From Pseudomonadota bacterium (GTDB lineage Bacteria > Bdellovibrionota > Bdellovibrionia > Bdellovibrionales > Bdellovibrionaceae), in assembly GCA_041178425.1 (NCBI GenBank), contig JBEGVH010000013.1, forward strand, positions 1 through 64,000: DNA of 64,000 bases. The letters run 5' to 3'. Below are positions 1 to 64,000 of this stretch, in pieces. Made by a program: the position numbers and the translations under genes. Under the pieces are notes generated by a model that saw nothing but the letters and a program-made list of their open reading frames with translations, searched no databases and was not told where the DNA came from. The first letter of the stretch is position 1. Each line of letters opens with the position of its first letter.

Positions 1-240
<240 letters not shown>

Positions 241-313
241 TAAATTTTTTAAGATGGAATTAATTACTTGCTAAAAATCTCTAGAGTTAAACTTTTCAAT
301 TGTTTTAAATTTT

Positions 314-429
314 GCTGGTGCCTTTAGCAGAGAGGCCACACCTGATCCCATTTCGAACTCAGCAGTTAAGCTCTCTTGCGGCGATGGTATTGCATGGTAT
401 TCCATGTGGGAGAGTAGCACGGTGCCAGC
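314..429 (+). rRNA. rrf: 5S rRNA
   Basis: Terminal helix GCTGGTG...TGCCAGC with CACCTGATCCCATTTCGAACTCAGCAGTTAAG and GGGAGAGTAG motifs; ~116 nt, downstream of 23S. Confidence 0.97.
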
Positions 430-439
430 TTCTTTTTTT

Positions 440-471
440 AAACCGCCTAAGAAATTAGGCGGTTTTTTTTT
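440..471 (+). terminator. Rho-independent terminator of the rRNA operon
   Basis: AAACCGCCTAA-GAAA-TTAGGCGGTTT perfect hairpin followed by a T run. Confidence 0.92.
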
Positions 472-474
472 GCC

Positions 475-888
475 TTAGGGTCTGTAAATTCTCACTATTT
501 CCCATATTTTGTTATCAGTATGTCTGTTGTAGAGTTCAAATTGTATCATGAGTCTTGTGTCGGCGCGTTCTGGATTTTCAGCGATTAGAATGGTTTGGAG
601 CCGATAGAGTCCTGTTTTTTTGGTTGCGATATTTGTTTTAGCTAGATTTTCCCACTTAGTTGTTTGTGGTGATGTTGAAATCACTGTTTCTTCATATAAA
701 TCATTCATTTCTGCTGGGAGAGCTTTTTGTTTTGATAAATCCAAGAGATCATTTTGGATATCCGCTGTAAGTTTGTGTACCTCGGGCTGTACTGAGGATT
801 GGTCAAAGTGGGCGTTCTCAATTTGGAGGCCAATGATTATGGCTCCGAGGCCCAGTAGAACTGCTCCGGTGGTAAGTATTTTTTTCAT
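475..888 (-). CDS. Hypothetical protein with N-terminal signal or membrane anchor
   Basis: 137 aa ORF beginning MKK plus a hydrophobic stretch; SD-like GAGGG upstream; 8 nt downstream of the acyltransferase gene. Confidence 0.7.
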   Translation of the reverse strand: MKKILTTGAVLLGLGAIIIGLQIENAHFDQSSVQPEVHKLTADIQNDLLDLSKQKALPAEMNDLYEETVISTSPQTTKWENLAKTNIATKKTGLYRLQTILIAENPERADTRLMIQFELYNRHTDNKIWEIVRIYRP

Positions 889-896
889 TTTTCCCT

Positions 897-1655
897 CTAT
901 AGATAAATGGATTTTCTTGATTGTACTTCTGCGGTGAGTGCGATTTGCATTTTCTCTTGAATATCAGCCGTTATTTCATGGACGAGATCGTTGTTATTCG
1001 CCGCCTCGGCCTTATAAGGGAGATAGATGGGTGGAAGAAAAATTATTTTCCACTTTGAAGGTAAGGGCAGAAAGTTAATGGGTAGGGGTAATATTAGTTT
1101 TTTCAGGAGAAATGGTAGCTTTATAGAGGCTAGATTTAGTTGGCTCTCTTCTGCTCCGACTATTAGCGTTGGAATAATTGGGGACTGTGTCTCTATTGCC
1201 CATCGCACAAATCCTCTTTTAAACTCCTGAAGCTGATATTTTTTCGAAGAGGGTTTGAAGTTTCCCTTTTCGCCTTCTGGAAATAAAATGACTAGCTCTC
1301 CATCGTGTAAGAGCTTCACGCCATTGTCCGTATTAGCTTCAATAAAACCTAGGCGTTTTGCTGGAATGGCGGTCGCTTCTGAGATGAACCAGAAGAAGTG
1401 AGTCATAACTTTTGGTAGCCGATTGGTTTTAGTTGCGACTTCGTGAGTCAATATTATTGCGTCGAGGCCTGCAAATCCGGAGTGATTGGGTATGATTATA
1501 GCTGGTCCGTCTTTTGGAAGGTTTTCAAGACCCTTAGTTTTTAGGCGGAAGTAGTTTTTGAAGAGCTTAACTAAACTATCTTTAATTAAGGGGTTTAGTA
1601 CAATTTTACTTAGTATTTCTGCGGACTTCTCACTTAAACTTGTTTTTTCTTCCAT
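897..1655 (-). CDS. Lysophospholipid acyltransferase family protein (PlsC/LPLAT-like)
   Basis: NHSGFAGLD (NH..D-type motif), FPEG, and F.RGFVR motifs. Confidence 0.85.
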   Translation of the reverse strand: MEEKTSLSEKSAEILSKIVLNPLIKDSLVKLFKNYFRLKTKGLENLPKDGPAIIIPNHSGFAGLDAIILTHEVATKTNRLPKVMTHFFWFISEATAIPAKRLGFIEANTDNGVKLLHDGELVILFPEGEKGNFKPSSKKYQLQEFKRGFVRWAIETQSPIIPTLIVGAEESQLNLASIKLPFLLKKLILPLPINFLPLPSKWKIIFLPPIYLPYKAEAANNNDLVHEITADIQEKMQIALTAEVQSRKSIYL

Positions 1656-1799
1656 TGATTAAACCCGTCTAATCCTTCTTAAAATAAAAATCGGTGACCA
1701 CTAAAGTTATTATGTTCAATGATTGGTATTGGGTTAAGTAAATTTAGTGAAATTCGGCAATGTATTTGGCGTAAATAGTTTTTATGGAAGGGACTAGAT

Positions 1800-3284
1800 G
1801 TGAGAAAGTTTATTTTGTCCATTGATCAGGGAACAACTGGGTCGACTGCCGCTTTAGTTGATCATCATGGAGTTTGGCTGAATGCTGTTAGTGTCGATTT
1901 TGCACAGATTTTTCCAAAGCCGGGTTGGGTGGAACATGATCCTGAGGATATTTGGAGCTCCGTAAAACTTGCAGTTAAGAAGCTAGTAAAGAAAACTAGG
2001 GTACCCCTAAGCGATATTTTGAGTATTGGAATTACAAATCAAAGAGAGACTGTTGTTTTGTGGGATTCTGATACAGGGAAACCAGTGTACAATGCTTTGG
2101 TTTGGCAATGTAGAAGAACTACGAATATTTGTGAGAAAATGAAAAATAAGGGCTTTTCAAAGATAATTAAAGAGAAGACGGGTTTGGTGTTAGATCCCTA
2201 TTTTTCAGCTTCAAAGGTGCTTTGGATTCTTGAAAACGTTCCCAGAGCTAAACAACTTTTGAAGAGTGGAAAATTGAGAATTGGAACCGTCGACTCCTTT
2301 CTTTTGTGGCGTTTGACGGGTGGCAAAAGTCATAAGACCGAAGTGAGTAATGCATCCAGAACGATGCTCATGAATTTAAATACTTTAGATTGGGATCCTT
2401 ATTTACTTAAATTATTTCGGATTCCCAGAGCTTCACTACCGGAGATTCATTCAAGTGATGCTATGTTTGGAAAAACCAACGGGCTTGATTTTTTACCAGA
2501 CGGAATTTCCATAGCGGGAATACTTGGAGATCAACAAGCGGCACTTTTTGGTCAGGCATGTTTTAAGCCTGGTGCTATCAAATGCACATTTGGCACTGGT
2601 TCTTTCATTCTCATGAACACGGGGAACAAAATATTATCTTCTAACTATGGAATGCTAACGACGGTAGCTTGGAAAATTGGTTCCAGAGTTTCCTATGCGA
2701 TCGAGGGTGGAGCTTTTGTTTGCGGAGCTGCGGTTCAATGGCTTAGAGATGGTCTTGGTATAATATCCAAATCAGAAGAGGTTGAGCGCTTAGCTAAAGA
2801 AGTGAACTCTTCCGATGGCGTAGAGTTTGTACCGGCTCTAACAGGTCTAGGTGCCCCCTATTGGAATGCAGAGGCTCGTGGAGTTATTTCTGGAATTACA
2901 AGAGGAACGACTAGGGGGCATATAGCACGAGCAACTCTCGAGGCTATGGCTCTTCAGAACGTAGATTTGATAACATCTATGGAAAAAGACCTAGGTAGAA
3001 GAATAAAAGCGATCAATGTTGATGGTGGAGCTACTGCCAATAATCTTCTGATGCAGATTCAATCAGATTATTTGGGAAAGAAAGTAATTAGGCCTCGAAT
3101 TATAGAAACAACCGCTTATGGAGCTGCTCTCGTAGCAGGATTAGGGATTGGCTTATGGAGTGGTCCCGAAGAACTTGTAAGTAAATGGAATTCTGATCGT
3201 GAGTTTTCATCTAAAATTTCTAAAAAAGAGCGTGAAAAGAGAATCTCGAGTTGGAAAAAAGCGATTGAGCGGACGATTTTCTAG
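1800..3284 (+). CDS. glpK: Glycerol kinase
   Basis: IDQGTTGS, GITNQRET, WQCRRT, DPYFSASK, GDQQAALFGQ and GLGAPYW motifs; GTG start. Confidence 0.97.
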   Translation: MRKFILSIDQGTTGSTAALVDHHGVWLNAVSVDFAQIFPKPGWVEHDPEDIWSSVKLAVKKLVKKTRVPLSDILSIGITNQRETVVLWDSDTGKPVYNALVWQCRRTTNICEKMKNKGFSKIIKEKTGLVLDPYFSASKVLWILENVPRAKQLLKSGKLRIGTVDSFLLWRLTGGKSHKTEVSNASRTMLMNLNTLDWDPYLLKLFRIPRASLPEIHSSDAMFGKTNGLDFLPDGISIAGILGDQQAALFGQACFKPGAIKCTFGTGSFILMNTGNKILSSNYGMLTTVAWKIGSRVSYAIEGGAFVCGAAVQWLRDGLGIISKSEEVERLAKEVNSSDGVEFVPALTGLGAPYWNAEARGVISGITRGTTRGHIARATLEAMALQNVDLITSMEKDLGRRIKAINVDGGATANNLLMQIQSDYLGKKVIRPRIIETTAYGAALVAGLGIGLWSGPEELVSKWNSDREFSSKISKKEREKRISSWKKAIERTIF

Positions 3285-3310
3285 CCTCAGATCTTAAATA
3301 TGAAGAAATC

Positions 3311-3353
3311 GGGGACTGGGAGTATCGTTACAAGAACAGATATCCAAGTCCCC
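3311..3353. terminator. Long imperfect hairpin between convergent glpK and DUF4360 genes (probable terminator)
   Basis: GGGGACT...AGTCCCC outer stem with inner TATC/GATA and GTT/AAC pairings. Confidence 0.55.
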
Positions 3354-3373
3354 TCGAATTCAACTTTTCTGCT

Positions 3374-3976
3374 TCAGCGGCAACGCTTCCATTGTAAACG
3401 ATAGATTAATCCAGAAGTAATATCGGCGCTATCTACTGTTCCCATCGTCTGTTCAAAATTAGCATTTGTTTTGGCCATCATCGAAGTATTGACTCTTAGA
3501 TTCACACTTGCACCGCATGGGGCCCAAACCAGTGTGTTTGCTCGAATCATATCGGTCAGACTGTAATTATCATTGATTGGGCCTAAAAATGTTTTTGATA
3601 ATCGCGGACCACGCGAGCCAGCCCAGAAGTACTCGGCATCAAATCTTGTGCTCGCACCCCTTGGAACGGCATTGAAACCTCTATAGTCCACTTGAAAAAC
3701 ACTCACACTATAACCCTGCGGAACTTGAACAGGGATGGTGATGTTACAGGCCTTTCGATCTACTGACCGATTCGTTGTGTAGCCGGCCTCCGTAACATAG
3801 CTATCAAAGAGAATGCTAACAGCGGAGTCATCCGGGCTGACATTGACACTCGCTGATCCAGCTGGGCAACCGGTCCCACCATATGATGGCGCTCCCAAAC
3901 GAAGTTGGCTAGCATGAGCAGAAAGAGAAATTGCAGAAAAGTAACCAACCAATAGAAATAGAACAAGTTTACCCAT
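3374..3976 (-). CDS. DUF4360 family secreted protein
   Basis: Signal peptide; GTGCPAGS...SILFD...RKACNITIPVQVPQGY...VDYRG pattern and terminal WKRC typical of DUF4360. Confidence 0.85.
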   Translation of the reverse strand: MGKLVLFLLVGYFSAISLSAHASQLRLGAPSYGGTGCPAGSASVNVSPDDSAVSILFDSYVTEAGYTTNRSVDRKACNITIPVQVPQGYSVSVFQVDYRGFNAVPRGASTRFDAEYFWAGSRGPRLSKTFLGPINDNYSLTDMIRANTLVWAPCGASVNLRVNTSMMAKTNANFEQTMGTVDSADITSGLIYRLQWKRCR

Positions 3977-4053
3977 AAGAACCCCCCAGTATAGTAAATC
4001 GTTGTTAGGATTTTTTAGATCCTAGTGTCATTTCGAACACAGAAGGTTTTAAA

Positions 4054-4069
4054 AGCAATTGATAGGCCA
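4054..4069 (-). promoter_or_regulatory. Putative sigma54 (-24/-12) promoter for the DUF4360 gene
   Basis: Minus strand TGGCCTATCAATTGCT gives GG-N10-GC with TTGCT, about 80 nt upstream of the start. Confidence 0.6.
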
Positions 4070-4693
4070 AACAAATGAGAGTCATTATGGCACCGACGTA
4101 AAAAATAAAGAGCGCTTAAAATATTTTTAACGAATCATGATAAAAAATAAAACCCCGTCAGGGCGGATCCAAACGTACTAAACAGTCAATAAAAAATCTG
4201 GTTCTAAACTCTTGAACTAAACAACGATGACAACATTAAGAAAAGGCTATTCGTATGTCTGTCTGACTAATTTTAGATTTGAGCAAGTATAAAGACATCA
4301 GTGGAAAAAGGGAATTTTTCAGTCATGGAAACCAATAAACTAAATCGAGACTCGAAGATTACAGCCACCTCGTAATTTTAAATGTTTTATTAAGTTGATT
4401 GAGAATCTAATCATATTAGGATCTAGCTTGAATGCTTGTTCGAACATCACCAGAATTCCTTCAAATAGAAAGCATAGCTAAGAATTCAGTGGTCCATTGA
4501 AATTATGGCCAAAGCCTAGGTTGGTGGAATTAGAAATGCCCAAAGTTTAATTCTATGTAAGCGCTTAATCAGGGAACTGACTTTGGGCTTATTTTACAAA
4601 TCCTGTACTCAGCGCCATTGTTTTTTTCTGGTAAAGTAGAAAAAAAAAGTTTATCGGGTATCGATGGGTCAACAATTTAACGACGGAGTTCAT

Positions 4694-5038
4694 ATGAAGA
4701 TTTTCATTCTACTTGGGTTTTTGGTTTCTAGTTTTGCTTTTGCATCGGACAACGCTGCTGGAGAAAAACTTTTCGTAACGAATTGCTCTATGTGCCATGG
4801 GGTTGATGGTAAAGGTCAGACAGATACTGGTAAGGCACTTAAAGCAAGAAATTTTGTAACCGATGATTTCAAACAAGTAAAAGATAAGAAAAAAGGTCCA
4901 ACAGAAGAAGATATCATGAATACGCTCAAAACGGGAGTTCCTGGAACAGGAATGGCTCCCTTCGCCCATTTGCCAGAGTCCGATCGAAAAGCTCTAGCAA
5001 AATACGTTCTGACTCTACGAAAAGCCGGAAAAAAATAA
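4694..5038 (+). CDS. Periplasmic monoheme c-type cytochrome
   Basis: Signal peptide, CSMCH heme motif and distal GTGMAPF Met. Start placed at ATG 4694 behind GGAG. Confidence 0.9.
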   Translation: MKIFILLGFLVSSFAFASDNAAGEKLFVTNCSMCHGVDGKGQTDTGKALKARNFVTDDFKQVKDKKKGPTEEDIMNTLKTGVPGTGMAPFAHLPESDRKALAKYVLTLRKAGKK

Positions 5039-5051
5039 TCTGAAAATCAAA

Positions 5052-6380
5052 CTATATGTATTGAGAAGCCCATGTCGCGAAAGCGGCCTGGGCTTTTTTT
5101 ATTTGAGTAGACTTACGTATACTTTTATCTGCGATTTTTTCCTCTAAAGGAGGAAAAAGACCCATGTTAATATTTGTGGGCTGAAAATGTTTAATTTTTG
5201 TTTCGTCTGTAATCGCATTGATGAGTGAGCCAAAAGCGGATTCCCGAGGAGGGAGTTCCCAAGCTAAGCCCTTTATTTTTGCTACCAGAGATTTAGCAAT
5301 GAGTAACCCAATAGAAGTTGATTCAAAATAGCCCTCTACTCCTGTAATTTGGCCAGCAAAAAAAAGATCTGCGTCCCACTTGGATGAAAGATTTAAGTTT
5401 AGAAGTTTGGGCGTGTTTATAAAAAGATTTCGGTGAATGCTGCCCAATTTTAAAAATTCAGCGTTCTGGAGTCCCGGGATCATTCTAAAAACCTCTTTCT
5501 GATCACCGTAGGCCATGCGTGTCTGGAAACCGACGATGTTGTATGCGGTTCCCTCCTTGTTATCTTGGCGAAGTTGGACTGCAGCAAAAGGGTACCGCCC
5601 GGTGCGAGGATCAGTGAGGCCAACTGGCTTCATAGGACCAAACCTAAGGGTTTGATCGCCTCTATCTACCATGACCTCAATCGGCATGCAGGATTCAAAA
5701 AATGGAGTTTCTTCGAAATGTTTGGGCTCAATTTTTCGAGCCGCCTTAATTGCACTGATGAAAGCGAAATATTCTTCCTTATTGAGTGGGCAATTATAGT
5801 AATCAGGGCTGCCTTTGTCGTAGCGATCGGCCTTCCAGGCGATAGAAGTATCAATGCTATCGGCATCAATAATTGGAGCGATGGCATCAAAAAAATAGAG
5901 AAACTCCCCCCCAAAGTGATCTTGTAAGGATCGTGCTAAGGATTCATGGGTAAGGGGGCCAGTAGCTATTACACAAGGGCGCGGAACTTCACCGAGTGAA
6001 TGAATTGGAGACCGTCTGACCTCGATGAGAGGATGATCTTCAATCCATTTAGTAATAGTTTTGGCAAATACCTCTCGATCAATCCCCAACGCTTGTCCTG
6101 CAGGTACTTGCGCCAAATGGGCCGCCTTTAGGACAAAGGAATTTAGTCGTTGTGCCTCCCATTTTAGCTGCCCCGGTGCGGAGATTTCTGCCATCGATCC
6201 GAAAGAGTTTGAACAAACGATTTCGGCAAAGTTAGAAGTGCGGTGAGCTGGAGTGATCACCTCGTCACGCATTTCATAGAGAACCACGGAAATACCGCTA
6301 TTTGCTAACTGTAGGGCGCACTCGCTGCCCGCTAAACCGCCACCAACAACCGTTACAACCATTTTTTCATTTTTTAACAT
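5052..6380 (-). CDS. trmFO: Folate/FAD-dependent tRNA (uracil-54-C5)-methyltransferase TrmFO
   Basis: GGGLAGSE, AEIVCSNS, LYFFDAIAP, FGPMKPVGL, GSIHRN and AGQITGVEGY motifs. Start is 6380 or 6386. Confidence 0.96.
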   Translation of the reverse strand: MLKNEKMVVTVVGGGLAGSECALQLANSGISVVLYEMRDEVITPAHRTSNFAEIVCSNSFGSMAEISAPGQLKWEAQRLNSFVLKAAHLAQVPAGQALGIDREVFAKTITKWIEDHPLIEVRRSPIHSLGEVPRPCVIATGPLTHESLARSLQDHFGGEFLYFFDAIAPIIDADSIDTSIAWKADRYDKGSPDYYNCPLNKEEYFAFISAIKAARKIEPKHFEETPFFESCMPIEVMVDRGDQTLRFGPMKPVGLTDPRTGRYPFAAVQLRQDNKEGTAYNIVGFQTRMAYGDQKEVFRMIPGLQNAEFLKLGSIHRNLFINTPKLLNLNLSSKWDADLFFAGQITGVEGYFESTSIGLLIAKSLVAKIKGLAWELPPRESAFGSLINAITDETKIKHFQPTNINMGLFPPLEEKIADKSIRKSTQIKKAQAAFATWASQYI

Positions 6381-6462
6381 GGTCATGGCCTACCGAATAA
6401 AAGACTGCCTGTCAAAGGAAGGGCTGTTATAGATATGTGAGTTAATATGGGGATGGTAAGCA

Positions 6463-6873
6463 ATGGAATTTAAACCTAAAAGAAAAGGCAATGGTAAGCT
6501 CAGCAGTAGTTCTGCCATTATTCAGTCCCTTTTTGAAGGCAAACAGAGCCCCCTTTCGGAACAGTTCGTACGTTGGAAAATCTGGTACTCTTGGACTGAT
6601 TATGTGGGGCCGACGATGGCAAATTGTTGCCTGCCTGTTGGCTATGATCGAGGGACGCTCTTTGTTTGGGTTAAGAACTCAACATGGATGCATCATTTAC
6701 AATTCTTGAAAGAGACCCTTCAGGAGCAAGTTAATACTCGCTTGGGTCACAATTATGTTAAGAGGATTCGTCTCACGCTTGACCGTAATGAAGCTCCTAA
6801 TGCATCGGATCCTGAATGGCAGGCTTTTATTGATAATATTCTGAATGGCGAAAAAAATAAAATAGATCCCTGA
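6463..6873 (+). CDS. DUF721/DciA family protein (helicase-loader-like)
   Basis: W..YVG...A..C.P.....GTL.V.V.NSTWMHHL.F.K..L...VN..LG...V..IRL pattern. Confidence 0.75.
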   Translation: MEFKPKRKGNGKLSSSSAIIQSLFEGKQSPLSEQFVRWKIWYSWTDYVGPTMANCCLPVGYDRGTLFVWVKNSTWMHHLQFLKETLQEQVNTRLGHNYVKRIRLTLDRNEAPNASDPEWQAFIDNILNGEKNKIDP

Positions 6874-6913
6874 GAGCTTTTTGTAGGAATGGCTTTATTA
6901 GAATTCAAAATAT

Positions 6914-7987
6914 CTAAGACTCAATGGTTTCTTTTTTCTTTAACTGCAATTGTATTTGTTCTGGCGAAACGCGAACTTCATCACCCTTTTTATCAATTGG
7001 TTCTTCGATAACAAGTATGTCTCCGCGATGAAGTTCCACGGGAGTATGAGATTTTTTTATGAAAGTTAAAAACTCGCGATGGGGTCCTCGGCAAATAAGC
7101 TGTCTCGACTTCCCCTTCTCATTGAGAAAATCTCCTACCACTCGGATTAATGACTTTGCAGGAGCTATTTGATTTTCGTTCCCTTTTTTTCTGAGAGCGA
7201 GGTAACTTAGTGTGAGCGTGGAGTTGGAGAATGGTAGATAATCTTCAATTTCAATCATCCACCCAGGACGATTAAAAAATAATCTATCATGGCACCAATC
7301 TCTTTTAGATTCTCTGAGGAGTGGGCAATCTTCTTGATGGGTGCAAGGGGCTACCACTTCAAAGTTTCTTTGTAGGGCAGCCTCTCTCAATTCTAAAAGT
7401 CGTCTCCCATCGTCTCTTGTCGATGGTTCAATGATGATCATTTTGTCCGCTGTCCAAATCCATTGGGGAAGCTGAGCTAATTCGGTGAGTGAATAAGACA
7501 TGACATTAAGGGTTTGCGGCGCCAAGGTGCGGGGAGTTTGGGTTAGCCAATGAGGAGAGGGCATCGTCTTATTGGCGAGCATTCGTTGAGTTAAGGTTTC
7601 TCTGGGAAACAGGCCTTTTTCAGACAACTGACAACTGAGGATTGAGTTATGCGTATTGATTGAATGATGGAAAGCTTCGAGACTGGGACCTAATCCAACT
7701 CCGAACTCATTCCAATGTAAAGGTTGGGTGAAAAATTGAAGCCGATGGAGTTCTTCAAAAACCCTTAAGTTTCTGATAAAGTTCAAAGGGAAATAGTAAG
7801 CCAATTGAGCCTGCTGACACCAAAGCTCATTCCAAGGCGTAGATCCCTCAGGTTGTTCAATGTAAAAATCAGCCATTTTTTTAATAGACTGAGCGAGAAT
7901 CTTTGGTTGATTAATTGATGTTCCGATTCGGTTTAGTTGTTCTTCAATCCATTCAACAAGGTTTGTGGGGAGTGAGTAGCTTTTCAT
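6914..7987 (-). CDS. Rsm22/METTL17-like SAM-dependent methyltransferase-fold protein
   Basis: AYYFPLN, EFGVGLGP (SAM motif I-like), SYSLTEL, IIEP and APCTHQEDCPL...DWCH motifs. Confidence 0.8.
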   Translation of the reverse strand: MKSYSLPTNLVEWIEEQLNRIGTSINQPKILAQSIKKMADFYIEQPEGSTPWNELWCQQAQLAYYFPLNFIRNLRVFEELHRLQFFTQPLHWNEFGVGLGPSLEAFHHSINTHNSILSCQLSEKGLFPRETLTQRMLANKTMPSPHWLTQTPRTLAPQTLNVMSYSLTELAQLPQWIWTADKMIIIEPSTRDDGRRLLELREAALQRNFEVVAPCTHQEDCPLLRESKRDWCHDRLFFNRPGWMIEIEDYLPFSNSTLTLSYLALRKKGNENQIAPAKSLIRVVGDFLNEKGKSRQLICRGPHREFLTFIKKSHTPVELHRGDILVIEEPIDKKGDEVRVSPEQIQLQLKKKETIES

Positions 7988-8985
7988 TTTAATTTAATGT
8001 GCTCAATGATTTGATCAACGGTTATTTTGTTTAAACAATAGTAATAGGAACAAGTTTTGCCTAAGCATTTCATTTTAGCGGGGCAACTTACCTGGGGGAT
8101 AATGGCAATAGTTTTGGGACCGCGAGGACCCCACCTCGTTGGAGTTTGAACTTTAATTGGACTGTATATTCCAATAGTTTTAACACCTGTGCTTGCTGCA
8201 AGATGAATAACGCCAGTGGAAGGGGCGATCACAGCCTCGCTTTCAGAAAGGACTTTAATTAAAGCTGCTAAATCTAAATCGCCAACGAGCCAACGAAGTC
8301 TTTTCAAAGATTTCAAGGCAGGCTCAATTTCACTCAGTATGGGTAAATCACTTCGTGTTCCTGTGATTACAACATCATGATCTAGTTGAATTATTAGTTT
8401 TTCAGCTAACTTTAAATAGTCTGCCATTCGCCAATTGAGAGCGGAGCCAGCCATACCTGGATGGATGACAAAATAGGGTTTGGTTAGCTCCGGTGGCATT
8501 GGACTTGTACTCTGTAAATTTAGGAGGGGAGTATTTTGAATTCCATTTCGGTTCCCTGTTATAGCCCAATTGACAAGCTCCCAATTGTAGTCTGACTCAT
8601 GTTTTTCTGAGCGACTTCTTTTTTGCTTGAGGGTTTGATTGAAAAATAACAACTGAAACCATCGACTACGCGGGCTATACCGGTTTTGGATGCCAGCAAA
8701 GTAACAGGCCGCTGCGACCCACCATGGTGCATAGAATAGAATTACTTGATCGAACTGTTTTGATTTCAATTTAGAGACTAGAAGCCAAAATTTTGACCAA
8801 GAAAATGTGGTGCTCTCACTCCAGAAATTTCGTTTAGGTTGTGCGCATTCAAGAACTGGCTCTAAGCCAGATGAAATGAGCCATTGAATCGAAAAATGCT
8901 CCTTGAGAAACGAGGGATGCTGATCGACGGGGAGAGTGCAAACCAAGTCTCCCAGTCGATCCATTCGAATCAATAGTACATTCAC
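7984..8985 (-). CDS. Glycosyltransferase family 9 (heptosyltransferase-like)
   Basis: RMDRLGDLV, IHPG, NW, STGVIHLAA and RWGP motifs. Confidence 0.9.
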   Translation of the reverse strand: MNVLLIRMDRLGDLVCTLPVDQHPSFLKEHFSIQWLISSGLEPVLECAQPKRNFWSESTTFSWSKFWLLVSKLKSKQFDQVILFYAPWWVAAACYFAGIQNRYSPRSRWFQLLFFNQTLKQKRSRSEKHESDYNWELVNWAITGNRNGIQNTPLLNLQSTSPMPPELTKPYFVIHPGMAGSALNWRMADYLKLAEKLIIQLDHDVVITGTRSDLPILSEIEPALKSLKRLRWLVGDLDLAALIKVLSESEAVIAPSTGVIHLAASTGVKTIGIYSPIKVQTPTRWGPRGPKTIAIIPQVSCPAKMKCLGKTCSYYYCLNKITVDQIIEHIKLK

Positions 8986-8987
8986 AA

Positions 8988-11870
8988 TTAATTCCCTTTG
9001 TCTTGATAGGATTCAATCGGAAGACAACTGCAAACGACATTTTTGTCGCCATAAACATTATCTACTCGGCGGACCGATGGCCAAAATTTATTTTTGCGAA
9101 TCCACGGAAGCGGGAATGCCGCTTTTTCTCGTGAATATTTGTGATTCCACTCCGAGCTCGTCAACATGTCCAAAGTGTGAGGAGATTGTAGTAGTGGATT
9201 ATCAACTGCATCCATGAGGCCCGTTGCAACCTCATCTATTTCTTTACGAATACTAATCATTGCCTCAATAAAACGATCGAGTTCTTGCTTTGACTCACTT
9301 TCAGTTGGTTCTATCATTAAAGTTCCAGCAACGGGCCAAGACATCGTCGGAGCATGAAATCCATAATCCATGAGTCGCTTAGCTACATCTGTAACATCAA
9401 TGCCAGATTGTTTTTTCATTTCACGGAGATCAATAATACATTCGTGGGCAACAAATCCATTTCGCCCCTTATATAAAATCGGATAGTGGCCTTCGAGTTT
9501 TTTTGCAATATAGTTGGCATTCAAAATGGCAACTAAACTCGCTTTTTTAAGCCCCTCATTGCCCATCATAGTGATATAGCTCCAAGAAATCGGAAGAATA
9601 CTTGCCGAACCCCACGGGGCAGATGTTGTGCTGCTTGTGCCCGTGTTTGGACCAGAGGCTGGGACCATTTTCATTTGCGGCAAATAAGGCTGAAGGTGAG
9701 CTTTAACTCCGATCGGACCGACACCAGGGCCGCCACCCCCGTGAGGAATTGCAAAGGTCTTATGTAGATTCATATGAGCGACATCGGGACCGAACTCTCC
9801 AGGTCTACAAAGGCCTACGAGGGCATTTAGATTTGCGCCATCCATATAAACTTGCCCACCCTGATGGTGAATGATCTGACAAATTTCAAGAATATTTTCT
9901 TCAAACACACCGTGAGTTGATGGATAAGTGATCATCAGGGCAGCCAAGTTTGAAGAATGCTCCGTCGCCTTTTTTTGTAGGTCTAAAACATCAACGTTGC
10001 CCTGAGAATCACATTGAACCACGACAACTTTCATTCCTGCCATGACGGCGCTCGCGGGATTTGTTCCATGGGCAGAACTTGGTATTAAACAGATGTTACG
10101 ATGACCTTCTCCTCGGCTTTCATGATACTTGCGTATGACCAACAAGCCGGCGTACTCCCCCTGTGAGCCAGCGTTTGGCTGTAAACTTACTCCAGAAAAG
10201 CCAGTGATTTCACTTAGTTTGTTTTCGAGATCTTTCATTAGCTCAAGATATCCACTCACCTGCTCCAATGGCGCAAAGGGGTGAATGCCATTCACCTCGC
10301 TCCACGAAACTGGGATTAGTTCAGCTGTAGCATTGAGCTTCATTGTGCACGAGCCGAGTGGTATCATTGAGAACGTTAGAGAAAGATCTTTGTTTTGTAG
10401 AAAATGGATGTATCTTAAAATTTCTGTTTCTGAATGATGGGAATTAAAAACAGGGTGTGTAAGATAGTCTGATGTTCTGATCAATTGAGGTGGTACATTT
10501 AGACTAGCTTTATTTAAAGGCTCAAGGTCTAGTTCAATAGGTTCATTCTTATTAAAGCATTGAATCAACGTTTGAATTATCTCAACGCTCGTTGTTTCGT
10601 TTATTGAAATGCCGACTTTATTTTTTTGAGGATAAAGGCGTAGGTTGATCTTGTGCTTTGTTGTGTTTTGAACAACTTCTTCGAAGGCTTGGCTAGAAAG
10701 CGGGACTGTGAGTGTATCAAAGAAGCTTTCAGACGTGGAGATACCCAGATTGTTGAGACCCAATTTCACAACTTGAGTCAGCGCATGAATACGAGCGGCA
10801 ATATCTTTCAGACCTTGCGGTCCATGGTAGACGGCATACATTGAGGCCATATTTGCCAATAGTACTTGGGCGGTGCAGATATTGCTTGTCGCCTTCTCGC
10901 GTCTAATATGTTGTTCTCTAGTTTGTAGAGCTAGTCGAAGCGCGGGCTTTTGGTCAGCATCGATAGACACGCCAATAAGTCGGCCGGGTAATTGGCGCTT
11001 ATGCTTATCTGTAGTTGCCAAAAAGGCTGCGTGCGGGCCACCAAATCCAAGCGGAACTCCAAAGCGCTGACTGTTTCCCGTTACTATGTCGGCCCCCCAT
11101 TCTCCCGGAGGACGAAGCAGTGTAAGAGACAGCAGATCCACGTTTGCAATTACTATAGCATTGTGCTCGTGGGCCTTTTTTGCGAGAGCAGTATAATCGA
11201 CCACTTCCCCATCGGAATGTGGGTATTGAATTAAAACTGCAAAAACATCCTGGGTAAAGTCAAATTTGTTGGCATCCCCGAAAAGCAACTCAATCCCCAT
11301 AGCCTCAGATCGGGTCTGCATAACTTCCAAAACGTGTGGGTGGCAAGAGGACGAAACGAACATTTTCTGAGATTTAGACTTGGTATTAATATTCTGAGCC
11401 ATGACCATGGCTTCAGCAGCGGCAGTCCCTTCATCTAAAAGAGAGGCGTTGGAGATCTCCATGCCAGTGAGGTCTTTTATCATCGTCTGAAAGTTAAGAA
11501 GTGCCTCCATTCGGCCCTGAGAAATTTCGGCTTGGTAGGGGGTATAGGCAGTGTACCATGCTGGATTTTCCAGAATATTTCTCAAGATCACTGGTGGAGT
11601 AAAGGTATCGTGGTAGCCCATTCCGATCATAGAATGGTAAACTCGGTTCTTTGACATTATGGACTTGATTTGCTTTAGCGTTTCAAATTCGTCTTGAGGC
11701 ACGAATGAAAGCTCGTGGTTTGATAGAATTGATTTTGGAATGGTTTTTTGAGCGAGATCCGCCAGGCTCGAGCATGAAATTGCCTCAAGCATTGTTTGAA
11801 GTTCGTTATCTCGCGGACCAATGTGACGACGGATAAAGTCTTTTGCTTTTTGCATTTCAGTGATTGCCAT
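8988..11870 (-). CDS. gcvP: Glycine dehydrogenase (decarboxylating), P protein
   Basis: [36 protein letters not shown] and NLHKTF (PLP Lys) motifs. Start moved to ATG 11870 behind GGGAGAGG. Confidence 0.98.
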
Positions 11871-11985
11871 AACCTCTCCCTTTTTTGGAGCCCACGTTGT
11901 AACATGCTGAAATTTGTATAGCAAAAGATCTCGAAAAAAATGCTTTTTTCAAATTGAATTTTTTGAAGGAACTAAGCAAGTCAGT

Positions 11986-12015
11986 AAAAAATTGGCCCTA
12001 AAAGAATAAAGGGCC
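11986..12015 (-). terminator. Probable terminator after the 12042-12443 gene
   Basis: Minus strand GGCCCT-N10-AGGGCC followed by AATTTTTT. Confidence 0.5.
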
Positions 12016-12041
12016 TTCTATAAATATCGAATTATACAAGA

Positions 12042-12443
12042 TTAGACTTTCGTAGCCTTTTTACGATTTTTGGTGCTCTTACGTTTTGGAGAGGCGCTCT
12101 TTTTTGTGCCCATCTTCTGGGCAGTTGCTTTCTTCTTTACCTCAGCTTTTTGCTTTAGGGCGATCGCTTTGTATTGGGCGATTGTCTTTTCAACGCTAGA
12201 TGCAGATTTCTTGATTGATTTTAAAGTTCGCTTGAATTCCTGATCCAATTGCTTTTGAGCTAGCGTCAATTTCTTCAAGACATCTTGATAGTTTTTTTCA
12301 GCAAGAATCCAGTTGTCTTGGCCAATGGTTTCTTTAATTTTTGCCAATTCTGAATTAAATTTTTTCTGTATATCAGATTTAAAAGTCGTCCATCGTGGGT
12401 GACTATTAAGTTCATTGAGAAAATTATTAACTGTTGTTTGCAT
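12042..12443 (-). CDS. Hypothetical coiled-coil protein with Lys-rich basic C-terminal tail
   Basis: Strong SD (GGGGAGGG); helical body; tail KKKATAQKMGTKKSASPKRKSTKNRKKATKV. Confidence 0.75.
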   Translation of the reverse strand: MQTTVNNFLNELNSHPRWTTFKSDIQKKFNSELAKIKETIGQDNWILAEKNYQDVLKKLTLAQKQLDQEFKRTLKSIKKSASSVEKTIAQYKAIALKQKAEVKKKATAQKMGTKKSASPKRKSTKNRKKATKV

Positions 12444-12550
12444 ATTTTATCCCTCCCCTAAGATGATAGTGGCTAGCACAGTAATTGACCAAGCGCAACT
12501 AGGTGATTTGCTGAGGGATCAAAAAGCCAATGAAAGCCCCGTGAAAGCTT

Positions 12551-13675
12551 TTAGGACCAAAAACGCAGGAAAAATAAGAGGCGCCCAAGGACCCTGTACC
12601 ACCAAGGTTTTCTATCAATCCAATCAGAGGTAATTTCTGTGCACTCTCTAAGATCGTCTATGAAGCTTTGTTCTAGTTGTAGTTTCGTTTCAGCATTGGA
12701 CAAAAGCACTTCAACTTCCAAATCGTGCAGGAAGCTACGATGGTTAAAATTCGTAGAGCCAATAGTATGTATGTCATCTACGACAAGTACTTTTTTGTGT
12801 AAGAATCTATTTTGGTATTCGAAAATACGAATTCCGTGCCGAACGAGTTGTCCTAGAAGTGCAAATGTTAAGATCTTAACTATTGGTTGGTCGTTCTTTT
12901 CAGGAATAATGACTTTAATTTCAATTCTTCTTTTAGCCGCATGATAAAGAGCTCTAAGGAGGGAGCGTTCAGGAACGAAGTAAGGGGTTTGGATCCAAAT
13001 ACGTTCCTTTGCTCTTTTTAGCCGGCGTTTCTGAATAAAAGTTGTTCGTCTTCGTCTGAAAAAAGAATCATTGAGAAGAATAAGTGATGAGCTAGGAGGA
13101 GGTGCAAAACGGAGCCATCGCCTATGAAAAAATGCTTTGTCAAAAGCATGGCTCAGGATGTTTACTGCGCGGCCAGTAAATCTCGCGCCGATATCTCCCC
13201 ATGCATTTTTACCATAGACCTCTTTTAGGTGCACATCCGTTACATTTAGGCTACTTACCCAAGCTACTTTTTTGTCGATGATGACAACTTTGCGATGAAA
13301 TCCTCGATTAATTCCTTTGAGGCGATACCAAAGTTTTCCAAGTAGAGATTGAGGTTCTCCTCGACTATGTCGAACATGCCGCCAAGGGAGAGCTCGGTAG
13401 AGGCGAATTCGAACTCCTGCAGATTCCAGTTGTGAGCCAATCGAATTCCAAAATAGGGGGGATCCCCAGCCATCGGCGATAATTCGAACAGAAACGCCGC
13501 GGGCGCGGGCCGCACGAAAAGTTTCGAGAAGTCGTTGAGCAAACAGACCATCTTCGAACGTGAAGACTTCCATGTCGATGGATCTCTTTGCCCCATTCAT
13601 ATCTTGGATTAAATCGCGAACTAAGTCGTCATTATCCAGGTATAATTTTTCAGAGTTCCACCGCGAAAAGCTCAT
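12551..13675 (-). CDS. Phospholipase D family, cardiolipin synthase ClsB-like
   Basis: Two HKD motifs (HRKVVIID...SLN and HKKVLVVD...GSTN) and TPYFVP. Start is probably ATG 13675; the ORF-track TTG at 13714 coincides with a TTGACA -35 element. Confidence 0.9.
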   Translation of the reverse strand: MSFSRWNSEKLYLDNDDLVRDLIQDMNGAKRSIDMEVFTFEDGLFAQRLLETFRAARARGVSVRIIADGWGSPLFWNSIGSQLESAGVRIRLYRALPWRHVRHSRGEPQSLLGKLWYRLKGINRGFHRKVVIIDKKVAWVSSLNVTDVHLKEVYGKNAWGDIGARFTGRAVNILSHAFDKAFFHRRWLRFAPPPSSSLILLNDSFFRRRRTTFIQKRRLKRAKERIWIQTPYFVPERSLLRALYHAAKRRIEIKVIIPEKNDQPIVKILTFALLGQLVRHGIRIFEYQNRFLHKKVLVVDDIHTIGSTNFNHRSFLHDLEVEVLLSNAETKLQLEQSFIDDLRECTEITSDWIDRKPWWYRVLGRLLFFLRFWS

Positions 13676-13783
13676 AGCTTGAGAAATGTATCGTAGTGCT
13701 GGTATGAGTGTCAAAAGTTAGGGGAGTAAACAGGCAGTATTTCCCGGGGCGCTGGCAATTGGATACCTATTCGAGGAGTTTCG

Positions 13784-15061
13784 ATGAAGTTAAAAAATCC
13801 TGATTTAGACCATAAGCTAAGATTAGAGTTTCTCTCCGATTGGAAAGAGCTTTATCCAGAATTGAGTAAACAGGGCCTAGGAGGAATGATTATTTTTCGT
13901 GGTGGGCAGGTCTACCTTGAACGTGACGGTGAATACAAAATTCAGTTGTGTGGGCTCAGTTCTGCCTCAATATTGGGCTTGGATGAAGGGAAGTTCTCCC
14001 CAAACCAGGTTTTAATTTCAGGTGATTGGGTGGAGTGCAGAGGTGAGCAAATTGGAAACCAATTGCTCTTAGCAGAGATTATTCTACTGAGTCCCAATCT
14101 TTACGATAATGGACATTGTGCCGAGGTGCCTGAAATGGTGAAGCTTTGGGCTTCATTTTTGCTTGAGGTGAATCAATTTTTTGTTCGAGAGGGTTTTGTC
14201 CATTTGAATACTCCTACCTTGGTTGCATGCCCGGGCACTGAGCCCTTTCTGGAGCCATTTGTAACCGAATTAAAAGTCGGGTCAAAGACTCAAAAACTTT
14301 ATCTTCCAACCAGTCCAGAATTACATTTGAAAAAGTGCCTCGCGAAGGGGTGGGACAAAATTTATGAAATTCGCCCCTGTTTTCGAAATGGCGAGATTTC
14401 TCCAATTCATCAGCCAGAATTTTTCATGTTGGAGTGGTATAGGGCATTTGCTGGCACTGAGAAAATTCAAGAAGATCTCAAGCGATTAGTGGTGTCAATT
14501 GATCCAAAGTTCACGCACCTAAATTGGGTTCACAAAAGCATGGCTGAATTATTTAGGGACTATTTAGATTTTGAACTTCACCCTTGGACCACAATGACCG
14601 ATCTGACTGAGTTAGCTTGCTCTCATGGTGTGGATGTATCTAGGGCAGCTGATTTTGATGAGGTCTTTTTTTTCATTTTTGTGGAGAAAATTGAGCCTCA
14701 GCTGAAGAATTATGATTGTCTTTTTTTACATAGTTATCCTCCAAGTCAGGCGGCATTGGCGCGATTGAACTCCGAGGGCTGGGGGGACCGATTCGAATTT
14801 TATATTCGAGGGATGGAAGTTGCTAATGCATTTAATGAGCTCAATAATCCGAGGATACAGCGGCTAAGGTCTAGCGAAGATCTTGCAAAAAAGAAGCTGC
14901 ATGGTCGATCGCCAATAGACCTGGATGAAGAATTTTTTGTTCATCTTGAAAAGGGTATGCCGCCATCTTGTGGTATCGCCCTCGGCCTTGAACGATTATT
15001 TATGGGTATTAAAAATATCGAAAAGATCGAGTGTTTTCGTTTGTTTTATGCCAAAAATTAA
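13784..15061 (+). CDS. epmA: EF-P lysine aminoacylase EpmA/GenX with N-terminal extension
   Basis: LPTSPELHLKK, CFRNGE...HQPEFFMLEWYR, RFEFY...ANAFNEL and GMPPSCGIALGLERL motifs. Confidence 0.9.
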   Translation: MKLKNPDLDHKLRLEFLSDWKELYPELSKQGLGGMIIFRGGQVYLERDGEYKIQLCGLSSASILGLDEGKFSPNQVLISGDWVECRGEQIGNQLLLAEIILLSPNLYDNGHCAEVPEMVKLWASFLLEVNQFFVREGFVHLNTPTLVACPGTEPFLEPFVTELKVGSKTQKLYLPTSPELHLKKCLAKGWDKIYEIRPCFRNGEISPIHQPEFFMLEWYRAFAGTEKIQEDLKRLVVSIDPKFTHLNWVHKSMAELFRDYLDFELHPWTTMTDLTELACSHGVDVSRAADFDEVFFFIFVEKIEPQLKNYDCLFLHSYPPSQAALARLNSEGWGDRFEFYIRGMEVANAFNELNNPRIQRLRSSEDLAKKKLHGRSPIDLDEEFFVHLEKGMPPSCGIALGLERLFMGIKNIEKIECFRLFYAKN

Positions 15062-15196
15062 ATTTATTTAATAAACGAGTCTGACTATTCCCCTCAGTAG
15101 TTGGGGCGTCATGACTCTCGCAATTGGAAAAAGTTGTAGCTAGCAACTAAGTCCTATTTAACAGCGTTAACTTCATCAATGGAGGTTTTCGCGACC

Positions 15197-17602
15197 ATGG
15201 CGAGTTGGATGCTGCCTTCGAATGCTCTAAGTGTTCAAGTAAAACAAGAAAATTTCCAATTTCAGACGACGGCTGAATTAGAGCCATTGATAGGAAGCCT
15301 CGGTCAGGAGAGAGCTCTGCATGCTTTGCAGGTCGCTGCAGAGATTGATTCCTGGGATTACAATGTTTTTGTTATCGGTGAAACCGGATTAGGAAAACAT
15401 GAGGTTGTCCGAAGTTTTCTCGAAGACCAAATAGCTCACAGAGTGATTTCTGGGGATTGGATCTACGTTTACAACTTTATAAATCCAGATCAGCCAACCG
15501 CGATTATGCTTCCCCCTGGTAATGCCAGAGGCTTTCAGAGGCAGATGGCTCAATTCATCGACGATTTGAGGACAACTATTCCATCACTTTATGAGAGCGA
15601 AAGGTACCGCAACAGAAGAGATAGTTTAATTAAAGAGTTCAAAGATTTGCAAGATCGAGCCATTTCCGATTTGCAAGATCGGGCTAAAAAATTAAATGTT
15701 TATCTATTAAACTTGCGCGGGAACTTGATCTTTGCGCAGGGAGATAAATCTGGGAATTTAATTGATGACGACGCTCTTTCAAAGATGTCAGAAGAGGAGC
15801 AGAAAGAGATCAGCACCAGGTTATTTCATTTTAATGAGGAATTGCTTGCGGTAGTGAGTCAGTTTCCAATTTTAGAGCGTCAGCTCAGAAATAATCTAAA
15901 AGAGTTTAGTCACGAAATGATAGCCGTCGAGGTTGAGACTCTTTCTAAGGATTTAAGAGAATGCTACAGTGATCATCCCAAAATTAAAAATTATCTGGCT
16001 GAGTTGACAAAAGATATTATCGAAAATGCGAGATATTTTAGGCGTGGCCAGGAGGAGCAAGTTGAAATTTTTGAGCGGTTTGCATCGCCCTTAAAAAGAT
16101 ATCAAATAAATATTATGATAGAACAATCAACTAGTTCGAGAGGGCCAGTCATCTACGAGGATAACCCAACCTTTATGAACCTCGTTGGGCAAATTGAACA
16201 TGTTTCTCATATGGGAGCTTTGGTCACGGATTTCAGTTTAATAAAAGCAGGAGCACTTCATCGGGCTAGCGGTGGATTTTTGATGTTAGATGCAAATAAG
16301 CTACTGACATCCGCTTATGCCTGGGAGGGTTTAAAGCGTTCGTTGAAGGCACAGAGAATTAGCATTGAATCTCTTGGGCAAGTTTATAATCTGATTTCTA
16401 CAGTTTCAGTCCGCCCTGAAGCCATTCCCCTTAATTGCAGAATCTTAGTTTTTGGAGACCGAGAAACTTTTCAGTTGCTGACAAGATTTGATCCAGAGTT
16501 TGCGACATTATTTAAAATAGTCACTGAATTTAATAATGTGATGAAAAGAACAGAACAAAATGAGTTCTATTTCATGCGCTTTATTGCAATGGAAATAAAG
16601 CGAAAAGAAATGCGTCCACTAGAGCTTAGTGGAGCCGTGCAAGTTTTAAAATATGCGATTAGGTGGGCTGAGGATACTGATCGAATCTCTTTAGATATTG
16701 AAAAAATTGTGAATCTATTAAAGGAAGCCAATTACTTCGCAAATCAATCCAGGTTAACTACTATTTCTGGGGAAATCGTACGAACGGCAATGGACGCCCA
16801 GAGAAAAAGGTTAAGTATGACCTATGAAAAAATCCTAGATGAAATGGTTCGTGGGACCGTTTTGGTGGATGTCGAAGGTTGGGTTGTGGGACAGGTGAAT
16901 GGGTTATCAATTTTTGAAGTCGGAAACTTGCTGTTTGGGAGAGTAAACCGAATTACCTCCGCTGTTAGTATGGGTGAAGGCCATGTTATCGACATAGAGA
17001 GGGAGACTAAGCTCGGTGGATCTATTCATTCAAAAGGAGTTTTAATCCTGGCTGGGTTTTTGCGCTCCTTTTACGCCTCAGATGTGCCCCTCGCCATTTC
17101 TGCGAGTCTTGTTTTTGAGCAATCCTATGGATCGGTTGAGGGTGATAGTGCCTCCTTGGCTGAGCTGTGTGCGCTGCTTTCATCCCTTTCGCAGTTTTCG
17201 GTTCGACAGTCGTTTGCAGTTACGGGATCTATCAATCAGCACGGAGAGGTGCAGGCCGTTGGGGCTATTAACGAAAAAATTGAGGGCTTTTTTGATTTAT
17301 GTTTGCAGCGAGGATTATCTAGCGAACAAGGAATGATTATTCCCAGAGCAAACATCAAACATTTAGCCTTACGTGAAGATATTGTCAGCGCTGTTGAAAA
17401 GAATCTTTTTACTATCTACGCGGTGGATAGCGTACATGACTGCATGCAGTTGTTAACGGGCATGCCTTCTCCCGCTATTACGGATAAAATTGAAAGTCGT
17501 TTAAGAGGTTACTCTGCGCAGATTCAAAAAATGAGGACTCCATCCTTAAGGCAAGCGCCTTCAAATTTAGAGATAAGAGAAATGAATGCTGCAAAAAAAT
17601 AA
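15197..17602 (+). CDS. Lon-like ATP-dependent protease (AAA_32/LonC-type with S16 protease domain)
   Basis: GQERA, GETGLGK, GALHRASGG, DIERETKLGG.IHSKG, FEQSY..VEGDSAS (catalytic Ser) and NEKIEGF (Lys). Start is 15197 or 15179. Confidence 0.92.
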   Translation: MASWMLPSNALSVQVKQENFQFQTTAELEPLIGSLGQERALHALQVAAEIDSWDYNVFVIGETGLGKHEVVRSFLEDQIAHRVISGDWIYVYNFINPDQPTAIMLPPGNARGFQRQMAQFIDDLRTTIPSLYESERYRNRRDSLIKEFKDLQDRAISDLQDRAKKLNVYLLNLRGNLIFAQGDKSGNLIDDDALSKMSEEEQKEISTRLFHFNEELLAVVSQFPILERQLRNNLKEFSHEMIAVEVETLSKDLRECYSDHPKIKNYLAELTKDIIENARYFRRGQEEQVEIFERFASPLKRYQINIMIEQSTSSRGPVIYEDNPTFMNLVGQIEHVSHMGALVTDFSLIKAGALHRASGGFLMLDANKLLTSAYAWEGLKRSLKAQRISIESLGQVYNLISTVSVRPEAIPLNCRILVFGDRETFQLLTRFDPEFATLFKIVTEFNNVMKRTEQNEFYFMRFIAMEIKRKEMRPLELSGAVQVLKYAIRWAEDTDRISLDIEKIVNLLKEANYFANQSRLTTISGEIVRTAMDAQRKRLSMTYEKILDEMVRGTVLVDVEGWVVGQVNGLSIFEVGNLLFGRVNRITSAVSMGEGHVIDIERETKLGGSIHSKGVLILAGFLRSFYASDVPLAISASLVFEQSYGSVEGDSASLAELCALLSSLSQFSVRQSFAVTGSINQHGEVQAVGAINEKIEGFFDLCLQRGLSSEQGMIIPRANIKHLALREDIVSAVEKNLFTIYAVDSVHDCMQLLTGMPSPAITDKIESRLRGYSAQIQKMRTPSLRQAPSNLEIREMNAAKK

Positions 17603-17628
17603 AAGGCCAACCAATTGGTTAGCCTTTT
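17601..17628. terminator. Bidirectional terminator between the Lon-like gene and tRNA-Leu
   Basis: AAAAGGCCAACC-AATT-GGTTAGCCTTTT hairpin flanked by A and T runs. Confidence 0.75.
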
Positions 17629-17643
17629 ATTTTTGTATATAAT

Positions 17644-17726
17644 TGGTGCCCCGCGAGGGACTTGAACCCCCACGCTTGCGCACTAGATCCTAAGTCTAGC
17701 GTGTCTGCCAATTTCACCAGCGGGGC
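17644..17726 (-). tRNA. tRNA-Leu (anticodon TAG), CCA encoded
   Basis: Reverse complement GCCCCGCTGGTGAAATTGGCAGACACGCTAGACTTAGGATCTAGTGCGCAAGCGTGGGGGTTCAAGTCCCTCGCGGGGCACCA: acceptor stem, anticodon arm CTAGA-CTTAGGA-TCTAG, variable arm and GTTCAA T-loop. Confidence 0.97.
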
Positions 17727-17752
17727 AAGAGCACAGAAGCTAATTAAAAATT

Positions 17753-18145
17753 CTACTTAGCTTCGTTTATTAGTCTTTTATAATCAGGGGCTCGCATCAA
17801 GTTGGCAAGTTCTTTTTCAGTATCCATCTCGATACGGATTAGCCACCCGTCATTCATTGGGTCATCGTTTAACACAGAAGGGTTGTCCATCAAAGTAGTA
17901 TTTACTTCAATTACAGTTCCTGACACAGGTGAGTAAAGATCACTTGCGGCTTTAACGCTTTCAATCACCCCAAAAGACTCATTTTGAGTAACTTTTGAGC
18001 CCTCTTCTGGGAGTTCAACATAAACTATTTCGCCCAAGGAGTCTTGAGCAAATTCAGTAATACCTACGGTGACGATATTCTCATCAACCTGAGCCCACTC
18101 GTGGTCTTTGGTGTAATAAAGATCTTCAGGAACGATAAATCCCAT
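17753..18145 (-). CDS. gcvH: Glycine cleavage system H protein
   Basis: YTKDHEW, VGITEFAQDSLG and IESVKAASD (lipoyl Lys) motifs. Confidence 0.97.
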   Translation of the reverse strand: MGFIVPEDLYYTKDHEWAQVDENIVTVGITEFAQDSLGEIVYVELPEEGSKVTQNESFGVIESVKAASDLYSPVSGTVIEVNTTLMDNPSVLNDDPMNDGWLIRIEMDTEKELANLMRAPDYKRLINEAK

Positions 18146-18154
18146 AGCAACTCC

Positions 18155-19249
18155 TTAAGTAGGTCTAACAAAGGGTGTTTGTACGACCTCGGCTTTCACT
18201 TTTCGCCCTCGAATTTCAACTAGGATCTCGGAGCCCAATTTTGCAAATTGAGGCCAAACATACCCGAGGCCAATTGGTTCATTTGTAGAAGGCGACAGAG
18301 TCCCACTGGTTACCTTGCCCATTTCTTGGTTGTCAAAAGAAAAGAGTGTATAGCCTTGGCGGGGTATTCCTTTTTCGATCAATTTGAATCCAACCAAAAC
18401 GAGAGGTAACCCAGCCTCCTTTTGAGCAACTAGAACTTCTTTTCCGATAAAGTTTTTTAGGTTTGGTTTAATGACCCATCCTAAACCGGCGGAATAAGGA
18501 TTGATGTGATCGTCAATTTCATGACCATAGAGACTATACTTCATCTCAAGTCGGAGGGTGTCTCTCGCGCCCAAGCCAATCGGCATGACACCAAAATTTT
18601 TTCCAACCTCGAGAAGGGCTTTCCAAAGATCAGCTGCAGCGGTGGCTGGGACGAATATTTCAGCCCCTTTTTCTCCGGTGTAGCCTGTTGTTGCCACCAT
18701 TAGCTCGATACCGTTCCATTGGACGTATTCCCATTTAAAGGGGGCTATGTCAGACACTCTGAAATTTAAAACTTTATCGAGCAAAGGGAGAGCCTTTGGG
18801 CCTTGAACAGCAATTTGCCCCCATCGATCACTCTCATCCGTAATCTCTGCCCCTTTATTGTGCGCTTTCATCCATTCGAAATCTTTGTCTTTGTTTGAAG
18901 CATTTACACAAACGAAATACTCATAACCGGGCTGTACGCAGTACACGATAATATCATCAACAAGCCCACCTTGGTCGTTCGGTAGAAGTGAATACTGAGC
19001 CTCGCCTTTTTTTAGTTTGCTGACGTCATTTGTTGTCAGCCATTCGGTTGTCTCCAATGCTTTTTCGCCTTTGATGCGAATTTCACCCATATGGGACACG
19101 TCGAAAAGGCCAACATTGGTGCGGACATTTAAATGCTCCTCTTTTAGACCGAGGTATTGAACGGGCATTTCGAAACCTGCAAAGGGTACCATCTTAGCGC
19201 CCAAATTTACGTGCTCTTGAAAGAGGGGAGTTCTTTTTATTTCTGCCAT
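18155..19249 (-). CDS. gcvT: Glycine cleavage system aminomethyltransferase T
   Basis: RTPL, MPVQY, GLFDVSHMG, TGYTGE and GLGARDTLRLE motifs. Confidence 0.97.
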   Translation of the reverse strand: MAEIKRTPLFQEHVNLGAKMVPFAGFEMPVQYLGLKEEHLNVRTNVGLFDVSHMGEIRIKGEKALETTEWLTTNDVSKLKKGEAQYSLLPNDQGGLVDDIIVYCVQPGYEYFVCVNASNKDKDFEWMKAHNKGAEITDESDRWGQIAVQGPKALPLLDKVLNFRVSDIAPFKWEYVQWNGIELMVATTGYTGEKGAEIFVPATAAADLWKALLEVGKNFGVMPIGLGARDTLRLEMKYSLYGHEIDDHINPYSAGLGWVIKPNLKNFIGKEVLVAQKEAGLPLVLVGFKLIEKGIPRQGYTLFSFDNQEMGKVTSGTLSPSTNEPIGLGYVWPQFAKLGSEILVEIRGRKVKAEVVQTPFVRPT

Positions 19250-19341
19250 ACCAACCTATTCCTTGTGTGATAACATTTAGCGTTTTTCGGAAAAACTACA
19301 GGAATGTCAACAGTACAGTCGTTTTGGCCTAAGTCATCATT

Positions 19342-20169
19342 TTAATTTTCTTGATTCTCTTGATGCTTGATAGATGTTCTCAGAATAGAGCGCGTTTGCT
19401 GTGCGGCATCCTGACCGCCCAATAAGATTTTGAGTTTATTATGAACCGTTGAATCATTGATCAATGCACCGAGAGTGCCCTCGCCATTTTCAATTTTACC
19501 CAGTATTCTATCGAGTTTATTCATAACGTTTGCAACCTTCGATGGAGATCCCATACTTGACTGGCCTCTAACATCTTGGAGGAGCTTCGTCGCTTCATTT
19601 AACGCTACTGTGAGTTGAGTAAGTGCTTGTTCAGTTTGTGCGGGGATTTTGGCCATTCTGTTTTCCTGCAATAGGCTTTGGGTTATCGCATGAAGATCTT
19701 CCAGGATATCAAAAAGCGTCGTAGCTCTCTCGCCTTTTTCGCTCAACACACTAAGTAGATCCGTATTTGGGGCCGTTGGAAGAACAGATCCCTCCGCTAT
19801 GGGAGCTTTGTCGACTGAACCGGGAACTATGAAAAGAAATTTGTCTCCTAATGCCCCTTGCGTTTTAATCTCTATGGTACTTCCCTCGGTTATTTTTGAC
19901 CGAAACGACTCTTCAAGCTTTAGCGTTAATTCCACAATATTTTTCTGTGGAATAAAATCAATCTTATGGACATTCCCAACTTTAATTCCAGAGAGCGAAA
20001 CAACGCTTCCCTCGGTCAAACCTTGGATCTGTGAAAACTGGGCCTTCAGTTCGAACTGAGGTTTAAAAAGGGCACTGCCTCCGATGAAGAAAATCGACAA
20101 GCAAATTACGATAATCCCCAAGGTGACAAAAATCCCGACTCTTTTTTTATGTTCCCTTGTCGTTTTCAT
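19342..20169 (-). CDS. mlaD: MlaD/MCE family protein
   Basis: N-terminal TM (VGIFV), GL..GS.V.LSGIKVG.V, T.GALGDKFL and GEGTLGALI motifs. Confidence 0.88.
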   Translation of the reverse strand: MKTTREHKKRVGIFVTLGIIVICLSIFFIGGSALFKPQFELKAQFSQIQGLTEGSVVSLSGIKVGNVHKIDFIPQKNIVELTLKLEESFRSKITEGSTIEIKTQGALGDKFLFIVPGSVDKAPIAEGSVLPTAPNTDLLSVLSEKGERATTLFDILEDLHAITQSLLQENRMAKIPAQTEQALTQLTVALNEATKLLQDVRGQSSMGSPSKVANVMNKLDRILGKIENGEGTLGALINDSTVHNKLKILLGGQDAAQQTRSILRTSIKHQENQEN

Positions 20170-20894
20170 TAAAAAGACTCTCCATGAATAAATTTATGCA
20201 TTAAAGCATTGGGAGAATTATAAAATTCTTTAGGTGTCATTTCTTCCACAATTTCTCCTCGCAAAACAAGAGCAAGACGATCGCAGACTTCAAGTGCCAC
20301 GGGCATATCGTGAGTGACTAAGATTGAAGTGACGCCTGTTCCTTTTAGACGGAGTATAAGATCCTGAATTCTCTTTGTATTGAAGGGATCTAATCCTGCG
20401 GTGGGCTCGTCATAGAGCAACACCTCCGGATTCATAATAACAGCTCTAGCGAGTCCAACTCTTTTTTGCATGCCCCCGCTGAGTTGAGATGGCATTATGT
20501 TAAAGCTATCGTAAAGACCGAACTGAGTTAAAGTTGACTGAATTCTGCTGATGATTTCGCTTTCTGAAAGGCTCGTGTGTTCCTTAAGAGCATAAGCGAG
20601 ATTGTCGAAAACATTGAGCGAGTCAAATAAGGCTCCTCCTTGAAAAACGTAGGCCACTTTTTGACGTATTTTAATTAATTCTATCTCGGACAATTGGTTG
20701 ATCGTTTGATCATTAACAACGACGGTTCCGGTATCAGGAGTTTCAAGCCCAATGATGCTTCTTAGAATTACGCTCTTTCCCGTACCTGAACCACCAATGA
20801 GTCCAAGGCATTCCCCTTTTCTGACGTGGAAATTAATGTCTTTGTGTACGATTTTGTTGCCAAATTTTTTTGAAAAGTTACTAACTTTTATCAT
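20169..20894 (-). CDS. mlaF: MlaF-type ABC transporter ATP-binding protein
   Basis: GGSGTGKS, FQGGALFDSL, LSGGMQKRVGLARA and YDEPTAGLDP motifs. Start is probably ATG 20894. Confidence 0.92.
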   Translation of the reverse strand: MIKVSNFSKKFGNKIVHKDINFHVRKGECLGLIGGSGTGKSVILRSIIGLETPDTGTVVVNDQTINQLSEIELIKIRQKVAYVFQGGALFDSLNVFDNLAYALKEHTSLSESEIISRIQSTLTQFGLYDSFNIMPSQLSGGMQKRVGLARAVIMNPEVLLYDEPTAGLDPFNTKRIQDLILRLKGTGVTSILVTHDMPVALEVCDRLALVLRGEIVEEMTPKEFYNSPNALMHKFIHGESF

Positions 20895-20895
20895 G

Positions 20896-21654
20896 TTAGC
20901 CCCACTTTTGTATAATCCAAAAAAGTTTGGAGAGAAAAAAATCACCGATCAAAATTAATATCGATGAGGTGACGACAGCCCTCGTTGTGGCGGTTCCAAC
21001 GCCCGTGGCACCATCTGTGACATTCAATCCATAATAGCAAGAAGGCAAGCTTATGAATAAGGAGAAAAAAATTGCTTTGAAAAAGCCAGTGATATAATCG
21101 GCCATTGAAAGGGTCGAAAGCGTTTTAAGTAAATAGTAATTAGGATCGAGTCCTAGTTCCGTAGAACCAATAATCAACCCTCCAGCCATTCCTACAATAT
21201 TCGCAAAAGCTACGAGAATTGGAATTGATAAAAGGCATGCAATAACTCGAGGAATAACTATTTTTCTAATAGGAGATGTGCCCAATGCTTTAATTGCATC
21301 GATCTGTTGGGTAACGACCATTGAGCCAATTTCTGATGCAATGCCAGCTCCTACACGAGCTGCCATCATGAGGCTGGTAAAAACAGGGCCAATCTCTCGA
21401 ATAATTGTAGCGGCCATTAACTTGGGCACGTAAAGCTTGCCCCCAAACTTTTCTAACCCTAATCCAAATTGGAGAGACATGACCATTCCGATAGAAAGAG
21501 CGGTTAGAAAAATGAGTGGCAATGAACGGATTCCTATTTGGTAAATTTGTTCGGAAATGAGATCGAAGTAATAAGGGCCCCTGCGCAAATCCGAAAAAAC
21601 CTGCATTGCAAGAATTGTAACTCCACCAATAAAAATCCAGAGGGTGTCTGTCAT
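20896..21654 (-). CDS. mlaE: MlaE family ABC permease
   Basis: REIGPV, RVGAGIASEIGSM..TQQIDA, PRVIA and GVG.ATTRAVV motifs. Confidence 0.93.
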   Translation of the reverse strand: MTDTLWIFIGGVTILAMQVFSDLRRGPYYFDLISEQIYQIGIRSLPLIFLTALSIGMVMSLQFGLGLEKFGGKLYVPKLMAATIIREIGPVFTSLMMAARVGAGIASEIGSMVVTQQIDAIKALGTSPIRKIVIPRVIACLLSIPILVAFANIVGMAGGLIIGSTELGLDPNYYLLKTLSTLSMADYITGFFKAIFFSLFISLPSCYYGLNVTDGATGVGTATTRAVVTSSILILIGDFFLSKLFWIIQKWG

Positions 21655-22178
21655 GGTGCCCTAAAGTCTTTCTTAAACTCTTCGAAAACGACTCTGTCTT
21701 TCTCAAATTGATTACTCACACCCGAGTAAGTGAGTTGGTAAAAGCATTTATTTTTATTGAAGACGATGCCTTCCATTGAAACTTTTATTCCATCGATATG
21801 TCCTTTAAACTCTCCCTGAATAGACTCTCTGCCGTTGAAGAAAATAGTACTTTGTTTTGTGCTCTCTATGCGGTCAAAGCCCTTTGCGAGCTCTAAGATT
21901 GATTTTGTGAGTGGGCGATCAGAATGAGCGGTGCAGTCCGTAAAAAGTGCAATCACGTTTCCCGTAGTGTTGCTTTGCCAAGATTTATCGAACTCAGTGT
22001 CCTTAAAAAGAATAAAAGGTTTCTTTGGTTCCTTGAATTCAAGATCATTAGCTTTGAGTGGAGAGGGAGCACTTAAGTTAAGATGAATACAACCAAGCAA
22101 CTGCAATAGGAACAGTGTGATCAAACACTGAGTGGTTGTTCGGTAGAGATGTGGGGCAGAGGATTGTAGCCTAATCAT
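21651..22178 (-). CDS. Putative lipoprotein (possibly PsbP/DcrB-like fold), coupled to mlaE
   Basis: Lipobox-like LLGC, two further Cys, and an ATGA overlap with mlaE. The start is uncertain. Confidence 0.65.
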   Translation of the reverse strand: MIRLQSSAPHLYRTTTQCLITLFLLQLLGCIHLNLSAPSPLKANDLEFKEPKKPFILFKDTEFDKSWQSNTTGNVIALFTDCTAHSDRPLTKSILELAKGFDRIESTKQSTIFFNGRESIQGEFKGHIDGIKVSMEGIVFNKNKCFYQLTYSGVSNQFEKDRVVFEEFKKDFRAP

Positions 22179-22263
22179 ACTACCTATTTCGGAATTAAAT
22201 TGAAAAAAAAGAGTCCATAACGATGGTGGGTTGAGAGGCATTTAAACTCGCCTTTCAACTAGA

Positions 22264-22279
22264 TGGCATCAATTCTGCT
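22264..22279 (+). promoter_or_regulatory. Putative sigma54 promoter of the TPR-flgB...flgE operon
   Basis: TGGCATCAATTCTGCT gives GG-N10-GC, 35 nt before the ATG at 22314. Confidence 0.65.
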
Positions 22280-22313
22280 CATTTGAAGGTGAGAGAAAAA
22301 TGGAGACTTTGTA

Positions 22314-25199
22314 ATGGCCAGACTTAAGTCCTTATGGACTAAAAATTCTCGGAGAAATCGTTATCTTAGTGATCGGGCCTCGAGAGCCTATGACCTAAGT
22401 CGAAGTCATTTCATTGACGCTCTTCCAGCGATAGTATTCGTCCTTTTGACAGTCACTCAATTGTGTTGGGCGCCCCACGTACTTGCTGCTGAAAAAGTAA
22501 CCATGGACCTTAGGGTTGTAGATGGCAATTTTCACATTGAGTTTATGGGAACTGAAGAATGGGATTATGATCTCGATCGTAAAGAACTCGATGGGCGAGA
22601 GTACCTCGAGCTCCGAGTGCCGAGTTTGGCATCTCAAGAGCAACTAAAAAATCTCCCGAAAAATGATGTCGTTGAGTCAATTTTTCTGCAGAAAGTTCCT
22701 GGAGGCAGCAAAGATATTTTGACGATCAATCTTAAATTGAACGCTGTTGAGAGTTTTGATTATTTAACAGAGAAGCCTTCAAGACTAGTGATTGATTTAT
22801 ACCTCACCAAAAAAGCACAGGCTTTAGCCTCTGCAAAACAAGAAAAGAAGAATATTCCTCAGGTAAATCCATCCCGATTGCCAGCAAAGATAGAGGTGCC
22901 ATCATCTACCCAATTGAATGGCCAAAAACTCGAGAGTCCAGCGGTATCTGATCAGGCGAATGAACCAGGCTCGCTTAGTAACCCGATGGCAGGAATTTTT
23001 GATGGTGGCGACCCAACCTTTGAACGCTTTGCCATAAAAGATTACGACATAAAAGAGGCGGCGATTGTTAAGAGTCGAGAAAATCTTTATCTTCCTTTTC
23101 CAATGTTAATTATTGAGGGTGAGCATTTTGAACAGATGAAAAATCAACCCCCGGTTTATGAAATTGAAGCCAAAAATAATGCAGAAAACAAAATGGCCCG
23201 ATTGGTGTTGACCCTCTTCGAGAAAAATCGGTTGGGAGTTTGCTTGAAAACAGCAAACTGGTTTTTAGAAAAATATCCTAATTCTGAATACGAAGAAATT
23301 ATCCGTTTTATGTTAGGCGATATATATTTCAAGATGTGGCAAAATACGGGTAATCGAGTGAACTATGACACAGCCATGCAGGCCTATCGGGAGGCTTCAC
23401 TCAAATATCCAAATTCTATACTTTCGATTCGAACCCAGTTTTTGATGGGGTATTCGGCATATTCGATAAAAGACTATTTTACTTCATTGCAGACGTTTCA
23501 AGGTCTAGTGAATCAGACCAAACCGTCCGAGCTTCGAGATAAAGCTCAAGTTGCAGTCGCTCGATCTTTGATGCGACTCAACCAGGTTGACGAAGCCATT
23601 AAAACTTTCGAACAAATGGAGAAAGAGGGATTTGCGGAGAGCAATAGGGTTGAGGCTCAATATTTGAAGGGTGATATTTACTACTTCAAACAGCAATATG
23701 CGAAAGCCACGGCAGCCTATTTAGCGGCGGCAAAAAAGTATCCAAAATACCTTGGCAATTATCCCAATGCTATCTTCAATCTTGCGGAAAGTTTGTTTTG
23801 GCAAAAACAATATAAAGCGGCGCTCGACTCTTATCGCGCATTTTTATCTCGATTTCCAAATCATCCAAGCGTGCCCTACGCTATGACGAGAGCCGGTGAG
23901 ACTCTTGAAATATTGGGAGCTGAACCGCGTAGGGTGATGGGCGCTTTTCTTGAGTCATACTTTCGATTCGGCGGTACGGAGGGTGCTACGGTTCCAAGGA
24001 TGCGTATTCTCAGCAATAGAATGAAACAAATGAAGGAAAAGGAAGCTGAGCGAGCAATCGAAGAAATTAACAAACTCGCTGAGACATCGACGCTTCCGGG
24101 AATAGATTTATTTGGGAAAATTCTGATTGCCGATGGTTTAAGTTCAAGAGGCGAATATCTTCGCTCAATCGACACACTTTTAAAGTGGTATCAGAACAAT
24201 CCTACTACCGGTGATGCAAAGTTAATAAAACGACGAGTCGAACGGCATGTTAATGAAAAGATGGAAAAAGATTTATCTCAGGGCGACTTTTTTTCTGTTA
24301 TGAAACTTCACAATAAATTCGGTGAACTATGGTTGAAAGGATCAAGTCGAATAGATACTATTTTCAACCTTGGGAGAGCTTTTGAGCTTGCCGGCGCCTA
24401 CAAAGAAGCCGACATCTTGTTCAGGGATACCTTTAACAAATTAGTATCCGCGAAAAATTCCACTCAGGCCATTGAACATTCTGTGTTCGAACGCTTGCCG
24501 AGCACAGACCAAGTATTGTTACGGCTCGCAAAAGTGAAAGCTGAATTAACAGAAGGTGGCAAAGCCTATGACTACATCCGAGAAATTAAGGAACCGCTAA
24601 AATTGTCTGAAGAAGAGCAAATCGAGCGAATGGAAGTAGCCGTTAACTTGTTAAAAGCCCGAGGTGAAATCGACGCCGCGAAAACATATTTAAGAGACCT
24701 TGTCGAAAACTGGAAGGGTCAACCGATGAGAGTGGTTGGTCCAAGGATGACACTTGCAGAACTAGAAACAAATACCAAGAACTTCGATAAAGCAGAAGTT
24801 CTGCTTAAAAATAACCTCAGCGATTTGGAAGATGCGAAAAAAATTCCTTCAGAAGAGCACCTCAGCACCTTGAAACTTCTTAGTGATACTCTTTCTCAAT
24901 CAAATAATTCAAGTGAAAACATTTCTCAATTGAATCAGATGCTTGAACTGTATTCTGAAAATCCCACACTCGATTCCTATAGATTTAGGTTAGGAAAGAT
25001 TTATTTTGATCAAGGGAATCTTCAAAAAGCCAATGAGACATGGAAAATCTTGGAGCAAAAGAAATCAGAATTTTGGTGGGGACTTGCACAGAACTATTTA
25101 AAGGATAACCAATGGCGAGATACCTATCAAAAATACATTAGACGCATTCCTGCGATGGCAAAGTCAAAGGAAGAAGCTGATGTGAAAGGACAGAACTGA
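22314..25199 (+). CDS. Large exported tetratricopeptide-repeat protein heading the flagellar operon
   Basis: Hydrophobic N-terminal segment and repeated TPR helices (A...Y.....KYP, FLSRFPNHP). The stop overlaps the flgB start. Confidence 0.85.
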   Translation: MARLKSLWTKNSRRNRYLSDRASRAYDLSRSHFIDALPAIVFVLLTVTQLCWAPHVLAAEKVTMDLRVVDGNFHIEFMGTEEWDYDLDRKELDGREYLELRVPSLASQEQLKNLPKNDVVESIFLQKVPGGSKDILTINLKLNAVESFDYLTEKPSRLVIDLYLTKKAQALASAKQEKKNIPQVNPSRLPAKIEVPSSTQLNGQKLESPAVSDQANEPGSLSNPMAGIFDGGDPTFERFAIKDYDIKEAAIVKSRENLYLPFPMLIIEGEHFEQMKNQPPVYEIEAKNNAENKMARLVLTLFEKNRLGVCLKTANWFLEKYPNSEYEEIIRFMLGDIYFKMWQNTGNRVNYDTAMQAYREASLKYPNSILSIRTQFLMGYSAYSIKDYFTSLQTFQGLVNQTKPSELRDKAQVAVARSLMRLNQVDEAIKTFEQMEKEGFAESNRVEAQYLKGDIYYFKQQYAKATAAYLAAAKKYPKYLGNYPNAIFNLAESLFWQKQYKAALDSYRAFLSRFPNHPSVPYAMTRAGETLEILGAEPRRVMGAFLESYFRFGGTEGATVPRMRILSNRMKQMKEKEAERAIEEINKLAETSTLPGIDLFGKILIADGLSSRGEYLRSIDTLLKWYQNNPTTGDAKLIKRRVERHVNEKMEKDLSQGDFFSVMKLHNKFGELWLKGSSRIDTIFNLGRAFELAGAYKEADILFRDTFNKLVSAKNSTQAIEHSVFERLPSTDQVLLRLAKVKAELTEGGKAYDYIREIKEPLKLSEEEQIERMEVAVNLLKARGEIDAAKTYLRDLVENWKGQPMRVVGPRMTLAELETNTKNFDKAEVLLKNNLSDLEDAKKIPSEEHLSTLKLLSDTLSQSNNSSENISQLNQMLELYSENPTLDSYRFRLGKIYFDQGNLQKANETWKILEQKKSEFWWGLAQNYLKDNQWRDTYQKYIRRIPAMAKSKEEADVKGQN

Positions 25200-25615
25200 T
25201 GGCTGATATTTTTGATAAAACAACCTTAGGTCTTTCATCTTCCTTGAGGATGAGACAACTACGTCACAACGTAATTTCATCCAACATTGCCAATGCAGAA
25301 ACCCCAAATTATCATGCAAAGAAACTTGATTTCGAGGAGGCCTTGAGCCGAGCCTTGGATGTTGATAATCTTCGTGGTGTGTCCGTGACTCATGGTGATC
25401 ATTTTCCAATAAGTGGCGAGGGTGCTGCCGGTATCCGCCCCGATATTTACGAGAATCCAGAGGGAGCAATAAATAACGACGGAAATACAGTTGACCTTGA
25501 GAGAGAAATGACAGCTCTAACGGAAAATAATTTGTTATATAAAAGTGCGCTTCAGTTAATAAATAAGAAAATGGCGGCACTGAAATATGCGGCGACTGAA
25601 GGCGGAGGTAGATAA
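25199..25615 (+). CDS. flgB: Flagellar basal-body rod protein FlgB
   Basis: SNIANAETPNY and DGNTVDLEREM motifs. Confidence 0.96.
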   Translation: MADIFDKTTLGLSSSLRMRQLRHNVISSNIANAETPNYHAKKLDFEEALSRALDVDNLRGVSVTHGDHFPISGEGAAGIRPDIYENPEGAINNDGNTVDLEREMTALTENNLLYKSALQLINKKMAALKYAATEGGGR

Positions 25616-26058
25616 TGGCTGATTTTCTATCGGGCATGAGAGTTTCTGCAAGTGGGATGGCCGCACAAAGATTGAGAATGAATACCATCTCGAGCAACAT
25701 TGCAAATATTAATACGACACGAACACCGGAGGGCGGCGCTTATCGGCGTAAAGATGTTGTTTTTGAAGCAATGCCTGACGCGAAGAGCTTTGGTGAAATA
25801 GTGATGTCTAGTGATCCGCGACACGATGTTCAAAGGGTTCAGGTTGTTGATGTCGTATCGGATACCAAGGCTCCCATTATGAAATATGAGCCAAATCATC
25901 CAGATGCAAATGAAGAGGGATATGTGGCCTATCCGAATATCAATCATATGGAGGAAATGGCTAATATGATAATGGCAACACGTCTTTATGAAGCTAATAT
26001 TTCGGCGCTTCAAGCAAGCAAAGATATGGCTGCAAGCGCTCTTGAATTGGGTCGTTAA
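25615..26058 (+). CDS. flgC: Flagellar basal-body rod protein FlgC
   Basis: SASGM.AQRLRMN.ISSNIAN, YRRK and YEPNHPDA..GYV.YPN motifs. Confidence 0.97.
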   Translation: MADFLSGMRVSASGMAAQRLRMNTISSNIANINTTRTPEGGAYRRKDVVFEAMPDAKSFGEIVMSSDPRHDVQRVQVVDVVSDTKAPIMKYEPNHPDANEEGYVAYPNINHMEEMANMIMATRLYEANISALQASKDMAASALELGR

Positions 26059-26135
26059 AATAGTTTGAGCCAAAATGAAAATTGGACTCTAAATATCGTT
26101 GAAAGTCTGGTAATCTAAAGGAACGGAGAAAAGCC

Positions 26136-26450
26136 ATGGATGGTTTTAGCGTATCGAATAGTCAAAAGTTTCTAAATACCGGTAGTATCGAATCTCAAAG
26201 GACGCAACTTGGTAGTCAACCAGTTGATGGAAAGAGCTTTGGAGATACGTTAAAAGACGCTATCCAAGAAGTTAATCAGTTACAAAAAGTATCAGATAAA
26301 AAAATGCAAGATTTAGCCACAGGAAAAACGGATAATATTCCGGATGTTATGATTGCGGCTGAAAAAGCCGATATTGCTTTGAAGCTCATGGTGCAGGTTA
26401 GAAGCAAGATTATTGATGCTTATCAAGAGATAATGAAAATGCAGGTTTGA
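26136..26450 (+). CDS. fliE: Flagellar hook-basal body protein FliE
   Basis: SFGDTL...VN..Q and VMIAAEKA......QVRSK...AYQEIMKMQV motifs. Confidence 0.96.
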   Translation: MDGFSVSNSQKFLNTGSIESQRTQLGSQPVDGKSFGDTLKDAIQEVNQLQKVSDKKMQDLATGKTDNIPDVMIAAEKADIALKLMVQVRSKIIDAYQEIMKMQV

Positions 26451-26464
26451 TCTCGGAGGATTGA

Positions 26465-28120
26465 GTGCAGAAATTATTTGGTAGCCTGGTTGGGCAGTTT
26501 AGTGAATTCTACAAGACTCTGAGTCCCACCAAGAGAGTATCTCTCATTGGAGTGCTCCTGATTGGTCTGATAACGGCTGTTGTGGTTACAAGTATGGTCT
26601 CTGGTAAAGACTATGTGCCATTATTCACCAATGTCCCCGCCGATCAAGTCTCTATGATTGTAGGCAAATTACAGGAGAAAAATGTTCCATTTCAAGTTCT
26701 GGAGGGGAGCAATACAATAGTTGTACCAGAACCACTTCTGCACTCGACGCAAATGACTCTCATGGCCGAGATTGGGTCCGAAAAACTAGGAAATGTAGGC
26801 CTCGAGATTTTTGAAAAACAAGATCTCACTGCCAATAGCTATACACAGAAAGTTAATTATCAACGAGCTCTTCAAGGTGAGTTGATGAGAGCTATAAACA
26901 GCCTCAACGCCGTAAAACAATCTAAAGTAATTTTAGCTTTGCCAGCGAAAAAGAATTTTCTGGAGGAATCGAAACCGCCGACGGCGTCTGTAGTGGTGCA
27001 GCTGCATGCCGGAAAAACTCTGAATCAAGACCAAATTCGGGGAATCCGATATCTGGTTTCTAGTGCTGTTGAGGGGTTAGATGCAGATAAGGTGACTGTC
27101 GTCGATGATCGGGGCAAGATTTTATCACGAATGGGAGATCAGGCCTCTGGTGCATCTCAAGAGTTAATAGAACTCAAAAATAAAATCGAAGAAGATATGG
27201 AGTCGAGAATCGATACCATTCTCTCGAAAGTAGTCGGGCAAGCAAAAGTTATTGCGAAAGTTGATGTAACACTCAATAACAAACAAGTTACCAGCGTCGA
27301 GGAAGTGGTAGATGCGGATAAATCAGCTATTCGCTCTGTGACGAGTGAGGAAGAAACTCTTGATGGTAGCCGAACAAATCCCTCAGGAGTACCAGGCTCT
27401 CGTGCAAATCTACCTGGTGCAGAGAATGCTGGCCAAGTCGGCTTTAATCAGAATGTCAAAAAAGAGTTAAAAACTACAAATTATGAAGTCCCTAAGACCG
27501 TCAGAAACATTAGAGAAGGCTCTGGTGGGGTTGAGAGGATTTCTGTTGCAGTACTTGTGGATGGTATTAGTCAGGTAACTAAGAACGCGGATGGAACTTC
27601 TGATACCAAGTGGGTCGCGCGTTCACCAGAAGAATTACAAAAGTATGAGTCTCTTGTAAAAAGTGCTATCGGATTCAATGCCAGTCGCGGCGATGCTGTA
27701 AAAATAGAGAATATTCAGTTTGCAGAGGAAGACTTTACAGAATCTGAACGTTTGATTTCAAACCTTGAGATGAAACGGATTATCCAAGGAATCTTAAAGT
27801 GGGCGATGATGGCTTTCGCTTTCGGTCTTTTCTTCATGATAATTGTGCGTCCATTCATGCAATGGGTCACCGAGAGCTTTCAGGATTCCGTTGATGAGAT
27901 GTTACCTCGAACCATAGAAGAGTTAGAGCAGCTTCAGGGTGTCGACAATACGTTACCGGGCATGACGGCTGCGTTGCCGGTGTTGGAAGATCTGGTGGAT
28001 CCAGATAAAGCAGAGAGCGAGTTATTGAAAGATCGTATATTGAGCATCCTCGAGAAAGACGATGAAAAAGCGTCGAACGCACTCTCGCTTTGGTTGGTAA
28101 GAAAGGATGAAAAGGTATGA
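26465..28120 (+). CDS. fliF: Flagellar MS-ring protein FliF
   Basis: Two TM segments, RALQGELMRAI, PTASV, ISVAVLVDG and AIGFN.SRGD motifs; GTG start. Confidence 0.96.
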   Translation: MQKLFGSLVGQFSEFYKTLSPTKRVSLIGVLLIGLITAVVVTSMVSGKDYVPLFTNVPADQVSMIVGKLQEKNVPFQVLEGSNTIVVPEPLLHSTQMTLMAEIGSEKLGNVGLEIFEKQDLTANSYTQKVNYQRALQGELMRAINSLNAVKQSKVILALPAKKNFLEESKPPTASVVVQLHAGKTLNQDQIRGIRYLVSSAVEGLDADKVTVVDDRGKILSRMGDQASGASQELIELKNKIEEDMESRIDTILSKVVGQAKVIAKVDVTLNNKQVTSVEEVVDADKSAIRSVTSEEETLDGSRTNPSGVPGSRANLPGAENAGQVGFNQNVKKELKTTNYEVPKTVRNIREGSGGVERISVAVLVDGISQVTKNADGTSDTKWVARSPEELQKYESLVKSAIGFNASRGDAVKIENIQFAEEDFTESERLISNLEMKRIIQGILKWAMMAFAFGLFFMIIVRPFMQWVTESFQDSVDEMLPRTIEELEQLQGVDNTLPGMTAALPVLEDLVDPDKAESELLKDRILSILEKDDEKASNALSLWLVRKDEKV

Positions 28121-29154
28121 GTAGAGTCGTCAAAGTAGATAACATTCAATATGAACAACTTAAAGGTTTTGAAAAGGCAGCGATCCTCATCAATTATTTA
28201 GGGCGAAGTGCTGCCACCATGCTTTTTAAGAGAATGGATGACGCTGATATCCGCAAGTTAGTAAATGTTATGTCAAAATTTAGAGTTGTACCCGTACACG
28301 TCACAAAAAAAATTTTGGAAGAATATTATGAGATGGTGAGTGAGTCGGCCGAGTACATTTTTTCAGACCAGATAACTCAAAAAGATAACATTGTGGAAGC
28401 CTTAGGAGAAGAACGGGCTCGAGGAATTTTAGGTGGCCTCAATTCAAATCCTAGTCAGTCTAGAACCCTCGAAAGTTTGGAAATGGTGGATGCAAAATCC
28501 TTAGCTAACTTTCTCACAAGTGAGCACCCACAAACTGTTGCGGTTATTCTCTCGCACCTTGAAGCGGAAAAAAAATCAGAGGTTTTGCGGCGCCTCCCAG
28601 AAAACCTGCAGTCGGAAGTTGTACTGAGAATTGCCAACCTTGAACACGTGGCACCGGAACTTATTGCTGAAGTGGATCGGGTACTCAGGCAAGAATTGGC
28701 CTCCATGAGTACTGTTGAGCAGGCCACCCTTGGTGGTGTTCAGCCTGTGGCTGAGATGCTGAACGTTATGGATAAGAACACAGAAGCATCAATTATGTCG
28801 CGACTCGAAGAGAAAGATCCGATTCTCGCCGAAGAAATTCGAAAGCTCATGTTCGTTTTTGATGACATTATTAAAATCGATGATCGTGGAATTCAGTCTC
28901 TTCTTAAAGAAGTTCCGAATGATAAGCTGCTTCTTGCGCTCAAAACGGCGGGAGAAGACATTAGAACCAAAATATTTAAGAATATCAGTGCTCGTGCGGC
29001 AGAAGCACTAAGGGATGATTTAGCGAGCATGGGGCCGGCAAGATTAAGCGATGTTGAAGGAGCTCAGCAAGAAATTGTGAATGTCGCTAGACGACTCGAG
29101 GCTGAAGGCCGAATTATTATTTCTCGTGGTGGTGGAGACGACGCACTCGTTTAA
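28117..29154 (+). CDS. fliG: Flagellar motor switch protein FliG
   Basis: KAAIL, EHPQ, GG linker, MFVFDDI and DVEGAQ motifs. Confidence 0.97.
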   Translation: MSRVVKVDNIQYEQLKGFEKAAILINYLGRSAATMLFKRMDDADIRKLVNVMSKFRVVPVHVTKKILEEYYEMVSESAEYIFSDQITQKDNIVEALGEERARGILGGLNSNPSQSRTLESLEMVDAKSLANFLTSEHPQTVAVILSHLEAEKKSEVLRRLPENLQSEVVLRIANLEHVAPELIAEVDRVLRQELASMSTVEQATLGGVQPVAEMLNVMDKNTEASIMSRLEEKDPILAEEIRKLMFVFDDIIKIDDRGIQSLLKEVPNDKLLLALKTAGEDIRTKIFKNISARAAEALRDDLASMGPARLSDVEGAQQEIVNVARRLEAEGRIIISRGGGDDALV

Positions 29155-29176
29155 TTTGCAGAGGTAGGGTTTTTCG

Positions 29177-29953
29177 ATGGCACAGAGAAGTATTATTAAG
29201 GCTGAAAATGCTTTTAAAGAGATTTTGAGGTTTGAACCACAAAAGCTGGTCACGTCAAATCCGGAAGCAATCGACGATTTTATCAAATCGAGCGATAATA
29301 ATCCTGATTTTCAGGTCGCAGAAGTGGTACGTAACTTTACCGGTCTCGCGGAAATTGAAGAAGAGAGAATGGAAAGTGAAATCCAAAAGAAAGCTTTGCT
29401 TGAATTAAAATCAATTCAAGAGCAAGCCTACTCCGAAGCTTTCGAAATCGGGATCGCCGAGGGCCGACGACAAGCTTTTGTTGAAACCTCTGAGCAAATT
29501 GAGACAAAACTTGATGAGCTAGATAAATTATTGAATTCAATTCGCTCTTCAAAAATTCACTTTCTGAATAGCAACGAGCATCACTTAGTTAAAATGGTTT
29601 ATTTCTTATCAACAAAGCTTGCTCTTTTTGAGGTTTCGGAAAGATCCCAAGAGGCCATTCTTTCTGTTTTGCGATCTGCCGTTAGTGCTTCTCACGGAGA
29701 TGAAACTGTTCGCGTGAGCGTATCTCCTGATCAGATAGATTTTCTCGAGGTCTTGCAGAAGGAAAAAAGTAGAGATCTCGATTTTTTGAAAAATGTGGAA
29801 CTTACACCACAAGAGGGAATCCGTCCGGGTGGTTGTATTATTACCACTAATTACTCAGAAGTGGATGCAAGGATTGAGGAAAGAATCAATAAGCTTTGGG
29901 AGGAAATTAAGGGAGCTATTCCACCCATCAAGGAAGTGATGACGAATGAATAA
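29177..29953 (+). CDS. fliH: Flagellar assembly protein FliH
   Basis: AxxxG repeats (AYSEAFEIGIAEGR) and V.P.Q...GGCII.T...VDA; located between fliG and fliI. Confidence 0.9.
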   Translation: MAQRSIIKAENAFKEILRFEPQKLVTSNPEAIDDFIKSSDNNPDFQVAEVVRNFTGLAEIEEERMESEIQKKALLELKSIQEQAYSEAFEIGIAEGRRQAFVETSEQIETKLDELDKLLNSIRSSKIHFLNSNEHHLVKMVYFLSTKLALFEVSERSQEAILSVLRSAVSASHGDETVRVSVSPDQIDFLEVLQKEKSRDLDFLKNVELTPQEGIRPGGCIITTNYSEVDARIEERINKLWEEIKGAIPPIKEVMTNE

Positions 29954-31277
29954 TAACGAGTGGCACCTTGATCTTGAGAAATACCGCCAGTTGTTAGCGG
30001 GCCAACATTTTACCCGCGACAGTGGTAAGGTTTTAGAGGTTACGGGCCTTGTTATAAAAGCAAGTTTACCGGGCGCCAGCGTCGGAAGTATTGTGGTGGT
30101 AGAACCACAGGGTGGTGAGAATCCCTTTTGGGCAGAAGTCATCGGATTTAAAGATCAGAATGTTTTAATGATGCCCCTAGGACCAATGCAAGGTGTAAAC
30201 TTTGGCGCGCGCGTGACCCTAGCAAAGCAAGTGGCGACGGTGAGAATTGGAAACAATATTTTGGGTCGCACCCTCGACGGTCTCGGACAACCAATCGATG
30301 GCCTGGGTGCAATGGAGCAACCAAGGGAGCTGCCCCTTTATAAAGAGGTTAGAAACCCCCTCGAAAGACGACCTATTCGTGAATCACTCGATTTGGGAAT
30401 ACGTTCAATTAATTCTGCGCTGACGGTAGGTAGAGGCCAGCGGGTTGGTATCATGGCCGGTTCTGGAGTTGGTAAGTCTGTTCTTCTTGGCATGATGGCT
30501 CGCTATACAGAAGCTGATATTAACGTGATTGCGCTCATCGGTGAACGAGGTCGTGAATTGAGGGAGTTTATTGAGGACGATCTCGGACCTGAAGGGCTCA
30601 AAAAATCAGTTATTGTTGTTGCAACCAGCGATCAGGGCCCACTCATAAGAATGAGGGGTGCTTATGTGGCTATGGCCATTGCCGAACACTTTTCTTCATT
30701 GGGCAAAAACGTTCTTTTTATGATGGACTCGGTCACGCGATATGCGATGGCCCAAAGAGAAGTTGGATTGAGTATTGGCGAGCCTCCAGCTTCAAAAGGC
30801 TATACCCCGAGCGTATTTTCGATGTTACCCAAACTTCTGGAGCGAGCAGGTTCATTTGAAGGCGAAGGAAGTATCACGGGCCTCTATACTGTGCTGGTCG
30901 AGGGAGATGACATGGACGATCCGATTGGAGATGCGGTTCGGTCGATTGTCGATGGACACTTTGTGCTTACCCGCAAATTAGCCCAGCAAGGACATTTTCC
31001 AGCCCTTGATATCTTGCAAAGTGCCAGTCGGGTGATGAGGAATGTTACGGATCGACACCACCAGGAGTTAGCGAGAGATCTAAGGGAATTACTTGCGACC
31101 TACCGTGAGGCTGAGGATTTAATTAATATTGGAGCCTACCGCCAAGGCGCCAATCCGAAGATCGATCGAGCAGTAAGAATCATAGATCCGATTACGAACT
31201 TTCTTAGGCAAAGGGTTGAGGAAAAAGCGTCCTTCATGGAAACCCTTCAGCAGCTGCAGGAGATTTTGCAAGGCTAA
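29946..31277 (+). CDS. fliI: Flagellar export ATPase FliI
   Basis: GSGVGKS, GERGRE, MDSVTRYAMAQRE and LLERAG motifs. Confidence 0.97.
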   Translation: MNNNEWHLDLEKYRQLLAGQHFTRDSGKVLEVTGLVIKASLPGASVGSIVVVEPQGGENPFWAEVIGFKDQNVLMMPLGPMQGVNFGARVTLAKQVATVRIGNNILGRTLDGLGQPIDGLGAMEQPRELPLYKEVRNPLERRPIRESLDLGIRSINSALTVGRGQRVGIMAGSGVGKSVLLGMMARYTEADINVIALIGERGRELREFIEDDLGPEGLKKSVIVVATSDQGPLIRMRGAYVAMAIAEHFSSLGKNVLFMMDSVTRYAMAQREVGLSIGEPPASKGYTPSVFSMLPKLLERAGSFEGEGSITGLYTVLVEGDDMDDPIGDAVRSIVDGHFVLTRKLAQQGHFPALDILQSASRVMRNVTDRHHQELARDLRELLATYREAEDLINIGAYRQGANPKIDRAVRIIDPITNFLRQRVEEKASFMETLQQLQEILQG

Positions 31278-31298
31278 AGAGATTAACGGAAAGATAAA

Positions 31299-31754
31299 AT
31301 GGGATTCAAATTTAGATTACAAAAAGTTCTACATCATCGAAAGTCTGTTGAAAATATCGCACGCAAAGACTTTATGGAAGCCACTGCCGACCTAGAGGAG
31401 GCGAAGGGCACATTAAAAATGCTTTATGAACAAGTCGATTTAGCTCAAGAAGAACGCCAGACACTGGTAGTCAGTGGGGGAAATCAAGGAGAGTCGCTCT
31501 GTCAAATTCATGATTACATCAAAGGTACAGAAATCAAAATTGAACGTCAAAAACTTGTTGTTCAAGAGAGGCAAGCGAAAGTCGAGAAAATGCAACTCGC
31601 TTTGCAGGAAGCAACGATTGAATATAAGATGATAGAAAAGCTGGAATCTCGCCAGCATGAGGATTATCGGCGAACGCAGAAAAAACTTGAGGAAAAAGAT
31701 TTAACTGAAATGACAAACGCGAGATTTAATTTGAGGCGCCTGAATGAAAAATAG
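31299..31754 (+). CDS. fliJ: Flagellar export chaperone FliJ
   Basis: FKFRLQKVL N-terminus, coiled coil, located after fliI. Confidence 0.9.
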   Translation: MGFKFRLQKVLHHRKSVENIARKDFMEATADLEEAKGTLKMLYEQVDLAQEERQTLVVSGGNQGESLCQIHDYIKGTEIKIERQKLVVQERQAKVEKMQLALQEATIEYKMIEKLESRQHEDYRRTQKKLEEKDLTEMTNARFNLRRLNEK

Positions 31755-32505
31755 CTACGAAGATTTTTTTGAAAAAGCACAAAAGACAAAGGGAGTTCGT
31801 AAGAGCCTTCCCTTGGTTACAAAAAAAGTAATTAGGGCGAATAAGAATTCGGGCAGTAAAAGTTCAAAAGCTATGATCGTTTTTGTTGGTTTAGGGTTTA
31901 TTTTGACAAGCCTTGGTACCATCTATTTTGAGGAAACAACCAAATTTCTTGGGCGCCTTGATATCAGTCTTTTCTCTTCGGCCTTAGCTGAAGATCATGG
32001 CGAAAAAAAGGAAGAACATTCCAGCTCTGCTGGTGAAAAGAAAAATGACGATGGCGCAAAGACCGAAGGAAAAAATCCAGGAAGTCAGCCCGCGACAGCG
32101 ATAGATCCTGAAGAGATTGAATTAAATCACTTCGCAAAACTTCGTGAGCGAAAAATTGAACTCGATAAAAGAGAAGAGAACCTGAACAAGATGGAGTCTG
32201 AAATTCAGCAGCAGAGGCAGGAAGTTGAGCACAAGCTTAAAGAGCTTGAGGATGTGCGACGAAAAATTAGCTCCGTTTTAGAAGAAAAAGTTGCTGCTGA
32301 CGAACAGAAAGTTGAAAATCTAGTGAATTTCTATTCGAATATGAAAGCTCCTCAAGCAGCCAAAATTATTGAATCCATCGATGAAGACTTAGCTGTTCAA
32401 GTGATTGCAAAGATGAAAAAGAAAAATGCTGCGGATATCATGAATTTATTAAAGCCCGAAAAGGCTCAATCGATTTCAGAAAAATATGTTGGCTACAAAA
32501 AATAA
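31744..32505 (+). CDS. MotE/FlbB/YlxF-like flagellar protein (TM, coiled coil, MgtE_N-like C-terminus)
   Basis: C-terminal LV..YSNMK..QAA.II.......A..I...MK...AA.IM..L.PEKA pattern; conserved position after fliJ. Confidence 0.82.
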   Translation: MKNSYEDFFEKAQKTKGVRKSLPLVTKKVIRANKNSGSKSSKAMIVFVGLGFILTSLGTIYFEETTKFLGRLDISLFSSALAEDHGEKKEEHSSSAGEKKNDDGAKTEGKNPGSQPATAIDPEEIELNHFAKLRERKIELDKREENLNKMESEIQQQRQEVEHKLKELEDVRRKISSVLEEKVAADEQKVENLVNFYSNMKAPQAAKIIESIDEDLAVQVIAKMKKKNAADIMNLLKPEKAQSISEKYVGYKK

Positions 32506-32514
32506 CACAAGGAG

Positions 32515-34281
32515 GTGTTGATGCAAGTAGCACAGAATAACCTGGCTCCGCCCAGACCAAATATGGTCAATGGGGTAGAGCCATTCAAAGAACAGACAGC
32601 GTCTGGTCAAATGGACTTCAAGTCTATGTTTGGTCAGAACATGTTTCAAGTGCCAGAGGGCGGAGGTGGACAGTTAAATCTTTTCTCCAAAGCGACCCCG
32701 AAAGGTTTGGATTCAAATCGAATGAAATTCGAAGGGAAGTCTCCTCGGGCACAATCACCGTCGGCAAGTGCGGAAAGATCATCCGATCAAGTTGGTAAAA
32801 CTGACCGTGAGGCAGACACCGCCAAGTCAAGCCGCGTAGATAAAAAACATACGGATGGAAAAAAATTGGCTTCCCATAAAATCAAAGATTCTAGCCGTAA
32901 AACTGGTGCAGTTCAAAAGTTCATGGACTCTCTCGAGGGTGAACTTGGAATTTCAGCGGAGCGATTCTCTGCTGCCTTAGCGCAATTACCACCTGAAGTA
33001 AAAGCTATGCCCGTCGAGAAGTCGGCGGCTTACGTCATTGCTCAATTAGGTATAGGTTCAGCAGATCAAGAAGGCGCGACGAACGCTTACGTAAATTTGT
33101 TGCAAACTTCAGGTATTAATGGATTGGATGCCGAGGGAGCAAGCGGTGGACAAGGGGCAATTGACCTAAGTTCGCTTGGTTTAGACCAGTCGATAAAGCA
33201 AACAGATCGCCAAAAGTTGAATGCCACGATTGATGAGTTGAATCGACGTTTTTTTGAAACTGGAAAAAACCTTTCTGCTAACCGCTTACAAGGGTTGGAA
33301 GGTGGAAACCAGGCAACTGAGCTCAATGAGATGATGATTAATGATTCAACAGGAAGACTCAGTCGATTAGATGAGATGACCTCGGGAATTCAGGCTTCAT
33401 CGCCCAATATGAGTTCTATGTCATTAAACGAGGTTGAGTCATTAGCCTTTTCTGATGTCGATGAGGGTTCGCTAAAACTTGAATCAAACATGGAGAATTC
33501 ACCGAAATTATGGTCCGTCGAAGAGTTACCCTTTTTGTTGAAGCAAAACGGTGCCGACGGGAATAGTTTTGAAAATTCCTTTGGACAGGGTGCTGACAAC
33601 GGAGAAGCGTTCACATCGCAGTCGATGAGTGGCGAGCGTTTGGATAGTGCAGGATTTGAGGGAAATCAATTCTTCAATGGTATGAGCGGCGCCACCAATT
33701 CTATGATCAAGAATCAAGCTTTGGCGAAGGGTGTGAGTTCACAAGTTGCAATAAACTCTGAGGAGCGAATTGCGAACATCAACAAAGTTAGTGCAGCGAC
33801 AGAATCCTTAGCAATCAAGGGTGGAGGAGAGCTTAAGGTTATGCTTACGCCAGAGGGGCTCGGAAACGTGCACCTTAAGGTAAAAATGCAGGATGGGAAA
33901 CTGCAGGTCGAAATGAAGGCAGATAACCAAGAGTCGAAACAACTCATTGAAAGTAGTTTAAGTGAACTCAAGAATCAACTGAGCTCCCAAAAGCTTTCAA
34001 TAGATTCTGTGAAGGTCGATATTGCCGGTGATTTTAATCGACAAGAATCAAATTCCCAATTGACCCAGCAGCAGTTTGACCTCGGAAGAGATCAAGCGCG
34101 CCAGTTTATGAATCAGTTTAGAGAGGGAAACTTCTCTCAGCGCCAATCACTTTTTGAAGTACCAGGTTTTAAGAACTATCGCTCTCAAAGAGAAGAGGCT
34201 TTAGCACCGATTTCTTCAGAGATTCGTCCAAGAGGATCGCTGAATGTTAATAAGGGCAATGGGGTCAATTTAGTAGCCTAA
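32515..34281 (+). CDS. fliK: Flagellar hook-length control protein FliK
   Basis: Low-complexity N-terminus and C-terminal L.PEGLG.V.LKV....G.L.VEM motif; located before flgD. Confidence 0.9.
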   Translation: MLMQVAQNNLAPPRPNMVNGVEPFKEQTASGQMDFKSMFGQNMFQVPEGGGGQLNLFSKATPKGLDSNRMKFEGKSPRAQSPSASAERSSDQVGKTDREADTAKSSRVDKKHTDGKKLASHKIKDSSRKTGAVQKFMDSLEGELGISAERFSAALAQLPPEVKAMPVEKSAAYVIAQLGIGSADQEGATNAYVNLLQTSGINGLDAEGASGGQGAIDLSSLGLDQSIKQTDRQKLNATIDELNRRFFETGKNLSANRLQGLEGGNQATELNEMMINDSTGRLSRLDEMTSGIQASSPNMSSMSLNEVESLAFSDVDEGSLKLESNMENSPKLWSVEELPFLLKQNGADGNSFENSFGQGADNGEAFTSQSMSGERLDSAGFEGNQFFNGMSGATNSMIKNQALAKGVSSQVAINSEERIANINKVSAATESLAIKGGGELKVMLTPEGLGNVHLKVKMQDGKLQVEMKADNQESKQLIESSLSELKNQLSSQKLSIDSVKVDIAGDFNRQESNSQLTQQQFDLGRDQARQFMNQFREGNFSQRQSLFEVPGFKNYRSQREEALAPISSEIRPRGSLNVNKGNGVNLVA

Positions 34282-34321
34282 ATTGAGATCTCAAGATGGG
34301 TAACGATCAAGGAGGATCGGA

Positions 34322-35281
34322 ATGGACATTAAGACGTCAACCAAAGCTTATGCTAATCGCACGGACCCTGGTTTTATCTCAAAAAGTAGTGGGGTGAAAA
34401 CGGAGAGCGCGACAGAGCTGTCCAAAATGGGCAGCGAGAGTGTTGGTGATACTCTTAATCGCATTGCCGATCCTCAGTGGGTTGATCCATCGAAGAAGCT
34501 AAGATCAACCGGAGACTCGACATTAGATAAAGATGCTTTCATGAAGTTGATGTTAACTCAAATGAAGCACCAAGATCCGACGAACCCGATGCAAGCTCAC
34601 GAGATGGCTGCGCAGCTAGCGTCATTTACGTCAGTCGAACAGTTACAAAATTTAAATTCAACTCTAGACAGTATGAAAAAAGCGCAGGCACCTGCGCAAC
34701 AATTTGAGGCCCTCAATTTGATTGGAAAATCTGTGGCTGGTGATAGTGCTCAATTGACTCGGGTCAAGGGCGATACGAACCATATGTTTCAATACAAACT
34801 ATTGAAAGATGCTGCTGATGTGACACTCAAAGTTCAGAATGCTCAGGGTGAGACTGTTCGCACCGTGACGATGAAACAGTTAAAAGCTGGAGCAAATGGC
34901 TTCAATTGGAATGGCCAAGATGAAAATGGCGCTGTGCAACCACTTGGCGATTATAAGTTAGTTGTTGAAGCATCCGATAATTCTGGAAAAAAGGTGGGAG
35001 TTGAATCTCAGTTTGATGGCGTGATCACAGGGATTAACTTCTCTGGAGAAGGACCCCTCTTGATGGTAGGAAATCGTACGGTCAAGATGAGTGATGTGAG
35101 AAAAATTGTAGATCCAAATCTCAAGCAGGATGGCCAGAAAAGTGAAAAAAGTTTAACTCCGGACTTGCAACAAGGAACGAATCAGAAGGAAACTGTGAAG
35201 AGCAACTTGAATAATGTCGCTATGTCTCGAGGAATGATTAATAAACTGGAGAGTGTGACAAAAAAAGATATTTCCCTATGA
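34322..35281 (+). CDS. flgD: Flagellar hook capping protein FlgD
   Basis: LDKDAFMKLMLTQMKHQDPTNPM, QLASF..VEQ and WNGQD..G motifs. Confidence 0.95.
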   Translation: MDIKTSTKAYANRTDPGFISKSSGVKTESATELSKMGSESVGDTLNRIADPQWVDPSKKLRSTGDSTLDKDAFMKLMLTQMKHQDPTNPMQAHEMAAQLASFTSVEQLQNLNSTLDSMKKAQAPAQQFEALNLIGKSVAGDSAQLTRVKGDTNHMFQYKLLKDAADVTLKVQNAQGETVRTVTMKQLKAGANGFNWNGQDENGAVQPLGDYKLVVEASDNSGKKVGVESQFDGVITGINFSGEGPLLMVGNRTVKMSDVRKIVDPNLKQDGQKSEKSLTPDLQQGTNQKETVKSNLNNVAMSRGMINKLESVTKKDISL

Positions 35282-35285
35282 GGCA

Positions 35286-35711
35286 GTGATTAACATGTCA
35301 ATGGATATAAAAAAAGTAGGACTTCTCGATGGCGGATTAGCCAAAACGGGTGGACCTCTAACAGGAAACAAAATTGGTGGAGGGCCAAGTTTTCAGGAGA
35401 CTCTAGCGGGATTAGAAAAGGTCGGCGAGCAAAAAGCTGGCTCAACAATGAGCTCAAGTGCGCTTAAGTTTTCTAATCATGCTATCGAGAGAATGAGAAG
35501 TAGAGGAGTGACCTTCACTCCGGAACAGATGAATAAAATTGAATCCGCTGTGAAGAAAGCAGCTGATAAGGGAGGAAAAGACTCTTTAGTTTTGATGAAC
35601 GAAACGGCTCTGATTGTTAGCGTGAAAAACAATACAGTCGTTACTGTTGTGGACAAGGCTTCCTTAAAGGAAAATGTGTTTACAAATATTGATTCAACAA
35701 TTGTTTTATAA
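35286..35711 (+). CDS. Flagellar operon protein (TIGR02530-like)
   Basis: LKFSNHA.ER...RG, A..KG.KDSLVL and IVSVKNNTVVT......NVFTNIDS motifs. The start may be an internal ATG. Confidence 0.9.
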   Translation: MINMSMDIKKVGLLDGGLAKTGGPLTGNKIGGGPSFQETLAGLEKVGEQKAGSTMSSSALKFSNHAIERMRSRGVTFTPEQMNKIESAVKKAADKGGKDSLVLMNETALIVSVKNNTVVTVVDKASLKENVFTNIDSTIVL

Positions 35712-35724
35712 AATTATTTAATTT

Positions 35725-35800
35725 GAGAGCTGGTCCCGCAAGGGGAGCTCTCCATAAAAAGAGACCGATTGATTGACGTCTCTGACAACATGGAGGTTGT
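35725..35800 (+). promoter_or_regulatory. Structured flgE leader with three hairpins; the last presents the SD in a CsrA-consensus loop
   Basis: GAGAGCT-GG-TCCC-GCAA-GGGG-AGCTCTC; AGAGAC-N12-GTCTCT; ACAAC-ATGGAG-GTTGT directly before the ATG. Confidence 0.6.
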
Positions 35801-37087
35801 ATGGGTTTATTATCTTCACTTTACGCGGGTGTTTCTGGTATGAACGCCCAAGGTGAGGCGCTAGGGGTTATTGGTGATAATATCGCAAACGCCAATACCA
35901 CTGGTTACAAGGCAAGTAGAACAGAATTCCAGGACATTATTTCAAAGAGCTTAAAAGGGATTCTTGGTGGTAACCAAGTTGGTCGAGGTGTTAAAATTGG
36001 TGGCGTTAATCCAATTCTAGCTCAAGGAAACGTTGACCCGACGGAAAAATCAACTGACTTAGCTATTTCAGGTGATGGATATTTCGTTCTAAAAGGGGTG
36101 GATGGACAGTCGTTTACTCGTGACGGCACTTTTCACTTTGATAAAGAAGGTTATTTGGTTAACTCCGATAATATGAGAGTGCAGGGCTTTGAGGCTGATG
36201 AAAACTCTCGAATTTTGAATAAACTCGGAGATATTCGTTTTCCAAAAGTATTAACTCCAGCAAAACCGACAACTAAAATCCGAATGGATATGAACCTTGA
36301 TTCGAGAGCTGATACGACACGTAAGTTTGATGAAGCTGATCCCTTTATTAGCTGTCACTTTTCAAACGGTGTTGAGCTGTATGACTCCCAAGGTAACAAG
36401 CACTTAATGACCACTTTTTTCAATAAGGTTGGTGATGGAGAGTGGGAATACCGAGGAATGGTTGACGGTAAAGAAGTCACAGGAGGCGACCCTGGTAAAT
36501 TAAAGACCGTTTGTGAAGGTCGCCTTAAGTTTAACGTTGATGGTCTTCTCGAAACCGAAGAAATTACCAAAAGCGCCTTTAACTTTAAGGGGGGCGCGCT
36601 TCAAGATCAAAAAATTAAAATTGATTTTGGGGATTCCATAAAAACAGATGGTGGTAAAGGTGCCGAGGGAACCAAGCAATATGGTCGAGATTCAGATCTT
36701 ATCACTTGGCAGCAAGATGGTGCGGCAGCTGGTACAATTACTAACATGTCATTCAATGACCAAGGAATTTTAACAGTTCTTTACTCGAACGGTGAGGCGA
36801 GAGATTTAGCGCAAGTGTGTTTGGCAAAATTTGAAAACCCTGAAAGTTTATTTAAAATTGGTAACAACCGATTGAAAGCCTCAAGGGAAGCGGGAACTCC
36901 ATCAATAGGTATTTCAGGTCAAGGTGGCCGAGGTATCCTGTTTGCAAAGAGCTTGGAACGTTCAACCGTCGACTTGGGTACCGAGTTCGTGAGTTTGATT
37001 CAAACGCAAAGAGGTTTCCAATCAAACGCTAAAACAATTACAACAACTGACCAGCTCCTAGAGGAAGTTCTTAATTTAAAGAGATAG
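35801..37087 (+). CDS. flgE: Flagellar hook protein FlgE
   Basis: GDNIANANTTGYK, DLAISGDGYF, TRDG.F and LE.STVDL..EFV.LI..QR.FQSN motifs. Confidence 0.97.
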   Translation: MGLLSSLYAGVSGMNAQGEALGVIGDNIANANTTGYKASRTEFQDIISKSLKGILGGNQVGRGVKIGGVNPILAQGNVDPTEKSTDLAISGDGYFVLKGVDGQSFTRDGTFHFDKEGYLVNSDNMRVQGFEADENSRILNKLGDIRFPKVLTPAKPTTKIRMDMNLDSRADTTRKFDEADPFISCHFSNGVELYDSQGNKHLMTTFFNKVGDGEWEYRGMVDGKEVTGGDPGKLKTVCEGRLKFNVDGLLETEEITKSAFNFKGGALQDQKIKIDFGDSIKTDGGKGAEGTKQYGRDSDLITWQQDGAAAGTITNMSFNDQGILTVLYSNGEARDLAQVCLAKFENPESLFKIGNNRLKASREAGTPSIGISGQGGRGILFAKSLERSTVDLGTEFVSLIQTQRGFQSNAKTITTTDQLLEEVLNLKR

Positions 37088-37114
37088 TAGTCTGAGCTTT
37101 CGGTAAAATCTTAG

Positions 37115-37153
37115 AAAATTGAGGAGCAGCATTGTCTGCTCCTCAATTTTTTT
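37115..37153 (+). terminator. Rho-independent terminator after flgE
   Basis: AAAATTGAGGAGCAG-N6-CTGCTCCTCAATTTT hairpin followed by a T run. Confidence 0.9.
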
Positions 37154-37187
37154 GACAATTAAAGTAGAAAAAGGCAGCAATAAAAAG

Positions 37188-37985
37188 ATGAATTTATCAT
37201 TTTTTTTTCTATTTCTATTGGGTTTAGCCTACTGTTTTTTTCGTTTTTTTCATAACTGGAGACCTGACCCGTGGCCTTCGACGGATTTGTCATTACCCAA
37301 GTGGCAGGTCCATCGAGGGTACTGGGTTGAGGGACTTCAAGAAAACACACTAGAGTCTTTTCGGCTGGCGGAGAAAAAAGGTCTCAAGATGGTTGAGCTG
37401 GATGTTCAGTTGAGCGGCGATGGAGTACCGGTTGTTTTTCACGACGTAAACCTGGAGCGTTTGGCTGGTCGGAAAGAGCGAGTTGATGAACTGACCGCTG
37501 AAGAAATCGGAAAGTTTGCTAACGCGCCAACATTACGTGAAGTTCTTGGAGACAAAGAAATTGTTCCATTTATTAATATTGAATTAAAATGTAAAACGGT
37601 TAGAGATCAAAGGTTAGCCAAAGCGGTGGCGAGAGTTGTGAGAGACGCTGGCGCCGAACGAAGAATTATCTTTTCTAGTTTTAATCCAGCCACCCTTCGA
37701 GCTTTGTGGCGGGAGTTACCTGAAGTGCCCAGAGCATTATTAGCCACCGACGACCAGTCGGATCCTGATAGTAGTATTTATTTAAGAAAACTATGGTTGG
37801 GTGGGTGGGCTCATGCACACATGCTCAATTTAGATAAAAAAATGATAACATCTAGTTTGATGAAGCGTCTCTCGGAGCGAAAAATTCCAGTGGCTGTCTG
37901 GACTGTGAATGACCAGCAGGCGGCAGAGCTTCTTATTAACAAGGGTGTTATAAGTATAATTAGCGATCGCCCGGAGGTGAATTAA
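37188..37985 (+). CDS. Glycerophosphodiester phosphodiesterase family protein
   Basis: HRG, ENTLESF, ELDVQLS.DGVPVVFHD, IELK, WTVN and ISDRP motifs. N-terminal TM. Start is probably ATG 37188. Confidence 0.92.
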   Translation: MNLSFFFLFLLGLAYCFFRFFHNWRPDPWPSTDLSLPKWQVHRGYWVEGLQENTLESFRLAEKKGLKMVELDVQLSGDGVPVVFHDVNLERLAGRKERVDELTAEEIGKFANAPTLREVLGDKEIVPFINIELKCKTVRDQRLAKAVARVVRDAGAERRIIFSSFNPATLRALWRELPEVPRALLATDDQSDPDSSIYLRKLWLGGWAHAHMLNLDKKMITSSLMKRLSERKIPVAVWTVNDQQAAELLINKGVISIISDRPEVN

Positions 37986-38637
37986 TTAGGTGATCAAAAA
38001 TCTGAGGGATGGGAGCGAGAATTTCGAAGCTATCCTCGTTTACCGAAAAGATTAATCTTTCTGCATGAAGAAGCATTCTTTTAAATCCGTAAAGGTCGAA
38101 GATCTTTTCATTGTATTTTTTATCGTTATAACGACTGTCACCAAGAATAGGGTGTTTTGCTAAAGCAGCATGTTTGCGAATTTGATGTTGTCTTCCAGTA
38201 TGTATGACGGCGCTAATTTTGGTAAAATAGCGATTATTTTTTTGAATAGTGACTACCGTTTTGGCGTCTAATCTATTTTGACGCATTCCCTGAGGATTCT
38301 GGCGGCCCTCTGCTTTATCTGAGATCGGCGCATTCCAATCAAGCGTTGATGACATATCATTGCATTGAAGAGAGCCCCTTAAAATAGCGCAATATGTTTT
38401 TTCGGTTTTTGGTTGGGCCAAGCTTACCATTAGAAGGTGAGCTGCTCTGGAATTTTTAGCTAATAGTAGTACGCCGCTTGTTTCCTTGTCTAAGCGATGA
38501 ACAAGATGCAGCCCTTTTCCCATCAGTTGAAGAACATTTGATCCTGAGGAGTCTTCGTTGTGTGCACTTATGCTCGTTGGTTTGTCGATGGCAATAAAAT
38601 CACTATTTTCTGCAAGCACCGTAATTTCATTATTCAT
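37960..38637 (-). CDS. RluA family RNA pseudouridine synthase
   Basis: DKP, HRLDKETSG, TGRQHQIR.H, GD.RY and LHA motifs. Confidence 0.93.
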   Translation of the reverse strand: MNNEITVLAENSDFIAIDKPTSISAHNEDSSGSNVLQLMGKGLHLVHRLDKETSGVLLLAKNSRAAHLLMVSLAQPKTEKTYCAILRGSLQCNDMSSTLDWNAPISDKAEGRQNPQGMRQNRLDAKTVVTIQKNNRYFTKISAVIHTGRQHQIRKHAALAKHPILGDSRYNDKKYNEKIFDLYGFKRMLLHAERLIFSVNEDSFEILAPIPQIFDHLINSPPGDR

Positions 38638-39431
38638 GACTTGCTCAGTTCCTTAACAGTTTTCCAAAGCTCTTCTTTTTCGTTTAAGCTGAGCGCATCG
38701 AAATCCATTTTTTTGTTTTGGCATAATTCAAGCATTGAAAAATAGCGATTTTCAAATTTTCGATTTGCCAATCTTAAACAAGTTTCAGGTTCATATCCCA
38801 GGTGGCGGACATATTGCGCCACTGAAAAAAGAAGGTCGCCAAGCTCCTCTTCGACCTCTCTTTGGTTTTTTGAAGCGATAGCTGCGTCAACTTCATCAAG
38901 TTCCTCGAGCACTTTACTCTTAACATCATTGACGTTCGTCCAATCAAAACCACTTTTTTGTGTTTTTTTGCCGATTTTGAATGCTCGCTGAAGGGCAGGA
39001 AGCTCTAAGGGGATATCGAATTGAAATTTGGGCGATTGATTCTCTTTCTCTTTTTTCTTAATTAGCTCCCAATTAGCCAAGACTTCTTCGCTGTTAGCAA
39101 CTTTTTCTGTTCCAAAGACGTGGGGGTGTCGTCGAATCATTTTTGAATTTAATTCTTGTAGAACGTCTTCCATGCTAAAGGCATTACGTTCTCGGGCTAG
39201 TTGGGCATGGAGTGCCACTTGAAAAAGGACATCGCCGAGCTCTTCCTTCATGGCTTTATCGTCGGATCGCTCAATGGTTTCAATAAACTCATAGACTTCT
39301 TCAATGGCAAAGGGTGTTAGACTTTGGTGAGTTTGTTCCTTATCCCAGGGGCAGCCATTCGGGCCTCGCAGATCAGCTACGATATCCATGAGTGCAGAAA
39401 ATGATCTAAGGTCGGTTGGTACGGGGTTCAT
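38634..39431 (-). CDS. mazG: Nucleoside triphosphate pyrophosphohydrolase MazG
   Basis: LR...GCPWD.EQT, EELGDVL, RRHPHVF, GFDW and EELGDLLF motifs. Confidence 0.96.
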   Translation of the reverse strand: MNPVPTDLRSFSALMDIVADLRGPNGCPWDKEQTHQSLTPFAIEEVYEFIETIERSDDKAMKEELGDVLFQVALHAQLARERNAFSMEDVLQELNSKMIRRHPHVFGTEKVANSEEVLANWELIKKKEKENQSPKFQFDIPLELPALQRAFKIGKKTQKSGFDWTNVNDVKSKVLEELDEVDAAIASKNQREVEEELGDLLFSVAQYVRHLGYEPETCLRLANRKFENRYFSMLELCQNKKMDFDALSLNEKEELWKTVKELSKS

Positions 39432-39499
39432 TTTAGCTCCTTGGGCTGGTCCTGCAAAGTTGACATTTTTTTTGAATAATTATGTGTTATTATACAGGT

Positions 39500-41902
39500 G
39501 TGATTAAACGTCAAAATCCTAATTTTAATAGTGAACCGCCTCATATTCGTTATAAATACGAGGTTTACACTCATCCCATTGTTGATTGGGTCAATCGTAT
39601 AGGGCTCGAAAAAAATTGGTGGGGTCGGCTCCTTCTAAAAGCAGAAGCAGCCTTTAATATCCGACGATTATTCGTTTTAATGTTATTTTCTTTTGTACTT
39701 GCTTGGGTTGTTAGCTTCGAGCTGCCCGTTCCGATCAGCTACCAAGTGGGAGAGATTGCGTCAACGACACTCAACTCTCCGATGAGTTTTCAGATGATTG
39801 ATGAAGTCAGCACTGAGGAGCAGCGGCGAGAGGCTGCTGAGAGAGTTTTGCCTATCTTTGATTTCGATATTGAAGCATATGATAAGGTTTCTAGTAGACT
39901 GCTTCATACTTTTCGCCAGCTAAGAACTGAACTCCGAAATAAGAAATTGAATCAAAAATTGCCACTAGAATGGGTTCAACAGAAGATTAATTCGCAGTTA
40001 GGAATCGATTGTCCCGAATATCTGGTGAGTTGGCTTGTTCGAAGTGAGTTTAATACAAATATTGAAACAACCATCCTAAATATTTTAGACCAATGGTTTT
40101 CCGAAAAAATTATTTCAAAAGCAGAAAACGAAAAGATTACTCGTTTTACGACCGTTTCAATGAGATCGAGGCAGCGTCCTGAGAGGGAGCTCATAATCGA
40201 TCGCAATGAGTTTATGGTTTTGGGTGACCATGATTTGTTTAGGCTTAAAGATTTTCCGGGATTAGATAGATTAAGCCCTGAAGAGCGAGACAATCTTTAC
40301 TCTTTTACCCACTTGATGTTGGTACCCAATGTATCATTAAATGAGCAGGACGGTGCAATAAGGCGAACGACGGCTCAGGATATGGTTCCTCCAGTTATTA
40401 TAAACATCAAAAAAAACCAGCCAATAATAACGGAGGGAAGTCGAATAACTCCTAGAGATTTGGCGATCGTTCATCAAATTCAAGGTTTACAGAAAGAAAA
40501 TAGTCCATCTCTCAAATCCTTCTTCGTAAGTCTGATTCTTGTCACTTTAATGTTGGCAGCCCGATCATTTTTTAAACATTATTCTTCGCAAAGGTTTAAG
40601 ATCACTGGAAAAGATTTCTTTGTGATGAGCCTGATTATGTTAGGCGAGGTTGTGTTCACGAAGTCTTTCCTCTTTGTGACTGAGGGATCAATTTTAACCC
40701 GATTCTCAAGTCTATTGCCGTCTGATGTTTTTCTAGCTCTGGCCCCATTGGCCTCTGGTCCAATGTTAGTCGCACTATTATTGACTTCGGGCGAGGTGGT
40801 TTTTTTCTTCAGTCTTTTTCTAGGGGCGATCGTTGGAATGATGGTTGGCCATAGTTATTTTTGGATTCTCTTTGTTTGGATTTCAGGGTTGGCAGCCTCT
40901 CGAGGAGTTTTGAGCTGTAAGACAAGGAACGATATTTATTTAGGTGGAATTCGTTGTGGAATTGTCAGCGCTGTTGTGCTCGGTTGTTGGCAGATCGTTC
41001 AGAATTACCAGGCGGTCAATTTTGTGAGAGATCTAATGATCTTAATCGGAGCGGGATTTTTTAGTGGTATTCTCTCGGCGATGATGGCAATGGTCTTTGT
41101 TCCCATTTTAGAATCTCTTTTCAACTACACCACCGACGTCAAACTTCTAGAATTAAGTAATCTCAATCATCCTCTGCTAAAGGAGATGCTGGTGAAGTCG
41201 CCGGGGACCTATCACCACTCTATGATGGTTGGATCAATGGTTGAGGCTGCCGCTGAGGAAATTGGCGCCAACCCGCTCTTGGGGAAGGTTATTTGCTACT
41301 ATCATGATATAGGTAAGTTAGTGCATGCGAATTATTTTATAGAAAATCAAAAGGTAGGGCAAAATCCTCACGATCATATTTCGCCCTACATGAGCAAAAC
41401 ACTTCTTATCGCCCACGTCAAAGATGGCGTGGAGATGGGTATGAAGTATAAATTGGGTCAACCCATCATTGATGGAATTTTGCAGCACCATGGAACTACG
41501 CTCATTAATTTCTTCTACAATAAAGCCTTAGATATGGCCGAAGAAGGACAAGAGGTTGCTGAGGAGGATTTTCGTTATCCGGGGCCAAAGCCCCAGTTTC
41601 GTGAAGCAGCTTTATGTATGTTGGCAGACAGTATTGAAGCGGCCGCGAGATCTCTCGACGAGCCCACCCCAGCGCGTTTGCAAAATATAGTCCGAAATAT
41701 CATTCAAAAGAAATTCTTAGATGGGCAACTCGATGAGTGTAATTTAACCCTCAAAGATTTAACGAAGGTTGAAAATGCTTTCGTGAGAATTCTATTCGGT
41801 ATTTACCACCAGCGAATTGATTATCCAAAAGAAAGCATCGCCCACCAAACTCTGGGTCTAACAGGAAAGCCGCTCAAACAAAATGAGCGATCCAAAGTGT
41901 GA
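39500..41902 (+). CDS. 7TM-HD (HDIG) phosphohydrolase, PgpH-like
   Basis: Extracytoplasmic domain, multiple TM helices, PGTYHHS, YYHDIGK, HHGT, FRYPGPKP and LADSIEAA motifs. GTG 39500 is preferred as the start. Confidence 0.92.
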   Translation: MIKRQNPNFNSEPPHIRYKYEVYTHPIVDWVNRIGLEKNWWGRLLLKAEAAFNIRRLFVLMLFSFVLAWVVSFELPVPISYQVGEIASTTLNSPMSFQMIDEVSTEEQRREAAERVLPIFDFDIEAYDKVSSRLLHTFRQLRTELRNKKLNQKLPLEWVQQKINSQLGIDCPEYLVSWLVRSEFNTNIETTILNILDQWFSEKIISKAENEKITRFTTVSMRSRQRPERELIIDRNEFMVLGDHDLFRLKDFPGLDRLSPEERDNLYSFTHLMLVPNVSLNEQDGAIRRTTAQDMVPPVIINIKKNQPIITEGSRITPRDLAIVHQIQGLQKENSPSLKSFFVSLILVTLMLAARSFFKHYSSQRFKITGKDFFVMSLIMLGEVVFTKSFLFVTEGSILTRFSSLLPSDVFLALAPLASGPMLVALLLTSGEVVFFFSLFLGAIVGMMVGHSYFWILFVWISGLAASRGVLSCKTRNDIYLGGIRCGIVSAVVLGCWQIVQNYQAVNFVRDLMILIGAGFFSGILSAMMAMVFVPILESLFNYTTDVKLLELSNLNHPLLKEMLVKSPGTYHHSMMVGSMVEAAAEEIGANPLLGKVICYYHDIGKLVHANYFIENQKVGQNPHDHISPYMSKTLLIAHVKDGVEMGMKYKLGQPIIDGILQHHGTTLINFFYNKALDMAEEGQEVAEEDFRYPGPKPQFREAALCMLADSIEAAARSLDEPTPARLQNIVRNIIQKKFLDGQLDECNLTLKDLTKVENAFVRILFGIYHQRIDYPKESIAHQTLGLTGKPLKQNERSKV

Positions 41903-41950
41903 TTTGAATCGCTCAATAATAATCTAAGGCTTTGATCAGTAAACTTTACT

Positions 41951-42892
41951 CTAATTGGTCAGAAGAGATTCAAAAAACTCCCTCTGCCTTAATTCGATTT
42001 TATTTGCAGAAGCCCGACTGATTCCCTTCAAATGCCGTGGATCAGTAACTTGTTCAAAGTGGTCAAGATTCAAATGCATGTCAGGGTGAGAAACGATTTT
42101 TATCGAATTCTTTTCGACAGCAGGTGATTGTTCAAAAGTAGATAATGCCGATCGACGACTAATTAACCCATCATTGGTGTTTTCAATTAAAAAAGAGAAT
42201 CCACTCAATAGAGAAGAAAGATGCGTGTATTCATTCTCGCTTGCATTACCTGCCTTGGACTCAGCTTGAGTTCCAGAGTAGGTATTTAATTCCAAGGAGC
42301 TTGGTAGATTCAGCGAGGATAAAAACTCTTCAATTTTTTCAGAAGTATAATCAAAAGTTCTTCCCAGCTTGAATGACGGATAATTAGTTTCAAATAAAAG
42401 TGTTAACTGATCGCGAACAATGAGGTTACTTTTGAGTATATTAGCGAGCTCCAGGCCGCGAAGTGGGGTGGAGATAAGGTGGGCTTTCTCAAAGGAAAGT
42501 TTTTTATCTTGCTGTTGATTTAAAGAGATAGCCTCGAGCGCAAAGAGTCCCCCGATACCGTGGGCTATGACCTCTATAGGAAGTTCGCGTCGATCTGAAT
42601 CTGCGCTATGCCACTTTAAAATCTGCTCCAGGGCCAATCGGCCATTTTCCTTGAGGGTCGTTTTGCTGTCGACAGCATTGGCGATCATCCAGTGGCAGGC
42701 AACGCGAGAAAATGTTGATCTGATCGCTGGGCTGAGTGGAAAAAAAACAGACTTTGCGTCAGTGAGCTCTGATTTCTGAAGCCCGCTTGGTACGAAGACG
42801 AGAGCACGTTTATTATCGCATGCGCCATCAGCTTGTGCCCGTAAAGGAAGGCCGCAAAAGAGGACACTAACAATTAGGAAAAGTCTCTTCAT
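41951..42892 (-). CDS. Secreted alpha/beta-hydrolase (lipase-like) fold protein, probably catalytically inactive
   Basis: Signal peptide, VFVPSG, IAHGIGGL (Gly in place of Ser), STPLRG, NDGLIS and LDH. Start at ATG 42892. Confidence 0.65.
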   Translation of the reverse strand: MKRLFLIVSVLFCGLPLRAQADGACDNKRALVFVPSGLQKSELTDAKSVFFPLSPAIRSTFSRVACHWMIANAVDSKTTLKENGRLALEQILKWHSADSDRRELPIEVIAHGIGGLFALEAISLNQQQDKKLSFEKAHLISTPLRGLELANILKSNLIVRDQLTLLFETNYPSFKLGRTFDYTSEKIEEFLSSLNLPSSLELNTYSGTQAESKAGNASENEYTHLSSLLSGFSFLIENTNDGLISRRSALSTFEQSPAVEKNSIKIVSHPDMHLNLDHFEQVTDPRHLKGISRASANKIELRQREFFESLLTN

Positions 42893-42896
42893 TGAA

Positions 42897-43178
42897 CTAT
42901 TCCATTTTGTTGACGTCGTCTTTGAGTTCCTTACCAACTTTAAAAAAGGGAAGTTTTTTTTCTTCGACATTGATGATTTCTCCAGTCCTTGGATTACGTC
43001 CTTTATAGGCGTCGTACTTGCGATTCACGAAGGAACCAAAGCCACGAATTTCGATGCGATCATCTCGCATTAAAGCTTCAACCATAGTGTCAAAGACAGT
43101 ATTCACTGCCGCTTCTGCTTTCACGCGAGTAATTCCCGCCTTCGTAGCAACTTTATTAATGAGATCGGCCTTGGTCAT
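42897..43178 (-). CDS. HU/IHF family DNA-binding protein (IHF-beta-like)
   Basis: MTKADLI, IEIRGFGSF, GRNPRTG and PFFKVGKELK motifs. Confidence 0.95.
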   Translation of the reverse strand: MTKADLINKVATKAGITRVKAEAAVNTVFDTMVEALMRDDRIEIRGFGSFVNRKYDAYKGRNPRTGEIINVEEKKLPFFKVGKELKDDVNKME

Positions 43179-43271
43179 ATTTCATCCTTGTAACATGCTG
43201 AATTGACTTAATTTTAGAATAGCTCAATAAATGGCATTTATGTAAATGCCTAACTTGAATAATGTGAGGCG

Positions 43272-44570
43272 TCAGTGATTTTCTGTACCCAAATTTGCGT
43301 GATCCAATTTAAATTCTGGTTTTTGAAAAAAACCAGAATTGTTTAAAATTTTAAAATAAGCGTTAATAGTTGCTTGGACCATCTTTTTGGTATCAAAAAA
43401 ATTGGTCACTTTTTTTCGGGCTTTTTCGCCAATAGGGCTGGGGTTTATATTGCCTGAGAAAATATCAATAAGAAGTTCAGAGAGACTTTCTATGTCTGCG
43501 GGTCTTAATAAAAAACCATCAACAGAGTCTTCAATGATGTTAGCCACAGCACTTACTTCGGAGCCAATAACAAGCTTTTCTTGGGCCATTGATTCGATCA
43601 GGGTAGATTCAAATCCAGTTGTTCTCGCGCTGAGGTTAATGAAGACGTCACAAATTGAAATGTAGTCTGGAATATCTTGTTCTTTGACCGCTCCCACCAT
43701 TAGAACTCTTCGTCCAAGTGCCAAATTTAGAATTTCAAATTCTAATTCTTTCCACTTCGGCCCGTTGCCCAAAATTATTAAATAGGCGTTTGGTTTTTTG
43801 ATTGCCACTTTTTCAAAAGCTTTCAGAAGTGGCATAATCTCATCAAGTTCATTCATATCACTGGGTGTAATGGCTACTTTTGCAGACGCTGGAATATTTA
43901 AGCTCGTCCGTAATTCTTTTGCCTCTTCCCTCGGTTCTAAATTTCCAATTTCAATCCCATAGGGAACAGTATAAATATGGAAGTCTGGATAAAGATAGTA
44001 ACGCTCTAGCATTAATCGTTGCTGGGGGTTGGTCACGAATACGCCATTGGCTGTTTTTAAGAGTTGGCGATCGCCGCCATAAAATGTTGAAAGAAATTTA
44101 TATAGGGCTGCGATAGCAGTAGATAAAATTCCCCCAACCGTCTCTTGGCCCATCGCCAAAATAGCAAGAACCTGAACCATCTGAGTGGCATCCGCATCAT
44201 AGGCGACCGCCACTTTAAAGTCGTTTTTCAGCTCACCTACTTTGAGAGCCGAGTTGTCAATGCTGTGCACGAGATCAAAAGACTCTTGTTTGTGAAGTTC
44301 CTTGAATTTTGAGAGAGCCATTTTGGAAAAAACTTCGCGCGATTCAATATGGCTTCCTTCCAAAATGAAATAGGCAGTAACGCCACCTCGTTCAACCTTT
44401 GGTTTACCCATGTTGCTTCGTCCAGCAATAATGGTGACCTTATGTCCATGAGCGGCCAGTCCCGTTGCAATAGGCCAAAGAAAACCATGGTCGGAGGCTC
44501 TTCCCAAAATATGAAATTTTTGGGCCATTAGGCAGATATTTAGCTTTTGAGGAAAAGGTCGCTTCGCCAT
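43272..44570 (-). CDS. Glycosyltransferase family 4
   Basis: GH.VT, VPYGI, ILGNGP and GFESTLIESMA (E-x7-E-like) motifs. Confidence 0.88.
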   Translation of the reverse strand: MAKRPFPQKLNICLMAQKFHILGRASDHGFLWPIATGLAAHGHKVTIIAGRSNMGKPKVERGGVTAYFILEGSHIESREVFSKMALSKFKELHKQESFDLVHSIDNSALKVGELKNDFKVAVAYDADATQMVQVLAILAMGQETVGGILSTAIAALYKFLSTFYGGDRQLLKTANGVFVTNPQQRLMLERYYLYPDFHIYTVPYGIEIGNLEPREEAKELRTSLNIPASAKVAITPSDMNELDEIMPLLKAFEKVAIKKPNAYLIILGNGPKWKELEFEILNLALGRRVLMVGAVKEQDIPDYISICDVFINLSARTTGFESTLIESMAQEKLVIGSEVSAVANIIEDSVDGFLLRPADIESLSELLIDIFSGNINPSPIGEKARKKVTNFFDTKKMVQATINAYFKILNNSGFFQKPEFKLDHANLGTENH

Positions 44571-44589
44571 AACACTAATACTATAATTA

Positions 44590-45597
44590 CTAGTTCTGAA
44601 AATCCAGTTTTATAAAAGATCTCAAAATCTGGTTAGAAATTTGATCGCGATACTGTTTTAACTCTAATTTAGTTGAAAACGGGAGTTTTACGAAGGGATT
44701 GTTCCAGGGGCGGTTGGTATTTTGTCTTTGTGACTCACTCCAGAACCAGAAGGTATCTCCATCTTTCCAGGGAGCCTTTAGGTGGCTTCGAGTGTAAGTA
44801 TCCATAATAATACACACTTCGAGTTCCGTAGCGAGATCAATAAGATCTGTTTCGCTAAAGGGAAGCTCTTGCTCACCGAGGAGAACTAGATAGCGAACGT
44901 CGGACCAATCTTCAAAGTTCAGCCGAGGGGAGTGAGTTTGAAACTGTGTCCAAAAGGAAGAAAACTGTTCGCGAATTTTGTTTTGTTGGCGAATGGCAAG
45001 TCGCTCCCAATTCCAAAACTCAAGAATATTTTCGCGATTCATTAGGAGACAGGTCATGAGTTTCTGCCAAGCTGGATCTACTCCCACGAGAGATGGAAAT
45101 ACCCAGCGGTGGCGGTAAAAATCGACCCCGCTCTCATTCAATCTGGTCTCTCGATGACCTGGTTGACTTGGTAAACTTAAACTTCGCTTGCATGGTAGGG
45201 ACTGGGTTTCTGAAAATAGGCTTCCAAAGGCTTTGAGCCAAAGACGAAAAGCCCAGGAGGCTTTAGGCCATTCGGAATGAGTTAGGGTCGTATCTGGGAC
45301 TGTTTTCGCCAGGGTGGCGATTGCGCCCAAACCACTGAGTTGCCTTGCACTGGGGTTTGCGGGCAGAATAAAGTGAAAATGAACCGGCTTTTGCTGAAGG
45401 AACCACGGAAGAAGTCTACCTATCTCCAAGGGAGAATAGGATTCAAGGCATTGAAGCATTTCGACATAGGGATCGATGAAAGAGTGGGTGTATTTTTCGC
45501 TGATTATCTTTATTGAAAAAGTCTCCCTGGTTACTTGAATCAGTTCCTCTAGGTGGGGACTCCAATGTGGGGCAATAAAAACAAGAACCGACTTCAT
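44590..45597 (-). CDS. Hypothetical protein (possibly a degenerate GT-B fold)
   Basis: 335 aa ORF tightly packed between the NUDIX and GT4 genes; no clear catalytic motif. Confidence 0.6.
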   Translation of the reverse strand: MKSVLVFIAPHWSPHLEELIQVTRETFSIKIISEKYTHSFIDPYVEMLQCLESYSPLEIGRLLPWFLQQKPVHFHFILPANPSARQLSGLGAIATLAKTVPDTTLTHSEWPKASWAFRLWLKAFGSLFSETQSLPCKRSLSLPSQPGHRETRLNESGVDFYRHRWVFPSLVGVDPAWQKLMTCLLMNRENILEFWNWERLAIRQQNKIREQFSSFWTQFQTHSPRLNFEDWSDVRYLVLLGEQELPFSETDLIDLATELEVCIIMDTYTRSHLKAPWKDGDTFWFWSESQRQNTNRPWNNPFVKLPFSTKLELKQYRDQISNQILRSFIKLDFQN

Positions 45598-45600
45598 AAT

Positions 45601-46023
45601 TTAATTCTGCAAAATCTTAAGAAGCTGATTGAGAATGCGCCGATTGGCTTCGGGAATGGCTCTTGTTTTTAATTCTTCGGGATAAACCCATTCTATTTGA
45701 GCATGATGGTTTGCTTTAGGTTCACCCTTCCAGTAGGGGACGTCATAGAAAAGAATTATAATCCCAACATCTTCGTAGCAATGGGTCACTGCCAATTCTA
45801 GCTTGCCGATCTGTGCTTCGATGCCAATCTCCTCCTGCAACTCGCGAGCAAGGGCTTCCTCTGGAGATTCACCGAGCTCAATTTTGCCCCCAGGAAACTC
45901 CCACTGACCAGCTAAACTGTGATTTTCAGGCCTTTGACCAACAAGCACTTGGGGACCTTTTTTTAGAAGGCCCGCAACGACAGGTATCCAATGTTTTTTA
46001 TTACGCTTAGACTTTAATGCCAT
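45601..46023 (-). CDS. NUDIX hydrolase, MutT/NudG-like
   Basis: WEFPGGKIELGESPEEALARELQEEIG Nudix box. Confidence 0.93.
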   Translation of the reverse strand: MALKSKRNKKHWIPVVAGLLKKGPQVLVGQRPENHSLAGQWEFPGGKIELGESPEEALARELQEEIGIEAQIGKLELAVTHCYEDVGIIILFYDVPYWKGEPKANHHAQIEWVYPEELKTRAIPEANRRILNQLLKILQN

Positions 46024-46985
46024 TGAAACCTTGCTGCTTTTTTAAAAAAAAGCGGTCCATGGTAAATCAGGGCAGCATAGATCTGAGTAAGATCGGCACC
46101 ATTTTCGAGGCGCCACGCAATCTCTTCACAGTCCATAATTCCACCGGCAGATACTATAAGAAAATTCTTTTTATCGTGTCCGAGGTGAGAGACCGCAGTC
46201 TGAAGAGTTTTTCGAGAAATAAGTCGGAGGGGAGAGCCGGAAACACCTCCCTCGCTAGGAAATGGCAAATTCCCAGGACGCTGTAAGGTTGTATTCGTAA
46301 GAATAAAGCCATCCATTTTTTCTTGGGCGCCAAGGTCTATAGCCTCTCTCAGTTGGTCGTCACTCATATCTGGGCTAAGCTTCAATAAAAGATTCTTGTT
46401 AGGTGCCGATTGACGAACTTCAGATAGGAAGACTCTGAGATGCTCTCGGCTCTGTAAGTCTCTTAACCCCTTTGTGTTCGGGCTACTAATGTTAATTACA
46501 AAAGTAGTCCCACAATTTTGGAGTGTTTGGAGGGCTGATTTATAGTCATCAATTGCATGGTCATTATCAGTGTCGCGGTTTTTGCCAATATTTATAAATA
46601 ATGGAACTTTGAGATCTGGCAGGATGCTCTCAATTTTTTCTTTTACAAATTCTGCGCCGGGATTGGGGAAACCCATTTTATTCCAAACAGAAAGAGTTTT
46701 GCTGTCTCGATCCATAATTGTTCCGGGATTTGGGCCTTGAGGGCGAGGAGTCACGGTGCCCACTTCCAAAAAACCGGCACCAAGTTTTTGCCAATGCAGT
46801 AGCTGATTTCCTTGTTTATCTACGCCACCAGCGATACCCAGTGGATTTTCAAACTGTTGATTTTTCCAGGATAATGGTTTCCAGCGAGTCGGCCCCTCTT
46901 TGTGAAAAAAGCTTAGCACCGGCAAAATTGCAGGTGCTAAGTTATGAGACCAGCTTGGTGGTATCCAAAGCCACGGTTTAATCAT
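46014..46985 (-). CDS. pyrD: Quinone-dependent dihydroorotate dehydrogenase
   Basis: NPLGIAGG.DK, GTVTPRPQ.PN, NIGKN, NISSPNT.GLR, KLSPD, TNTT and GG.SG motifs. Confidence 0.95.
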   Translation of the reverse strand: MIKPWLWIPPSWSHNLAPAILPVLSFFHKEGPTRWKPLSWKNQQFENPLGIAGGVDKQGNQLLHWQKLGAGFLEVGTVTPRPQGPNPGTIMDRDSKTLSVWNKMGFPNPGAEFVKEKIESILPDLKVPLFINIGKNRDTDNDHAIDDYKSALQTLQNCGTTFVINISSPNTKGLRDLQSREHLRVFLSEVRQSAPNKNLLLKLSPDMSDDQLREAIDLGAQEKMDGFILTNTTLQRPGNLPFPSEGGVSGSPLRLISRKTLQTAVSHLGHDKKNFLIVSAGGIMDCEEIAWRLENGADLTQIYAALIYHGPLFFKKAARFQWH

Positions 46986-48265
46986 CGAGGGTAGAGTCCT
47001 CTCAAAAGCATGGCTTTTTCTAATCGCTTTACAGCAACACCCATTGCAGCGGAACGCATGTCGACCTTTTTTTCTTGAGCTGTTTGATAAGTGGTATCGA
47101 ACGCTTTGGTGATAATCGACTTAAGTTTTCCGTTAATATCATCTTCTTCCCAAAAGAAAGACATGATGTCTTGAACCCATTCAAAATAAGAAACGATAAC
47201 TCCTCCGCCGTTAGCAATGATATCGGGGGCAATGAAGATACCATTTTGATGAAGAATTTTGGTCGCATTCATTGTTACAGGTCCGTTGGCCCCTTCGATA
47301 ACCATTTTTGCTTTAACGTTTTTTGCATTTTTCTCATCGATAACGCCCTCAAGTGCACAAGGGAGAAGAGCATCAACTGGTAATTCAAGGAGATCTGCAT
47401 TTGAAATATCTTTAGCTCCAGGAAAGCCCTTCAGAGTTTTGTTGGTCTTGAAGTATTCTTGAAGCTTAGGTATGTCGAGACCGTCGCCGTTGAAGATTCC
47501 ACCGTCTACGTCAGAAACTGCAATAATTTTTGCCCCTCTTTGTGAGGCATAAAGAGCAGCATGAGAACCGACATTTCCGAATCCCTGAATGGCTATGGTG
47601 GCACCGGACATTTTTTTGCCTTGGGTTTCAAAGGCTCGTTCCGTGATATAAATAACTCCAAGCCCTGTAGCGCCAACACGTCCCAGGGTGCCTCCAATTT
47701 CAACCGGTTTGCCAGTCACGACGCCGGGTTGAGTGAATCCACCTTGTTCTTGAGAGTAGGTGTCCATCATCCACGCCATCGTTTGCGCATCAGTTCCTAC
47801 GTCGGGCGCCGGAATATCCTTTGCGGGTCCAATGAAAGAAGCAATTTCAGAAGTGTAGCGCCGAGTTAAATTTTGTTTCTCCGTTCTAGATAATTTTCGA
47901 GGATCAACAGTGATTCCACCCTTCGCGCCTCCATAGGGAAGACCAAGCACTGAATTTTTGAAAGTCATGAGAGCTGCTAAACCAGCAACTTCACCAAGAT
48001 CGACATTTTGGTGATATCTTATGCCGCCTTTATAAGGGCCAAGGGTTGCGTTGTATTGGACTCTATAGCCCATAAAAACTTGAACCGATTGGTCATCCAT
48101 TCTGACGGGAACCGCCACGCTGACGCATTTGCGGGGCAGTTTCAAACGATTTACGATGTTTTGATCGATTTTCATGAGTTGCGCTGCTTCCTCGATTCCT
48201 TGCGTGGCATTGAGAAAAAGAGGATGTTTCAGGTATTCAGGTAGTGCTAAGTTTTGATTGTTCAT
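46982..48265 (-). CDS. gdhA: Glutamate dehydrogenase (Glu/Leu/Phe/Val family)
   Basis: GPYKGGIRY, GGAKGG, DIPAPDV, QGFGNVG, EGANGP and GGVIVSYFEW motifs. Confidence 0.95.
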   Translation of the reverse strand: MNNQNLALPEYLKHPLFLNATQGIEEAAQLMKIDQNIVNRLKLPRKCVSVAVPVRMDDQSVQVFMGYRVQYNATLGPYKGGIRYHQNVDLGEVAGLAALMTFKNSVLGLPYGGAKGGITVDPRKLSRTEKQNLTRRYTSEIASFIGPAKDIPAPDVGTDAQTMAWMMDTYSQEQGGFTQPGVVTGKPVEIGGTLGRVGATGLGVIYITERAFETQGKKMSGATIAIQGFGNVGSHAALYASQRGAKIIAVSDVDGGIFNGDGLDIPKLQEYFKTNKTLKGFPGAKDISNADLLELPVDALLPCALEGVIDEKNAKNVKAKMVIEGANGPVTMNATKILHQNGIFIAPDIIANGGGVIVSYFEWVQDIMSFFWEEDDINGKLKSIITKAFDTTYQTAQEKKVDMRSAAMGVAVKRLEKAMLLRGLYPR

Positions 48266-48439
48266 ATTAATTAAAGTTCCTTTTTCTAAGGTTATTTTCC
48301 AATTAACATAGTGAGTTTATGAAGTTATAATCACAATGTCGAGAGGGAAAGCCGACCAGGGCGTAACTTGTTGCTTGATGCCATTGAAGAGTCCGGAATT
48401 GTATTTGTTAAATTGGGTTCGTGGCTCAGGCTTTTGGAT

Positions 48440-48455
48440 TGGCACGAGGCTTTCA
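48440..48455 (+). promoter_or_regulatory. Possible sigma54-like element upstream of the heptose kinase gene
   Basis: TGGCACGAGGCTTTCA has a perfect -24 TGGCACG with correct spacing, but the -12 is TTTCA rather than TTGCA. Confidence 0.35.
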
Positions 48456-48495
48456 TTGAAAACTTGAGCGCAAACAATGAATAGGAATTGTTGAG

Positions 48496-49518
48496 ATGGT
48501 TAAAAAGGTAGCAGCCGAAGAGATTAAAGTAAAACTTCTAGAGCGAATACCACTGCTCGCGGGTAAGAAGATTCTAATCATTGGTGACGTTGGGGTTGAT
48601 GAATACATTTTAGGCCAGGTGCGGCGTATTTCGCCTGAGGCACCTGTTCCAGTTCTTGAAGTTGAAGAAGAAGATTTTCGTTTGGGGTTATCAGCCAATG
48701 TGGCCCAAAATGTAATAGGGTTGGGTGGTGTTCCCTATCTCGTCTCCGTTATTGGTCGTGACCTCGGCGGAAATACTCTCAAAAAACTTCTGAGAGATAA
48801 TGATGTTAGTGTTGATCACCTGATTGTAGATGATAGTCGGCCAACCACTCGAAAGACCCGTATAATGGCCAAGCATCATCATTTGGTGAGAGTTGATCAT
48901 GAAGTACGGCAGTTTATTGAAGATAAGATTCGAATAGACCTTATTTCGGAAGTCGAGAGATTAACTTCAATCGTAGACATCGTGATTATTCAAGATTATG
49001 CAAAAGGCATTGTAGATTCTAAATTAGTTAATCAGGTCGTTGAAATATCTCATCGGCACAAAAAATTGGTGTTGTTGGATCCCCACAGAAACCAACCACT
49101 TTCTGTATACCAAGGGGTCGATCTATTTAAACCAAATTTTGAAGAAGCACTTGCCCTCGCTGGAACCAGTTTTGAGGATTTTAAAATTCACCGAAAAAGC
49201 TTAGCTGACGTTGGAGAGAACCTACGTTTGCATTTAGGGGCCAAGTGGGTTGTTCTAACTCAGGGAAAAGAGGGGATGACGATTTTTGATGGCAAAGAAA
49301 TTCATCAAGTCCCAACCTTTGCTCGTCAAGTGTTTGATGTGACGGGCGCCGGGGATACGGTTATTGCAACTTTGGCGATGGCTATGGCGGCAGGGTTTAG
49401 CATCGATGAATCATGTGTTTTAGCCAATTTCGCTGCGGGCGTGGTTGTTGGTAAAGTTGGATGTGTTCCCTGTCCTCGAAAAGAGTTGGTGGAGTATATC
49501 GAAAGCCATGGAATGTGA
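48496..49518 (+). CDS. hldA: D-glycero-beta-D-manno-heptose-7-phosphate kinase (HldA/RfaE domain I)
   Basis: RISPEAPVPV, ANVA.N, TTRKTR, DYAKG and VFDVTGAGDTV motifs. Confidence 0.93.
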   Translation: MVKKVAAEEIKVKLLERIPLLAGKKILIIGDVGVDEYILGQVRRISPEAPVPVLEVEEEDFRLGLSANVAQNVIGLGGVPYLVSVIGRDLGGNTLKKLLRDNDVSVDHLIVDDSRPTTRKTRIMAKHHHLVRVDHEVRQFIEDKIRIDLISEVERLTSIVDIVIIQDYAKGIVDSKLVNQVVEISHRHKKLVLLDPHRNQPLSVYQGVDLFKPNFEEALALAGTSFEDFKIHRKSLADVGENLRLHLGAKWVVLTQGKEGMTIFDGKEIHQVPTFARQVFDVTGAGDTVIATLAMAMAAGFSIDESCVLANFAAGVVVGKVGCVPCPRKELVEYIESHGM

Positions 49519-49769
49519 TTGTTTATAGAAATAAATGAAATTAATTGAGTGGCGTAAAATGGCACTTTTGTTTGGGGTCATTGGATTTTTTTTGATTCCA
49601 TTTAAGTAATTGATTTTAATGATATTTATCGAATTCATTGGCTCGATTAAGGTGAGTCCTTGAATTTGCTTTTTTCAACATTCCTCGATTGAAGAAAAGA
49701 TCAATTTTTGATAGAGTCTGCGCTTCTTAAAGGCCATTACAGCCCTTTCTTGCGGGTATTGGAGAAGCC

Positions 49770-50858
49770 ATGACAAAGCAGTCGTTTTTTGATCTTAATC
49801 TCTCAGATCTCGAAAAGTTCCTTAAGGGGTTGGGTAAGGAACAGTTTCGCGCACAGCAACTTTTTAAATGGGTTTATGAGAGAAGAATTTTCACTTTTGC
49901 AGAGATGACCAATTTATCAAAAAGTTTTCGAGAAGAATTGCCTGAAGTCCTGGATCTATCTCTTCCTCGTGTTGTCAGTCATCTCAAAAGCGCAATTGAT
50001 GGAACCCAGAAATTTTTGTTTGATGTTGGTGATGGGGATACCGTCGAGTCTGTTTTGATCCCTTCGGACGACCGATTGACCCTCTGTGTATCTAGTGAAG
50101 TAGGTTGTAATATGGCCTGCAAGTTTTGTTTTACGGCCAAACAAAAATTAAAAAAGCGATTAACGGCTGCGCAGATTGTAGGGCAATTTGTTCAAGTTTT
50201 GTTAACACTCCCAGAAGGACAGAGAATCAGTAATATTGTTTTTATGGGAATGGGTGAACCACTGGATAATCCCGAGGCTGTTTTTAAGGCTATCGAAATT
50301 CTTCATAGCGAGTGGGGACTAAACGTGTCCAGACGCAAGATCACAGTTTCAACCTCCGGTTTGGTCCCAGAGATGTGGAGGGTCGCAGACGCTAAGGTGC
50401 GATTGGCAGTAAGCTTAAATGGGTCATCAGATGAAATTCGCTCCCAAGTAATGCCAATCAATCGCAAGTATCCCATGGCAGAACTTCTTGAGGCATGCAG
50501 GGAACATGCGCGAAAAACTAAGGACAAGATCACGTTTGAGTACGTGTTACTTAAAGGTGTAACAGACTCGCTGGAGGATGCGCGCCGGCTCTATAAATTA
50601 ACTAAAAGTATTCCTTGTAAGATAAATATCATTCCGTTCAATGAACATCCACAGTCTGGTTATTTGCGCCCTAGTGATGAGACTATTAAAGCTTTCCAAG
50701 ATGAGCTTATCCGGCTTGGCGCTCACGTTCTCTTGAGAAAAACGATGGGTCGCGATATTTTTGCGGCTTGTGGTCAGCTTAACGCTACCTTTAAAAATCA
50801 TCCAGGGCGTCTTAATGTCAAAAAACAGATTGAAATTGATCAATTATCAGCTCATTGA
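49770..50858 (+). CDS. rlmN: Dual-specificity RNA methyltransferase RlmN
   Basis: CVSSEVGCNMACKFC radical-SAM motif, MGMGEP and AACGQL. Confidence 0.96.
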   Translation: MTKQSFFDLNLSDLEKFLKGLGKEQFRAQQLFKWVYERRIFTFAEMTNLSKSFREELPEVLDLSLPRVVSHLKSAIDGTQKFLFDVGDGDTVESVLIPSDDRLTLCVSSEVGCNMACKFCFTAKQKLKKRLTAAQIVGQFVQVLLTLPEGQRISNIVFMGMGEPLDNPEAVFKAIEILHSEWGLNVSRRKITVSTSGLVPEMWRVADAKVRLAVSLNGSSDEIRSQVMPINRKYPMAELLEACREHARKTKDKITFEYVLLKGVTDSLEDARRLYKLTKSIPCKINIIPFNEHPQSGYLRPSDETIKAFQDELIRLGAHVLLRKTMGRDIFAACGQLNATFKNHPGRLNVKKQIEIDQLSAH

Positions 50859-50900
50859 ATTCAAGGATTGTAATGCAAATATTTTTGGAAGGGGAAAGTT

Positions 50901-51812
50901 ATGAAAAATATCCTAGTCGTTGGTAGTTTGGCCTACGATAGTATCGAGACTCCACGGGGAAAAGTCGAAAAAACATTAGGTGGATCGGCCAATTATTTCG
51001 CAGTTGCTGCTTCAATGTACTCACCAGTGAGAGTGGTGGGAGTCGTCGGAGAAGATTATGCCGATTCTGATTTGGCTCTTCTCAGGGACCGCAACGTGGA
51101 TACCACTGGAATGGTTAAGACCGCTGGTAAAACCTTTCATTGGGAAGGTGCCTATGAAGGTGATATGAATGAGGCCAAAACACTAAAGACAGAATTAAAT
51201 GTTTTCGAGCACTTCAATCCAAAATTACCTGAATCCTATCGCTCCAGTGAATTTGTTTTTTTGGCTAACATTCATCCGGCGCTTCAAGCTCAAGTTCTGG
51301 AGCAAGTTCAAAATCCGCTTTTCGTAGGCTCTGACACCATGAATTTGTGGATCAATCATTTTCGTGAAGATCTTTTGAGAGTCTTGAAGCGGGTTAATAC
51401 GCTGCTAATCAATGAAGGCGAGGCTAAGCTATTAACTGGTGCCGCAAATGCGATCGCCGCGGCCTCAATGATTCTACAATTGGGGCCCAAAAATGTGGTT
51501 ATTAAAAGAGGCGAGTACGGCTTTTTGATGTTTGGTCCAGAGGGATACTTTATGCTTCCGGCTGTGCCAGTAAGTGATGTCGTCGATCCAACTGGTGCTG
51601 GAGATACCTTTGCTGGTGGTTTTTACGGATACCTAGCAAAACATGCAACGGGGCCGATTGATACTAAGACGCTCAAGGCGGCATGTATTCATGGTTCTGT
51701 AATGGCAAGCTTTACAGTACAAGGCTTTGGTCTTGCTGCCTTGGCAAAAGTAACTCAACAAGATATTCAAACAAGATTAAATCTCTTCGAACAAGCCACG
51801 CGTCATCCTTAA
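50901..51812 (+). CDS. PfkB family carbohydrate/nucleoside kinase
   Basis: GGSA, NEGEA, KRGEYG and DPTGAGDTFAGG motifs. Confidence 0.92.
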   Translation: MKNILVVGSLAYDSIETPRGKVEKTLGGSANYFAVAASMYSPVRVVGVVGEDYADSDLALLRDRNVDTTGMVKTAGKTFHWEGAYEGDMNEAKTLKTELNVFEHFNPKLPESYRSSEFVFLANIHPALQAQVLEQVQNPLFVGSDTMNLWINHFREDLLRVLKRVNTLLINEGEAKLLTGAANAIAAASMILQLGPKNVVIKRGEYGFLMFGPEGYFMLPAVPVSDVVDPTGAGDTFAGGFYGYLAKHATGPIDTKTLKAACIHGSVMASFTVQGFGLAALAKVTQQDIQTRLNLFEQATRHP

Positions 51813-51825
51813 TCTCATTTTCCGG

Positions 51826-51861
51826 AGGCCCTGTATCGAAATAAGACAGGGTTTCACTTTT
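51826..51861 (+). terminator. Probable terminator after the PfkB gene
   Basis: CCCTGT-N11-ACAGGG stem followed by T-rich sequence. Confidence 0.45.
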
Positions 51862-51910
51862 TCGAATTCTTGATTTGTACCATTATTCTACTCCTTCCTG
51901 GTCTGGTGTC

Positions 51911-51938
51911 TCAAGTTTGAATGAGAAAGAGCCGATAG
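51911..51938 (+). promoter_or_regulatory. Putative sigma28 (FliA) promoter
   Basis: TCAA(GTTT)-N16-GCCGATAG, 12 nt before ATG 51951. Confidence 0.6.
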
Positions 51939-51950
51939 TAATCAGGAACA

Positions 51951-52823
51951 ATGAATACAAAAAAGCGTAATAACCCATTTCAAAAAAGTGTGGAGGAATC
52001 CATCTTAGAAGCCGTTACGAGGCTTCAAAAAGATGAAGATTCCTCCGATCCTTTTGCGGGTGCGAAGCCTATTGAGGGGTTCAAAGTCGACCCCCCACCA
52101 TCAGTTCCCTTCGGAGCCCCGGAATTTAGATCAGATCAAATTGAAGATTCTCCCCTCGAGGCCTTTGAGATTAAACAAAGATCTCAGCCTATTAGTAAGG
52201 GGTCAGGTTCAGAGGATTATCAAGCCGTTCAGTTAAAGCTCCTGGAGTCGGATCATCTCAAAATTGCGCAGCAGAGGATCGAAGATTTAGAACGTGAAAT
52301 TGAGAGACTGAGGCTCGAAAATGAAAAATTGGGCTCCGCGACTGATCTTTTCCAAAAGCGTGGAGAAGAAAGTCTCGCGGCTAAACAGGAAGTCGAAAAA
52401 AAACTCTCCTTTTTGGAGGAGCGATTTGCAGAAGAGCGGCTATCATTCAAGGGGCATATCGAAAAGCGAGATCTTCAAATCCAAGAATTAAAAGAAAAAT
52501 TAGAAGAATTAGAAAATCGACTCTCCGTAGATGTTCGAAAGTCTAGAAGTCGAGAGAGAGAACTAGAAAATCGCCTAGAACTGGCCCGAATGGAGAAAAT
52601 ATCCTTGGTAGGGTCGAAAGACGAGATTATCTTGGATTTGAAACGGCAAGTAGATCAGTTGAACCACGAAATTGGAAATTATCGAAGGAAGACCGCAGAG
52701 ATGAATCAGTCCATCGAAGCCAATCAAGAGCAATTTCGTCGCACTGTCAGGGCTTTACGCCTTGCCTTGACAAATCTTGAGGTCAACGAGCAGATTGGGA
52801 GCCGTTCAAAAAAGGCGGAGTAA
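51951..52823 (+). CDS. Hypothetical long coiled-coil protein
   Basis: Disordered N-terminus followed by E/K/R/L heptads (RERELENRLEL). Confidence 0.8.
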   Translation: MNTKKRNNPFQKSVEESILEAVTRLQKDEDSSDPFAGAKPIEGFKVDPPPSVPFGAPEFRSDQIEDSPLEAFEIKQRSQPISKGSGSEDYQAVQLKLLESDHLKIAQQRIEDLEREIERLRLENEKLGSATDLFQKRGEESLAAKQEVEKKLSFLEERFAEERLSFKGHIEKRDLQIQELKEKLEELENRLSVDVRKSRSRERELENRLELARMEKISLVGSKDEIILDLKRQVDQLNHEIGNYRRKTAEMNQSIEANQEQFRRTVRALRLALTNLEVNEQIGSRSKKAE

Positions 52824-52826
52824 TCC

Positions 52827-53966
52827 TTGGATACGGTAATTGAAAACCAAAATAATGAGTCTATCGCAAACGTATCACAGAAGCCTGTGAAAAAAATCAA
52901 GTTGGTCATTAGTGATTTACATTTGGGCAAAGGAAAGTTTTTGCCGGATGGCGGAATTAATGCTCTTGAAGAGTTTCAATATGGAGATAAACTTGTTGAG
53001 TTTATAAATTACTATTCCTCCGGTCAATTTAAAGACTTTGATGTTGAGATTATCATTAATGGCGACTTTCTTAACTTTTTACAGGTTGATTTTCGAGGTC
53101 ATTTTTTAAAAGTCATTACTGAAGAAATTGCGGTGGAGATACTCAAGTCTATCGTAAAAGGTCATCCCAATGTTTTTAAAGCAATGCGTGATTTTGCGGG
53201 TAACCCAAGGCACACAATTACTTATGTTACAGGAAATCATGACCAAGCTATGTTGTGGCCGGGCACTCGTGCTTATCTGGATGAAGTGGTGGGTGTTCCG
53301 ATTCGCTATAAGAACATTGTTTACTTTTTTGATGGAGTGCACATTGAACATGGGCACATGCATGAACCCGCTAATCGTTTAGATCCCAAAAGATTTTTTC
53401 TTAAAAAAGATTTACCGGAACCTATTCTCAATTTACCTTTTGGGTCGCATTTTTTTATCGATTTCGTGTTAAAGGTTAAAGATAAATTCCCCTATGTGGA
53501 TAAGATTCGTCCATTTCCAAAGATGATTAGGTGGATGCTAATTAATGAGACTCGTTTTGGATTATTGACCTTATGGCGTCTTTTTAGTTATTTCACTCGA
53601 GAAATTTTCACTAAAACATCGCGCCAAAGGTGGTCTATTAAGACCCTGATTAAAGTGGTTTTGGAAAATGCAGTTTTTGGCAGCCTCGAGGATTCAGCCA
53701 AAAAGATTTTGGATGATTCTAGAGTTCATACGACGATCTTTGGGCACACCCATGTTTACTGGTATAAGCAGTGGTCTAGTGAACAAGAATATTTTAATAC
53801 AGGTACCTGGACTGAAGTCACGTCACTCGACATTGAGTCGCTTGGTAAGATCACAAAACTCACTTATGTCCTTCTTGAATATCCAGAAGATGGCGGACGG
53901 CCCCACGGACGTCTGAAAGAATGGAAAGGGTATTACAGAATTGAAGAAGATGTGGGCATATCATAA
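52827..53966 (+). CDS. Calcineurin-like metallophosphoesterase (LpxH/YbbF-like motif set)
   Basis: SDLHLG, NGDF, GNHD, HGH, GHTH and NTGTW motifs. Confidence 0.88.
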   Translation: MDTVIENQNNESIANVSQKPVKKIKLVISDLHLGKGKFLPDGGINALEEFQYGDKLVEFINYYSSGQFKDFDVEIIINGDFLNFLQVDFRGHFLKVITEEIAVEILKSIVKGHPNVFKAMRDFAGNPRHTITYVTGNHDQAMLWPGTRAYLDEVVGVPIRYKNIVYFFDGVHIEHGHMHEPANRLDPKRFFLKKDLPEPILNLPFGSHFFIDFVLKVKDKFPYVDKIRPFPKMIRWMLINETRFGLLTLWRLFSYFTREIFTKTSRQRWSIKTLIKVVLENAVFGSLEDSAKKILDDSRVHTTIFGHTHVYWYKQWSSEQEYFNTGTWTEVTSLDIESLGKITKLTYVLLEYPEDGGRPHGRLKEWKGYYRIEEDVGIS

Positions 53967-54060
53967 ACAAAATTTGATTACATATGGGCGCAATTGGACT
54001 TAGGACAATTGTTAACTGTTGGATATTGTTTTATCTTTCCTAAGTAGGTAATCTAAAAGC

Positions 54061-55008
54061 ATGAGTCAAACCAATTCTAATGGATCCGGAAATAGTGGCG
54101 ACAATGAGACAGAGAAAACGGTTTTTTCTCAGGACACATTTCATGGAAAAATGCAAAGTGCGGAAAAAACCCCGCCAACGATTGTTATTTTAATTGGCCC
54201 CCCCGGATATACTGGTAAACAGTGGTCTCTGGTTAAGTCTGAGACAATCGCAGGCCGTTCAATTGAATGTTCGGTCTTTATCGACGATAGAAGTTTAAGT
54301 CGTCAGCATTGTCGCTTTATGTTGATGGGGAATGACGTTTCGGTGGTTGATATGGGTTCAACCAATAAAACAGCCGTAAACGGGATTCTATTGCAGCCCC
54401 TTGTCCCGCATCGACTCAAAAATAATGATCAAGTAAAAACCGGAAATGTTGTTTTTAAATTTCTCGAAAGAGGTAGTCTTGAGGCGCTCTCCACTCAGGA
54501 GTTTCAAGAACGTGTCACTAAGGATGTTCTAACAGGTGCCTATACAAAATCAGAGTTACTGCAGCGAGCTCCAGAGTTGATGAAGAGATCGGAGACTCTT
54601 GGCGATCCACTTTCTATGGTAGTATTCGACATAGACTTTTTTAAAAAGGTCAACGATACCTATGGGCATCCAGGCGGAGATTATGTTTTGCGAGAGCTAG
54701 GCAGAGTTGTGGGAACGAAGCTTGTGAGGTCACAAGACTATTTTGCAAGATTTGGCGGGGAAGAGTTTATCATCCTTCTCTTAGGAAGTAATTCTCGTCA
54801 GGCCTGGGATGTTGCAGAGCGAATTCGTCAAACAGTACAGGGCCACAGTTTTGTCTACGAAGGCAAGCACATACCGGTGACAGTGTCCCTTGGTGTGGCG
54901 GAGCGGTTGCCTTCCGAAAAAAACTGGGAACAATTATTTGATCGCGCAGACAAAGCTCTTTATCAATCTAAGAAAACTGGTCGTAATAAAGTGACAGTAG
55001 CAAATTGA
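54061..55008 (+). CDS. dgcB: FHA-GGDEF diguanylate cyclase (DgcB-type)
   Basis: N-terminal tail with EKT; FHA motifs GR, SRQH and STN.T.VNG; DIDFFKKVNDTYGH, RSQD I-site and GGEEF. Confidence 0.85.
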   Translation: MSQTNSNGSGNSGDNETEKTVFSQDTFHGKMQSAEKTPPTIVILIGPPGYTGKQWSLVKSETIAGRSIECSVFIDDRSLSRQHCRFMLMGNDVSVVDMGSTNKTAVNGILLQPLVPHRLKNNDQVKTGNVVFKFLERGSLEALSTQEFQERVTKDVLTGAYTKSELLQRAPELMKRSETLGDPLSMVVFDIDFFKKVNDTYGHPGGDYVLRELGRVVGTKLVRSQDYFARFGGEEFIILLLGSNSRQAWDVAERIRQTVQGHSFVYEGKHIPVTVSLGVAERLPSEKNWEQLFDRADKALYQSKKTGRNKVTVAN

Positions 55009-55022
55009 CGCTTATTCAAGTT

Positions 55023-55053
55023 AAAAAGGAGCCCCAGCGGGCTCCTTTTTTTT
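55023..55053. terminator. Bidirectional terminator between dgcB and pdo
   Basis: AAAAAGGAGCCC-CAGC-GGGCTCCTTTTT hairpin. Confidence 0.9.
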
Positions 55054-55068
55054 AGCAAAGACGAACGA

Positions 55069-55929
55069 TTATCGTATTGGAATCTTAAGATAGCGAGCCC
55101 CATTTTTTTCTTCATCTGGGAGGCTGCCTGCATTGATATTTACTTGCACCGACTGAAGAAGTAAGCGTGGCGCGGCCAGGTTTTTATCGCGTTGGTTTCT
55201 CGCGGTAACATACTCTTCTTTCGAGGTACTTTCTTTCAATTGAATATTATTTTTCTTTTCAGCGCCAATCGTTGACTGACATTCAACCTGAGTTCTGCCC
55301 TGAGGATAATCATGACCTACAAACACTCGAGTGTTATCTGGTAGTTCGTAAAGTCGTCCGTGAATAGAGTCATAGAGATCTTTAGCGCTTCCGGCTGGAA
55401 AATCGCAGCGACCCGTTCCTACATCAGGCATGAATAAAGCATCGCCGGTAAAAAGAGCATCTTTGATGAGGTAACTTGCACATGCAGGAGTGTGCCCTGG
55501 GGTGAAAATAGTTTTCACATTAATTGTTCCTGCCTTTATGTTGGCTCCATCCTCCAGGAGTTGATCGAATTGACTGCCATCAATTTTAAAATCTTCATGC
55601 AAATTGAAAATCCCTTTAAATAACTTTTGAACATCTCGAATTCTTGAACCTATGGCTACTTTCGCTTGAGGGTAACGCTTTTTAAGAGCTTGTGACCCGG
55701 AAAGGTGGTCGGCGTGAGCATGAGTTTCTAAAATGAAATGGACCTTTAAATGGTGGGAATCAATAAATTGACTGACCAACTCCACCGATTGGAAGGAGAC
55801 TTTCGATGCTGCGGAGTCGTAATCCATCACAGGATCAATAACGAGAGCATCTCTAGTGTCTCCATCATAAACAACGTAGGTGATGGTGAAAGTTGCCGGA
55901 TCGAAAAAGTCTTTAATCTGCAAGTTCAT
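55069..55929 (-). CDS. Persulfide dioxygenase (MBL fold, ETHE1/Blh/PDO family)
   Basis: LETHAHADHLS, TPGHTPAC, GDALF..D.GTGRCDFP, GHDY and APRLLLQSVQVNI motifs. Confidence 0.9.
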   Translation of the reverse strand: MNLQIKDFFDPATFTITYVVYDGDTRDALVIDPVMDYDSAASKVSFQSVELVSQFIDSHHLKVHFILETHAHADHLSGSQALKKRYPQAKVAIGSRIRDVQKLFKGIFNLHEDFKIDGSQFDQLLEDGANIKAGTINVKTIFTPGHTPACASYLIKDALFTGDALFMPDVGTGRCDFPAGSAKDLYDSIHGRLYELPDNTRVFVGHDYPQGRTQVECQSTIGAEKKNNIQLKESTSKEEYVTARNQRDKNLAAPRLLLQSVQVNINAGSLPDEEKNGARYLKIPIR

Positions 55930-55976
55930 AACAGCTCCTTATGATATACAGACTAAACAATTTAATCTGGTCAAAC

Positions 55977-55992
55977 TATGCTCCAAGACATA
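55977..55992 (-). promoter_or_regulatory. Putative Crp/Fnr-type operator upstream of pdo
   Basis: Minus strand TATGT-CTTGGA-GCATA; the -10-like TAGTCT lies 21 nt downstream; a matching copy is at 58581. Confidence 0.55.
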
Positions 55993-56013
55993 AAAGTTTG
56001 AAAACAAAGAACT

Positions 56014-57273
56014 CTAGAGGCGACCTTTCAGCATCCCCCACCAGTACATGATAGGAAGTAAGTACCTTTTTAAAACCCAAAAACTAAAGCGCTCTTTGGT
56101 TGCGTCTATGGGAAAACTAGGAAGTAATTTTCCATCGTAGCCAAATTCAGCAAGAATAACGGTGCTACGACTTGTCACGAGAGGGCAAGAAGAGTAGCCA
56201 TCGTACTTCCGTTGTGGCCGTCGTCCGTTTATTACATCGGTTAAATTTTCGATGAGCAGAGGCGCTTGCTTTCTGATGGCGGCTCCCGTTTTGGCATTAG
56301 GAATACCTGTGACATCGCCTATTCCAAATACGTTTGGGTAGTTAGGAGATTGCAGGGTGTACTGATCAACCTGTAACCATCCTTTTTGAGGTCCTTCAGC
56401 CCACGCGAGAGGGCTGTTTGAAACAAAATCAGGAGCACTATTTGGTGGAACTACATGAAGTAAATCGTACTTAATTTCGGTGCGTTCTCCGAGATGCGGA
56501 TCCACAGGCTGAGGAGTAGGGGCGCAACCGGGAGCGACTGGTGCTGGAGGTGGAGCGACTTTTTCAAAAATAGCTATCTTCTCAGTGGCCCTGACCTCTA
56601 CAAGCTTTTGTAAGAAGTGGGTTTTTATATGTCGTTGCTCAACCACTTTATCAAGGCTTTTTGCAAAAGCAGGTATTCCAAAAATCGTCGGCCCATTAGC
56701 GTAATAGTGGACTTCGCACTTATCCCTAATACCCTCGAGCCTAAAGATTTCTTCGGTGAGGTACATAATCTTTTGTGGTGCGCCAGCACATTTGATCGGC
56801 ATAGGAGGTATTGTAAACAGAGCCGCGCCCCCGTTGAACGAATGGATTTGCTGAAAAGTTTTCTCTGCTTGTTCATAATCATAAATTGAGCAAAGGCCAT
56901 TTTTTCCAAGGTTTCCAACAACGCCTTTAATTTTTTCGAAATCAACTTTTAGGCCAGGAGAGAGAATTAGATAGTCATAGCTAATAATTTGATTATTTGA
57001 AATCTTCACGCCATTTTGATCAGGTAAAAGTTCGATGACTCTATCCTTCAGCAAGGTGACTCCGCTGGGGATAACGTCGACCATTGGTTTTTTAGTGGTC
57101 TCTTTGGGAACAAGTCCTGCTCCAACAAGGGTCCACAATGGTTGATAAAAGTGAAAGTCAGCGGGTTCAATCAAGGCTACTCGGTCGTTAGGAAACCGTT
57201 TGCGTAGGCGAGCCGCAACACTAATTCCCCCTGTGCCTCCGCCAACAATTAAAAACCTGTAACGATCTGACAT
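56014..57273 (-). CDS. sqr: Sulfide:quinone oxidoreductase (type II-like)
   Basis: GGGTGG, YQPLWTLVGAG, KCAGAPQK (Cys), YDLLHVVPP, KTGAAIRKQ and YDGYSSCPL (Cys) motifs. Confidence 0.92.
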   Translation of the reverse strand: MSDRYRFLIVGGGTGGISVAARLRKRFPNDRVALIEPADFHFYQPLWTLVGAGLVPKETTKKPMVDVIPSGVTLLKDRVIELLPDQNGVKISNNQIISYDYLILSPGLKVDFEKIKGVVGNLGKNGLCSIYDYEQAEKTFQQIHSFNGGAALFTIPPMPIKCAGAPQKIMYLTEEIFRLEGIRDKCEVHYYANGPTIFGIPAFAKSLDKVVEQRHIKTHFLQKLVEVRATEKIAIFEKVAPPPAPVAPGCAPTPQPVDPHLGERTEIKYDLLHVVPPNSAPDFVSNSPLAWAEGPQKGWLQVDQYTLQSPNYPNVFGIGDVTGIPNAKTGAAIRKQAPLLIENLTDVINGRRPQRKYDGYSSCPLVTSRSTVILAEFGYDGKLLPSFPIDATKERFSFWVLKRYLLPIMYWWGMLKGRL

Positions 57274-57299
57274 GCAAACACTCCTTGTTTAGCCTGAGA

Positions 57300-57737
57300 C
57301 TACTTTGTAAATGGTAACCTATTTTGAACCTTTCTGTACAGAGCCATTCCCACCAGCATGGCACCAAGAAAAATAAAAGGATTTAAAGAAAAGTTTGCTA
57401 CTGAGGTTAAGGCTGGTCCCGGGCAATATCCTCCCAGACCCCATCCTATCCCAAAAATAGACGCTCCGATGATGAGAGAAGAGGTGATGTCACTTCGATT
57501 GGGAACTTGAAAAGAATCTGTAAAAAGGGGAGCACTAAACTTTGGTTTGATGAAAAAATAATAACTCGAATGAACGGCGATTGCCCCTATCATAACGAGG
57601 ATGAGGCTCGGATCCCAGTTGTAAAACAAATTGAGAAATCCAATCACTTTTTGAGGTTGAAGCATACCTGAAATGCTAAGACCAACAGAGAAAAGTAATC
57701 CGACAAAATAGGATACGATAATATTTTTTATCTTCAT
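57300..57737 (-). CDS. YeeE/YedE-family sulfur transporter subunit (PmpB-like)
   Basis: GL.ISGM.QP.KV.GFL...WDPSL and FGIGWGLGGYCPGPAL motifs. Confidence 0.9.
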   Translation of the reverse strand: MKIKNIIVSYFVGLLFSVGLSISGMLQPQKVIGFLNLFYNWDPSLILVMIGAIAVHSSYYFFIKPKFSAPLFTDSFQVPNRSDITSSLIIGASIFGIGWGLGGYCPGPALTSVANFSLNPFIFLGAMLVGMALYRKVQNRLPFTK

Positions 57738-57750
57738 GTCTTTCCTAACT

Positions 57751-58179
57751 TTACCTTGTTAACCATTGTTTTAATGTGACGGTGAAAACTCCTGCACTAA
57801 TAAACACAATGGTGGCTACAATAGAGCGTTTTGATAGTCGGCTAATTCCACAGACTCCATGACCACTCGTGCAGCCGTTACCCATGATGGTGCCAAACCC
57901 AACTAGCAAGCCTGCAACTGCAATAATCAAGGTGCTATTGCCCGATTTATCGTTAAAGCTTTCTGGATTTGCAATTTTCATCAAAAGTCCACCCGTGAGG
58001 AGTCCAAAGATAAAGAAAATTCTCCATGCCCAGTCTCCAGGGACTATTTTGAAGGCTCCGTTAATAATACCACTGATGCCTGCAATTCTGCCGTTAAAGT
58101 GCATCATAATTACCGTTGCAAGTCCTATGATTACACCACCAATAAGAGCATTAACTAATTCGTTATTCATGGCGATCAT
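57751..58179 (-). CDS. YeeE/YedE-family sulfur transporter subunit (PmpA-like)
   Basis: GG..IG, GRIAGISGI and GLLVGFGT..GNGCTSGHGVCGISRLS.RS motifs. Confidence 0.92.
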   Translation of the reverse strand: MIAMNNELVNALIGGVIIGLATVIMMHFNGRIAGISGIINGAFKIVPGDWAWRIFFIFGLLTGGLLMKIANPESFNDKSGNSTLIIAVAGLLVGFGTIMGNGCTSGHGVCGISRLSKRSIVATIVFISAGVFTVTLKQWLTR

Positions 58180-58532
58180 CTCGAAACCGGCAAACTGAAA
58201 TCATTCCAGCGAATCATGCCTCCGGTCATATTAAAGGCACTTTTGAAGCCTAATTCTCTTGCCACAATAGTGGCATTTCCCGAGCGGGCCCCACTTCTGC
58301 AGATAAAAATGATTGTTTCATTTTTATCTGAATGAGTATTTAAAAACTCTTCAAGATCTGGCCCGAGTGTTATAAGTCGCGCGCCTTCGATGTGACCAAG
58401 CTCGCCATTAAATTCATCGGGTCTACGAACATCAATGAGCTTAAGATTCGTGGCATGTTTTTGAACTTCGGCCACGTCAATTTCAGGAATGCCATTGCGT
58501 ACAAATGTGTTTAGGGAAAGTCCTGTAGTCAT
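58176..58532 (-). CDS. Single-domain rhodanese (sulfurtransferase)
   Basis: IDVR.PDEF.G.LGHI.GA, active loop CRSGARS and GGM..W motifs. Confidence 0.92.
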   Translation of the reverse strand: MTTGLSLNTFVRNGIPEIDVAEVQKHATNLKLIDVRRPDEFNGELGHIEGARLITLGPDLEEFLNTHSDKNETIIFICRSGARSGNATIVARELGFKSAFNMTGGMIRWNDFSLPVSR

Positions 58533-58580
58533 TAATCACTCCTTGTCACTTTAGATTTATCGAAAAATAGAATTATTAAC

Positions 58581-58596
58581 CATGCTCTGAAACATA
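58581..58596 (-). promoter_or_regulatory. Putative Crp/Fnr-type operator upstream of the rhodanese-yeeE-yeeE-sqr unit
   Basis: Minus strand TATGT-TTCAGA-GCATG; within 1 nt of the same distance to the start codon as the pdo copy. Confidence 0.55.
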
Positions 58597-58655
58597 ATGT
58601 TTTAAAACTAATTTATTAACAATAAAATATTGAATTTATTGAGATTTTTACTGTT

Positions 58656-59297
58656 TTACGATTCTTGAGCGAAGGAGATCAGGCCACTTCGATTAGAGAT
58701 ATGTATGTCTCGACCGTCCTGCGTGATGAGGCCCTTGTTTTCAAGTTCGGCAAGCCCACGAATGATTGTTGGGCCGGTGCTAGCGCAGAAATGAGCAATT
58801 TCATTGCGGGTCCAGCGATGGTTCGGATGAATCTCTTTTAAATACAAAATTGAACTGGCGAGTCTTTTAAGGACTTCTTGATCGGCGATTTTGAGACGCT
58901 GGTTTTCTGCAAGCCCCAATTCTTTGGCAAGAGTTTCGATAACAAGGCGAGCGGCCTCAGGAAATTGGACTAAGACTTGTTCTACTACGCGAAGTGGGAC
59001 CAAGCCTATTTCGCTCTCTTCGAGGCACACTGACCTAGCATAATAAGTTTCCCTTGCGAATAAGGTGCGGTGACCAAAAAAGTTATTTTCAGCAAAAACA
59101 CGAAGCATGTGCTCACTTCCCTTAGAGCTCGTTGAGACGAGACTGACCAGACCCTTTTTTACAATATAAATGCCGAGTGGGCTTTCGCCCTCTGAGTAAA
59201 TAACGGAACCTTTTTTATATTGGCGATAGTGGGTATTATTGCTTATGAGCGAGATTGCTTGTTCTGGTAGTTCTTGCCAAAAGTTACTTTGTTTCAT
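58656..59297 (-). CDS. Crp/Fnr family transcriptional regulator
   Basis: YKKG..IY.EGE...GIY.V..G.V cNMP-binding-fold start, FFG, RLA..I, and HTH TRNEIAHFCASTGPTIIRGL..L...GLI. Confidence 0.92.
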   Translation of the reverse strand: MKQSNFWQELPEQAISLISNNTHYRQYKKGSVIYSEGESPLGIYIVKKGLVSLVSTSSKGSEHMLRVFAENNFFGHRTLFARETYYARSVCLEESEIGLVPLRVVEQVLVQFPEAARLVIETLAKELGLAENQRLKIADQEVLKRLASSILYLKEIHPNHRWTRNEIAHFCASTGPTIIRGLAELENKGLITQDGRDIHISNRSGLISFAQES

Positions 59298-59308
59298 TTT
59301 TCTTGTCT

Positions 59309-60346
59309 CTATATTAATTTTTTTAATCCTTCAGCTGGATTGGGATGTGACTCCAACGTCTTAATTTTGTTTATGAATAAAATCAAATCACCATTCACTG
59401 AATCCAGTAGTCTTTGGAAGTCGCTGAGATCGGCTACATAAGTTTTGAAAAGGAGTAAACGGGCATTGTTTAAAGTTATTTTTTCAAAAGAAGAATAAGA
59501 ATCTGTTTTTAAAATTGGCCGAACGAGCATTCTAAATCGATTTTTTATCTCAACAAATTGGTTTTCCCTTAAACTGAGATCCTTTTTGGGATTGCTATCA
59601 TAAAAGACACCTAGCTTTTTAATCTCGTCTGAAATGAAAGCTGAAAAGATTTTTTGGTCTTCATTTTCGTCTTTCATTTTTTGTAGATGAATAGACTCGG
59701 TCCCTTCAGTTTCTAGGTAATAAAGTTCAGTTCCTTTATCACCAAGAAATGTGGCCAGTCGTTCATTAAAGTCTGCATTGCTTTTAATGTAGATCGTAGC
59801 ATGCACTGATTCATGAATGATAGTGTTAACCAAATCTTCGTCGGAGTACCTCATCATAGACGACAATATTGGATCGTTGAACCATCCCAGTGTGCTGTAG
59901 GCGCTCACACCTCTGACGTATGTGTCATATCCTTGTGATTGTAGCAGAGAGGCTTCTTTTTTAGCATCTTCCTCCTCAGGAAAGCCCTTGTAGGGGACAT
60001 CTCCAACTATTGGAAAATGCCAGAGGAAATGCTCAAGTTTCCATTGGTGAGATGCGTTCACTGACCACACCACATACGGCTTATTGAGTTGAACATAGGA
60101 AGCATAGTTTTTTCCAACATTGAGCAATAGCTTCTCTTGGGCAAACAATCTGGCGCTTTGGCTTAGCTCTAACTTTGCTTTGTCTTTTTCGTTGAGCTTG
60201 CCCGATGCGATCACTTGATCAATTGGCTGTCTTTGGTAGAGAATATTCATCTGATTATAGGCGTTTTTTACCAAGTAGGTAAATTGGCAGCCACTCAAGG
60301 AGGTAAGGGCGAGTGCAGTGACAAGCCAGCGAACTAAAACATCCAT
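59309..60346 (-). CDS. Predicted zinc aminopeptidase lipoprotein (DUF2265-like)
   Basis: Lipobox LSGC, W.FPIVG.VPYKG, AYSTLGWF.DP, HESVH (HExxH) and FNERLA motifs. Confidence 0.85.
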   Translation of the reverse strand: MDVLVRWLVTALALTSLSGCQFTYLVKNAYNQMNILYQRQPIDQVIASGKLNEKDKAKLELSQSARLFAQEKLLLNVGKNYASYVQLNKPYVVWSVNASHQWKLEHFLWHFPIVGDVPYKGFPEEEDAKKEASLLQSQGYDTYVRGVSAYSTLGWFNDPILSSMMRYSDEDLVNTIIHESVHATIYIKSNADFNERLATFLGDKGTELYYLETEGTESIHLQKMKDENEDQKIFSAFISDEIKKLGVFYDSNPKKDLSLRENQFVEIKNRFRMLVRPILKTDSYSSFEKITLNNARLLLFKTYVADLSDFQRLLDSVNGDLILFINKIKTLESHPNPAEGLKKLI

Positions 60347-60894
60347 GTGATTCCGGTTCGACTGGCCATATCGTTCGAAGCGGTTGAGCTGTCTCTCCAG
60401 ATATCGAGGCTGGTGGTAAGGCCGAAGCTTTCTGTAAGCTTTACCTTCATCCCGACGCCATAGGAGGGAACATATCCCGGGGAAGGGGTGGTTTCAAATG
60501 AAGGGGTACCATCATCTTGGGTTGTCTGTCTTTTTTGAATATAGGCAACACCACCTTTTATAAAAGGTTGGAACGTTGAGCGACGATCAGAAAAGCCTAG
60601 AATGAGATCGCTTCCATAAACTGATGAGTGCTGAGTGATCGTTCGTGTTGGCTGCCCTGTGTCTTGCTCCTTGCGAACGGCAATTCCCTGAGTATAGCTA
60701 AATTCAAGGGCTACGCGTTCCCAAATGAAAAATGAGACTGACCCTGAAATCATCTCTGATTCAACGTAGTTCATTTGGCTAAAAGAGGTCTTTTTGTAGC
60801 TCTGCGAAACCCCAAACTCAGTATAAATAGCGTGAGCAAGGGAAGACGTGAGTACGCAGGTGAGCATTGATAAAAAAGTGATCAGGTTTTTCAT
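60334..60894 (-). CDS. Small outer-membrane beta-barrel protein
   Basis: Signal peptide, alternating beta strands (QPFIKGG.AY, YGVGMKV) and terminal aromatic WMF. Confidence 0.75.
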   Translation of the reverse strand: MKNLITFLSMLTCVLTSSLAHAIYTEFGVSQSYKKTSFSQMNYVESEMISGSVSFFIWERVALEFSYTQGIAVRKEQDTGQPTRTITQHSSVYGSDLILGFSDRRSTFQPFIKGGVAYIQKRQTTQDDGTPSFETTPSPGYVPSYGVGMKVKLTESFGLTTSLDIWRDSSTASNDMASRTGITWMF

Positions 60895-60947
60895 GACTCC
60901 AGTTTACTGAATGGTGCGTGAGCTGGGCAGTCCTGAAAATGAATTCG

Positions 60948-61799
60948 TCAAAAGACGTGAAAAATGTATTTAAGGAGGATTGTTCCCTCTTCGTTGACGA
61001 TTTCTTTTGGAGGGTGAGGAAAAAAACCAGCCCTTTGGAAGGCCTCAATGGCGGCGGTGTCATATCCTTCGATGCCTGAGCTTTTTAGAAGAACAACTTT
61101 CATAAGTTTTCCATCTGGATCAAGCAATACATCAATTCTCGTCGCCCATCCTCCTTTAGGACGAAAAGGCTGTTTGTTGGTTAACTTTTGAGTCTCATGG
61201 GTTATTCGTTCCTCCCAGGGGGGGCGAATCATTTCCTCTATGCGAGAGTAGAATGAGTAAAAGAGATGGCGGTCGGTATTGAGGGCCGTAAATTGCCCAA
61301 TATCCACTTTTTTATTAAGGTGATTGCCAAAAGTCGAAGGGCTTAAATCTAAAGGAATTTTGTTGCTGATTTCTCCCGAGTCCTTGGTCTCTGAATTTAT
61401 GTTTACATTACCGTTTGTTTCAATTTGTGGTTGATTTCTTTGGGCACTTGTTTTGTTGGAATGATCAGCAAGAGCCTTCGTTTGGGCATTTTTTGTTAGA
61501 CCAGCCAGATTTGCAGCCATTTCTTTTTTAACGCGTTGAAGTTTTTCAGAAAGCAAATTGGATTTTTTCTTTAGAGCATCGATGGAGTCGTCTATAAGTT
61601 CCTTGGGTGCTTCTGTAAATCGAATGGGGCTTGGGTTAGATTTTTGCTTTCCTTCTTTTTCAATAAGATCAATTTCAACGGTTTTCGTAAATCGAGGGGT
61701 CGATTTTTTTGGGTAATAAAATGTATAGCTCATCCAGTAACTTCCTAGATGAATGACGAGGCTTAAAAAAATAAAAAACCAAATGAGACGACTAAACAC
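60948..61799 (-). CDS. TonB/TolA C-terminal domain protein (energy transducer-like)
   Basis: N-terminal TM with SLVIH (S-x3-H), linker, and C-terminal G.L.KV.LL.SSG..GYD.AA..A..A..FP.PP. Confidence 0.8.
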   Translation of the reverse strand: MFSRLIWFFIFLSLVIHLGSYWMSYTFYYPKKSTPRFTKTVEIDLIEKEGKQKSNPSPIRFTEAPKELIDDSIDALKKKSNLLSEKLQRVKKEMAANLAGLTKNAQTKALADHSNKTSAQRNQPQIETNGNVNINSETKDSGEISNKIPLDLSPSTFGNHLNKKVDIGQFTALNTDRHLFYSFYSRIEEMIRPPWEERITHETQKLTNKQPFRPKGGWATRIDVLLDPDGKLMKVVLLKSSGIEGYDTAAIEAFQRAGFFPHPPKEIVNEEGTILLKYIFHVF

Positions 61800-61921
61800 G
61801 TTGCCACTATATCGCTGGTGTCAAAATTTTGGCAACTGTTTGCCGTTTAAACAGTGAGTTGTATTCATTTGAGACCTTCACCTGAAAGTTAGGTCGAGCG
61901 TTTTATCTTATTTGTTAACCC

Positions 61922-61948
61922 TAAAGTCTCTCATTGAAACGCCGAAAA
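61922..61948 (+). promoter_or_regulatory. Putative sigma28 (FliA) promoter for the PilZ gene
   Basis: TAAA-N15-GCCGAAAA followed by SD GGAGG and ATG 61967. Confidence 0.7.
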
Positions 61949-61966
61949 GAATCTTGTGGAGGTTCT

Positions 61967-62473
61967 ATGGGTGACGTCATTGATCTAAAAGGCCGACGAA
62001 AAGGATTCGAGGTAACCGTTGAGTCAACTTACTCGAGTCCTATCATGGATATTACCGACCTACGCAAAGAACAAATTCAATCTGATCGACGAGATGCTAA
62101 AAGAACCATTTTGAATGGATTCGTTGGGGCCTCGGTCGTTGTGCCCGGTCGTGGACTCCTCAAGGTAGGAATTTTTGATATTTCAAAGGGTGGATTGTCT
62201 TTCGATACAAGCTCTGAGTCAGGCCACTTTGCGGAGGGCGAAGAGGTTGCGATGAGATTTTATTTTAATCACAGCGTGTATTTTCCTTTTGTAGTGAGAA
62301 TTACTAGTTTTCGAACAAAGGTTGACGAGGGGATAAGTCGTCATGGGGCTACCTTCGTTATGGACCAGTCGGACGTGCATGTTCTCAGTCACTTTGTGGA
62401 TTTTATTGAATCAGTGGTTTCTGGGCTGAAGACTGATAAAGGCGACTTGTTTATTAATGAATTTGGGGGTTAA
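61967..62473 (+). CDS. PilZ domain c-di-GMP receptor
   Basis: RDAKR (RxxxR) and DISKGG (DxSxxG) motifs; start placed behind GGAGG. Confidence 0.85.
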   Translation: MGDVIDLKGRRKGFEVTVESTYSSPIMDITDLRKEQIQSDRRDAKRTILNGFVGASVVVPGRGLLKVGIFDISKGGLSFDTSSESGHFAEGEEVAMRFYFNHSVYFPFVVRITSFRTKVDEGISRHGATFVMDQSDVHVLSHFVDFIESVVSGLKTDKGDLFINEFGG

Positions 62474-62592
62474 TCCTCAGGCCCTTCTGTTTAAATTATT
62501 TTGCAGCATGTAAGAATCAAATAGTATCAATCGGACCTAGACATTCGGTTGGGCCTCGTTTGCAATAGAGGTACAACTCGAAGGGGGTTCGT

Positions 62593-63906
62593 ATGGCCAA
62601 AGTGAAAAGACGAAAAATTGTAGTTGATACCAACGTCATCCTTTTTGACGCCCTTGCTATTTGTCGGTTTCAAGACGCAGACGTGTACGTACCCATTTCG
62701 GTGATCGAAGAGGTCGATCGATTTAAGCGAGACCTTGGAGAAAATGGTCGAAATGCTCGCCAATTTAGTCGGTTCGTAGATGTTCTCAGAGATAAAGGCT
62801 CCCTTTCTGGTGGTGTGCAGTTAGATAACAGCGAAACAGTTATTTACGTAACTAGTGACGCCGGTCACGTTGGCTTATTACATGAAGACAAGGTCGATAA
62901 TCGGATTCTTGCAACGGCATTGTCTCTTCAAAAGCAATTTCCCAAATTCACTGTTGAGCTAATTACAAAAGACATCAATTTAAGGATCAAAGCAGATGTC
63001 CTTGGTATTCATGCGAAAGACTATGAGCCTGAGAGTGTTTCTGCAGATGAGCTCTATGAGGGCTACCAAGAAATTGAAGTCACATCAGAGCAAATTGATC
63101 AGTTCTATCAGGACAAGAGGTTTACTCTTCCTGAGAGCCAAAAAGTATATGCCAATGAGTACGTCATAATGAAAAGCTCTAATAACGGAAATCACAGTGC
63201 TGTTGGTCGTTACTGCCACAAAGAAAAAGCGATAGTTCCTTTGGCTGTACACACTGAAAACATTTGGGGAATTCATCCTAGAAACGTAGAGCAAAGTTTT
63301 GCTTTAGATGCGCTCCTTAATGATGAAATACTCTTTGTTTCCCTTGTTGGAAAGGCTGGAACGGGAAAGACGCTAATGGCGATTGCTGCGGGTTTGCATA
63401 AGACTCTAGATGAAGGGCACTTCCAGCGTTTGCTTGTGAGTCGACCTATTTTTCCGATGGGAAGAGATATCGGGTACCTCCCGGGGGATATCGAGCAAAA
63501 GCTCAATCCTTGGATGCAGCCAATCTTTGACAACGTTGAATTTTTAATGGGAGCTGACAAGAAAGCCGCGGGTAGAGCTCAGGAGCTCATTAATCAAGGT
63601 ATGCTAAATATTGAGCCACTAACCTATATTCGTGGTCGAAGTATTCCAAAGCAGTACCTCATAGTTGATGAAGCTCAGAACTTAACTCCCCATGAAATCA
63701 AGACCATTGTTACCAGAGCTGGTCAGGGCACAAAAGTGGTTCTCACTGGAGATGTTTATCAAATCGATAACCCTTATGTCGACGCAGCCAACTCAGGTCT
63801 AACCTACGCCGTTGAGCGATTTAAGGGGCACCCGATTTCTGCCCATCTGACCTTGACGAAGGGTGAGCGTTCAGCACTGGCGGAATTAGCTGCCAATATT
63901 TTGTAA
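62593..63906 (+). CDS. PIN-PhoH fusion protein (PhoH2/YlaK type)
   Basis: VVDTNVIL, EEVD, DNRIL and TKDINLR (PIN); GKAGTGKT, GYLPG, RGRS, DEAQN and TRAG (PhoH). Confidence 0.93.
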   Translation: MAKVKRRKIVVDTNVILFDALAICRFQDADVYVPISVIEEVDRFKRDLGENGRNARQFSRFVDVLRDKGSLSGGVQLDNSETVIYVTSDAGHVGLLHEDKVDNRILATALSLQKQFPKFTVELITKDINLRIKADVLGIHAKDYEPESVSADELYEGYQEIEVTSEQIDQFYQDKRFTLPESQKVYANEYVIMKSSNNGNHSAVGRYCHKEKAIVPLAVHTENIWGIHPRNVEQSFALDALLNDEILFVSLVGKAGTGKTLMAIAAGLHKTLDEGHFQRLLVSRPIFPMGRDIGYLPGDIEQKLNPWMQPIFDNVEFLMGADKKAAGRAQELINQGMLNIEPLTYIRGRSIPKQYLIVDEAQNLTPHEIKTIVTRAGQGTKVVLTGDVYQIDNPYVDAANSGLTYAVERFKGHPISAHLTLTKGERSALAELAANIL

Positions 63907-64000
63907 ATTTTATTTGTTGATTTGATCGAAGACTTTTTGCCAGCGACTTTTAGCGAGTAGGCTTTAAGTCGATTTTTGGTAGAGTCTTTTTCAAACTGTT

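Follow-up and report, generated by a model that had tools for sequence, protein, structure and literature searches.

A Crp/Fnr gene borders sulfur genes and two palindromic boxes

The window, a 64,000-nt stretch of a Bdellovibrionota genome, carries on its minus strand two near-palindromes of Crp-family geometry upstream of sulfur genes, adjacent to a gene encoding a Crp/Fnr-family protein. Does this protein read the boxes, does its unusual recognition helix give it a new specificity, and to what signal would it respond? The regulator gene (58656..59297; 213 aa; cNMP_binding and HTH_Crp_2 domains) precedes genes, all on the minus strand, for a single-domain rhodanese (58176..58532; 118 aa; PF00581), a YeeE/YedE sulfur transporter half (57751..58179; 142 aa; PF04143), its YedE-type partner (DUF6691; 57300..57737; 145 aa; PF20398), a sulfide:quinone oxidoreductase (SQR)-like flavoprotein (56014..57273; 419 aa; PF07992) and a persulfide dioxygenase (pdo)-like MBL-fold protein (55069..55929; 286 aa; PF00753). 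The best NCBIfam SQR model gives the flavoprotein 218 bits, under the 525 cut-off, and the MBL-fold protein matches the dioxygenase half of Blh (E 5e-98), below the cut-off for the whole protein.

Both boxes are real, and both lie on the minus strand at the positions first described. Box 1, the putative operator upstream of rhodanese-yeeE-yedE-sqr (58578..58599; 16-bp core TATGT-TTCAGA-GCATG at 58581-58596, centre 58588.5), is 49 coordinates, or 48 intervening nt, from the rhodanese ATG. Box 2, the putative operator of an internal pdo promoter (55974..55995; core TATGT-CTTGGA-GCATA at 55977-55992, centre 55984.5), is 48 coordinates, or 47 intervening nt, from that of pdo. Exactly 21 nt 3´ of the respective core, also on the minus strand, are the -10-like hexamers TAAATC (58554..58559; weak, without the -7 T; predicted TSS ~58547) and TAGTCT (55950..55955; predicted TSS ~55943); in the congeners the hexamers at the corresponding gap are TATAGT/TAAATT. 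No sigma70 consensus promoter was found on this strand 5´ of rhodanese or pdo. The GTTTT noted earlier is indeed present 5´ of both boxes but was rejected as part of the motif, being found at only 2/53 ortholog sites.

Taken by themselves, the window sequences are modest. The likeness of the two box regions (15/19) was reached in 44/1000 dinucleotide shuffles (p ~0.044 for the window alone), TATGT-N6-GCATR has five matches in the genome, and with the ortholog matrix the boxes reach no more than 11.8 and 10.4 bits, where 78 genome positions reach at least 10 bits compared with a mean of 97.6 for permuted matrices. The case for the boxes therefore rests on conservation and position.

The palindrome is conserved at a fixed distance from the -10 element

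Two congeners (G436 and G437), with regulators 70-71% identical and the same gene order, retain both boxes, which supports the proposal of a separate internal box for pdo. Motif discovery upstream of orthologous clusters, the check suggested with the original prediction, yielded the palindrome de novo: expectation maximization on 79 upstream regions of 46 ortholog loci, with the window left out, recovered AATTATGTGC-N2-GCACATAATT, with aTTATGTnCnnGnACATAAt in ~70% of the regions. The predicted operator is thus a 22-bp dyad with a 5-N6-5 core, as in the Crp/Fnr superfamily. A common palindrome was not found in five divergent loci (L171, L173, L196, L062 and L068); a search for related loci returned only three, all distant, and a strict pattern search of five relatives gave one match, without a clear gene.

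Class II activator sites of the Crp family are centred near -41.5. At 36/53 ortholog sites TAnnnT lies 21 or 22 nt 3´ of the core, compared with 9/53 on the far side, and the same gap recurs in 6/8 held-out sites, 27/45 FNR-type sites and 10/13 TATAA-type sites (see below). Judged by this gap, the box centre falls at about -41.5 relative to the predicted -10 element and TSS. The boxes thus appear, as predicted, to behave as class II operators of the adjacent Crp/Fnr protein, which is very probably what binds them. RNA contigs from eight runs were also placed on one ortholog promoter (L203:7200-7950; predicted starts ~7519 and ~7636). Rhodanese-side contigs start at 7608-7750, pdo-side contigs end at 7425, 7511, 7521, 7541, 7566 and 7607, and contigs in two runs are continuous across the promoter; such contigs cannot show transcription starts.

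Box type changes with the recognition helix, and the core matches that of Cur

The base contacts of CRP are Arg180, Glu181 and Arg185 (PMC12531629 Table 1). In the register set by that numbering, the CRP string given with the original prediction and an alignment with GlxR, the recognition helix of the regulator (T-G-P-T-I-I-R, as first described) places G175/P176 at the Arg180/Glu181 positions and R180 at that of Arg185, the only one of the three contacts kept. The match between helix and box proved stronger than had been proposed, since box type shifts with helix type across the clade. Loci whose regulator has a Glu helix carry an FNR-type TTGAT-N4-ATCAA box (25/26) and never an ATG[TC] box (0/26). 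The ATG[TC] (TATGT-type) box is present at 33/47 non-Glu loci (shuffled mean 5.4), with 14/47 lacking a strict box, while R-T-P-T-helix loci have a TATAA-type box (8/10) and no ATG[TC] box (0/10). The FNR pattern also matches 5/10 R-T-P-T loci (shuffled mean 1.0, max 3) and 6/47 non-Glu loci (shuffled mean 3.5). Each pattern was derived from the group that it describes, so the zeros across groups are the only counts free of circularity, and the covariation amounts to only ~2 independent events on the tree. The particular Gly-Pro pair first singled out is a subclade variant (G175 in 4/84 and P176 in 26/84 sulfur-linked regulators); it is the absence of Arg and Glu that counts. The TATG[T/C] half-site, a core shared with Cur, would follow from the missing counterparts of CRP Arg180 and Glu181.

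The operator core is accordingly not new, contrary to the specificity originally claimed: TATGT-N6-ACATA is the published core of Cur/BT4338 (MalR) of Bacteroides thetaiotaomicron, a Crp-family protein reported to recognize the 22-bp palindrome wwwTATGTTnTAnAACATAwww and thought not to sense cAMP (PMC3878776). Deletion of one TATGT-N6-ACATA site is reported to abolish BT4338 binding (PMC6989115). Cur proxies (2GAU and the P0090 cluster, one member of which is named a 'polysaccharide utilization system' regulator) have a T-x-S-N-A-I-R helix that, like that of the regulator here, is without the Arg/Glu pair, and the helix-box pattern of the clade suggests why Cur reads TATGT. The systems differ in other respects. 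The spacer is AT-rich in Cur but GC-N2-GC in the Bdellovibrionota box, and the Cur regulon is global and concerned with sugars, whereas the top sites here precede sulfur genes. Residue 76 of the proxies, which are 27-29% identical to the regulator, is Tyr, and their linker is longer. Standing in for BT4338's own sequence, they form a separate clade in the free tree (99), and a tree joining these proxies with the regulator clade was not rejected by the AU test (p 0.058). Counting motifs across 201 Bacteroidia genomes, and a profile search of five of these, turned up no true Cur ortholog.

The highest-scoring promoters precede sulfur genes

In an ortholog-trained genome scan, 8 of 127,188 promoter-like positions scored at least 7 bits, and the four that rank highest by combined box and -10 score lie upstream of tauE, pdo, a double rhodanese and the rhodanese of the window. 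Predicted sulfur-gene targets thus also lie unlinked to the window, at tauE and at a rhodanese-YeeE operon. The two congeners with a regulator both carry a tauE box (18.9 and 17.4 bits), and the two in which no regulator was found lack it (7.7 and -0.8 bits). The -10 element of the tauE promoter is at the 21-22 nt gap with a poor match, and that of an unlinked site on contig C9 is at a gap of 20, off the usual spacing. Three further TATGY-N6-RCATA sites in the genome (C9:226859, C30:75189 and C10:130752) fell short of 9 bits when scored with the ortholog matrix. At C9:238542, the third-ranked genome match (17.1 bits), neither flanking gene has a sulfur annotation.

The regulator belongs to a Bdellovibrionota Crp/Fnr clade

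The regulator has the N-terminal cNMP-binding beta-roll and C-terminal HTH of the Crp/Fnr superfamily, both above cut-off (PF00027, 63 bits; PF13545, 37 bits), and is the only PF13545 match, and so the sole Crp HTH, in the genome. Its structure model (pLDDT 91.6) has CRP-family proteins as top Foldseek matches (E 4e-17), and the ESM Atlas returned generic Crp/YeiL clusters only. With E. coli CRP and FNR it has in common the fold, the 22-bp dyad and the Arg185 equivalent, and the canonical FNR box is used by the Glu-helix members of its clade. It nevertheless scores far below the NCBIfam cut-offs for the CRP equivalog (49 vs 266 bits) and the FNR model (28 vs 228 bits). In the GlxR alignment His76 and Tyr85 occupy the positions of the cAMP-binding Glu and Arg, the N-terminal Cys cluster that holds the [4Fe-4S] in FNR is absent, with no Cys before residue 91, and the target set is local and sulfur-specific, unlike those of E. 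coli CRP and FNR. We place the protein in a Bdellovibrionota Crp/Fnr clade, so far uncharacterised, whose members likely switch on genes for sulfide and persulfide detoxification. Searches of the open-access literature turned up no paper describing control of sqr or pdo by a Crp/Fnr protein.

The pocket contains His76, Arg77, Arg66 and Glu131. His76 is present in 83/84 sulfur-linked regulators, with Tyr in 13 of 17 others; His86 is present in 81/84, and is Tyr in the window regulator and both congeners. Arg66, Arg77 and Glu131 are conserved in the sulfur clade and in non-sulfur paralogs too, which leaves just His76 and a handful of further positions (Tyr34, Gly52 and Lys154) to mark the sulfur clade.

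A sulfur anion in the pocket is the tentatively favored signal

Our overall explanation, which is probably correct, is that the neighbouring Crp/Fnr protein would bind both palindromes as a dimer, 41.5 bp upstream of the predicted starts, and act as a class II activator of rhodanese-yeeE-yedE-sqr, pdo and the unlinked tauE and rhodanese-yeeE operons, with a sulfur signal as the trigger. For the signal itself, we tentatively favor a small sulfur anion (thiosulfate, sulfite, polysulfide or a low-molecular-weight persulfide) that would be held non-covalently in the cNMP-like pocket by His76, Arg77, Arg66 and Glu131 (and by His86 in most members), rather than a Cys-Cys bridge.

The two Cys residues first described (C91 and C171) are present, but the two-Cys thiol sensor built on them is not supported across the clade: C91 is found in 20/84 and C171 in 55/84 sulfur-linked regulators, both together in only 10/84 and neither in 19/84, and the pair in 7/30 of the 50%-identity representatives. 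It is unlikely, with operator and activator unchanged, that the signal is covalent persulfidation, either of C171 alone (in the HTH) or of C91 and C171 together. In favor of this reading, C171 is absent from all 13 Tyr76 paralogs and at least one Cys is present in 82/84 sulfur-linked regulators, and an Acinetobacter Crp is reported to be persulfidated under sulfide, with an effect that is not known (PMC7315123). Against this, the sequence after residue 20 contains no Cys in two members, members with S, A, V or I in place of C171 still have boxes, and most members have A or V at position 91; C91 itself aligns with a Cys of GlxR, a cAMP sensor. C171 also sits at a position of the HTH core that is usually buried. 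Equally doubtful is a haem or metal ligated by His76 and His86, through which sulfide or O2/NO would be sensed, as CooA, DNR and HcpR sense through haem or metal. The near-invariance of both His residues, the sister paralog clade, which includes longer members with 5-6 Cys, and the FNR-type box of the Glu clade would fit such a cofactor, but residue 86 is Tyr in the window regulator and both congeners, and the boxes found precede sulfur genes only.

A regulator of sulfur supply (thiosulfate uptake and assimilation), instead of a stress sensor, is somewhat less probable again. YeeE/YedE are described as thiosulfate importers (PMC13467558), and in one genome (G757) the regulator and three boxes flank cysD/cysN and TauE-like genes, which points to supply rather than detoxification. 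Yet the common targets among ortholog loci (pdo, tauE, sqr and rhodanese) are those of reactive-sulfur (RSS) sensors, and in a congener without the box (G111) a BigR-like ArsR protein occupies the regulator's slot.

The regulator likely activates; repression from a box that overlaps the -35 element is improbable. A site centred at -41.5 does extend to -34, and BT4338 is reported to be both activator and repressor (PMC6989115). However, no -35 consensus was found in the window promoters or ortholog columns, and the gap of 21-22 nt is fixed across three box sequences, which fits polymerase contact, for which such spacing is required, and not repression, for which it is not. That the boxes are chance matches or bound by another factor, as the window-only shuffles and modest per-site scores might suggest, is very hard to reconcile with their conservation, positional enrichment and helix covariation, with a box that comes and goes with the regulator, and with the single Crp gene in the genome.

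Relation to known reactive-sulfur sensors

CstR, SqrR/BigR and FisR are reported to control sqr, pdo, sulfurtransferases, tauE and yeeE/yedE (PMC13467558), a target set that the regulator would have in common with them. These sensors differ from it in fold, and the conserved Cys pair with which the dithiol sensors form a di- or polysulfide bridge is not a feature of the regulator clade, which probably senses without this pair, typical of most known sulfide sensors. Its likely mode of action is class II activation with sigma70, as opposed to repression or sigma54 enhancer binding. A 2026 review names only the CsoR, ArsR and Fis families as primary reactive-sulfur sensors, most with a Cys pair (PMC13467558), and a Crp/Fnr activator without a conserved pair would add a sensor class, probably with different sensing chemistry.

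More speculatively, the Bdellovibrionota-wide clade could be a dedicated, cysteine-independent reactive-sulfur sensor with a His76/Arg77 pocket for a sulfur anion or persulfide, recruited separately from the Cys-bearing Bacteroidota Crp proteins, and with a three-way helix-operator code (FNR-type, Cur-type and TATAA-GCTAGC-TTATA boxes) in unchanged promoter geometry. The base-contact residues of the Crp family are reported to be strongly conserved (PMC12531629), and the clade offers natural helix-swap variants for its recognition code. The proposed sensor role is directly testable, because orthologs occur in complete genomes with public RNA-seq runs. The three Crp proteins beside yeeE among 20 Bacteroidia loci are a lineage separate from the Bdellovibrionota clade: they are 18-22% identical to the regulator and lie far off in the tree, their pocket contains a Cys (E-S-C), and their helix reads R-V-V-V-S-R.

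A conserved putative operator box upstream of the sulfur genes

Genes for the Crp/Fnr-family regulator, a rhodanese, YeeE, YedE (DUF6691), an SQR-like and a PDO-like protein follow one another in this order on the minus strand of the window. Upon re-reading the window sequence, we found both predicted 16-mers, TATGT-CTTGGA-GCATA upstream of pdo (55977-55992) and TATGT-TTCAGA-GCATG upstream of the rhodanese gene (58581-58596). Their spacing from the start codons agrees with the description, as do the hexamers 21 nt past each box and the regulator's recognition helix and two Cys. The window by itself makes a thin case for the boxes, with 15 of 19 bases common to the two intergenic regions, a match equalled by 44 of 1000 shuffles. 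Motif discovery by EM on orthologous upstream regions, with the window left out, returned aTTATGTnCnnGnACATAAt in about 70% of 79 regions (46 loci), and the ortholog matrix has the consensus AATTATGTGC-N2-GCACATAATT. The boxes are thus real, and better supported than the original prediction could show.

We examined 53 sites, from 33 loci, for TAnnnT beyond the core. It stands at a gap of 21 nt in 19 of them and of 22 nt in 17; on the opposite side it occurs at 9 sites, part of which are shared divergent promoters. Class II activators bind at about -41.5/-42.5; the 21-22 nt gap places the box centre at -41.5 or -42.5 relative to the predicted start, and the regulator is probably an activator of this class. 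RNA contigs from 8 runs over one ortholog promoter (L203) yielded no definite start site. Gene order, both boxes and TAnnnT at a gap of 21 recur in the held-out congeners G436 and G437, so the predicted internal pdo promoter is conserved; in G436 even the pdo box spacer, CTTGGA, is unchanged. The GTTTT noted upstream of both boxes is not part of the motif, being present at 2 of the 53 ortholog sites.

The regulator gene begins 11 nt past an aminopeptidase gene (59297-59309) with no box upstream in this region, and is therefore likely transcribed by read-through and likely not autoregulated, unlike many orthologs, where regulator and pdo have a common divergent box. At the other end of the cluster, a GC hairpin between A and T runs (55023-55053) separates pdo from a convergent FHA-GGDEF gene and looks like a bidirectional terminator, though the computational scan of the window did not call it. 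The SQR-like protein carries a Pro/Ala-rich insert that includes an extra Cys, at residues about 245-262 (56500-56560).

Box type follows helix type across the clade

A search of 201 genomes from the order gave regulator matches in 87, and a profile search gave 100 of 301 genomes of the phylum, a figure that counts a paralog too. The phylum is probably Bdellovibrionota: a protein that NCBI assigns to it shares 74% identity with a homolog in another genome of the phylum. Loci were retrieved for 60 of 107 non-self places from the order search, all 5 from a second search and 35 from the phylum profile search; a sulfur gene is present at 84 of 101 loci, the window counted in. The sulfur-linked regulators form a single clade (SH-aLRT 97-99, quick trees), and the window regulator is the sole PF13545 match in its own genome. 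Adjoining the clade is a widespread paralog with Tyr76 and a T-P-E-T helix (L083-L087, L090-L093, L195, L202, L204, L205), away from sulfur genes at all 13 of its loci and with a Cys-rich N-terminus in some members.

The original prediction matched a Gly-Pro helix to the boxes. Box type does follow helix type, whereas Gly-Pro itself is a local variant, position 175 being T, V, F, G, L and others in the clade and position 176 P, S, E or A. Upstream of the same genes, three helix types correspond to three box types, their patterns having been defined on their own helix groups. Where the Glu at the CRP-181 position is retained, the FNR-type TTGAT-N4-ATCAA is present in 25 of 26 loci and the ATG[TC] box in none; with a non-Glu helix, ATG[TC]-N6-[AG]CAT is found in 33 of 47 loci (shuffled mean 5.4), the strict box missing at the other 14. 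The R-T-P-T subclade (L052, L058, L060, L061, L063, L067, L072, L073, L082, L089) has its own box, aTTATAAGCTAGCTTATAAt, with TATAA-GCTAGC-TTATA in 8 of 10 loci and the ATG[TC] box in none, though the FNR pattern also matches 5 of the 10. The -10 gap is 21-22 for all three box types, and when the helix is left out of the tree, the changes amount to about two events. Of the evidence available without an assay, this covariation speaks most strongly for the regulator reading the boxes. Close to Bacteroidia Crp genes with a T-T-E-T helix (L117, L124, L134, L136) we also noted TATGA-N6-TCATA palindromes, possibly a fourth half-site type.

A predicted sulfur regulon

The sites outline a small predicted sulfur regulon, whose likely regulator belongs to an uncharacterised clade of Crp/Fnr proteins. 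At 10 bits the ortholog matrix is not selective over the whole genome (78 matches against a permuted mean of 97.6), and the window boxes score only 11.8 and 10.4 bits. The two top matches, at 20.5 and 20.3 bits, are both intergenic, upstream of a double rhodanese-YeeE-rhodanese operon (C9:73366) and of tauE (C40:135674). At promoter-like positions, at least 7 bits was reached at 8 of 127,188, and the four highest by box and -10 score were tauE, pdo, the C9 operon and the window rhodanese gene. In most relatives tauE lies within the cluster; the two congeners that have the regulator also have the tauE box, which is missing from the two where the regulator was not found. In one congener of the latter kind (G111), a BigR-like ArsR with two Cys and a score of 98 bits (cut-off 155, not reached) replaces the Crp regulator ahead of the same rhodanese-yeeE-yedE-tauE-pdo operon (L213:5645-8974), which has no box.

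The C9 operon forms a second sulfur island (G000:C9:71560-76170; L094:2569-7163), with a sulfite-oxidase-like molybdoenzyme and a small CxxCH protein encoded divergently. Its GC content is ordinary. The double rhodanese may be a recent gain taken into the regulon, as 181 other family genomes gave no match to it at E 1e-40. The C40 box is a perfect 22-bp palindrome (L095:4175-4196) with tauE on one side and, on the other, a divergent operon for a 355-aa unknown protein, an FMN-binding protein and ApbE; the divergent side lacks a -10 at class II spacing. The third-ranked match (C9:238542; L096:4043-4064; 17.1 bits) precedes a gene for a 207-aa membrane protein without a Pfam match and has TATACT at class II spacing. 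A further clade member (G757:C4:243900-257600; L172) has three TATGTC-N4-GACATA boxes by cysD, cysN and TauE-like genes, with no pdo in that interval.

Relation to known regulators

The claim of a new operator specificity was dropped, as the TATGT-N6-ACATA core is already in the BT4338 motif, wwwTATGTTnTAnAACATAwww (Ravcheev 2013, PMC3878776); BT4338 binding is abolished when such a site at fusA2 is deleted (Townsend 2020, PMC6989115; these and the papers below are cited from excerpts). Base-contact residues are reported to be highly conserved across the Crp family (PMC12531629). The top match in a PDB sequence search, P. gingivalis 2GAU, has, like the window regulator, a helix without Arg/Glu (cf. 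PMC12040651). Proxies for BT4338 with the 2GAU helix are 27-29% identical to the window regulator and branch apart from the Bdellovibrionota clade, although joining them to the sulfur clade was not rejected (AU test, p 0.058). We infer that the same half-site was reached by convergence after loss of Arg and Glu. No counterpart of the R-T-P-T subclade's TATAA box turned up in the literature, which was read for other questions.

Reviewed sensors of reactive sulfur species for the sulfide gene set are of the CsoR, ArsR and Fis types, with no Crp/Fnr-type sensor named in the excerpts of either review (PMC13467558, 2026; PMC9774590, 2022); in Acinetobacter, persulfidation of Crp has been reported, its effect being unknown (PMC7315123). 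Our searches of the open-access literature gave no prior account of a Crp/Fnr regulator of sqr/pdo, though RegPrecise alignments, supplements or subscription papers could hold one. Among 20 retrieved Bacteroidia loci, three Crp proteins are encoded next to yeeE. They are 18-22% identical to the window regulator, carry a Cys in the pocket and differ in their helix, so that the sulfur role of the Bdellovibrionota protein looks like an independent recruitment.

Candidate signals

The proposed two-Cys thiol sensor was abandoned because the pair is not conserved: among the 84 sulfur-linked regulators, C91 is present in 20, C171 in 55, both in 10 and neither in 19, and both in 7 of 30 core representatives (50% identity). 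Arg66, Arg77 and Glu131 are found in 84/84, His76 in 83/84 and His86 in 81/84 (Tyr in the window regulator), residues which we take, by analogy with CRP, to sit in the effector pocket. His76 and Tyr85 stand where cAMP sensors have the cAMP-binding Glu and Arg, and the His76 position is Tyr in the non-sulfur paralog. Given these pocket residues and the unconserved Cys pair, the signal may be a sulfur anion or persulfide bound non-covalently, a reading we hold at slightly below even confidence. Sensing of sulfur supply is a rival favoured by the G757 boxes flanking cysD/cysN. Another is a cofactor bound by His as the sensor. A third rival, persulfidation of a single Cys, would have to accommodate the 2 of 84 regulators without any Cys past residue 20. 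C91 aligns with a Cys of the cAMP sensor GlxR.
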